A DNA stretch of 19,683 bases from Phycisphaerae bacterium (lineage in GTDB: Bacteria; Planctomycetota; Phycisphaerae; Sedimentisphaerales; Anaerobacaceae): assembly GCA_030608075.1 (NCBI GenBank), contig JAUWIU010000034.1, forward strand, positions 1-19,683, read 5' to 3'. This document shows positions 1 to 19,683 of this stretch, in pieces. The notes beneath the pieces were generated by a model that saw only the letters and a list, made by a program, of their open reading frames with translations, did no database searches and had not been told where the DNA came from. The translations under genes and the position numbers were made by a program. Numbering within the stretch: position 1 is the first letter of the stretch; each line of letters begins with the position of its first letter.

Positions 1-10
1 CAGTCCAGGG

Positions 11-41
11 GAAATATTTTTTGTGTACCAAAAAATATTTC
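11..41. promoter_or_regulatory. Perfect 13-bp inverted repeat, GAAATATTTTTTG-tgtac-CAAAAAATATTTC. Candidate operator or protein-binding palindrome about 190 bp upstream of the flotillin gene.
   Basis: Read directly from the sequence. The two arms are exact reverse complements around a 5-bp spacer. They are AT-rich, so this is more likely a binding site than a stable terminator hairpin, and no T-run follows. Confidence 0.35.
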
Positions 42-156
42 ACAAGAACACAATATAACCCGTTCAATAACAAAGAGTTAAGGAGTATTAACCTAAACAG
101 ATACCCACAAATTATTCCGAAGAGGCAAAAAAACAAAAAAAAGTCAAAGAATTTTG

Positions 157-183
157 TTGACATTCTTGTCGGGCGAATAGAGT
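157..183 (+). promoter_or_regulatory. Putative sigma70-type promoter for the flotillin gene: TTGACA (157-162), 15-bp spacer, TAGAGT (178-183).
   Basis: The -35 hexamer is consensus. The -10 is weak and the spacer is short. A good RBS (AAGGAG) sits at 221-226 ahead of ATG 233. Confidence 0.25.
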
Positions 184-232
184 CTGTCGGGGTGATGTCC
201 TTAACCAACCGTTAATTTGAAAGGAGAATATT

Positions 233-1747
233 ATGCAGCCTACGTGGGAAGCGATACAGGCAGGAGGAAAGGTGAAAGCCATTCTGGTTATTGTGGCTGT
301 GGTTGTTGTGATTGTGGTTGCCCTAATCGGGAGTTCGTTAGTGAACATCGGGGGAAGTCAGGTGGGAATTGTCGAGAAGAAGCTGGGCGGCGGCAGCCTT
401 CCACCAGGCCGAGTCATCGCCGTAAAAGGCGAAAACGGCATCCAGGCACAAATTCTTTATCCCGGATGGCACTTCTTCTATTGGCCCTGGCAGTACAACA
501 TCATCAAGATGCCTATGGTTGAAGTCAAGGAAGGCTTCGTCGGTCTCCTGCAGGCCGCCGACGGCAGAAGTCTGCCCCGCGGAACAATCTATGCCCCCGA
601 GTGGACCGAGCCGGACAAAATGCGAAACGCCGAATATTTCCTCGACCCGGCAAAAGGCAACGGATACAAAGGCCCGCAGCTTTCGGTTCTAAAACCCGGA
701 AGATACCCGCTCAATACCAAACTCTTCAACATTACGCAGGTAGCCGTTACCAACGTCAGGGTCGGCACAGTAGCGGTCATAAAAAGCAACGTCGGTGACG
801 TCGTTGAAACGGAAGAGCGGCTTGTCGAAAAAGGCCAGAGGGGTATCTGGAAAAGACCGCTCAGCGAAGCTCAATACTACCTTAACACAAATGCCTACGA
901 AGTCACTATAGTGAGCATCCGTCAGACAAAAGTAAGTTATACCGCCGGAATTGAGCGTGGCGAACGAGGCAAAGACCAGCCGCTCAAGCCTATCACCGTT
1001 CGCAGCAAAGACGGCTTTACCTTCCCCGTTGACGTTCGCATCACCTACAGAATCGACCGTGATAATGCCCCTCGTGTCGTCGCCACCGTCGGCGATGACG
1101 AGCTCGTGCTGGACAAGCTGGTAACACCTACGGTCAGGGCGACTTTCAGAAACAACGCCGAAAAGGTCAAGGCCCTCGAATATGTTCAGAACCGCTCAAA
1201 GCAGGAAGAGCAAATCGAGTTAATGCTCGCAAAGGAACTGAACAAATACGGCGTGACGGTTCTTGCCGTCCGTATCGGCGACGTCGGAGATGAAAAGACT
1301 CTCGGTGCACTGCTGAAAACTCAGACCGACCGTGAAATTGCTCTCCAGGAGCAGGCCACCTTCGAGGAGCAGCAGCGGGCGGCAGAAAAGAAAAAGGCCC
1401 TTGCCAGGACCCAGCAGGAAGCCGAGGAAGAAAAACGCCTCGCACCCGCTGCGTATGGTGTAAAAGTCGCCGAGCAGGATAAACAGAAAAAGATTATTGC
1501 CGCAGGCGCCGAAGCCGAGATGATTAAGATAACCGCCCAGGCCAGGGCACAGGCCTTCGAGTGGATTTCCAAAGTGATTGGCTCAAACAATGCCGCCCTT
1601 ATTGAGATTATGAAGGTCGTCGCCACCGACAATATCAAGATTACCCCTGAGGTAATGGTCGGCGGCTCCGGTGGCGGTGCTGTCGATGCCCTGATGGGCA
1701 CTATTCTCAAGGGAATGCTCGAGAAAAGCGAAACCGGCAAAAAGTAA
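233..1747 (+). CDS. SPFH/Band-7 family membrane protein, flotillin-like (YqiK/FloT-type), 504 aa.
   Basis: ATG preceded by AAGGAG. N-terminal hydrophobic TM segment (AILVIVAVVVVIVVALIG). The SPFH domain is followed by a long charged coiled-coil region rich in E/A/K/Q (EQQRAAEKKKALARTQQEAEEEKR...AEAEMIKITAQARAQA), typical of bacterial flotillins. Ends with a Gly-rich tail. Confidence 0.85.
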   Translation: MQPTWEAIQAGGKVKAILVIVAVVVVIVVALIGSSLVNIGGSQVGIVEKKLGGGSLPPGRVIAVKGENGIQAQILYPGWHFFYWPWQYNIIKMPMVEVKEGFVGLLQAADGRSLPRGTIYAPEWTEPDKMRNAEYFLDPAKGNGYKGPQLSVLKPGRYPLNTKLFNITQVAVTNVRVGTVAVIKSNVGDVVETEERLVEKGQRGIWKRPLSEAQYYLNTNAYEVTIVSIRQTKVSYTAGIERGERGKDQPLKPITVRSKDGFTFPVDVRITYRIDRDNAPRVVATVGDDELVLDKLVTPTVRATFRNNAEKVKALEYVQNRSKQEEQIELMLAKELNKYGVTVLAVRIGDVGDEKTLGALLKTQTDREIALQEQATFEEQQRAAEKKKALARTQQEAEEEKRLAPAAYGVKVAEQDKQKKIIAAGAEAEMIKITAQARAQAFEWISKVIGSNNAALIEIMKVVATDNIKITPEVMVGGSGGGAVDALMGTILKGMLEKSETGKK

Positions 1748-1804
1748 AATCTTGAGCTGACGATAATCTTGGTGCGGGCCAATGATGAGCGACCTTATGG
1801 TCTG

Positions 1805-3342
1805 TCAGCGGTCGGTGTAAATCAAATTCAGTTCCATGTTCGGCTTGTTTTGCTGCTGCCAGAGTTTCAGCAGCGCCATCATCATTGTGTCGGCACGCGT
1901 GATGGCCTCATAATGAGCGAAACCGGCCGCCACACGAGGCAGCGGCGAAACATCCAAAAAGCTCGCAATCCCGAGCCGAGCGAAGTAATCCGCACGTTCA
2001 AGATACTTCTTCTCCCCCGAAAACTCATAAGCCACCGTCATCAGCAAGATAACATCCCCGATAATCCCCGGCTTTCGTATGGCCTCCGCCGGAGGGTCAC
2101 TCTTTAGATACCGCAGCGCGCAAGCCGTAATCAGCCGCTTATAACCATCCCGAATCCCTCCAGGGCGAAGCTGCCTCCACCGCTCGTAACATATCATCGC
2201 AACCTGTGCCTCTGTCGCCTTGCCGTAGCTGAAGTCCCAGATTGGACAATAGGAACGCCCCTTCGCAAACGGCTTCATCGTACTGACCCCTCCAAGGTCC
2301 ACAAACAAGTGTTCCGAGTCTTCAGCCAGCCCTTCGTGGAATTTCAAAAAGTGTGTATCCTCCGTATGCGCAAAATCCAGCATCATTTTTGAAAGCTCTG
2401 GCTGCACGAACTTCGCCGCCTCATGCAAATCAATCGCCAGCGACAACGTCCCCGCCACGTGAGAATGAAGCCCGCCGATGCGGGGGTCGTGCTTTAGGTT
2501 GATATCTTCACCTGTGATGTCACTGAGCCAACTGTTCACCGAATTGGCGTTGCGGTCACTCGGCAGAAAATTCGTAATCGGATGTCGGCTCGCTTCCTTG
2601 AAAATCAGTACCCTCTCTATCGCCTTCAAAAACACAGGGTCCTTCGTCACATGATATGCCTGTCCCCAGGTCGCAATATAGAATCCCGCATGCCGCGAGA
2701 TATTACAGCGTCGGCCCGGACCGTGCTGCGACCATTTCGCGTGACGATTGAAATCGCCTGAGTGATTGTAGACCTGATGGTCCCACAGGCCCCTGGCAAA
2801 CTTTTCGCAGGCTTTTGGCGCCAGTTCAAACGACCGCTCCCACAACACCCAAGGCCGGTAAAATTCGTGAACGTCCCGACCCCGGCAGACCTCCGCAGCA
2901 ACATCCCAGTGCAGGTGCTCGCCCCAGGCGAACAGACTCGTTTTCGGGCTTTGACAGTTCTCGAAGAACCACTTCAGCGCTTTATCCGCCTGGCGTTCGT
3001 ACTCCTTGTCCCCGGTCAGTTTAGTCAGGGCGTACAATATCTGGTAGAGGTTCAGGTCATGATGGGGGTTTGCTCCGAAGGCCCTGTCGCCCTGCCGAAT
3101 ACCCTGTCCCTTTAGTTCGCGACGGACGAATTGATACGTCTTAAGGTCGATGTCTCCTGCCAGAAACACCGGCGATTTTTCGCTGCCGTATGTATCGCGT
3201 CCGCGACTCAGCATCGTGTCGGCATAGGCCCTTACAGCTTGAAGGTATTCCTGATGGCTCGCTCCGGACACCTGCCCGCAGACCGCAAGGCCAATTAGGA
3301 AAATAAATGCACACGTCAAAGCCAAAAGATTAATGGATTTCA
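1805..3342 (-). CDS. Secreted hypothetical protein (~512 aa) with N-terminal signal peptide; function unknown.
   Basis: Long ORF on the minus strand. The track start at 3418 is replaced by ATG at 3342, which has an AGGGAG Shine-Dalgarno 7 nt upstream and immediately encodes MKSINLLALTCAFIFLIGLAVCGQVSG (signal peptide). No recognizable catalytic motif that I can name with confidence. Confidence 0.7.
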
Positions 3343-3515
3343 TTTGCAGCTCCCTTTCGCAGAAGGCAGTTTTGTTTTCGCTTATGAGATATTTATCAGG
3401 GCCGACAGATTTTGTCAACCTGTTAGCTGGGCCACTGCCGATGTCGTTCCGGCTTATCGGTCAAGGCCGATTTTCCCCAGCGCCCGCAAAGCGTGCTATG
3501 ATTATGTGTTTTTGA

Positions 3516-3544
3516 TTGTCTATCGGGCTGAGCCGTGCTATATT
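3516..3544 (+). promoter_or_regulatory. Putative sigma70 promoter for the E2 gene: TTGTCT (3516-3521), 17-bp spacer, extended -10 TGcTATATT (3536-3544).
   Basis: Hexamers and spacing read from the sequence. Lies ~95 nt upstream of ATG 3638 in a divergent intergenic region. Confidence 0.35.
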
Positions 3545-3637
3545 CACCCGATTATAACGAACAACAGTGTTTCGCAGGACAGCACAAGGCCAATTGCTTT
3601 TGGCATGTATTGACTCTGATTTGTGGGAATTCTGTAA

Positions 3638-4711
3638 ATGGCGATTGAAGTAAAATTACCACGCCTCGGCCGAACAATGGAAAACGGCACGATTGTCGAT
3701 TTATTCGTCAAGGTCGCAGACCAGGTCAAGAAAGGAGATGTAATATTTGAAGTCGAGACCGACAAGGCCGCCGTTGAGGTCGAATCGCCTGCCGACGGCT
3801 TCGTAAAGTACATCGCCGCCGAACTCGGCGGGACACTGTCTGTCGGCGACCCGGTGATGGTGCTGGGCGATAAAAATGAAAAACTGCCGCAAAGCCTTAT
3901 CGATTCCGTGAACAAAGCCATCGCCGCCTCAGCCGCAAAGGCCGCTGCCGATGAGACCGAACCCGTTTTCGCTGACCCAGGCGCTGAATCCGCCGAGGCG
4001 GCTGTCGCGCCAATTCCTCTATCGCAGGCCAAACTCGGAGCAACCGTTCCGCTCGGCAGAATTCAGAAAATAACCGGCCAAAAAATGCTCCGCTCAAAAC
4101 GCGAAATACCCTGCTTTTACCTCAATGCAACAGCCGACGTTACCGACCTCGTTGGATTCAGGGCCGAATTGAACAGCTCCGGCGAGGAAAAAATCTCTTA
4201 CAATGACTTCATCCTTCTGGCACTCGGAATCGGCTTACAAAAATTCCCGATTATGACGGGCGCCTTATGCGGCGACGCTATCCGGCTGGCCGACAGCATC
4301 GATATCGGCTTGACCGTTTCAGTGCCCGACGGCCTGGTCGTGGCGGTCGTCAGGGATGTGCCCAATAAGGGTCTCCGCCGACTCGCACGCGACACTAAGA
4401 CGTTGATTGAAAAGGCCCGCAGCAGCAAGCTCTTACTTGCCGACCTCGAAGGCGCCTGCATTACCGTCAGCAATCTCGGTACTTTCGGCGTAGACTCTTT
4501 TATCCCCGTGGTTGTGCCCGGCCAATGCAGTATCTTAGGCGTCGGCACGATTGTAGACACCGCCGTGGCACAGAGCGACGGCGATATTGCAATTCGTAAA
4601 TTAGTCAACATGACCCTCTCTGTGGACCATAGGGTAGCTAACGGCGCTTATGCAGGGCAATTTCTGGATTTCGTACGCAAACTCCTCGAAGACAGAAACA
4701 ATTTCGCATAA
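3638..4711 (+). CDS. Dihydrolipoamide acyltransferase (E2 component of a 2-oxoacid dehydrogenase complex), 357 aa.
   Basis: N-terminal lipoyl-attachment domain with the hallmark VETDKA motif (Lys is the lipoylation site). Ala/Glu-rich linker. C-terminal catalytic acyltransferase domain with the conserved DHRVANG motif (catalytic His). No obvious peripheral-subunit-binding domain. Confidence 0.85.
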   Translation: MAIEVKLPRLGRTMENGTIVDLFVKVADQVKKGDVIFEVETDKAAVEVESPADGFVKYIAAELGGTLSVGDPVMVLGDKNEKLPQSLIDSVNKAIAASAAKAAADETEPVFADPGAESAEAAVAPIPLSQAKLGATVPLGRIQKITGQKMLRSKREIPCFYLNATADVTDLVGFRAELNSSGEEKISYNDFILLALGIGLQKFPIMTGALCGDAIRLADSIDIGLTVSVPDGLVVAVVRDVPNKGLRRLARDTKTLIEKARSSKLLLADLEGACITVSNLGTFGVDSFIPVVVPGQCSILGVGTIVDTAVAQSDGDIAIRKLVNMTLSVDHRVANGAYAGQFLDFVRKLLEDRNNFA

Positions 4712-4811
4712 ATCGCGGGTTTGAACAGTGCAGATGGAAAGATTTTAGCTTACGATAACTTCTTGCATAAGATGACGTTCTCACATCGGAGCACTTTTGC
4801 AGGACGGCTTT

Positions 4812-7205
4812 CTATTCCGTGCTGCGCTGCAGAGTGGCGGTCATCACATCGTCGATTCGGTATATGACCTGCGGACAAGGCTCTTCCGTATTCGGTAGGT
4901 CCTGCTTAGAGACCACACTGCGATACTTGGTCGTCTTGCTGCCCGTGCGGAAGGAAAGGCCATATACCATAGAGGACGGTTCTGCGAACCTGGCGTCTTT
5001 CAAGACCTCGCGGCCGTTCACGGCGAGCGTGTACTTGCCGGTCGCGCAATCAGCACGGATTTTAAACCTCTGCCACACATCGGCTTTGTAAGGCATGATA
5101 TCAACCAGTGTTATCTCCGGTTTCCCATCTGAAAAACGTCGATTAAAATCAAAAACCCTGTAGTTTTTCGGGAGTGTGCTCGGGTTGTGGCTCAACGCCG
5201 CGGCCAGCACAATGGTTTTTGTCCGGCCTTGCCACTTCCAGAAAAGGCGAAGCGCAGCCTTACCATGTAACGTCATGAATTCCAGGGTGGTCGGTATCTT
5301 CGAACCTTTCGTCATGGTGGCTTTGCCCGAGCGCGGCCCGTCTTTCGAGAGCCCGTCGATAACGACCTTGTCGGCGATTTTTAGGCGCAGCCCATCGACA
5401 GCTTCAGCGGCAAAGGTAACCTCACCGCTATATGAGCCCCGGATAAAACCGGTCCACCTGGCGCTCCAATTCCGGCCCCGGTTCTTGGCCCAGTGCTGGT
5501 CAACACTGAACAGGAAATCGACACTATCCTCAGGGTCATCAAAACCCACGTTGTTGAAATAAGTGCCGACAAGGCCCGACCCGGGGGGATGTCGTGCCGT
5601 TGATTGCTCCGGTTTTTGTCCCTTAACGGCCTGTATCTGTCCCTGGTCGTTGAGGACAACAACCACCGGACACGTGCCTAACTCACCCAGAAGTTCGATT
5701 TTGAGCTGTCCGCGGTCGGCCTGGGCGGCGTTCACGCCGAAGGACACGTCCACGGATTTGCCGGGCGGGAAGGTGCGGATAGCGCGGGCGTAGTCAACCG
5801 GTTCACGGTCCTTTAGCTCCAGGTAGTGGTTCGTCGTGGCCGACTCCGCGGCAATGCAAACGGGGGCCCAGAGCGGCGAGTACGTGTTCCAGCCTGGGAC
5901 ACGGGGGCCGAGCGCGATACCGTCGAAGGTATCGTGGACCGGCTCCTGAGTTGCGGCCACAATCGGTACGGGGATGCGGCTGACCCAGATGTCCTCCTTG
6001 TTCACGCTGTAGATGACCCAGATGGAGTCCTTGTCCAGGCTCGGTGCGTCGCCTCCCCATTCGGCGACCCCGCGCAGGTACTGGGGGCCGCCACCCTTGG
6101 CTCTGCCCTGATAACGCTGGCGTGATACCTCGCCGTGAATTACTCGCATATTGCCGAAGGTAATGCAGTCATCGCTGGTGGTAACCGCCATTGGATAGCG
6201 CTGACTGCGTTGTGGGATATAAATCATTGCGTAGCGGCCATCGGGCGTCTTCTGGGCCCACAGCTTTCCGCTGCCGCCCACGACTCCTTTGGGAACCACC
6301 GGCAGCGACCAGGTTTTTCCTTCGTCGGTCGATTGTGTCGCAAACCCCATTTTGCAGAGACCCACCAGCGTACCATCCTTGCGATGGAAGAAACACAGGG
6401 CCTTGCCGAATACCCAGAAATCACCCACACCGCCGAGCTTGCCGCCAGGCCAGTGCTTCTCGTCGTGCCATTTCATACGCCGCTTGCCCAGGAACACGCC
6501 ATAATCCTGCTGTTCGAGCAGAGGCCGGTTGTTGACCGCTTCGCGGCAGGCAGACACAAAACCGGTGTCTTCGCACTGCTCATAGAAGGCCGGATAGTTC
6601 GGGCCGGGCTTAATCAGCGTATAGACCCTGCCTAAGCGATGGTCGGTCGTAATCTCGCGAACCAGCAATGTGTCCTTCTCGGACTCACGGATATCGTCGG
6701 TCGGGTAGGCACCGCAGGCAAAGGTAAGCATACGGTCATTGGAGGCCTGGTAGAAATAGAACCGAAGGTTATAGGCCTGGCCGTAAGGAAACAAATCCCG
6801 AGGCTTCGACCAGGTGAATCCGTCTGTGGATGTGGAGTAGACGACGTGGCAGGGGGGGATGTCTTCGTCCTTGTGGGTCATGTCCCAGACCGCGTAAAGC
6901 TGTCCCTTCCAGCAGCCGATGCCTATATGGTGCTGATAGGTCCAGCCCAGATGGTTCTCCGGGTCGCCGGGGAAGGAAGGTGGGTGCTTGCGGTTGGCAC
7001 GGCTGAGCTGGATGTTCTGCACGCCCGGACTATAAATCAGGTGGCCGTCGGGCGCCCAGCGGTCCGGCAAGCCGGGGCCCAAATATTGTAGGGGCAGTTC
7101 AGCCCCGCCCGGTACGGAACCAGCAGCCCAGACCAGAGAGGCAAACACAAAAACGCCCACACTCACAAGCGTTAACCACGAGGAACGCGGTAATGATTCC
7201 GTCAC
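4812..7205 (-). CDS. Large secreted protein (797 aa): sialidase-like BNR/Asp-box beta-propeller region plus a PA14 carbohydrate-binding domain and a C-terminal beta domain.
   Basis: GTG start with GAGGTG Shine-Dalgarno 7 nt upstream. Signal peptide (WLTLVSVGVFVFASLVWAAGS). Asp-box motifs STSTDGFTWS and QSTDEGKTWS (S-x-D-x-G-x-T-W). PA14-like segment (GTYFNNVGFDDPEDSVDF...NWSARWTGFIRGSYSGEVTFAAEAVDGLRLKIADKVVIDG). Confidence 0.8.
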   Translation of the reverse strand: MTESLPRSSWLTLVSVGVFVFASLVWAAGSVPGGAELPLQYLGPGLPDRWAPDGHLIYSPGVQNIQLSRANRKHPPSFPGDPENHLGWTYQHHIGIGCWKGQLYAVWDMTHKDEDIPPCHVVYSTSTDGFTWSKPRDLFPYGQAYNLRFYFYQASNDRMLTFACGAYPTDDIRESEKDTLLVREITTDHRLGRVYTLIKPGPNYPAFYEQCEDTGFVSACREAVNNRPLLEQQDYGVFLGKRRMKWHDEKHWPGGKLGGVGDFWVFGKALCFFHRKDGTLVGLCKMGFATQSTDEGKTWSLPVVPKGVVGGSGKLWAQKTPDGRYAMIYIPQRSQRYPMAVTTSDDCITFGNMRVIHGEVSRQRYQGRAKGGGPQYLRGVAEWGGDAPSLDKDSIWVIYSVNKEDIWVSRIPVPIVAATQEPVHDTFDGIALGPRVPGWNTYSPLWAPVCIAAESATTNHYLELKDREPVDYARAIRTFPPGKSVDVSFGVNAAQADRGQLKIELLGELGTCPVVVVLNDQGQIQAVKGQKPEQSTARHPPGSGLVGTYFNNVGFDDPEDSVDFLFSVDQHWAKNRGRNWSARWTGFIRGSYSGEVTFAAEAVDGLRLKIADKVVIDGLSKDGPRSGKATMTKGSKIPTTLEFMTLHGKAALRLFWKWQGRTKTIVLAAALSHNPSTLPKNYRVFDFNRRFSDGKPEITLVDIMPYKADVWQRFKIRADCATGKYTLAVNGREVLKDARFAEPSSMVYGLSFRTGSKTTKYRSVVSKQDLPNTEEPCPQVIYRIDDVMTATLQRSTE

Positions 7206-7456
7206 GATAAGGCACCTCGCGTTTGGTTTTTAAGAAGGTAGCGATATTCTTTTGTCAGCAATCCACAGGGGAAAAACGACCCCGCCTACGGTATTATAAC
7301 TTCTTTTTATCGGCTCGTCCAATAAATTAGGTAAAGTTTTTCTCATTTCTTTGCCGAATAAGACTAATGAGCCTCTAACTGTTTTCAGGGTTGAAAAGCC
7401 GTTTTTCTCCCAGGAACTTAGCTTTTCGGTGTGTTTCTGAATGGTGGGAAGGAACT

Positions 7457-8674
7457 ATGAGAACTATTGCAGTTGTGAATCAGAAAGGTGGTTGTGGAAA
7501 GACAACGGTATCGATAAACCTGGCAAGTGCGATTGCTGAGCTGGGATACAGGACCCTGCTGGTCGATATGGACCCGCAGTCGCACTGCGCAGTCGGCCTT
7601 GCCGTGCCGGAGGAGCAAATCGAGCAGAGTATCTACGATGTGCTTATAAGCAACAGTCGAAACGAGCCGATAAGGCTCGCCGAAATACTCTGGCAGATTG
7701 GCGACAAGCTGGAGCTGGCGCCGGCCAGTATAGACCTGTCTGCATTCGAGCAGCAGATGTCAGGTATTCTCGACCGCGAATACTGCTTGAAAAATGTTCT
7801 CAACAACGTGAAAAACGAATTCGACTACGCAATAGTAGATTGCCCGCCGGCGGTCGGGTTGTTGACATTCAATGCCCTACGGGCCGCAAGTGATGTTATT
7901 GTTCCCGTCGAGACCGGGTATTTTGCTCTGCACGGGTTGAGCAGACAGCTCGAAACGCTCAGCATACTTTGCAAACGCTGCAAACAAAATGTCAACGTAG
8001 GGGTTCTTGCGAGCATGTACGACATCAGGACAAGGATGGCCAGGGAAATTCTCGCTGAACTCAGAGAACACTTTGCCGACAAAATGCTCTCTACAATTGT
8101 CAATTTCAATACCAAGCTCAAGGAAGCCGCCAGTCTGGGCCAACCAATCAACGAATACGACCCTCTCAGCAAAGGCCAGACCAATTTTCGCGCATTAGCC
8201 GAGGAAATTACAGGCTCCCAGGCCAAGCAGCAGCGCCACGAGTATGTCAACTCGTTAGCCAACCAGCTTGCATCCATTAGTGCAACCGCTGATGAGTTGC
8301 TCCAGGCCGCAAAACCCCAAATAAAACCTGTCGAAACCTCCCCACAAACGGAAACGGCAAAGCAGGCAAAAACCGACGCAAAGCTCTCCGATTACTACGG
8401 CGTCACCCAGGTAAATAACGCAGTAGTCTTCGTTACCTTGGATCCTCGCGCCCAAAAAGTCCAGCTCGCCGGTGATTTCAATGATTGGCAGCCGGGCGAA
8501 AATGAATTGCAGAAGGTGGGTGATACCGGCGTCTGGCAGACAAAAATAAAACTGCCCGTGGGAAAATATCGCTATCGCCTCGTTGTAGACGGACAGTGGC
8601 AGCAGGACCCATATAATGAGCAGACAGAACTAAATCCGTTCGGCGACCTCAATTCCGTCCTTGATGTAAAGTAG
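7457..8674 (+). CDS. ParA/MinD/Soj-family P-loop ATPase fused to a C-terminal AMPK-beta-type glycogen-binding domain (CBM48), 405 aa.
   Basis: The track start at 7391 is a TTG. In-frame ATG at 7457 has a GGAAGG RBS. N-terminus carries the deviant Walker A motif NQKGGCGKTT and ParA-like motifs (IVDCPPAVGLL, VIVPVETGYFALHGL). A Q/A/K-rich linker follows. The C-terminus is FVTLDPRAQKVQLAGDFNDWQP...GKYRYRLVVDGQWQQDPYN...FGDLNSVLDV, which closely matches the AMPK beta-subunit / isoamylase N-terminal glycogen-binding fold (GxFNxW ... Y.Y.F.VDGQW..DP). Confidence 0.85.
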   Translation: MRTIAVVNQKGGCGKTTVSINLASAIAELGYRTLLVDMDPQSHCAVGLAVPEEQIEQSIYDVLISNSRNEPIRLAEILWQIGDKLELAPASIDLSAFEQQMSGILDREYCLKNVLNNVKNEFDYAIVDCPPAVGLLTFNALRAASDVIVPVETGYFALHGLSRQLETLSILCKRCKQNVNVGVLASMYDIRTRMAREILAELREHFADKMLSTIVNFNTKLKEAASLGQPINEYDPLSKGQTNFRALAEEITGSQAKQQRHEYVNSLANQLASISATADELLQAAKPQIKPVETSPQTETAKQAKTDAKLSDYYGVTQVNNAVVFVTLDPRAQKVQLAGDFNDWQPGENELQKVGDTGVWQTKIKLPVGKYRYRLVVDGQWQQDPYNEQTELNPFGDLNSVLDVK

Positions 8675-8764
8675 CTATCACACGCCAAAAGGGGTTCATC
8701 TGTAGTTTGTACGTAGATTTTTCTGCCCTTTTGCCACGCTTTCCCTCTAATAACCCATGTTGCC

Positions 8765-8858
8765 CCCCTGTCATTCCCGCGAACCCCTGTCATTCCCGCG
8801 AACCTATGTCATTGCCGCGAAACTTGTCCTGAGCGGAGCCGAAGGAGCGGGAATCCAG
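8765..8858. repeat. REP/BIME-like intergenic repeat. Three tandem ~19-bp units CCCTGTCATTCCCGCGAA (8765-8821), of which the third carries the left arm of a hairpin ATTCCCGC...GCGGGAAT. Homologous to the element at 12905-12956.
   Basis: Direct and inverted repeats read from the sequence. A 50-bp segment (TGTCATTsCsGCGAAACTTGTCCTGAGCGGAGCCGAAGGAGCrGGAATCCAG) is shared between the two loci. Confidence 0.6.
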
Positions 8859-8909
8859 ACTCTCGGCCGGCCATCGAGATAACCGCAGCAATTTCCAACT
8901 TTCAGGCAA

Positions 8910-8938
8910 TTGACCGGCACGCGGTTTTTCATTATCAT
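8910..8938 (+). promoter_or_regulatory. Putative sigma70 promoter of the sugar ABC operon: TTGACC (8910-8915), 17-bp spacer, TATCAT (8933-8938).
   Basis: Hexamers and spacing read from the sequence. Lies ~60 nt upstream of ATG 8997. Confidence 0.4.
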
Positions 8939-8996
8939 TCTACTGTTGAGTTGGTTGTCGAGAAAATCTGATGCCGTCTTATGCGGAAGATAAACT

Positions 8997-9992
8997 ATGA
9001 GTAAAGCAAGACTCTTTGTTGTCGCGGGGTTGGCCGTTGCCGCCCTTGTCGCAATTCTTGTCATCGTGGCAAGGCACGGTAAGGCAACCGCAGTCCGGGA
9101 TATTGGCTCAAAGACCACAGAATCCACCGGAGCTATCGGCCTATCCGTATTGACGATGGGCAATCCCTTTTTCAAGGATATTGCTGACGCGATGCATATC
9201 GAAGCAGCCAAACATCACTATCGGGTCATTGTCGAATCCGGCGACAGCGACCCCGCCAAACAAAAAGACCAGGTCGCAAGCTTCATCGTCCAGAAGGTTG
9301 ATGCAATTGTCCTGTGTCCATGTGATTCCAAATCAATCGGAAGCTCCATCATCGCCGCCAATAAGGCCGGCATCCCTGTCTTCACCGCCGATATCGCCTG
9401 CCTCGCAGAAGGCGCCAAAGTCATCTGCCACGTGGCAACCGACAATTACGGCGGCGGACGTGAGGCGGCCAGGGCTATCATCGAAGCAATCGGAAACAGG
9501 GGCAAAGTCGCTATAGTCGACTACCCGGAGATAGAATCCGTCATCCTGCGGACAAACGGCTTCGAGGACGAGCTTGCACGCGCAAAAGCTGAAGACGGCG
9601 TAGACATTGAGATTGTTGCGAAGATACCCGGTATGGGCGAGGAAGCCCAGTCTTTCAAGGCCGCTGAGGACATTCTTCAGGCCCATCCAGACCTGGATGC
9701 AATCTTTGCCATAAATGACCCCTCCGCTATGGGAGTGGTCGCAGCAGTTGAGAAAGCCGGCAAAGGCGGCAGAATCAAAATCGTCGGATTTGACGGTATG
9801 CCTCGCGGGCGACTGGCTATCAGAGACGGAAAGGTTTACGCCGACCCTATTCAGTATCCCAAAAGAATAGGAACAACAACCGTAGAAGTCATAATGAAAT
9901 ACATGGCCGGAGAAAAAGTGCCGCCTGAAATTCTTATCCCGACTACGCTGTATCGAAAAACCGACGCCGAAAAAGACCCAACCCTTAAGTAG
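8997..9992 (+). CDS. Periplasmic sugar-binding protein of an ABC transporter (RbsB/Peripla_BP_1-like), membrane-anchored or signal-peptide bearing, 331 aa.
   Basis: N-terminal hydrophobic segment (LFVVAGLAVAALVAILVIVA). Typical type-I periplasmic binding protein motifs (GLSVLTMGNPFF, VDAIVLCPCDS, IPVFTADI, INDPSAMGVVAAVEKAGK). Gene context is with an ABC ATPase and permease. Confidence 0.85.
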   Translation: MSKARLFVVAGLAVAALVAILVIVARHGKATAVRDIGSKTTESTGAIGLSVLTMGNPFFKDIADAMHIEAAKHHYRVIVESGDSDPAKQKDQVASFIVQKVDAIVLCPCDSKSIGSSIIAANKAGIPVFTADIACLAEGAKVICHVATDNYGGGREAARAIIEAIGNRGKVAIVDYPEIESVILRTNGFEDELARAKAEDGVDIEIVAKIPGMGEEAQSFKAAEDILQAHPDLDAIFAINDPSAMGVVAAVEKAGKGGRIKIVGFDGMPRGRLAIRDGKVYADPIQYPKRIGTTTVEVIMKYMAGEKVPPEILIPTTLYRKTDAEKDPTLK

Positions 9993-10003
9993 AAAGAACC
10001 CTG

Positions 10004-11512
10004 ATGAACTTTAACAATACCCCTGACGCCAAGAGGCCTCTGGTGCAGATGGAGGGTATCGACAAGTCTTTTCCCGGTGTCAGGGCCTTGCGGAATGCTC
10101 GGCTCCGGCTTTATCCGGGCCAGGTTCTCGGCCTGGTCGGAGAAAACGGCGCCGGAAAGACCACCCTAATCAAGACCCTTTCCGGCGCGCACATGCCAGA
10201 CGCCGGCACCATCACAATTGACGGCGTCCAGCCGCATATTCGCACTCCCCTCGACGCCCAGAGGGCGGGGGTGGCGGTTATCTATCAGGAGTTCAATCTC
10301 GTCCCAACTCTCACCGCCCGCGAGAATATCTTTCTCGGCCGTGAAAAGGCAAAGTGCTCGTTCGTTTCGCGAAGGGCCGAACGTCGTCAGGTTCAGCGGC
10401 TTTTTGCCGATATCGGGGTGAGTATCGACCCCGAGGCCCTCTGCCGGGACCTGTCCGTAGCGCAGCAGCAGGTGGTCGAAATCGCCAAAGCAATCTCCAT
10501 AAGTGCCCGAATAGTCGTTATGGATGAACCCTCCGCCTGTCTTACGCCGCAGGAGGTCAAACGCTTGTTCGCCATCATACGAGACCTCAAAAAGCAGGGG
10601 ATAGGGGTCATTTACATCAGCCATCGTCTGGAGGAGATTTTCAAAATTGCCGACAGCGTTACTGTAATGCGCGACGGTGAGCACGTCACAACCCGCCCGG
10701 TCGGCGAGATAACAAGCGCCGAGCTGATAGAAATGATGGTTGGCCGCAGGCTGGAAAATGAGTTCCCCAAGGCAAAGACGCCTGTCGGCCCCGAGCGACT
10801 GGTGGTCAAAAAATTGTGCCGCGGCAGGGCCGTCAGAGATGTCTCCTTCAGCGTCAGGCGCGGTGAGGTGCTGGGCGTCACGGGCCTGGTCAGCGCCGGT
10901 CGCACCGAGGTCGCACGGCTTATCTTCGGCGCAGATGTCCCCGACAGCGGAAGCATAGAGCTTGACGCCAGACCGCTCTACATCCGCTCACCCCGCGACG
11001 CTATCGCCAATAGCATCTGCCTCTTGACCGAAGACCGCAAGGCCCAGGGGCTGGTTGCGGGATTGTCGGCCCATGAAAACTTTGCACTGCCGAATCTTTC
11101 GCACTGGTCACGAAATTCCTTTATCAACCCAAAAAAGGAACGCAGTGCATTTGCCCGCTACGTCAACAGCCTTAACATCAAGCTCGCCGACCAGCAGCAG
11201 CTCGCCGGCAACCTCTCCGGCGGAAATCAGCAGAAGCTGGTCCTGGCAAAATGGCTGGAATCAAACTCCGAAGTTGTCATCTTCGATGAGCCTACCCGCG
11301 GCATCGATGTCGGCTCAAAATACGAGATATACCTGCTCATTAACGAGCTGGCCGCTGCCGGCAAGGCCGTCATTATGATATCATCGGAGTTTGACGAGGT
11401 TCTCGGGATGAGCGACCGTATTATCGTTATGCACGACGGACGCATAAGCGGTGAAATCACCGATGTCGCCGCCGCAACGCAGGAACAAATTATGGCACTG
11501 GCCATCGCATAA
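10004..11512 (+). CDS. Sugar ABC transporter ATP-binding protein with duplicated ABC domains (RbsA/MglA/AraG-type), 502 aa.
   Basis: Walker A GENGAGKTT. Second, degenerate N-loop in domain 2. ABC signature LSGGNQQK. Walker B/D-loop VVMDEPSA and IFDEPTRGID. The two-domain architecture is typical of CUT2-family sugar importers. Confidence 0.9.
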   Translation: MNFNNTPDAKRPLVQMEGIDKSFPGVRALRNARLRLYPGQVLGLVGENGAGKTTLIKTLSGAHMPDAGTITIDGVQPHIRTPLDAQRAGVAVIYQEFNLVPTLTARENIFLGREKAKCSFVSRRAERRQVQRLFADIGVSIDPEALCRDLSVAQQQVVEIAKAISISARIVVMDEPSACLTPQEVKRLFAIIRDLKKQGIGVIYISHRLEEIFKIADSVTVMRDGEHVTTRPVGEITSAELIEMMVGRRLENEFPKAKTPVGPERLVVKKLCRGRAVRDVSFSVRRGEVLGVTGLVSAGRTEVARLIFGADVPDSGSIELDARPLYIRSPRDAIANSICLLTEDRKAQGLVAGLSAHENFALPNLSHWSRNSFINPKKERSAFARYVNSLNIKLADQQQLAGNLSGGNQQKLVLAKWLESNSEVVIFDEPTRGIDVGSKYEIYLLINELAAAGKAVIMISSEFDEVLGMSDRIIVMHDGRISGEITDVAAATQEQIMALAIA

Positions 11513-11533
11513 AATGCAACCGCCTTTGTCGAT

Positions 11534-12877
11534 ATGGAAATGCCAATGAGCATATTAAGGTCGAACAGCAGAATGTCACGCTTTCTGGCAGACTACGGTA
11601 TACTCGGTGTATTGCTGCTGCTCTGCCTGTACTACTCGGTCCGTACGCTCAAACAGCAGCATCCAACCGGTGAGGCGGCCGCTGAAATTCTCGCCCGGAA
11701 AATCTCCCGCTCTTTCGAAAGCTCTGCGAAGGTAGTTATCGCTGCCAAGACCGGCAGAGAAAATCTGGCATTTGCAGATACCCTCAACGAGCTGCTTGAA
11801 AAAGCCGGCTTTAAAATCGTACGCAGTATAAAGGGCGACCCGCTTTCTATCCGAAATGCCTTCGGCAACCTTGCCGACAGCGGCCTGCGCGCCGACACCA
11901 TCGCCACCACACGCGACTACGTCAACGTCGTCCGCAATATCAAAGCAAAGTTCCCGGCACTGGCCGAGGTAACCATCAGCACACCTGACGGCTATCTTTG
12001 GCCGACTTTTCTGCTGCGGGCCAATCTTCTTAACATATCAAACCAAATCGCCGTGATTGCCATTGTAGCGGTCGGCATGACGATGGTTATCGTCACAGGA
12101 GGAATCGACCTTTCCGTCGGCAGCCTGGTGGCCTTTTCCGCAGTGGTCGCAGCCTGGCTGATTCGCCGCACAGGCGGCGCCAATGCGTCCGGCATTGCAA
12201 TGGCTGGTAGCTGCGCCGCCGCCATAATCCTCTGCGCCGTCATCGGCACTTTTTCCGGGGCAATGGTCACCCGGTTCAGGATAGCGCCCTTCATTGTCAC
12301 GCTCGCCGTCATGCAGATGGCACGCGGCCTGGCCTATCTCATAGCAAAGGGTAAACCAATCTACCAAATCCCAGACTCATTCCTCTGGCTCGGACGCGGC
12401 GCTGAGCCCTTCTTCTCCATACCATACGCCGTGATACTTATGGCAATTATCTACATCTCTGCGCACATAATGATGTCCCATACCACGTTAGGCCGCTACA
12501 TCTACGCGGTCGGCGGAAACATCGAAGCCGCACGACTCTCCGGAGTCCGCGTCAATGCAATTCTGCTGCTGGTCTACACCGTAATCGGCGCGCTGGCCGG
12601 CGTCGGCGGAATCGTTATGGCATCACAGCTAAAAAGCGGAGCACCAACCTTCGGCAATATGTACGAGCTGTATATAATTGCCGCCGCCGTTGTCGGAGGG
12701 GCAAGTCTAAAAGGCGGAGAGGGAAAAATCTTCGGCACGCTCATAGGTGCGTTCATCATCGCTGTCATTAACAACGGGATGAACCTCACAAACGTGGAAA
12801 GCTACACGCAAAAGGTCGTCCTCGGCCTCGTTATCCTCGGCGCAGTCCTGCTCGACACCATCAAAAAACGCAGGTAA
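11534..12877 (+). CDS. ABC transporter permease (RbsC/BPD_transp_2 family) with an atypical ~120-aa hydrophilic insertion between TM1 and TM2, 447 aa.
   Basis: C-terminal ~290 aa match RbsC-like permeases (IAVIAIVAVGMTMVIVTGGIDLSVGSLVAF...). The N-terminus has one TM (YGILGVLLLLCLYYSV) followed by a soluble alpha/beta-like segment (AKVVIAAKTGRENLAFADTLNELLEKAGFKIVRSIKG...) before the conserved core. Alternative starts at 11543 and 11570 are possible. Confidence 0.85.
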   Translation: MEMPMSILRSNSRMSRFLADYGILGVLLLLCLYYSVRTLKQQHPTGEAAAEILARKISRSFESSAKVVIAAKTGRENLAFADTLNELLEKAGFKIVRSIKGDPLSIRNAFGNLADSGLRADTIATTRDYVNVVRNIKAKFPALAEVTISTPDGYLWPTFLLRANLLNISNQIAVIAIVAVGMTMVIVTGGIDLSVGSLVAFSAVVAAWLIRRTGGANASGIAMAGSCAAAIILCAVIGTFSGAMVTRFRIAPFIVTLAVMQMARGLAYLIAKGKPIYQIPDSFLWLGRGAEPFFSIPYAVILMAIIYISAHIMMSHTTLGRYIYAVGGNIEAARLSGVRVNAILLLVYTVIGALAGVGGIVMASQLKSGAPTFGNMYELYIIAAAVVGGASLKGGEGKIFGTLIGAFIIAVINNGMNLTNVESYTQKVVLGLVILGAVLLDTIKKRR

Positions 12878-12884
12878 TTAGTAT

Positions 12885-13059
12885 CTGTTGCGGAAACGAG
12901 GTTTTGTCATTCCTGCGAAACTTGTCCTGAGCGGAGCCGAAGGAGCAGGAATCCAGTTTTTAGCCCGTAGACCCCTGCTCCCCGCTTTCGCGGGGACAAG
13001 TTTACACCTGCGAAAGCAGGTGCGGGGGTGACATCATTGGTTTTCGCTTTCCGCAACAG
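12885..13059. repeat. MITE/REP-like 175-bp element bounded by 12-bp perfect terminal inverted repeats CTGTTGCGGAAA (12885-12896 and 13048-13059). Contains three internal hairpins with GAAA/TTTC tetraloops.
   Basis: Read directly from the sequence. The hairpins are CATTCCTGC...GCAGGAATC, CCCCGC-TTTC-GCGGGG and CACCTGC-GAAA-GCAGGTG. The first hairpin module is homologous to 8808-8858. Confidence 0.55.
12905..12966 (+). terminator. Possible intrinsic terminator for the ABC permease gene. Hairpin CATTCCTGC...GCAGGAATC followed by CAGTTTTT.
   Basis: 8-9-bp stem with a large 28-nt loop, then a T5 run. Lies 28 bp after the stop at 12877, in a convergent intergenic region. Confidence 0.3.
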
Positions 13060-13140
13060 GAAGTAATTAAACCAAGAAATGATAACAGGTCAAGCATAAA
13101 CCCGATATTTAGCCCCCAGTTTTACCGGGGGTTCCCGGCG

Positions 13141-13650
13141 CTAATTGCCCTGCAGCGCCGAATCCTTTTCGACCACCTTCTTCTGCTGGGCCTTTTTGAA
13201 TTCTGCCAGTTTCTTGGCCAAACCCTCGTCAGACAGCGCCAGAATTTGCACCGCTAACACGGCGGCGTTTTTCGCACCGGGTTTTCCGACAGCCACCGTA
13301 GCCACCGGCACCCCGCCGGGCATCTGCACGGTGCTAAGCAGCGCGTCAATTCCCTCCAGGCCCGAACCCGAAATCAACGGCACGCCAATAACCGGCAGAG
13401 TTGTCTTTGCAGCCAAGGCACCGGCTAAATGAGCCGCCATACCAGCAGCGGCAATTATCACTTTCAGACCACGCTCGGCGGCGGTCTCGGCAAACTCAGC
13501 CGCCATCGCCGGCGTCCGATGCGCCGAAATTATCCGAACTGTCGGCTCGATACCAAACCCTTTGAGCATATCAATGCAGTTCTGCATAACAGCCTTATCG
13601 CTGTCGGAACCCATTACCACCGCTACGGGACTTGTTTTTTCAGATACCAT
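13141..13650 (-). CDS. purE: N5-carboxyaminoimidazole ribonucleotide mutase / phosphoribosylaminoimidazole carboxylase catalytic subunit (PurE), 169 aa.
   Basis: Classic PurE sequence ([10 protein letters not shown]...IISAHRTP...[14 protein letters not shown]...PVIGVPL). Size and motifs are characteristic. Confidence 0.9.
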
Positions 13651-13750
13651 TTGCTTTTCCGGCCACTGAGATTACAATCACTTTCAGGTTTTGAACTACG
13701 CCGCAATAATAGCGGCCGAACAACAAAAACGCAAGTAACAGGTGGGGAAA

Positions 13751-14626
13751 ATGCACACAAGACAACCCGTTGTCGCCGGACAGTTTTATCCGGGCCGACA
13801 TAATTCGTGCGTGGCCGAAATCGAAGAATTTCTCAAAGAGGCAACACTGAGCCAATCGCTGCCGCAAACGATAGTGGCCGGCATTGTACCACACGCCGGC
13901 TGGACCTTCAGTGCGGCCCCGGCGGCAATGGTCTTTGCAGCGGTAAAAAAACGCCACGAAAACGTAGATACCTTCGTAATTTTTGGAGCTGCACACGCCT
14001 ATTTTGGCTCCGTACCGGCCGTTTATGACAAAGGTAGCTGGCTTACTCCGTTAGGTGAGGTGTCAATCGATGAGGAATTGGCCGACGCAGTATTGAAAAC
14101 CAAACCCGCCGTCAGCGACCCGACAGCTCACAGCCCCGAGCACAGTATCGAGGTGCAGGTGCCGTTCGTACAGCATCTTTTTGCTCAGGCAAAGATACTG
14201 CCGATTATCGTTCCGCCCAGCGACGAGGCGATTCCGTTGGGCGAGGCTGTCGGCGATATTATCGCCGCCGAAGCCGACCGAAAAATCGTTTGTATCGGCT
14301 CAACCGACCTGACCCATTACGGCCCGCGCTATGGCTTCACTCAGATGGGAACCGGACCGGATGCTATCCAGTGGGCCCACCAGGTCAACGATAAGATGTT
14401 TATCGATTTGGCGTTAAAGCTCGACCCTCGAGCGATGCTCACAAGCGCCGCCGAGAACCACAACGCCTGCGGCGCAGGTGCCGCCGCCGCGGCGGTTGCC
14501 GCCGCAAGAAAACTGGGCAAAACCGAAGGCCTTCTGCTTGCACAAACCAACAGCAATGAAGTGATGCTGCAAAAGATGGGAACCTCAAGCGCAGAAAGTG
14601 TCGGCTACGCCGCAATAGTCTTTTAG
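13751..14626 (+). CDS. MEMO1-family protein (AmmeMemoRadiSam system protein B-like), ~291 aa.
   Basis: ATG at 13751 with AGGTGGGG Shine-Dalgarno. The track start at 13742 is a GTG. N-terminal VVAGQFYPG, and PHAGWTFS, HSIEVQVPF, GSTDLTHYGPRYGF, HNACGAG and SVGYAAIVF align with conserved MEMO1 blocks (PHAGY..G, HS.E...P, S.D..H.G.R..Y, NTICG, SYAAG). Confidence 0.8.
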   Translation: MHTRQPVVAGQFYPGRHNSCVAEIEEFLKEATLSQSLPQTIVAGIVPHAGWTFSAAPAAMVFAAVKKRHENVDTFVIFGAAHAYFGSVPAVYDKGSWLTPLGEVSIDEELADAVLKTKPAVSDPTAHSPEHSIEVQVPFVQHLFAQAKILPIIVPPSDEAIPLGEAVGDIIAAEADRKIVCIGSTDLTHYGPRYGFTQMGTGPDAIQWAHQVNDKMFIDLALKLDPRAMLTSAAENHNACGAGAAAAAVAAARKLGKTEGLLLAQTNSNEVMLQKMGTSSAESVGYAAIVF

Positions 14627-14719
14627 CGGGCGCGTCCCTGTTCGGCCCAGATTGTCGAAAAGTGCTTCCGCTGGCGGATAGACTAACTCAACAATTTTAG
14701 GAATTTTTACAGATTTTGC

Positions 14720-14748
14720 TTGAACTTGTATCGCAAGTTTGCGATAAT
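14720..14748 (+). promoter_or_regulatory. Promoter of the toxin-antitoxin operon with an embedded operator: TTGAAC (14720-14725), 17-bp spacer, extended -10 TGcGATAAT (14740-14748). Perfect 8-bp inverted repeat TATCGCAA-gt-TTGCGATA (14729-14746) overlaps the spacer and -10.
   Basis: Read from the sequence. A palindrome overlapping the -10 is the classical arrangement for TA autorepression. RBS AGAGGTAAGG precedes ATG 14765. Confidence 0.55.
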
Positions 14749-14764
14749 ATATTTAGAGGTAAGG

Positions 14765-15136
14765 ATGCCGAAAACAAAAATAACAATATATCAGGAACAG
14801 GCTGAAGTTGTGCCACTGTTGGATTGGTTGGACGAACAGTCTGAGAAGGTGCAGGATAAATGTATCGCTAAAATCAGGCGGCTGGAGAAAATGGGCCTTG
14901 AACTCCGCAGGCCGGAATGTGATTACTTGTCAGAGGGCATCTATGAGTTGAGAGTAAAAGGTAATAAGGTAAATTATCGTATTCTGTATGCCTTTTCAGG
15001 GAAAAATGCAGTTTTGCTTTCGCACGGCTGCACAAAAGGAAGGAAAGTCCCCAGGAAAGAGATAAAAAGAGCAATGAAAAACCTTGCGGAATACAAACGA
15101 AACCCACGCAAACATACTTTCAATGGAGAGTTGTAA
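14765..15136 (+). CDS. higB: Type II toxin-antitoxin system toxin, RelE/ParE superfamily (HigB-like / phage Gp49-like), 123 aa.
   Basis: Small basic protein encoded upstream of an HTH antitoxin (HigBA order: toxin first). Motif pattern matches Gp49/HigB-like toxins: LLDWLDEQ...KIRRLEKMGLELRRP...LSEGIYELRVKGNKVNYRILYAF...VLLSHGCTKGRKVPRKEIKRA. Confidence 0.65.
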   Translation: MPKTKITIYQEQAEVVPLLDWLDEQSEKVQDKCIAKIRRLEKMGLELRRPECDYLSEGIYELRVKGNKVNYRILYAFSGKNAVLLSHGCTKGRKVPRKEIKRAMKNLAEYKRNPRKHTFNGEL

Positions 15137-15138
15137 CA

Positions 15139-15462
15139 ATGGCTAAAAAGCAAAAAACAACAACCGATGCTGTTAAGATACTTCACAAGCGGTATATAAA
15201 TACACCCGCAAGGCGAAAATCTCTGGAAAAAGAAATACAAAATTCAGAGATAGCAGCCCGCATATACGAACTTCGCCAACAGGCAAAACTTAGCCAGAAA
15301 CAGCTTGCCGAACTCATAGGGACAACTCAATCAGTTATAAGCCGCCTTGAGGACGCTGATTATAAAGGCCATAGCCTTGAAATGCTTCGCCGGGTAGCAA
15401 CAGTGCTTCATTGCAAACTGAAAGTCCGGATAGTACCGGAAAACAAGTACGCCTACGCTTAA
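15139..15462 (+). CDS. higA: HTH XRE-family antitoxin (HigA-like), 107 aa.
   Basis: 2-nt gap after the toxin gene. GGAGAG RBS. Helix-turn-helix segment LSQKQLAELIGTTQSVISRLE, typical of Xre/HigA antitoxins. Confidence 0.65.
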   Translation: MAKKQKTTTDAVKILHKRYINTPARRKSLEKEIQNSEIAARIYELRQQAKLSQKQLAELIGTTQSVISRLEDADYKGHSLEMLRRVATVLHCKLKVRIVPENKYAYA

Positions 15463-15465
15463 CTG

Positions 15466-15534
15466 CATTTCCTTCTTCTCAACATCACCGCACCGAGGGC
15501 GAGAAGGAAGCGAGGCGAAGGAAACAGGTCGTCA
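15466..15534. repeat. Repeat copy A of a ~50-90-bp element family. Core TTCTCAACATCACCGC at 15476-15491, with CTTCTC/GAGAAG inverted arms.
   Basis: Shares 21 bp (TTTCCTTCT..CAACATCACCGC) and downstream blocks (CACCgAgGgCGAGAAG, GGAAGCG, GTCaTCAT) with copy C at 17794-17880. Confidence 0.6.
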
Positions 15535-15586
15535 TTAATGAGGATGCATTCAAAACTGGCTGAGAGTTTCCCTCTGCAACACGTGG

Positions 15587-16825
15587 TCAGGCTAACTTGC
15601 TTACTGCTTCGACGACCAGTTTGCCTATTGGCAGATGCTGCGGGCAGCGAGCCTCTGCAAGCCTGTAATCGGTAGCGAGTAGTTTGTTTCTTACTCTACC
15701 TGGGATTTCAGCAAACAGCTTCCTTGCTTTATCATACTCGCCGTAGCTATTGTAGTACATCAAATAACGCATAATATCACTAACGTAAGGTGCATTCGGC
15801 AGAACCGAGTTACAGATGTATGCACAGCCGGCACAATAACCGCTGCAACTCGCCTGGGTGTATGCATCGAAAACCTCGATATCCGTCTGCGAGAGTTTGG
15901 TTTTATCAAGCACTGCTGCAATATTTGAAGTCAGCAAGGCAACATTCTGCATCGCAACACACGCTGAGCTTATCCTCTTGTCTTCCAGCACAGCTTTTAT
16001 TTTTGCCTGTCCCTCGGTAAAACCTCGTTTAAGAAAATGCTCGGCCAGTTTTTTATCCTCGTCAGCTTTAATCTTTTTGCCCTGGGTTTTCATGGCAATA
16101 AGACCGATACCTGCTTTATAACACGCCTCGATAGCAGCCTGCATTTTATCGTCCTTCATCAATCGGAAGTTATAAGCTGTCTGTATCGCATCAATCCAAC
16201 CACATCTTGCTGCGGCTGAGAGACATCGGGACATATTCTTGTGAGTGCTGAAACCGAAAAAGCGAATCAGTTTCCTTTTCTTTGCACCTTCAGCCCACCT
16301 CTTCACTTCATCCGTTAACTGGCCTGGGTCGTACATTCGGTAAACCCCAAAGTACAGGTCGACATATTTGGTATGCATACGTTTCAGGGACGTCTGCAGA
16401 CATTTTTCTAAGTCTGCCGCTGTTTTTGAATCGGATTCCTTGGTGACAATAAACAATTCTTTTCGCACTTCGCGGTTCTTAGAAATGTATTTACCTATAC
16501 TTATCTCACTGTTTCCGCCTGCGGCAACGAGGGATGTATCCCAATGGTTGACTCCCCATTCGAGGGCCTTTCTCAAAACTATCGGTTCTCCAGCGCCGAA
16601 ACCAAGAGCCAGACACGGAATTTCAACTCCTGTTTTGCCTAACTTTCGTCTCGGCACTTGCGGTAATTTGGGCTTTTGTATTTTTTCTTTAGCATTAGGG
16701 TCAGTGACGTTTGGCTCGTTTGGAGCAGCCATCCCATTAGCACCAGCCAAGGCCGAACCTAAACCAGCAGCTCCCATCGTCTTCAGAAAATTCCTTCTAT
16801 CGATTTTATCTTGTTTTTCCTTCAT
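15587..16825 (-). CDS. Tat-exported aldo/keto reductase family oxidoreductase with a C-terminal Cys-rich (putative Fe-S) region, ~412 aa.
   Basis: Twin-arginine signal (DRRNFLKTMGAAGLGSALA). AKR-like core (ELFIVTKE..., GFSTH). C-terminal CSGYCAGCAYIC cluster (C-x3-C-x2-C-x3-C) plus an additional Cys, resembling COG1453-type AKR/Fe-S proteins. The track start at 16840 is a TTG with no SD. ATG at 16825 has a GGAG RBS. Confidence 0.75.
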   Translation of the reverse strand: MKEKQDKIDRRNFLKTMGAAGLGSALAGANGMAAPNEPNVTDPNAKEKIQKPKLPQVPRRKLGKTGVEIPCLALGFGAGEPIVLRKALEWGVNHWDTSLVAAGGNSEISIGKYISKNREVRKELFIVTKESDSKTAADLEKCLQTSLKRMHTKYVDLYFGVYRMYDPGQLTDEVKRWAEGAKKRKLIRFFGFSTHKNMSRCLSAAARCGWIDAIQTAYNFRLMKDDKMQAAIEACYKAGIGLIAMKTQGKKIKADEDKKLAEHFLKRGFTEGQAKIKAVLEDKRISSACVAMQNVALLTSNIAAVLDKTKLSQTDIEVFDAYTQASCSGYCAGCAYICNSVLPNAPYVSDIMRYLMYYNSYGEYDKARKLFAEIPGRVRNKLLATDYRLAEARCPQHLPIGKLVVEAVSKLA

Positions 16826-16850
16826 CGAATCAATCTCCAAAAAAATTCAG

Positions 16851-16880
16851 CGTTTTCTCAACATCACCGTCGCTGAAAGT
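16851..16880. repeat. Repeat copy B, truncated. CAGCGTTTTCTCAACATCACCG, core at 16855-16869. Overlaps the stop codon of the GIY-YIG-like gene.
   Basis: 25-bp match to copy C (CAGCGTTT(CC)TTCTCAACATCACCG). Confidence 0.5.
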
Positions 16881-17301
16881 TCCGCGGGGGATATTCTTTG
16901 TACAGTTTATAGTAATCGTTTAGTAATTCGGTCTCTGCCTGTTTTAGGGATTCCGCAGTGCCAAAAGGTTTATAAGCAATTTCGATACCGCCATAGTGGG
17001 TAATAATGTAACGGTATAAAGGCGAATTTTCACCAGAACAAAAAGCCTCAGCATACTTCATATATCTTCTATACAAAGTCTGCTTGGTTTGGCCGATGTA
17101 TACGATATTGCTTTCGGATTTAACTCTTGGTATCTTTTTTTCACAGACAAAGGCATATAAGACATTAGAGACATCCTTTGCTTCTTGAGAACCAAATACT
17201 TGCCTGAACTCACGCAAACAATCCTTTTTAGATTTATGGCTTTGGATGCTATTCGGTAAAGTGGCACAGGAACGAAAGAACTTTGATAGTGTTATAGCCA
17301 T
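16864..17301 (-). CDS. Small protein with a probable GIY-YIG nuclease-like domain, 145 aa.
   Basis: LYAFVCEK followed ~10 residues later by IVYIGQTKQTLYRRYMKY, with a downstream conserved Glu (AETELLNDYYKLY). This fits the GIY-x10-YIG...R...E pattern. Family assignment is by motif only. Confidence 0.5.
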   Translation of the reverse strand: MAITLSKFFRSCATLPNSIQSHKSKKDCLREFRQVFGSQEAKDVSNVLYAFVCEKKIPRVKSESNIVYIGQTKQTLYRRYMKYAEAFCSGENSPLYRYIITHYGGIEIAYKPFGTAESLKQAETELLNDYYKLYKEYPPRNFQRR

Positions 17302-17340
17302 TTCAATTGCCCTTTTCTACTTAAAAAGTTTCCTCCTCAT

Positions 17341-17385
17341 TATAACCGCACCAAGGCCGAGCAGCCAGAGAATACGATTACTTTA
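17341..17385. repeat. Repeat copy D, partial and divergent. AACCGCACCAAGGCCGAGCAG. On the minus strand it ends GGTGCGGTTATAATGAGGAGGAAAC.
   Basis: Aligns with the CACCAAAGCCGAGAAG block and the GCGGTGATGTTGAGAAGGAAAC end of copy C. Lies between two co-oriented minus-strand genes. Confidence 0.4.
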
Positions 17386-17390
17386 TCGCT

Positions 17391-17774
17391 TTAATGTTCT
17401 TCATTTTTTTGCTTCCACTCTTTGTAAAGCTTCTTTATCTCAAGTAACCAAACCCGTAATCTTTCCTCAGGGTCGAGTATAGGTTTTCTTCCAATTTCTT
17501 CAAAAAGACCCACAAAAAACCCTTTTCCTGGTAACTGGGCACCTTCCTTGTGTATAACTAAAGCTGACAAAAGAGGGTTGCCCTTTTTGTGTTCTTCCGA
17601 GGAAATTTCACCCAGAATATCTCTCAGTTTTTTATGCTGACCTTCTTCCCAAGACTCCTGTTCGTTAATACCCATCTCATGTAATAAATCCCCGTATGTA
17701 ATAAGGTCTTCCTTTGAGGCAAGTTCTTTGAGTCGCTTATATACATATTCTTTCATTTGAGCGTAATTCAGCAT
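17391..17774 (-). CDS. Hypothetical protein, 127 aa.
   Basis: Clean ORF with ATG start, co-oriented with its neighbours. Charged, no TM segment. No family recognized. Confidence 0.55.
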   Translation of the reverse strand: MLNYAQMKEYVYKRLKELASKEDLITYGDLLHEMGINEQESWEEGQHKKLRDILGEISSEEHKKGNPLLSALVIHKEGAQLPGKGFFVGLFEEIGRKPILDPEERLRVWLLEIKKLYKEWKQKNEEH

Positions 17775-17793
17775 TATGCTATCTTTCCTTTTC

Positions 17794-17880
17794 AGCGTTT
17801 CCTTCTCAACATCACCGCCTGTCGTGAGCGAAGCCGAACGGCACCAAAGCCGAGAAGCAAAATAGGAAGCGGTTCAGTCA
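17794..17880. repeat. Repeat copy C, the longest. Core TTCTCAACATCACCGC at 17804-17819. CTTCTC...GAGAAG arms flank a ~45-nt loop.
   Basis: Homologous to A, B and D (see the findings). On the minus strand it begins at the TGA stop of ORF 17874-18176 and ends ~35 nt before the start of ORF 17391-17774. Confidence 0.6.
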
Positions 17881-18176
17881 TCTTTTCTGTTTTTGAATGT
17901 AACAAGAAGTCCGCCAGTTACAGCGACCACAAGAGACCATTGGATTGCCAATCCTTTGCTGTCGATACGCTTGCGGTGATAACTAATCGGTTGCTCGGCC
18001 ATCTCGTCAAGAGACTTTTTTGTAGCAGCCATTTGTTCCAGTGTTAATGGGCTTGCTGGGTAGCGTGGCTTTCGCAATCGGAAAGTAGTAGTATAGTTGC
18101 ACAATTGGGCGAGACCCAATACTACAAAGATAGCAATTCCAGTCCAAAGAATTATCTTCTGTTTTCTGTTCACCAC
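17874..18176 (-). CDS. Small membrane protein, two predicted TM helices, 100 aa (GTG start).
   Basis: Hydrophobic segments IILWTGIAIFVVLGLAQL and LAIQWSLVVAVTGGLLVTF. Only a GTG start is available and the SD is weak. Confidence 0.45.
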   Translation of the reverse strand: MVNRKQKIILWTGIAIFVVLGLAQLCNYTTTFRLRKPRYPASPLTLEQMAATKKSLDEMAEQPISYHRKRIDSKGLAIQWSLVVAVTGGLLVTFKNRKDD

Positions 18177-18207
18177 TTACCGAATCTCGTATGGATTTCA
18201 ATTAACA

Positions 18208-18714
18208 TCAGACGCCAGCAAGCCAGTTTTCGGCCAGAATAGCAAAGTCCAGAGCATTTACCTTGCCATCACCATTGAGGTCGCCAGATAGTTCTGGTTC
18301 CGTTGCAGCAGGTCGAAAATAACCGAGTATTGTTAGCGAGCTGTAAAGTTTGCCAACAATGAAGTACAAGGATTCGCCAGATACAACTACAAGGCAACCA
18401 TCAGGGTATTCCTGCCTATACTGAAAGGGTTCACCTGTAGGCGTACTTCGAAAACTACCGTCAATAACAGTAGTTCCAGATTTTAATTTCCAAAATGTAT
18501 AATAGCCACCAGAGGTTTTAACTCCGTACGAGCTTTCCACATAAGCTCGAAGTAGAACCAATTCTTTGTCTTTGGGTACGGTAGTGACAAGATATTCACC
18601 GCTCTCTACCTTGTGGAGATGGGCAGAGAATCCATCACAGTCCTCACAAAGAGGCGAAGCAAAGAGAGACTCACAGCAGATAAACAGGAAAATATTGAGG
18701 ATTAACTTTTTCAT
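18208..18714 (-). CDS. Secreted protein with a C-terminal dockerin-like / EF-hand-like calcium-binding repeat, 168 aa.
   Basis: Strong RBS (AAGGAGG, 8 nt spacing). Signal peptide MKKLILNIFLFICCESLFA. C-terminal GDLNGDGKVNALDFAILAENWL matches the D-x-N-x-D-G-x-V-N-x-x-D dockerin type-I repeat pattern. Confidence 0.7.
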   Translation of the reverse strand: MKKLILNIFLFICCESLFASPLCEDCDGFSAHLHKVESGEYLVTTVPKDKELVLLRAYVESSYGVKTSGGYYTFWKLKSGTTVIDGSFRSTPTGEPFQYRQEYPDGCLVVVSGESLYFIVGKLYSSLTILGYFRPAATEPELSGDLNGDGKVNALDFAILAENWLAGV

Positions 18715-18774
18715 CGTTTTTACCTCCTTTTGTGTTAAGGCGGTGGCTTCACCAGAGCTGCCGCATTTTTTTGT

Positions 18775-18924
18775 TTACTTATTTTCGGCCTGTTTTTCTA
18801 CTATCATTTCAGCGATGTCTTTTTTATCCCGTTCTGATAGCTTGTAGTTTCTGGTTTGTATGCAGCCATGATAGCAAATAACAAATATTAAAGACATAGC
18901 AAGAAGCAAGGTTTTAATTCTCAT
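18775..18924 (-). CDS. Unannotated small ORF, 49 aa, signal-peptide/lipoprotein-like (MRIKTLLLAMSLIFVICYHGC...).
   Basis: Below the track's 60-aa cutoff. ATG with AGGAGA RBS. Hydrophobic N-terminus followed by Cys residues, and a charged C-terminus (SERDKKDIAEMIVEKQAENK). Confidence 0.4.
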   Translation of the reverse strand: MRIKTLLLAMSLIFVICYHGCIQTRNYKLSERDKKDIAEMIVEKQAENK

Positions 18925-19172
18925 TTTCTTCTCCTTTCAAAAAATCTTTGATATTTTGACGCGCCTGCACCGCGCAGACGCTTAATCCGCACACGCTAAA
19001 CTCCGATTATTCGCGTTTATGCCTCTTCTTCTCTTTCCCCCATTTTTGAAAAGCGATATTATTATAACCGGCTTGGTTTGCTTGTCAAGCAAAAAACTCC
19101 TTTGGGTAAAAATTACGTAGTTTCCACAATAGGGACAAATCGCCAGGAACGCAGCTATTTCTTGCCATTTGA

Positions 19173-19262
19173 CCCCTTGTGCCCTTATGCTCTTATGCTC
19201 TTATGCTCTTGTGCCCTTATGTTCTTGTCTCTTGTGCCCTTGTGCTCTTATGTTCTTGTTCT
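19173..19262. repeat. Tandem array of ~11 copies of an 8-bp unit CYCTTRTG (CCCTTATG/CTCTTATG/CTCTTGTG/TTCTTGT).
   Basis: Read directly from the sequence. The unit length is not a multiple of 3, so the overlapping track ORFs are artefacts. Lies ~50 bp upstream of a strong promoter. Confidence 0.75.
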
Positions 19263-19311
19263 CTCCGTCCTCTGCGCTCTCTGTGGTGAATTCTTTTTAT
19301 TCGTTTTTTTG

Positions 19312-19340
19312 TTGACTTTTGTTTGAAAATCTGTTAAAAT
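19312..19340 (+). promoter_or_regulatory. Near-consensus sigma70 promoter: TTGACT (19312-19317), 17-bp spacer, TAAAAT (19335-19340).
   Basis: Hexamers and spacing read from the sequence. Predicted TSS ~19347, about 310 nt upstream of the next start codon. Confidence 0.55.
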
Positions 19341-19346
19341 ACCTGC

Positions 19347-19655
19347 ATGTTTGCCAGAAGGCAAACGACAAACCGGCCGCAGGCGCCGGATATAGCGGAG
19401 AACCGCACGTTTTCGTATCAGCAGACACACGCCAAAAAGCATTATTTGTCAAGCCAGACAAGGTTTTGAACATTTACATTTGTTTACCCCGTGAGATAGT
19501 GAAGCGTTATCTAATGGGGTGTAATTTGGATTTTGATATTGTTTCGAATTGCGTTATTAGGATTTCGGATTTCAGTCTGCCGGATAACTCCTTATGCAGC
19601 AAGCTCTTATAGCCAACAGAATTATCTGGTTTTTTAGTACATAGGAGGCCTGTTC
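19347..19655 (+). ncRNA. Candidate structured 5' leader / cis-regulatory RNA (riboswitch- or attenuator-like) of the gene starting at 19656. Ends in terminator hairpin CCGGAUAA...UUAUCUGG + U6 (19580-19635).
   Basis: Several hairpins: GTTTGCC-agaa-GGCAAAC at 19349-19366, CCGGC...GCCGG, GCGG-agaa-CCGC, CTTGTC...GACAAG, CCCC..GAGATA...TATCTA..GGGG. A terminator-like stem plus T6 sits immediately before the AGGAGG RBS. The terminator loop contains ACUCCUUAUG, complementary to the SD region CAUAGGAGG. No known riboswitch consensus recognized. Confidence 0.4.
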
Positions 19656-19683
19656 ATGGCTACCGAACCCCAAACCCTACCAA
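19656..19683 (+). CDS. 5' end of a gene of unknown function (MATEPQTLP...), continues beyond the window.
   Basis: ATG with AGGAGG Shine-Dalgarno 8 nt upstream. Only 9 codons are visible. Confidence 0.4.

Follow-up and report, generated by a model that had tools for sequence, protein, structure and literature searches.

We found that a single uninterrupted open reading frame in a stretch of Phycisphaerae DNA of 19,683 nucleotides (the window) encodes a 405-aa protein in which a ParA-type ATPase is joined through a linker to a CBM48 glycogen-binding module. The explanation that fits best, which we hold at somewhat less than even confidence, is that the gene is the chromosomal Soj-type ParA of the class Phycisphaerae with a CBM48 module added on a flexible tether, through which it would also tether or sense glycogen. 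That the fusion may be a chromosomal ParA, and not a granule-only system, is suggested by its Soj-type ATPase, by the ParB of the clade, which keeps its ParA-binding peptide, and by the flanks of parB, where no plain parA was seen and the fusion was the sole parB-adjacent ParA.

The protein, with the N-terminus MRTIAVVNQKGGCGKTT, starts from the ATG at position 7457, in agreement with the N-termini of its homologues (M1 in 109 of 137), and its full-length homologues are 66-100% identical to it. The two-domain composition given in the initial annotation held up in the profile searches: both halves scored above the Pfam cut-offs, and their folds were those of Soj/ParA and of the AMPK beta1 glycogen-binding domain. 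Both domains lie in one frame, as that annotation had read them, and the same architecture was present in hundreds of independent genomes, which together rule out an error of sequencing or assembly. The protein lacks a signal peptide, which makes an extracellular polysaccharide an unlikely ligand, and a PADLOC search with the fusion protein gave no meaningful match to a defence system. The features of the gene are collected in Table 1.

Table 1. Features of the ParA-CBM48 fusion gene, in window coordinates
Feature	Position	Strand	Details
Shine-Dalgarno-like purine-rich stretch GGGAAGGA	7446..7453	+	3 nt 5' of the ATG; read from the sequence
Complete ParA-linker-CBM48 gene	7457..8674	+	405 aa plus stop codon; Pfam finds both domains
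Soj/ParA-type deviant Walker A ATPase domain	7457..8221	+	aa 1-255; Pfam, PDB sequence matches, AF2, Foldseek
Deviant Walker A, NQKGGCGKTT	7478..7507	+	aa 8-17; signature K10, catalytic K15, family-specific C13
Walker A', DMDPQSH	7565..7585	+	aa 37-43; D37, D39, family-specific H43
Walker B, YAIVDCPP	7826..7849	+	aa 124-131; D128 in 137/137 representatives
Extension of the last ParA helix, with the conserved motif NSLANQLASISATADELLQAAKP	8222..8314	+	aa 256-286
Disordered flexible tether	8315..8383	+	aa 287-309; pLDDT <50 for aa 290-308
CBM48/AMPK-beta-type glycogen-binding domain	8384..8671	+	aa 310-405, including the pre-CBM motif KLSDYYGV; Pfam, AF2, Foldseek
Span of the predicted sugar-contact residues	8486..8653	+	W344, R374, W381, F395, N399, equivalent to AMPK beta1 W100, K126, W133, L146, N150

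The ATPase half matched the Pfam profiles AAA_31 (aa 1-180, E 5.8e-50) and CbiA (aa 4-231, E 1.9e-19), and also the CBP_BcsQ profile (E 2.3e-13). Among the PDB sequences, Myxococcus xanthus ParA (8RAY) scored 175 bits and Thermus thermophilus Soj 151 bits, compared with 58-63 bits for MinD and 45 bits for McdA. The AF2 model of this domain, with a pLDDT of 90-98 over aa 1-250, gave the same order in Foldseek: the target-normalised TM was 0.93 for 9A6N and 0.92 for both 8RAY and 2BEK (rmsd 1.6-1.8 Å; 37-39% identity to Soj/ParA), and it was 0.83 for McdA, about 0.8 for MinD, and 0.75-0.81 for BcsQ as more remote relatives. The amphipathic membrane-targeting helix that ends MinD-type proteins is absent, the C-terminus being the CBM48 domain.

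The nucleotide-binding motifs were nearly invariant among 137 divergent family representatives, with K10 and K15 kept in 136 and both D37 and D39 in all of them. Three substitutions set the family apart from Soj, namely C13 (116/137; V in Soj), H43 (136/137; N in Soj), and F/Y138, where Soj has L, and the Soj hallmark PRNVR reads NFNTK in the window protein. At the positions used for DNA binding in Soj (M. xanthus R238, which corresponds to Bacillus subtilis R218, and B. subtilis R189), the residues of the window protein are K220 and R191; in the family as a whole, R occupies position 191 in 53/137, K/R position 220 in 85/137, and R/K position 222 in 127/137. The pocket for the ParB peptide was scored at M. 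xanthus V116, L150, L152, L155, L187, and L192. Its core was kept (I/V/L for L150 in 132/137, L/I/V/M for L152 in 129/137, and F/Y for L155 in 124/137) and its periphery was remodelled, with A/Q/S for V116, variable residues for L187, and mostly hydrophobic ones for L192. The pocket of T. thermophilus Soj also deviates, at 152 and 187, and that of the fusion family is no more divergent.

Between the two domains, AF2 modelled one helix spanning aa 239-285 (pLDDT 82-88). Distant members have its conserved motif as well, and the spacing of the motif from the ParA domain varies; a strict form of the pattern was found in 28 of 140 linkers compared with 5.0 ± 2.1 in shuffles, and a jackhmmer search started from it gave no extension of the motif. 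The linker is rich in A, P, and E and varies from 20 to 295 aa across the family, with the insertions of close homologues concentrated past aa 298, and the full-length AF2 model did not pack the two domains confidently (pTM 0.67). We considered whether the linker helix mimics the ParB peptide in cis. The two share the hydrophobic spacing of 0, +4, +7, and +8, but the position of the basic residue was inconsistent. Because of this, and because such spacing is generic for amphipathic helices, we give the idea a low probability.

The C-terminal region matched the Pfam profiles AMPK1_CBM (aa 331-405; E 4.6e-12, 46.4 bits, gathering score 26.8) and CBM_48 (aa 315-386; E 1.6e-9, 38.4 bits, gathering score 22.4) and aligned end to end with the CBMs of AMPK beta1 and beta2. 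AF2 modelled the CBM region with a pLDDT of 96-98 (91.2 for a separate model of the domain), and the top fold match was 1Z0M (TM 0.88, rmsd 1.9 Å, E 8e-8), followed by the CBM48 modules of branching enzymes. The region had been described from the sequence as a very close match to AMPK beta; profile, fold, and key residues agree with the family assignment, but the wording was too strong for an identity of about 28% to the beta1 CBM. In AMPK, the residues W100, K126, W133, and L146 act in glycogen binding (PMC2642990). Four of the five documented carbohydrate-contact positions of rat beta1 (W100, K126, W133, L146, and T148) are kept in >84% of 140 divergent family members: W344 was present in 139, R/K at R374 in 136, W381 in 135, and F/Y/L at F395 in 118, and N/D was found at N399 in 123. 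The exception is T148, which is D397 in the window protein and E, G, or D in the family.

Roughly a dozen proteins form a genuine group of stand-alone CBM48 paralogues with an N-terminal region of their own. The nearest are 54-65% identical to the fusion CBM, have the pre-CBM motif in common with it, and without exception belong to a glycogen synthase-GH57(-GH77) cluster; one comes from a MAG that also contains a fusion gene. Instead of the ParA domain, they carry a basic lysine-rich N-terminal peptide (MKTLKTIKNKIKKAV and similar). Most of the other short matches that looked like stand-alone CBM48 proteins were fragments of the fusion caused by frameshifts or contig ends, with the ParA piece directly upstream and the same PurE-Memo synteny. 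The initial annotation had predicted that the C-terminal module binds alpha-glucan, and the four conserved AMPK contact positions, the AMPK-like fold, and the paralogues in glycogen synthase-GH57 operons all support this prediction.

A survey of its taxonomic distribution found the fusion in at least 543 species genomes, with named carriers in the Sedimentisphaerales, the Phycisphaerales/Phycisphaeraceae, and the Tepidisphaeraceae. Among the 150 most similar clusters (50% identity), 140 had an N-terminal ParA and a C-terminal CBM; the ATPase motifs and the glycogen-contact residues were conserved across the family, and a family-profile search returned the same clade again. No publication linking ParA to glycogen or CBM48 emerged from a literature search, and glycogen granules in Phycisphaerae were not documented in the searchable literature.

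We searched the gene neighbourhood for a conserved operon partner, and none emerged in the clade of the window. The neighbours clustered over 80 fusion loci were housekeeping or secreted (Hsp20, SPFH, a PEP-CTERM protein, PurE, and Memo) and showed housekeeping synteny only, without parB or glycogen genes; no gene for an McdB-like adaptor or activator was found among them, and no glycogen gene adjoined the fusion in 81 loci. In three other orders, a conserved uncharacterised gene with a product of 473-565 aa lies 3' of the fusion. Its product, which has an LFL N-terminus, was rejected as a degenerate ParA/MinD (hhalign probability 0.6%; no Pfam or PDB match). A ParB_N gene lies near the glycogen operon in one locus (L084) and is separated from the fusion by 5-9 kb in three others (L004, L010, and L048). 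It was also rejected as a partner because it has the ParB_N domain only, scores 43 bits against a ParB cut-off of 58 bits, and sits in a cassette of HTH, ABC-like, and unknown genes.

Neither parB nor parS was present anywhere in the 19.7-kb window, consistent with the earlier statement that no parB adjoins the gene, and both were absent from 79 of the 81 fusion loci. The two exceptions were L054 and L055. The clade nevertheless has a canonical ParB, with the near-invariant N-terminal ParA-binding peptide HLGRGLxSLL (for example, KPKHLGRGLASLLGPI), and one or two parS sites upstream of its parB (31 matches in 148 kb, 0 in shuffles). A search of the flanks of parB found no plain parA in about 20 orthologous clade loci, whereas in four loci from other phyla, as a positive control, it picked up a classic parA-parB pair. 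The only ParA that we saw beside a clade parB was the fusion itself, which directly followed parB in four loci (L054, L092, L097, and L130) and lay 6.7 kb from it in L055. The lack of an adjacent parB holds for the window, but the description of the gene as an orphan ParA is not established and is probably incomplete.

From the domain identities, residue conservation, taxonomic spread, glycogen-operon paralogues, and ParB/parS distribution that we observed, we infer the physical interactions of the following mechanism. On binding ATP, two ParA domains would pair up via the signature K10 as a sandwich dimer, as the observed motifs suggest, and a basic patch (R191, K220, and K222) that is only partly conserved in the family would seat the dimer on the nucleoid. 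Unlinked ParB, loaded at parS, may then engage the hydrophobic groove at the dimer interface through HLGRGLxSLL, leading to the usual chromosome segregation, a step to which the gene distribution points. The two CBM48 modules of each dimer, on tethers of 20-295 aa, would bind the alpha-glucan surface of glycogen particles, judging from the conserved contact residues, the fold, and the glycogen-operon paralogues. Glycogen granules would in this way be reversibly tied to nucleoid-bound ParA, spread along the nucleoid, and inherited with the chromosomes, and the tie would be released by ATP hydrolysis. It is conceivable, although we hold this more loosely, that one ATP switch on the nucleoid partitions both DNA, via ParB-parS, and the carbon store, via the CBM48 arms, or that it gates segregation by glycogen status, with the lysine-rich stand-alone CBM48 proteins acting as granule-bound co-factors.

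The chromosomal role is supported by the ATPase half, which is nearest to Soj/ParA and not to McdA, MinD, or BcsQ, and by the retained core of the ParB pocket. Against it, parA and parB lie apart in most genomes, as cognate pairs seldom do, and a plain Soj may sit elsewhere in the genome, given that the search covered individual loci; the DNA-binding arginine positions are only partly conserved, and the periphery of the ParB pocket is remodelled. Glycogen tethering is disfavoured by a fusion that never lies beside glycogen genes in 81 loci, and a ParA permanently joined to its cargo misfits the standard diffusion-ratchet scheme, where the cargo carries the activator. The fusion could instead be a dedicated, ParB-independent ParA-like ATPase with glycogen granules as its only cargo and the adaptor fused in cis, while a separate plain ParA serves ParB; ATP-dependent nucleoid binding followed by hydrolysis would then space the granules and partition them at division. 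The general lack of parB/parS at the fusion loci, the family's own signature (C13, H43, and F/Y138), distinct from Soj, and the conserved CBM contact residues with paralogues in glycogen operons all agree with such a system, for which a dedicated partner could be encoded by the conserved gene 3' of the fusion in three other orders, and a granule-bound activator could be supplied by the basic N-terminal peptide of stand-alone CBM48 proteins. We consider it unlikely, however, as no plain parA was seen beside any clade parB, yet the ParA-binding peptide of ParB is preserved, no ParA but the fusion was seen to adjoin parB, and the ATPase is nearest to chromosomal Soj/ParA and not to the cargo-positioning McdA (45 bits; TM 0.83). 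The initial annotation had proposed a dedicated storage-granule positioning system; this is not established and is probably incomplete, the ATPase being of the Soj/chromosomal type and granule positioning a prediction.

Two further readings depend on what the CBM48 domain does. It may report on glycogen, as in AMPK, and its binding may sequester or allosterically modulate ParA, so that the state of the carbon store would feed into segregation, and possibly into replication or division control. Profile and fold both assign the domain to the AMPK-beta type, and in AMPK the glycogen-binding domain of the beta subunit makes the kinase a glycogen sensor (PMC2642990). The conserved helix motif of the tether could mediate intramolecular regulation, and the ParA half belongs to the chromosomal type; we nevertheless find this reading rather improbable, because a long, variable, and mostly disordered linker (20-295 aa) is better matched to reaching and tethering than to a fixed allosteric interface, the AF2 model has no confident interdomain packing, and any regulatory output would be hypothetical. 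Alternatively, the C-terminal beta-sandwich could be a protein-interaction module or a binder of another polymer, or the whole protein could resemble BcsQ in serving as a scaffold that positions enzymes of polysaccharide synthesis and does not handle granules. CBM48-type folds can serve as protein interfaces, and the AMPK CBM also packs on the kinase domain; the CBP_BcsQ profile match, the absence of the fusion from any glycogen operon, and the unconserved AMPK T148 point the same way. With four of five AMPK contact positions maintained across divergent members, the closest paralogues in glycogen synthase-GH57 operons, a BcsQ fold far more distant (TM 0.75-0.81) than that of Soj (0.92-0.93), and no signal peptide, we regard this as very unlikely.

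Compared with the chromosomal Soj/ParA proteins of T. thermophilus (1WCV/2BEK), M. xanthus (8RAY), Helicobacter pylori (6IUB), and B. subtilis (9A6N), the fusion has the same fold and intact Walker A, A', and B motifs, and it is alike in the basic residues at the DNA-binding positions of the window protein, in the hydrophobic core of the ParB groove, and in the canonical ParB-parS of its clade. It differs in its usual lack of linkage to parB, in the four sequence departures given above, in DNA-binding arginines that the family keeps only in part, and in a 150-aa C-terminal extension of helix, disordered tether, and CBM48 that is found in no described Soj. With McdA-McdB of carboxysomes, PpfA-TlpT, and PomXYZ, it would share a ParA-type ATPase with a non-DNA cytoplasmic cargo, and the common logic is likely to be ATP-dependent nucleoid binding combined with cargo attachment. 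Unlike these systems, the fusion has its cargo module built into the same polypeptide and, in the clade of the window, lacks a neighbouring adaptor gene; it is also much nearer to Soj than to McdA in both sequence and fold, and it has the signature lysine. Candidates for a cargo-borne activator are the basic N-terminal peptide of the stand-alone CBM48 proteins and the downstream protein of the other orders.

The AMPK beta CBM (1Z0M, 1Z0N, and 4YEF) gave the best profile and fold match, with W100, K126 (as R), W133, and L146 (as F) kept, whereas the fusion CBM is carried by a bacterial P-loop ATPase and not by a kinase scaffold subunit, with no ADaM-site or kinase-domain context. The CBM48 modules of GlgB, GlgX, and pullulanase and the stand-alone Phycisphaerae proteins belong to the same Pfam families (CBM_48, GlgB_N, and X25-like), but the fusion has no catalytic domain. 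PhaM of Ralstonia eutropha tethers PHB granules to the nucleoid so that the granules are inherited with the DNA; it is no ATPase, and its DNA binding resides in a lysine-rich tail that resembles histones. The fusion would follow the same concept of a tether between storage granule and nucleoid, with an ATP-switchable ParA as its proposed DNA-binding part, and the closer formal analogue of PhaM is the group of lysine-rich stand-alone CBM48 proteins.

To our knowledge, no mechanism is known for the placement and inheritance of bacterial glycogen granules, and the ParA/MinD ATPases that position plasmids, chromosomes, carboxysomes, chemoreceptor arrays, and division sites always do so via a separate adaptor. 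The Phycisphaerae, as far as we know, lack FtsZ and divide in an unusual way. A class-wide fusion of ParA with a glycogen module suggests that in these bacteria the DNA-moving machinery is physically linked to the sugar store, a link that has not been described before. If true, glycogen would have its first candidate machinery of this kind, and the fusion would represent a new design principle, in which cargo binding is built into the ATPase. If the fusion is also the chromosomal ParA, it would physically connect DNA segregation to energy storage in the Phycisphaerae.

The fusion gene lies in a single ORF spanning window positions 7391 to 8674 (+). Its start was assigned to the ATG at 7457, which follows a purine-rich, SD-like GGGAAGGA, gives a 405-aa protein, and agrees with the N termini of the homologues (M1 in 109/137). 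The ORF check bore out the coordinates of the initial annotation and the continuity of its two domains in one frame, and both halves scored above the Pfam thresholds, with NCBIfam in agreement (ParA/RepA/MinD-type models at the N terminus; GlgB models, through their CBM48 part, at the C terminus). Calling the C-terminal half a "very close match" to AMPK beta was an overstatement, its identity to the AMPK beta1 module being ~28%.

A 60-sequence family alignment gave a confident AlphaFold2 model (mean pLDDT 91.8). The top superpositions of its ParA domain were all chromosomal Soj/ParA proteins (rmsd 1.6 to 1.8 Å), i.e., B. subtilis Soj 9A6N (TM 0.93), M. xanthus ParA 8RAY (TM 0.92), and T. thermophilus Soj (TM 0.92), whereas McdA (TM 0.83), MinD (~0.8), and BcsQ (0.75 to 0.81) were more distant. 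Sequence scores of this half were 175 bits for 8RAY, 151 for Soj, 63 for MinD, and 45 for McdA. The C-terminal domain, modeled by itself (pLDDT 91.2), had the AMPK beta1 glycogen-binding domain 1Z0M as its top fold match (TM 0.88, rmsd 1.9 Å), followed by branching-enzyme CBM48 modules.

Of the 137 divergent members, 136 retain K10 and K15 and every one retains D37, D39, and D128, which predicts an active ATPase. The family also carries the signatures KGGCGKT (C13 in 116/137; V in Soj) and DPQxH (H43 in 136/137; N in Soj). The CBM displays a pattern of strong purifying selection on its predicted sugar-binding face. Its N399 we take to be the N150 contact position of AMPK beta1, and the AMPK T148 position shows no conservation in the family CBMs. 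Carbohydrate-contacting positions of AMPK beta1 are W100, K126, W133, and L146 (PMC2642990), matched in the fusion by W344, R374, W381, and F395, respectively.

Locations of the domains, residues, and genes discussed in the text
Feature	Location	Support or remark
AAA_31	fusion aa 1-180	Pfam, E 5.8e-50
CbiA	fusion aa 4-231	Pfam
AMPK1_CBM	fusion aa 331-405	Pfam, 46.4 bits; gathering score 26.8
CBM_48	fusion aa 315-386	Pfam, 38.4 bits; gathering score 22.4
ParA domain	fusion aa 1-255	AlphaFold2
Long single helix, continuing the last ParA helix	to fusion aa 285	AlphaFold2, pLDDT 82-88
Disordered stretch	fusion aa 290-308	AlphaFold2, pLDDT <50
Beta-sandwich	fusion aa 310-405	AlphaFold2, pLDDT 96-98
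W344	fusion CBM	W in 139/140
R374	fusion CBM	R or K in 136/140
W381	fusion CBM	W in 135/140
F395	fusion CBM	F, Y or L in 118/140
N399	fusion CBM	N or D in 123/140
Lone canonical parB, Sedimentisphaerales	L093-L116, e.g. L095 5622-6948; L106 5422-6948	no adjoining parA
Downstream 473-565-aa protein, other orders	L138 9675-11126; L139 7551-8972; L141 9467-11116	
Stand-alone CBM48	L084 3134-3604; L086 6001-6441; L088 5001-5348; L089 1797-2144; L090 2133-2552	third gene of glycogen synthase-GH57 operon
Five-gene cassette	L084 4718-7728; L086 7957-10969	also L004, L010, L048, upstream of fusion

The fusion family is large and old. It forms >120 clusters at 90% identity (full-length identity 72 to 100%) and is encoded in at least 543 species-representative genomes, with a single copy in each genome represented in the 80 retained loci. 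An exhaustive HMMER search covered 1.84 billion representatives at 50% identity; among the best 150 matches, which were inspected, identity falls to 35 to 40%, 140 place ParA at the N terminus and the CBM at the extreme C terminus, and the linker measures 20 to 295 aa (median, ~145). Because the named members, entered as "AAA family ATPase" or "chromosome partitioning protein," come from Sedimentisphaerales, Phycisphaerales/Phycisphaeraceae, and Tepidisphaeraceae, the family spans the class Phycisphaerae. The "ParA-only" relatives seem to be gene calls that were cut short. Frameshifts in several long-contig ENA assemblies (L081 to L083) break the fusion gene into two or three ORFs, creating spurious "stand-alone" CBM48 and short ParA calls in protein databases. 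One locus of typical Sedimentisphaerales synteny (L070, JAIVYN010000135.1) is labeled "Candidatus Aegiribacteria sp." and many others "uncultured Pirellulales," probably through mis-binning or automatic naming rather than true taxonomic spread. The best matches also included P0254 (WP_305767917.1), an 1812-aa protein of the giant bacterium Candidatus Epulopiscium viviparus that lacks a ParA domain and carries 17 CBM48-like repeats in tandem.

The linker, enriched in A, P, and E, is largely unconserved. One helix motif within it is conserved, reading NSLANQLASISATADELLQAA in the window and [ST]RAAEL[AV]xRAxxL[LA] or [HQ]ADxLxxxAxxLLAT elsewhere and lying 9 to 226 aa past the ParA domain; 28/140 linkers match its strict form, versus 5.0 ± 2.1 shuffled ones. 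A second motif, [KR][IL]xx[FY]YGV, is part of the CBM module and recurs in stand-alone CBM48 paralogues.

The protein had been called an orphan ParA, which holds for the 19.7-kb window, where neither parB nor parS was found, but not for all of its relatives: at L054 a canonical ParB (ParB_N, 124 bits; HTH_ParB, 116; ParB_C, 50) is encoded 324 nt upstream of the fusion on the same strand, and at L055 parB and two perfect parS sites lie 6.7 kb away. The order parB then fusion recurs in the same-species loci L092, L097, and L130. At 80 related loci, the fusion is surrounded by housekeeping genes in conserved synteny (SPFH, Hsp20, a secreted PEP-CTERM protein, PurE, and Memo). We sought relatives of the L054 ParB in metagenomes and inspected their surroundings. 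No ParA adjoined parB in ~20 loci with clade ParB orthologues (64 to 83% identical), 13 of which had ≥900 nt upstream and six 4.8 to 6 kb on both sides; parA and parB are therefore unlinked in Sedimentisphaerales. As a positive control, distant ParBs of other phyla (L120, L125, L126, and L127) have a classic plain parA directly upstream.

The clade ParB has a near-invariant N terminus, KP[KR]HLGRGLxSLLGPI, the canonical ParA-binding peptide, corresponding to L11, R13, L15, L18, and I19 of M. xanthus ParB (PMC12462528). Each lone parB gene is preceded, at 100 to 700 nt, by one or two parS copies (TGTTTCACGTGAAACA) that are perfect or nearly so (31 matches in 148 kb, 0 in shuffles). Since the peptide is kept and parS lies upstream, some ParA partner must exist, and the fusion's ParB groove keeps its hydrophobic core. 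On the simplest reading of these locus neighborhoods, ParA-CBM48 would be this partner, which would make it the chromosomal ParA throughout Phycisphaerae; a plain Soj may, however, be encoded elsewhere in the genomes.

No parB was found within 8 kb of the fusion in Phycisphaeraceae, Tepidisphaeraceae, or Phycisphaerales. A gene for a homologous 473- to 565-aa protein lies there 53 to 123 nt downstream on the same strand, its product being a candidate partner of the fusion. Its members share the motif [DE][IV]xx[LHR]LFL near the N terminus and the core VVAAYxxLK; they had no match in Pfam or PDB, and none was found in the Sedimentisphaerales loci searched. A ParA-like core in it was unsupported (hhalign probability, 0.6%).

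Short CBM-only matches proved mostly to be fusion-gene fragments. A real stand-alone CBM48 group (115 to 156 aa, 54 to 65% identical to the fusion's CBM) lies in alpha-glucan clusters in 5/5 cases examined, with GT5/GT4 glycogen synthase and GH57, and longer contigs add GH77 amylomaltase and a second GH57. One such cluster (L084) and a fusion locus (L001) belong to the same MAG. Their N-terminal peptide, e.g., MKKAKTVKKKIVRK or MKTLKTIKNKIKKAV, is lysine rich, has no hydrophobic signal-peptide core, and could bind DNA or ParA; the proteins may be granule-nucleoid tethers or ParA cofactors. At L090 and L091, a gene for an HU-like DNA-binding protein directly follows. A recurring five-gene cassette (HTH-like protein, ABC-like ATPase with a weak mad3 match, 258-aa unknown, ParB_N-only protein, and 141-aa unknown) sits beside the glycogen operon in some genomes, whereas in others it lies 3 to 9 kb from the fusion.

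In the intergenic region just 3′ of the fusion, a 19-nt unit, CCCCTGTCATTCCCGCGAA, occurs three times in tandem (window 8765 to 8821, 92% matches). The sequence after this array, GCGGGAATCC, can pair with the unit's TTCCCGC part; the arrangement may be REP/MITE-like or may form a terminator-like structure. In most related genomes (L003 to L078), the next gene encodes a secreted PEP-CTERM/P-domain protein, with PurE-Memo beyond it, whereas the window lacks the PEP-CTERM gene and has at this place (8997 to 12877) three genes for a sugar ABC transporter (binding protein, ATPase, and permease). Positions 15000 to 19683, with GC of 0.40 to 0.46 versus 0.51 to 0.59 in the remainder and several short minus-strand ORFs, could represent foreign or variable DNA.

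We tentatively favor, at somewhat less than even confidence, a Soj-type chromosomal ParA that also holds glycogen particles while the same ATPase serves ParB-parS segregation; we infer all of the physical interactions. In this model, each ATP-bound ParA dimer on the nucleoid would hold glycogen particles with its pair of tethered CBM48 arms, granules would be distributed over the chromosomes and passed on with them, and ParB-parS would draw on the same ATPase for segregation. The dedicated granule system independent of ParB that the initial annotation proposed fits the parB-less window, but parB near the fusion in a few relatives speaks against it, and we consider it unlikely. An AMPK-like glycogen sensor modulating ParA would suit a CBM with a fold nearest that of AMPK beta1 and a ParA half nearest Soj but seems less probable again. 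That no glycogen genes adjoined the fusion at the loci examined would suit a ligand other than glycogen, or a scaffold role, but the stand-alone paralogues sit among such genes, and this reading appears quite improbable.

A full-text literature search found nothing linking ParA to glycogen or CBM48. The architecture is a variation on the ParA/MinD positioning theme in which the cargo-binding module is fused in cis, possibly on the chromosomal ParA itself.

Follow-up and report, generated by a model that had tools for sequence, protein, structure and literature searches.

Four short, related elements at the 3' ends of co-oriented minus-strand genes can each be read, in a single frame, as a PEP-CTERM sorting tail (..PEPATLLLLGLGAVMLRRKR, then a stop). 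The probable explanation, in our view, is that they represent orphaned DNA for the membrane-spanning and basic end of this sorting signal, which persists as untranslated relics at mosaic seams and would supply short homology for recombination between gene modules. An earlier sequence-only reading had seen here an integron-cassette-like array; its co-oriented array and the different neighbours expected in relatives were recovered, and its attC sites and integron machinery were not.

The elements lie in a lower-GC segment (14600-19683; 41-46% GC vs. 51-60% across the remainder) of the window, i.e., the whole 19,683-nt contig. On the minus strand of this segment, the first large gene of a co-oriented string is a 168-aa secreted ORF with a dockerin-type motif at its end (18208-18714, domain search), after which the tail profile finds no tail. 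Downstream come a 100-aa membrane ORF (17874-18176), an ORFan with a single, near-identical database match; a function-unknown 127-aa ORF (17391-17774, ORF call) with homologous units in two other loci (L124 and L125); a 145-aa GIY-YIG-like gene devoid of signal peptide (16864-17301, weak Pfam match); and a full-length Tat-signal aldo/keto reductase gene (AKR, 15587-16825, Pfam). From the 100-aa ORF to the AKR, members of one tail family stand between the modules, whose leaders are only 17-25 nt long (tail stop to next start codon). Upstream of the string, a sigma-70-like promoter (TTGACA-16-TATAAT, 12/12; 19061-19088, minus strand) is predicted from its consensus match. Convergent on the array, a HigB-like (Gp49) and HTH antitoxin pair is encoded on the plus strand (14720-15462, Pfam), and its stop overlaps the end of the last element at a TTAA. 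Small, unrelated and co-oriented cargo genes with one repeat family in between, as first described, are thus borne out, the genes being apparently promoterless, and so is the lack of intI, since none of the window's 17 large ORFs codes for an integrase.

All four elements initially proposed were confirmed as related and co-oriented on the minus strand, at 15459-15534 (A), 16846-16873 (B), 17324-17385 (D) and 17789-17885 (C), each lying beyond the stop of a minus-strand ORF or across it (AKR, GIY-like, 127-aa and 100-aa, respectively). The core TTCTCAACATCACCGC occurs at 15476, 16855 (one mismatch) and 17803, on the same strand throughout; three core matches were reached in 0 of 200 shuffles, and repeat finding grouped the same family (D3). 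When a profile HMM made solely from elements of other genomes (Planctomycetota) was searched against the window, it matched C (17789-17880, E 9e-13), A (15459-15513, E 3e-12), D (17324-17373, E 3e-8) and B (16846-16869, E 1.5e-3) on the minus strand, and nothing else anywhere in the window. A weak fifth copy suspected at 18203-18215 is not real, being undetected by this profile even at E<=100; these positions hold the final codons of the 168-aa dockerin-type ORF.

The copies differ in completeness. Element A, detected by core scan and profile, is an orphan tail 73 nt past the AKR stop that reads ..INDDLFPSPRFLLALGAVMLRRRKCS and a stop outside the AKR frame. B, found by the same two means, retains the 3' core of the tail alone (..ATVMLRKR, then a stop), and the stop of the GIY-like ORF is the TGA within its GGTGATG; in another locus (L058), the same gene is followed by a fuller tail, of which B looks like a version lacking 24 nt. 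D is a 5'-truncated, diverged hybrid tail (..NRILWLLGLGAVIMRRKLFK and a stop; profile and alignment). C, also recovered by core scan and profile, is a nearly full tail reading MTEPLPILLLGFGAV, RLRSRQAV and MLRRKR before its stop, and overlaps the stop of the 100-aa ORF in the +1 frame; comparison with other loci identifies the RLRSRQAV stretch as a 24-nt insertion (17819-17842, minus strand).

One frame of A-D encodes a hydrophobic stretch plus RRK(R) and a stop, and this frame differs from that of the upstream gene for the AKR, the GIY-like gene and the 100-aa ORF, with D set apart by two stops. In that frame, the presumed end motifs of the sequence-only reading are ordinary codons, "CTGAAC" for Glu-Pro and "GTTGAG" for Met-Leu-Arg. 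By the DNA profile from other genomes, A, B, C and D are homologous to tails that pass the curated PEP-CTERM models (TIGR02595/PF07589), codon for codon from the PEP motif through the hydrophobic helix and the Arg/Lys cluster to the stop. They differ from accepted members in that no window copy continues a protein in its frame, the PEP motif is either absent or degenerate, and their peptides give no match to TIGR02595 or stay below its cut-off of 16; an edited C peptide with the 8-aa insert removed scores 15.8, the only one so near. They also follow proteins (AKR, GIY-like) whose examined homologs end without the domain. PEP-CTERM signals are known as exosortase substrates, and orphan or intergenic tails are not described by the same authors (Haft et al., 2006, PMC1569441). 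Across the reading frames of all four, no element forms the C-terminus of a signal-peptide protein in the window, and a domain search of this contig saw no exosortase (EpsH/Xrt) among its ORFs. Element A was ruled out as the lost anchor of the AKR itself, because AKR homologs (3271 sequences) are ~410 aa long and PF07589 occurs in none of the best 120. The tail next to the GIY-like gene was likewise ruled out as its own, since this protein lacks a signal peptide and its homologs terminate with ..NFQRR and a stop. Out of frame, truncated or decayed, the four elements most likely persist as relics that are not translated, and none is the C-terminus of the gene that precedes it.

To place these tails in context, we drew on a genome-wide pattern scan, which yielded 102 loci, ~47 of them Planctomycetota with ..PEPATLLLLGLGAVMLRRKR before a stop. 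At ~10 loci the tail is the in-frame end of a 190-400 aa ORF with a signal peptide, and in an NCBIfam scan of six in-frame relatives, TIGR02595 scores were 19.4-23 bits (cut-off 16); PF07589 was found in 5 of 83 ORFs from 23 array loci. About 50 of 62 strong matches are orphans, 0-290 nt after unrelated ORFs that include a methyltransferase, a GT4 glycosyltransferase and an IS66 transposase, and orphans are present on megabase contigs too (L037, L042, L077). Their 5' truncation points vary, and the distance from tail to next gene is very variable at these other loci. All copies lie on one strand in each of the 21 multi-copy loci (at least two copies), and the upstream neighbour of a tail is co-oriented in 42 cases vs. 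6 not. A generic REP-type repeat, which the sequence-only reading had named as the outcome that would overturn it, is not what this orientation pattern describes. REP, BIME and MITE families resemble the tails as short sequences recurring between genes in many copies, but the tails are non-palindromic, form no hairpin and have no visible terminal inverted repeats.

GAVMLRRKR tails use the same codons in every case, across orders, and other PEP-CTERM tails in the same loci have different peptides and codons. The 3' core GGTGCGGTGATGTTGAGAAGGAAA is nearly invariant, third codon positions included, an invariance that is partly circular because most of the core sample was ascertained with a pattern lying inside the core. 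Variation among orphans is 3-periodic (0.11, 0.08 and 0.28 at positions 1, 2 and 3), which fits a recent derivation from coding tails and remains compatible with translation. At the nucleotide level, the GAVMLRRKR-type tail is conserved across Planctomycetota.

Copies of the AKR, GIY-like and 127-aa genes with 88-94% identity are found in other loci beside other neighbours, and the homology of these recurring modules ends within the tails or at their edge. As found elsewhere, the AKR module corresponds to 15473-16858, and four independent assemblies with neighbours unlike those of the window (L120-L123) are 90% identical over that span only; a further AKR (L118) is 87.6% identical over 15563-16850 and lacks the tails. 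The GIY-like module corresponds to about 16854-17363, with 92% identity over this span in L114, 89% over 16525-17360 in L115 and 88.6% over 16870-17334 in L116/L117; the upstream genes differ in L114 and L115, contexts elsewhere are unrelated, and most such loci have no tail nearby. The 127-aa module corresponds to 17336-17797, exactly the span matched in L124 (94.5%) and L125 (93%); genes on both sides of the unit differ in these two loci, the second of which has the order 326 aa, tail, 127 aa, tail, 194 aa. The comparison of related loci suggested in the sequence-only reading therefore returned the same repeats with different neighbours on the other side.

Alignment also identified D as a hybrid, its 5' half resembling the tails of 127-aa units elsewhere and its 3' half the tail upstream of GIY-like units elsewhere, with CTCGGCCTyGGTGCGGT shared by both lineages in the middle of the tail. 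The break in D is mid-tail and that in B at GGTGAT, whereas the C/127-aa junction, and B/AKR as compared with L118, break at the tail stop codon, and A at the tail end. Because these positions differ between junctions, a single fixed crossover point is argued against. Modules in different contexts, homology that ends in the repeat and a hybrid repeat, i.e., the marks of a junction repeat, were all observed in a comparison of three modules with a small number of loci, all of them from metagenome assemblies or one single-cell genome.

Most likely, tails at the seams of this mosaic, promoterless and co-oriented string (100-aa, 127-aa, GIY-like, AKR) in the lower-GC segment provide 20-60 nt of common sequence through which modules would be exchanged, inserted or deleted. 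Likely routes would be ordinary homologous, microhomology-mediated or homology-facilitated recombination: a double crossover in two tails, for example, would replace the intervening DNA, and a circle carrying a gene and its tail might integrate Campbell-style. The string would be expressed by read-through from the upstream promoter, and the tail peptide would itself have no function. No dedicated recombinase is in evidence, and an integron integrase acting on folded attC sites is not indicated. Homologous recombination predicts intact tails, so the many 5'-truncated orphans call for extra illegitimate joins or deletions, and breaks anywhere between genes would often hit tails by chance because tails fill most of the short spacers.

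A true integron cassette array or CALIN, in which an IntI from another part of the genome would act on the elements as folded, single-stranded attC sites, would account for the co-oriented small and unrelated ORFs with a copy of one repeat family behind each, for their short leaders and upstream promoter, and for the adjoining toxin-antitoxin pair, lower GC and reuse of modules elsewhere; with one tail at the 3' end of each of four promoterless modules, the layout is indeed that of cassettes. The bulged attC hairpin expected of A-D is not seen in single-strand DNA folds, with z-scores from -1.08 to +0.36 against 200 shuffles on both strands, and 23 full-length relatives fold no better than shuffles (mean z +0.67 and +0.42, minimum -1.27). 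As for the proposed R''/R' end boxes, a search of both strands of the entire window for RYYYAAC...GTTRRRY pairs complementary at 6/7 or more positions found none; the candidates ACTGAAC (in C only) and GTTGAGA miss the consensus, D has neither, and the supposed boxes correspond to PEP-CTERM tail codons. Neither the window nor any of four array loci has an Rfam 15 match, and to the absence of an integrase from the window can be added, as weak evidence, its absence from the best 25 of 119 Pfam families in the 83 ORFs of 23 array loci. Homology breaks at several tail positions, not at the fixed crossover between G and TT, and genuine PEP-CTERM proteins carry the tail sequence in frame at their C-terminus. 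Chromosomal integrons have lineage-specific attC sites, unlike a tail family common to several orders. Together, the missing hairpin, box pair, integrase and Rfam match leave an attC identity unsupported, and the integron reading, which we regard as highly improbable, is already close to refuted. A dif/Xer-like site (the core begins GGTGCG) was also ruled out by reading, there being no second arm and no palindromy, and terminators or promoters were ruled out with no hairpin and no enrichment in scans. The near-invariance of GGTGCGGTGATGTTGAGAAGGAAA could also mean a nucleic-acid function or a candidate protein-binding site. We think it unlikely that a hitherto overlooked cassette system operates in Planctomycetota in which a dedicated recombinase or other machinery recognises this core, and captures and shuffles promoterless genes behind one promoter; it would be the functional counterpart of an integron, with a coding-derived duplex site, and captured genes could also gain or lose a surface anchor. 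More generally, the core might be a cis-acting element that overlaps tail codons by chance, such as a translation-coupling or RBS context, a 3'UTR stability signal, or a recombinase or regulator site. Silent positions conserved within it, the AAGGA/GAGG it contains and the next start 17-25 nt past the tail stop in the window are consistent with this; we nonetheless hold it to be decidedly unlikely, given a sample ascertained inside the core, tails with neither secondary structure nor Rfam family, promoter and terminator scans without enrichment, next-gene distances that vary widely in other loci and a core that has decayed in the L120 ortholog of A.

The tails could instead be passive debris only, i.e., the decaying 3' ends of former PEP-CTERM genes under high gene turnover, with no part in rearrangements and with breaks falling in them only since they occupy the intergenic space. 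Element A agrees with such decay: it is 69% identical to its L120 counterpart with four indels (one of 2 nt), vs. 91.4% for the AKR coding sequence and 86.6% for third positions, so that the orphan decays faster than synonymous sites and its indels break the frame. The ~50 nt upstream of A, common to L120 and absent in L118, look like leftover C-terminal coding sequence, truncation points vary, and tails take up most of each 90-120 nt spacer. Debris alone sits less well with the hybrid D, which switches lineage exactly in the shared core, with three modules that keep their inner junctions despite different outer neighbours, with strict co-orientation (21/21 loci) and with identical codons across orders, and we see it as a possible but rather unlikely account. 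Continued expression, as a frameshift or read-through fusion for conditional surface anchoring or as free small hydrophobic peptides, might be read from the 3-periodic variation that orphans retain, from the ATG that begins C, from the tail frame of A being open back across the last ~20 AKR codons, and from two other loci where the tail frame opens at an A6 run (L064) or continues in frame beyond two stop codons (L001). Offsets and gaps are inconsistent, however (0 to 290 nt, either frame), two stops lie upstream in the tail frame of D, B retains only 8 codons, cytoplasmic enzymes are among the cargo, the 2-nt indel in A relative to L120 means that the frame is lost between close orthologs, and the window peptides are under the TIGR02595 cut-off, all of which makes expressed tails very unlikely. 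Finally, differing neighbours could be chimeric joins, as repeats are classic misjoin sites and the comparison loci are all metagenome or single-cell assemblies. We give such an artefact hardly any credence: the L120-type arrangement occurs in four independent assemblies, the GIY-like, B, AKR order is repeated in L115 and the 100-aa, C, 127-aa order in L126, orphans stand on the megabase contigs cited above, and the shared tail stretch is far under the final k-mer of k141 contigs.

Compared to integron cassette arrays and CALINs (IntegronFinder, PMC4889954), the string shares co-oriented, mostly promoterless and unrelated small genes each followed by one member of a repeat family, an upstream promoter, an adjoining toxin-antitoxin pair and modules reused in other arrays, but its tails have no folded single-strand structure, R/L boxes, visible integrase or fixed crossover, and the repeat is coding-derived and common to several orders. 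If orphan tails do act as recombination homology, a protein-sorting signal would double as portable DNA homology by which unrelated genes enter and leave expressed arrays in several orders of Planctomycetota, with an outcome like that of integrons but none of their machinery. This would explain the many small "PEP-CTERM-like" fragments littering these genomes, caution annotators not to treat such fragments as genes and those searching for cassettes not to take them for attC, and make the tail core a handle for mapping gene flux in a phylum with poorly known mobile genetic elements. Even as mere debris, the tails would illustrate in detail how a repeat of coding origin can imitate a cassette array. 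In Rhs/CDI "orphan" toxin-immunity arrays and Neisseria minimal mobile elements, a short conserved sequence provides the homology for swapping adjoining DNA, and displaced, non-expressed fragments are left in co-oriented arrays. The tails resemble these systems in having a short conserved sequence in many loci with co-oriented orphan fragments; they differ in that the former use the 5' or core part of one gene family, or flanking housekeeping genes, with related modules, whereas the sequence here is a 3' sorting signal next to unrelated modules.

The 24-nt insertion in C marks a subfamily at the DNA level, which is also represented at three Pirellulales MAG loci, with 91% (L053) and 89% (L064) identity to C over 65-71 nt and a partial match in L017. 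An independent assembly (L126, 99.6% identical) repeats the junction from the end of the 168-aa ORF through the 100-aa ORF and C to the 127-aa ORF, so that neither C nor its frame offset is an error confined to this contig.

A 16-nt core, TTCTCAACATCACCGC, occurs at three positions on the same strand (15476, 16855 with one mismatch, and 17803), a number that none of 200 dinucleotide-preserving shuffles reached. A profile HMM trained solely on elements from other genomes recovered, on the minus strand, all four of the related, co-oriented elements that the sequence-only reading had placed at minus-strand gene ends, namely C (17789-17880, E 9e-13), A (15459-15513, E 3e-12), D (17324-17373, E 3e-8) and B (16846-16869, E 1.5e-3), and no further copies in the window; the weak fifth copy suggested at 18203-18215 went undetected even at E ≤ 100. 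Every copy either follows the stop codon of a minus-strand ORF or overlaps it: a Tat-signal aldo/keto reductase gene (AKR, 15587-16825), a GIY-YIG-like gene (16864-17301), a 127-aa ORF (17391-17774) and a 100-aa ORF (17874-18176). The segment holding all four copies has a GC content of 41-46% vs. 51-60% in the remaining contig, and the junction of the 168-aa ORF end, 100-aa ORF, C and 127-aa ORF recurs at 99.6% identity in L126, an independent assembly. A HigB-like (Gp49/DUF891) and HTH antitoxin pair (14720-15462) faces the array in convergent orientation, and at a TTAA palindrome its stop codon overlaps the final codon of tail A.

In the gene-sense direction, one frame of each element passes from a hydrophobic stretch through an Arg/Lys cluster to a stop, the predicted peptides ending in ..INDDLFPSPRFLLALGAVMLRRRKCS (A), ..ATVMLRKR (B), MTEPLPILLLGFGAV[RLRSRQAV]MLRRKR (C) and ..NRILWLLGLGAVIMRRKLFK (D). 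This frame is never that of the upstream gene, and none of the four peptides attains the PEP-CTERM cut-off; with its 8-residue insert deleted, C comes to 15.8 bits (cut-off 16), and unedited it scores less. The motifs earlier taken for parts of an integron attC site are codons of these tails: the “R'' box” CTGAAC is Glu-Pro (GAA CCN), the “GTTGAG” end box Met-Leu-Arg (ATG TTG AGA), and the hairpin arms CTTCTC/GAGAAG Leu-Leu and Arg-Arg. Nor did the proposed R''/R' boxes and bulged hairpin hold up, as no RYYYAAC...GTTRRRY pair with ≥6/7 complementarity exists anywhere in the window, and A-D, folded as single-stranded DNA on either strand, had no advantage over shuffles (z -1.08 to +0.36). For 23 full-length relatives, the folds were a little poorer than those of shuffles (mean z +0.67 and +0.42). 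No integrase was found in the 17 large ORFs of the window, nor (weak evidence) among the families listed as common to 83 ORFs from 23 array loci, and an Rfam search gave no match. Membership of the attC family thus fails on the features tested (fold and box pair).

A pattern scan of 185,579 species genomes (query GGTGATGTTGAGAAN{0,3}GGAAA) returned 102 loci, ~47 of them in Planctomycetota (Phycisphaerae, Sedimentisphaerales and Pirellulales, plus a single-cell genome carrying 12 copies or more), where the motif terminates as ..PEPATLLLLGLGAVMLRRKR and a stop. About 10 copies encode, in frame, the C-termini of 190-400 aa ORFs bearing an N-terminal signal peptide; six such proteins scored 19.4-23 bits against TIGR02595 (NCBIfam, cut-off 16), and PF07589 matches are also present among ORFs of the tail loci, which on sequence grounds identifies the family as genuine PEP-CTERM tail DNA. 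The majority of copies, however, are orphans whose tail frame is open for merely 13-50 codons, located 0-290 nt downstream of an unrelated co-oriented ORF. The genes before them are mixed, including a methyltransferase and a GT4 glycosyltransferase (both cytoplasmic), sulfatases, an IS66 transposase and numerous genes of unknown function. Strand agreed in 21 of 21 loci with at least two copies, and the upstream neighbor was co-oriented in 42 cases vs. 6. One locus (L064) packs three 67-77 aa ORFs into 1.2 kb with a tail after each, the last carrying the same 24-nt insert as C. Tail-tail tandems also occur: proteins with their own intact C-terminal anchor, ..PEPTTIALLGLGGLALIRRRRR (L081, 605-1464) and ..ITFSGWLLRRRRML (L078, 7076-7994), are followed within 100 nt by a second, orphan GAVMLRRKR-type tail. 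A ~110-nt repeat (AGTTAAACCACCCCACAGAATCTCACAGGACAGCTCTCACAGCCACTTTACGCTCGTAGAATCGCCGATC...) lies directly 3' of several tails (among them L059, L067, L088 from single-cell genome AM-311-F19, and L019), and others have a conserved promoter-like TTTTCCCTTGMWT-N17-TAnAAT on their 3' side.

Could the orphans be lost anchors of the genes they follow? For two of the four preceding genes this is not the case. The AKR family numbers 3271 members at E ≤ 1e-30 (~410 aa), and none of its best 120 homologues carries PF07589, which rules out tail A as the lost anchor of AKR. The GIY-like protein lacks a signal peptide and its 45 relatives end in ..NFQRR, which rules out the same origin there; the 100-aa ORF is an ORFan. 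Tail A is only 69% identical to its L120 counterpart, with four indels (one of 2 nt), whereas the AKR coding sequences are 91.4% identical (86.6% at third positions), so tail A appears not to be under purifying selection as a peptide. Variability at codon positions 1/2/3 is 0.11/0.08/0.28 in orphans and 0.10/0.01/0.36 in in-frame tails, and the orphan periodicity fits repeated recent derivation from coding tails. GAVMLRRKR-type tails always use the codons GGT GCG GTG ATG TTG AGA AGR AAA CGN, while other PEP-CTERM tails at the same loci differ in both peptide and codons; this pattern suggests a family spreading, or being homogenized, as DNA, in a sample biased by a search pattern inside the core. 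The core invariance could hide a function; a dedicated cassette system behind it seems unlikely.

The sequence-only reading had proposed looking in relatives for different cassettes between the same repeats; three modules (the only ones compared, all from assemblies) recur elsewhere with different neighbors. The AKR module matches four independent assemblies (L120-L123) at 90% identity over exactly 15473-16858, a span comprising the tail 3' core, 20-nt leader, AKR, 73-nt spacer and tail A end; beyond it there is zero similarity, and the neighbors there are different (rubrerythrin and Rrf2 fragments upstream, a Laminin_G protein downstream). In L118, an 87.6% identical AKR (15563-16850) sits without tails amid housekeeping genes. 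The tail-GIY-B arrangement is kept in L115 (89% over 16525-17360) and L114 (92% over 16854-17363), where the upstream genes differ (181 aa and 236 aa) from the 127-aa ORF of the window, and homology ends within tail D; further GIY-like family members occur in unrelated contexts without tails. The 127-aa module is 93-94% identical in L124 and L125 from the tail C stop codon to mid tail D (17336-17797), the order in L125 being [326 aa]-tail-[127 aa]-tail-[194 aa]. In alignments, the 5' half of tail D matches tails of 127-aa units, and its 3' half and leader match the tail that precedes the GIY-like unit of L114; these halves join at a common CTCGGCCTyGGTGCGGT; tail D is thus, as judged from these matches, a recombinant tail. 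Sample ERZ4220366 holds both the 99.6% identical 100aa-C-127aa junction (L126) and an 89% identical GIY-B-AKR stretch with an upstream gene unlike that of the window (L115), so two related populations with different module orders appear to coexist in this metagenome. The GIY-like gene itself, whose Pfam match is weak (E 0.007), is part of a small family (45 clusters; L103-L117) with wholly different genomic contexts and a conserved 30-nt leader (CTTTTTAAGTAGAAAAGGGCAATTGAAATG), and looks like a mobile selfish gene.

The mechanism we propose is based on PEP-CTERM tail homologues that are orphaned, unstructured, co-oriented and placed where reused modules adjoin, with one hybrid among them. Tails would act as 20-60 nt stretches of common sequence at which recombination, whether homologous, microhomology-mediated or homology-facilitated, could take place: with two tails, a double crossover would swap out the intervening gene, and a gene-plus-tail circle that integrated into a resident tail would produce tail-gene-tail in a single orientation. 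Against a site-specific enzyme speak the variable break positions, which fall in the tail middle, at GGTGAT or at the tail stop codon. Breaks are expected to coincide with tails partly by chance, as tails occupy most of the spacers. Many orphans are 5'-truncated at varying points, so homologous recombination alone would be insufficient. Initial capture of a foreign gene between tails would need an illegitimate join, which fits the makeup of the AKR module, with its native leader and, on the 3' side, 24 nt of native flank, ~50 nt of leftover C-terminal coding sequence and tail A. Short leaders and a promoter matching the consensus at 12/12 positions (19088-19061) suggest that the array may be expressed by read-through, which would also select for co-orientation.

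The PEP-CTERM sequence family is known (Haft et al., 2006, PMC1569441), and orphan or intergenic tails are not described there; full-text literature combining PEP-CTERM with intergenic, repeat, recombination or cassette yielded nothing relevant. The array resembles integron cassette arrays in outcome, and Rhs/CDI orphan arrays and Neisseria minimal mobile elements in likely mechanism, but is a member of none. We rate it as repeat-mediated modular gene exchange, the new point being that the repeat is coding-derived sorting-signal DNA.

The window holds other repeats. A hairpin-type family (TGTCATTCCCGCGAA...GCGGGAATCC) at 8765-8869 and 12905-12967 includes three tandem 19-mers, and its 63 nt at 8807-8869 recur 4.1 kb away with 87% identity; in L110, the GIY-like gene is flanked by units resembling these, ‘ggattcc..gcgggaatgaca’. 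About 12 tandem 8-nt units (CTTATGCT / CTTGTGCC) occupy intergenic 19159-19264, upstream of the array promoter. Non-coding stretches at 19294-19410 and 19524-19574, without a match in Rfam, are similar to two loci from other Planctomycetota, L001 (68% and 90%) and L038 (92%). They may represent a small RNA or a conserved leader ahead of the ORF that begins at 19657.

Follow-up and report, generated by a model that had tools for sequence, protein, structure and literature searches.

We found that positions 19294-19611 of the 19,683-nucleotide stretch of Phycisphaerae DNA analysed here (the window) are best explained as one of many dispersed copies of a noncoding transcription unit, i.e., as an autonomous RNA gene, a reading to which we assign a probability of about one half. 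The family to which this copy belongs is either a new structured noncoding RNA or a mosaic-repeat family and is not a gene-specific riboswitch; the unit is not a ligand sensor for the adjacent ORF. An earlier note on this DNA had proposed a riboswitch or attenuator, in which a terminator and an anti-SD pairing would switch the adjacent gene. What stands of that proposal is a promoter-driven, conserved and structured RNA, whereas the switch is largely refuted by comparison of the family members.

The family was found by using the 97-aa leader "ORF" as a query against metagenome contigs. At least 368 related stretches were confirmed by tblastn in JGI metagenomes, and a 36-mer of the core has 79 exact matches in about 20 MAGs, with 6-12 matches per well-sampled MAG, often at contig ends. 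Loci L013-L092 come from the White Oak River, Baltic/Aarhus and salt-marsh sediment sets. The same 97-aa query had no match in viral contigs, and the family core is absent from the viral contigs of IMG/VR, and a phage origin of the element was rejected on this ground. Rfam 15 at the gathering threshold, the Infernal check suggested along with the riboswitch proposal, gave 0 matches in the window and none on the element in 15 other loci, while the E-value mode (window and locus L035) returned noise only. Our literature search found nothing on noncoding RNA of Sedimentisphaerales, and three conserved sequence strings occurred in no paper found. With neither an Rfam model nor a sequence match in the literature, the family is previously undescribed. 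The unit is specific to Sedimentisphaerales-like Planctomycetota; copies also turn up in MAGs whose labels are archaeal or Desulfobacterales, where the element may mark mis-binned Sedimentisphaerales DNA. Multiple intergenic copies, often at contig ends, also favor an explanation that we consider unlikely, namely that the element is a mosaic intergenic repeat comparable to BIME, BOX or Correia sequences, selfish or neutral, which spreads or homogenises as DNA, with the promoter and hairpins as by-products; the absence of the core from viral contigs speaks against it.

The window copy carries a sigma-70-type promoter (19312..19340, plus strand), composed of TTGACT (19312-19317), a 17-nt spacer, and a TGn preceding the -10 box TAAAAT (19335-19340). 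It scores 10/12 and places the predicted transcription start at A19347. Thus, the TTGACT-17-TAAAAT promoter named in the earlier note is borne out, but it is not the best one in the window: a perfect TTGACA-16-TATAAT (12/12) lies on the minus strand at 19088..19061. The promoter geometry is kept throughout the 42 copies of alignment A1, in which the T/A/A/A/T positions of the -10 box are at least 90% conserved. Three promoter versions that differ in sequence have equal -35/-10 spacing and an equal distance to the conserved ATGTT start; this retained geometry argues against a selfish repeat. Abutting the -35 box is a T-rich segment that contains a small hairpin (GAATTC TTTTT ATTC GTTTTTTT, 19288..19311, plus strand), the counterpart, in the upstream flanks of family a, of the A-run/T-run hairpin and T-run that lie upstream of many copies; the counterpart in L035 (4917-4944) scored as a bidirectional terminator-like site. 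This hairpin and T-run may insulate the unit from upstream transcription. Further upstream of the promoter, TRF detected a tandem array of about 11 copies of the 8-mers CTTGTGCY/CTTATGCT (19176..19264, no strand assigned). These 8-mers are also present in the spacer between modules M2 and M4 of locus L037 and have blastn matches in L093 and L142, and this type of repeat recurs in spacers and flanks of other family copies.

Module M1, the conserved 5' domain (19347..19483, plus strand), was delineated with blastn, alignments A1 and A2, and covariance model R1 of the family. It consists of five short plus-strand hairpins: H1 (19347-19355/19360-19369), H2 (19373-19377/19382-19386), H3 (19395-19398/19403-19406), H4 (19415-19419/19424-19428) and H5' (19446-19450/19457-19461). 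The hairpins that the earlier note placed from +2 of the predicted start are real, starting at +1/+2 of A19347. The blastn identity of M1 to more than 150 copies is 85-95%, positions 19391-19480 are nearly invariant, and the window copy matches R1 with 152 bits (E = 2e-34). The segment 19347-19410 folds at -26.1 kcal/mol (z = -3.7 versus shuffles), and the overall fold of +1..+363 is no better than that of shuffles (z = -0.8). M1 contains serial tetraloop hairpins only, with no multi-stem junction or conserved pocket, which counts against a riboswitch.

In alignment A4, which was fitted to the model so that pairing is inflated, 90% of cells are paired in the M1 structure, double-sided changes are found in 20 of 28 pairs (a count reached by 0 of 500 shuffles), and the covariation score is 0.154, compared to 0.068 in shuffles (0/500 reach the observed value) and at most 0.046 in slid controls. 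The MAFFT alignment A2, which is independent of the model, gives a smaller signal, with 7 pairs showing double-sided changes, and the only helices that RNAalifold predicts from A2 are H3, H4 and an alternative one of 3 bp. Hairpins H1, H2 and H5' covary, whereas hardly any position varies in H3, H4 and the linkers, so that H3 and H4 are uninformative on covariation. In divergent copies, longer hairpins stand in place of H2 or H4, hairpin for hairpin. The base pairs of H1, H2 and H5' are maintained through compensatory changes, as in a structured noncoding RNA and contrary to a selfish repeat, so that the leader does not show the lack of conservation and covariation that the earlier note had said would disprove its proposal. 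Two further traits of a structured noncoding RNA are present, in that the promoter belongs to the unit and keeps a fixed distance, and that a coding signature is lacking: in a coding test of the conserved region, codon-position bias was absent (49/35/35) and ORF ends were variable. Plus-strand ORFs of 97 and 40 aa and a minus-strand ORF of 27-43 aa were considered as coding and rejected, having no coding signature.

Between M1 and the next module, the window copy contains an optional inserted hairpin (TTACCCCGTGAGATAG..TTATCTAATGGGGT, 19484..19520, plus strand; alignment A1). Among the 42 aligned copies, this insert is present only in the window copy, L013, L015 and L016; the sequence of L014 equals that of L013. 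The fold of 19484-19523 has an energy of -16.3 kcal/mol (z = -4.6 versus shuffles), and searches of the genome, metagenome and viral collections for the exact 33-mer of the hairpin at 19486-19520 gave no match. Module M2 (19521..19611, plus strand; blastn, alignment A1 and module map) is U-rich and has a blastn identity of 75-85%. It holds three to four (U/A)GGAUUU motifs in a weakly structured block (z = -1.6), followed by the conserved CC(A/G)GATAACTCCTTATGCA(A/G)C. A low-complexity block resembling M2 is found at 179-231 of the unrelated locus L001. Family similarity covers 19294-19611 and ends at about 19611, according to both blastn and alignment A1.

In about 95% of the other copies the unit runs on for 450-700 nt. 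This continuation comprises tandem 7-8-mers, which are variable, and the modules M4 and M5, both of them near-invariant, rich in A and C and poor in G. In the module map of 101 other copies, M4 (CCTCTACA..ATGCAAAACAAACCCAAT) comes after M2 in 96, and M5 is found in 91, being present one to four times per unit; the tail also carries repeated AAACCCAAU motifs. Conservation of M4 and M5 is block-wise, not 3-periodic, and the frames of their "MQNKPNF" pseudo-ORFs differ between loci; these ORFs were therefore rejected as coding, and the spurious "MQNKPNF..." pseudo-proteins were found in 54 loci. Between +200 and +650, G amounts to 14-17% and the C/G ratio to 1.3-1.9, a strong strand asymmetry that is at odds with a selfish repeat; together with a fold no better than that of shuffles, the low G and the C/G of up to 1.9 fit a rut-type composition. 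No conserved canonical intrinsic terminator recurs after the unit: a canonical plus-strand terminator-like site occurs within 1.2 kb in only 35 of 93 copies, without a positional peak, and by this measure the defined 3' end of a structured noncoding RNA was not found.

The genes next to the copies are unrelated and include dnaK, thrC, htrA, lepB, pheT, prmC, PBP4, GH127 and a tRNA. The downstream gene is co-oriented in 68 of the 92 scored copies and convergent in 24 (about 26-32% convergent); a first tally gave 73/98 co-oriented (p ~1e-6). Upstream genes show no orientation bias (51 versus 59). This downstream bias fits the autonomous RNA gene and, equally well, a portable promoter with a long 5' leader, a cassette that would act in cis on whichever gene follows. 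In the cassette version, which we place on the unlikely side, M1 would modify or stabilise the transcript, and the options include a put/EAR-like antitermination RNA, a Rho-dependent attenuator and a sensor of a global signal. A cassette would also be in line with the promoter-proximal position and structure of M1, with the lack of a conserved intrinsic terminator between unit and gene, with the related array in L001 that abuts a start codon, and with the AGGAGG-ATG located 45 nt past M2 in the window copy. However, the copies that face a convergent gene do not fit it, and neither does the L035 unit, which lies between divergent and convergent genes. Moreover, dnaK has its own sigma-54-type promoter (TGGCAC-N5-TTGCA) after the array in three species, a tRNA gene downstream of the array likewise has its own promoter, the downstream genes share no common function, and no expression platform is conserved.

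The features that suggested a switch are located where the window copy leaves the family sequence. A terminator-like hairpin (19580..19635, plus strand) combines a 5' arm CCGGATAA (19580-19587, inside M2), a 34-nt loop, a 3' arm TTATCTGG (19622-19629) and T6 (19630-19635). Downstream, AGGAGG (19643-19648) precedes an ATG at 19656 that opens a 9-codon ORF, MATEPQTLP, which is truncated where the window stops (19643..19683, plus strand). According to the riboswitch or attenuator model, a ligand would decide whether the leader forms the terminator at 19580-19635 or instead an anti-terminator fold or one that sequesters the SD, and would thereby control the MATEPQTLP gene. Promoter, structured transcript, hairpin with U6 and AGGAGG-ATG do follow in that order, an alternative pairing of GUUAUCU (19506-19512) with GGAUAAC (19582-19588) appears in the fold of 19491-19640, and the hairpin is the sole site with an 8-bp stem, loop and T6 in the window. 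The complementarity of the loop to the SD was also confirmed, as ACUCCUUAUG can pair with CAUAGGAG over 8 bp with one bulge. The terminator of the earlier note thus exists in its parts (arms, 34-nt loop and T6), but as a terminator it is weak: the hairpin has only -11 kcal/mol, with z = +0.14 versus shuffles. It is absent from the minimum-energy folds of the whole leader and of its 3' part. An 8-bp stem with a loop of no more than 40 nt and T6 is found in 2.9% of random 314-mers of matched composition; the pattern is mildly unusual, not compelling.

Comparison with the family bears on the same model. Neither the 3' arm nor the U-run nor the RBS belongs to the conserved family sequence, all three being specific to the window copy (blastn, alignment A1), and the conserved ACTCCTTATG occurs with or without an SD after it (alignment A1). 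A near-identical ATGGCTACCNAACCCCAAAC lies within the noncoding spacer of L037/L039, where ATGGCTACCCAACCCCAAAC also recurs between M2 and M4 and is followed by 8-mer repeats and noncoding modules; the first 20 nt of the MATEPQTLP ORF recur in noncoding sequence elsewhere. With 9 codons visible and a start that recurs in the L037/L039 spacer, the gene start placed after the leader, and MATEPQTLP as a gene, appear doubtful. An LpxD-like gene, which follows Memo in relatives at the 77% level, was considered as the MATEPQTLP gene and rejected, having no MATEPQTLP start. A conserved expression platform was not found, given that similarity ends at 19611 and the GATAA/TTATC hairpin in M2 shows no covariation in the 42-copy alignment A1; nor was a curated Rfam 15 model matched in the window and the other loci, or a set of functionally related genes found downstream (24/92 being convergent). 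The family is multi-copy and adjoins unrelated or convergent genes; therefore, it is not a sensor dedicated to the neighbouring gene, and we regard the gene-specific riboswitch as highly improbable.

At the window locus, a Memo-locus relative (L007-L009, 95%) shares 10072-14735, except for a gap at 12298-12363 and an unaligned part at 12881-13062, and also shares 15410-15509 and 18915-19166; it is without the element. Within this relative, L008 (95% identical) splits from the window exactly at 19166/19167, and the downstream DNA differs, so that it offers no clean empty site. Relatives identified by an AKR gene (87-90% nucleotide identity) are flanked by unrelated sequence. No exact match was found for the window proteins of 168, 107 and 447 aa, and a joined query of neighbouring ORFs and all leader ORFs had no match at E <= 1e-3; the 168-aa dockerin-like ORF is therefore an orphan.

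The hypervariability of this locus compared to a relative of 95% nucleotide identity is in line with a selfish mosaic repeat, as are the near-identical cores, the modular build with optional hairpin inserts and varying sub-module numbers, and the many further tandem repeats and repeat modules in which the element is embedded in these genomes. Indeed, the element is multi-copy, intergenic and modular with a variable number of sub-modules, as are repeats of the BIME/BOX/ERIC kind, and the near-invariance and the mosaic, repeat-laden flanks fit a recently spreading or gene-converting selfish repeat as well. Conversely, the element is found at the same places in different species (before dnaK in 3 loci, thrC in 2 and a DegT-like gene in 3), which argues for stable inheritance, and the unit borders and neighbourhoods examined showed neither terminal inverted repeats and target duplications nor a transposase nearby.

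For the autonomous RNA gene we envisage the following course, with the transcription start, 3' end and expression level all predicted. The conserved sigma-70 promoter would set the start of transcription at about 19347, and the RNA would open with the five short hairpins of M1, followed by the GGA/U-rich block of M2. The unit would act as a noncoding RNA gene in its own right rather than serve a single gene as its leader. Hairpins at the 5' end may stabilise the transcript and display fixed sequences to a protein partner, and the unstructured tail, with its excess of C over G, would bear linear binding sites. Judging by base composition, the tail could also be the site of Rho-type termination, a conserved intrinsic terminator being absent, and leaky read-through downstream would account for the approximately 70% of co-oriented next genes. 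The window transcript may end early at the weak, copy-specific hairpin with U6 (19580-19635) or, alternatively, may continue past the window end.

Several known systems resemble the unit in part. BOX of Streptococcus pneumoniae and the BIMEs/REP of enterobacteria are modular intergenic mosaic repeats; like them, the unit is strictly intergenic, has many copies per genome, ordered sub-modules, variable internal module numbers and optional hairpins, and would be transcribed with or near neighbouring genes. Unlike them, it is far longer (0.45-0.7 kb), has a fixed polarity, its own conserved sigma-70 promoter and a covariation-supported 5' hairpin domain, shows no terminal inverted repeats, and is confined to Sedimentisphaerales-like Planctomycetota. 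The Correia elements (CREE) known from Neisseria belong to the MITEs; they measure about 100-155 bp, are bounded by terminal inverted repeats, duplicate a TA target, and have promoters that arise at the element ends. The unit is similarly dispersed between genes and places promoter activity and hairpin-forming RNA beside diverse genes, but none of these traits of Correia elements was found in it.

Qrr1-5, CsrB/RsmX-Z and CrcZ are multi-copy regulatory sRNA families or protein-sponge RNAs, with which the unit shares an own promoter, several paralogous copies per genome and conserved, repeated single-stranded motifs ((U/A)GGAUUU in M2 and AAACCCAAU in the tail). It differs from these families in the lack of a conserved intrinsic terminator and in its atypical length and mosaic tail, and from the sponges in that its GGA motifs are not in hairpin loops and its copy number is above that of known sponges. 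Attenuating riboswitches and leaders have in common with the unit a promoter-proximal structured RNA that usually points to a downstream gene; the unit, in contrast, has no gene-family association, no conserved expression platform and no junction-type aptamer, is followed by hundreds of nucleotides of conserved noncoding modules, and precedes genes with their own promoters. Finally, put (HK022) and EAR are processive antitermination RNAs, i.e., promoter-proximal hairpins that act on the transcribing polymerase. The unit likewise has a hairpin RNA immediately after the promoter and a long transcription unit behind it, but no sequence or Rfam similarity to them, and it has five hairpins instead of two and is multi-copy and chromosomal.

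For riboswitch hunting, the window provides an example of a false positive, in which a strong promoter, a long structured gap and a pre-RBS hairpin came from a genome-wide repeat family joined to copy-specific sequence. The element itself is undescribed and conserved, and it is abundant: metagenomes of marine and estuarine sediments contain hundreds of instances, and a MAG about 10. If it is a selfish mosaic repeat, it is one at which assemblies break, with many copies at contig ends, and a source of spurious ORF calls. A more far-reaching proposal, tentative and in our judgement rather improbable, is that M1-M5 represent a new class of bacterial long noncoding RNA of about 0.5-0.7 kb, which would be expressed throughout an order of uncultured Planctomycetes from sediments, each genome having at least 10 conserved paralogous loci. 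A global factor (such as RNA polymerase, Rho or an RNA-binding protein) would be recruited or sequestered by the invariant 5' hairpins and the repeated linear motifs, and read-through or mRNA fate would so be set genome-wide. If the element is a functional RNA, this little-studied and mostly uncultured lineage would have in it a candidate global regulator.

We queried with the 97-codon open frame that crosses the leader, treated as if it were a protein, and scanned with six degenerate 24-nt patterns. This gave at least 368 related stretches in JGI metagenomes, and 80 loci were retained; L numbers denote metagenome or MAG contigs. The similarity spans window positions 19294-19611, with a promoter inside and an end within the loop of the terminator proposed in the earlier note. 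A 36-nt core pattern had 79 matching stretches in about 20 MAGs (GTDB species representatives), with 6-12 copies per well-sampled MAG, frequently at contig ends, and none in IMG/VR; the family covariance model detects one copy in the window (152 bits, E = 2e-34). The region is one member of a noncoding unit that occurs in many copies, brings its own promoter and has a covariation-supported 5' hairpin domain; the unit is not tied to any gene family. We favour, with a probability of about 0.5, the interpretation that these units form a family of autonomous noncoding RNA genes.

The promoter noted earlier, TTGACT (19312-19317), a 17-nt spacer and TGn-TAAAAT (19335-19340) on the plus strand, is present with small coordinate shifts, but it is not the best in the window: the minus strand contains a perfect TTGACA-16-TATAAT (19088..19061). 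Three sequence-different versions occur in the family, TTGAC-17-TAAAAT, TTGAAA-17-TGGTATAAT and TTGATT-17-TATAAT, and the family alignment places all of them in the same geometry relative to the conserved ATGTT start, a pattern that marks a transcribed unit whose 5' end is fixed.

The 5' domain M1 (19347-19483, plus strand, +1 to about +134) is a series of five short hairpins capped by AGNA-type tetraloops or a hexaloop. As had been proposed, the hairpin chain starts at the predicted transcription start (A19347), and the folds are stable: -26.1 kcal/mol (z = -3.7) for 19347-19410 and -16.3 kcal/mol (z = -4.6) for 19484-19523; a strong hairpin insert at 19484-19520 (plus strand) is optional, being present in few copies only. 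When 66 distinct copies are aligned with MAFFT, 89% of cells are paired and double-sided changes occur in 7 pairs, a result reached by 0/500 shuffles. A second alignment, of 79 copies that are more diverse, was guided by the model and has double-sided changes in 20/28 pairs and a covariation score of 0.154 compared to 0.068 for shuffles and at most 0.046 for slid controls; its fit to the model inflates the pairing. Hairpins H1, H2 and H5' show covariation; H3 and H4, like the linkers (19391-19480), are near-invariant, and the H2 and H4 sites carry longer hairpins in divergent copies. No coding signal was found: substitutions in the only recurrent ORF are distributed 49/35/35 by codon position, and the ends of this ORF differ among copies. 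Read on the minus strand, H1 plus the complement of the -10 box (19347-19369) forms a terminator-like site, present in 73/93 copies (e.g., L035 4985-5012), that could stop antisense or convergent transcription.

The terminator/anti-SD/RBS layout is not conserved. The terminator-like pattern on the plus strand (CCGGATAA 19580-19587, a 34-nt loop, TTATCTGG 19622-19629, T6 19630-19635) does contain stem, loop and T-run, but at -11 kcal/mol (z = +0.14) it is no stabler than shuffled sequence; the hairpin is absent from longer folds, and the bare pattern, found at no other place in the window, turns up in 2.9% of random sequences matched for length and composition. The 3' arm, the U-run, the RBS (AGGAGG, 19643-19648) and the ATG (19656), all on the plus strand, are copy-specific and lie outside the family. 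The supposed anti-SD sequence belongs to the conserved CCAGATAACTCCTTATGCAAC of M2, a GGA/U-rich block (19521-19611, plus strand) with 3-4 (U/A)GGAUUU motifs, and is therefore kept irrespective of a following SD. The downstream "gene" (MATEPQTLP) has nine codons until the window end, and none of the protein-based routes to its identity succeeded. The sequence at its start, ATGGCTACCGAACCCCAAAC (19656-19675), is found again as ATGGCTACCCAACCCCAAAC in L037/L039, where it lies between M2 and M4 without an SD and is followed by CTTGTGCC/CTTATGCC 8-mers (the repeat type of window 19176-19264) and then by M4/M5; in L152, related ATGGC..GAAACCCAAAAC starts lie ahead of tandem repeats. Because M4 follows in 95% of copies, this ORF is more likely a spacer than a gene; AGGAGG-N7-ATG, on the other hand, is a strong signal, and the chance of a real start is put at about one in three. 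No Rfam 15 family matches the region. A conserved, structured, promoter-driven RNA is what stands of the earlier proposal; a gene-specific riboswitch or attenuator, whose defining tests the region fails, is very improbable.

Where a copy has 900 nt or more of sequence downstream, M2 is followed by tandem 7-8-mers of variable sequence, then by M4 (CCTCTACATCTGTCGAGAACCCTCTACAAATCAGCCCTTTTTATGCAAAACAAACCCAATTTCC; 96/101 copies, at least 90% invariant across 91 distinct copies) and 1-4 M5 modules (91/101 copies), with a median array end of +620. Between +200 and +650 the transcript strand is G-poor (14-17%) and A-rich, has a C/G of 1.3-1.9 and folds no better than shuffles, and no canonical intrinsic terminator recurring at the unit end was found. 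Repeat modules downstream of the element (L013-L092) produce long spurious ORFs in varying frames ('MQNKPNF..MNVN..DYENK..NKPNSNPIK', 'PLHLSRTLYKS'; a blastp cluster across 54 loci), which are liable to be miscalled as conserved hypothetical proteins. The unrelated locus L001 (100-700) shares this layout but has another 5' head: a TTGAAA-17-TATAAT promoter is followed by two hairpins at +1, tandem 7-mers (CTATGAA), ATGCAAAACAAACCCAAT-type modules and a siroheme-synthase-like gene; therefore, the A/C-rich modules are common to more than one kind of unit.

Flanking genes are unrelated from locus to locus. The next long downstream ORF is co-oriented in 68/92 cases (55/81 at a stricter cut-off), whereas the upstream neighbour shows no orientation bias (51 vs 59). 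Among the co-oriented neighbours are dnaK (three loci), thrC (two), htrA, lepB, pheT, prmC, a peptidase of the PBP4 type and a GH127 enzyme; a tRNA gene follows one copy, and the L035 unit is flanked by one divergent and one convergent gene. A promoter/leader cassette acting in cis, for instance by put-like antitermination or Rho attenuation, is less likely: all three dnaK loci have a conserved sigma-54-type motif (TGGCAC-N5-TTGCA) downstream of the array, 60-95 nt before the ATG (in the Sedimentisphaerales-like contigs L025, L077 and L161, at about +772, +851 and +745 from the unit's TSS), and thus the neighbour has its own promoter. Under the autonomous RNA interpretation, the 5' hairpins would make the RNA more stable and offer invariant sequence to a putative partner, the unstructured C>G tail would supply linear binding motifs and the likely place of Rho-type termination, and leaky read-through would produce the downstream orientation bias.

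The window is chromosomal sequence from a Sedimentisphaerales-type member of the Planctomycetota. Loci L007-L009 of a relative (about 95% nucleotide identity, core genes in common) lack the HigB/Gp49-like toxin and HTH antitoxin pair, an insertion at 14736-15409 (in the relative, 14735 is joined to 15410), carry other genes across 15510-18914 and diverge again exactly at 19166/19167, so that they have no counterpart of the element region. The 15510-18914 segment (GC 0.40-0.46 vs ~0.55) contains an aldo/keto reductase gene, a GIY-YIG-like ORF and three small minus-strand ORFs; L008 has two other secreted-protein genes instead, which makes the segment a hypervariable locus flanked by conserved sequence. 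The reductase gene (TAT signal, 15473-16858) is ~90% identical in nucleotides to copies in L003-L006 and 87.6% to L001/L002 (over 15563-16850), with identity stopping abruptly at both ends and unrelated flanks; it behaves like a single-gene cassette that has moved horizontally. A 168-aa minus-strand ORF (18208-18714) carries a signal peptide and, at its C-terminus, a dockerin-like motif; searched as part of a concatenated query, it had no homologues at E <= 1e-3 among 5.8 billion proteins. The perfect minus-strand promoter (19061-19088) is oriented away from the element, and the 250-nt block around it (18915-19166) is 80% identical to L008 3338-3586, which precedes a different secreted-protein gene; the block resembles a cassette of divergent promoter and 5' UTR that is shared in front of non-homologous genes. 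Further mosaic intergenic modules lie at 8765-8850 and 12905-12960, and the window contains three repeats of the 19-mer CCCCTGTCATTCCCGCGAA and two occurrences of a hairpin module ..CTTGTCCTGAGCGGAGCCGAAGGAGC... In other loci, many arrays are followed by similar CTTGTCCTGAGCG.. modules.

A search of the accessible paper library found no paper with the core sequences or on noncoding RNAs of Sedimentisphaerales. The nearest analogues are, on the one hand, the modular repeats of intergenic regions (BOX, BIME, Correia) and, on the other, sRNAs that are multi-copy or act as sponges. That the unit is a selfish mosaic repeat of the former kind is unlikely. Compared to those repeats, the unit has its own conserved promoter, fixed polarity, a length of 0.5-0.7 kb and covarying hairpins. 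Unlike known sRNA families, it has a mosaic tail and no terminator. It is best filed as a new family, a dispersed intergenic noncoding element or multi-copy ncRNA. Exact-core copies also occur in MAGs labelled Desulfobacterales, Desulfobacteria, Bathyarchaeum, Heimdallarchaeota, Thermoplasmata and Aegiribacteria (genome-contig matches L095, L114, L117, L131, L154, L098/L101/L124, etc.), with 9 copies in the Aegiribacteria-labelled MAG alone. The most likely explanation is Planctomycetota DNA that was mis-binned or mislabelled, and a use of the element as a contamination marker is conceivable.
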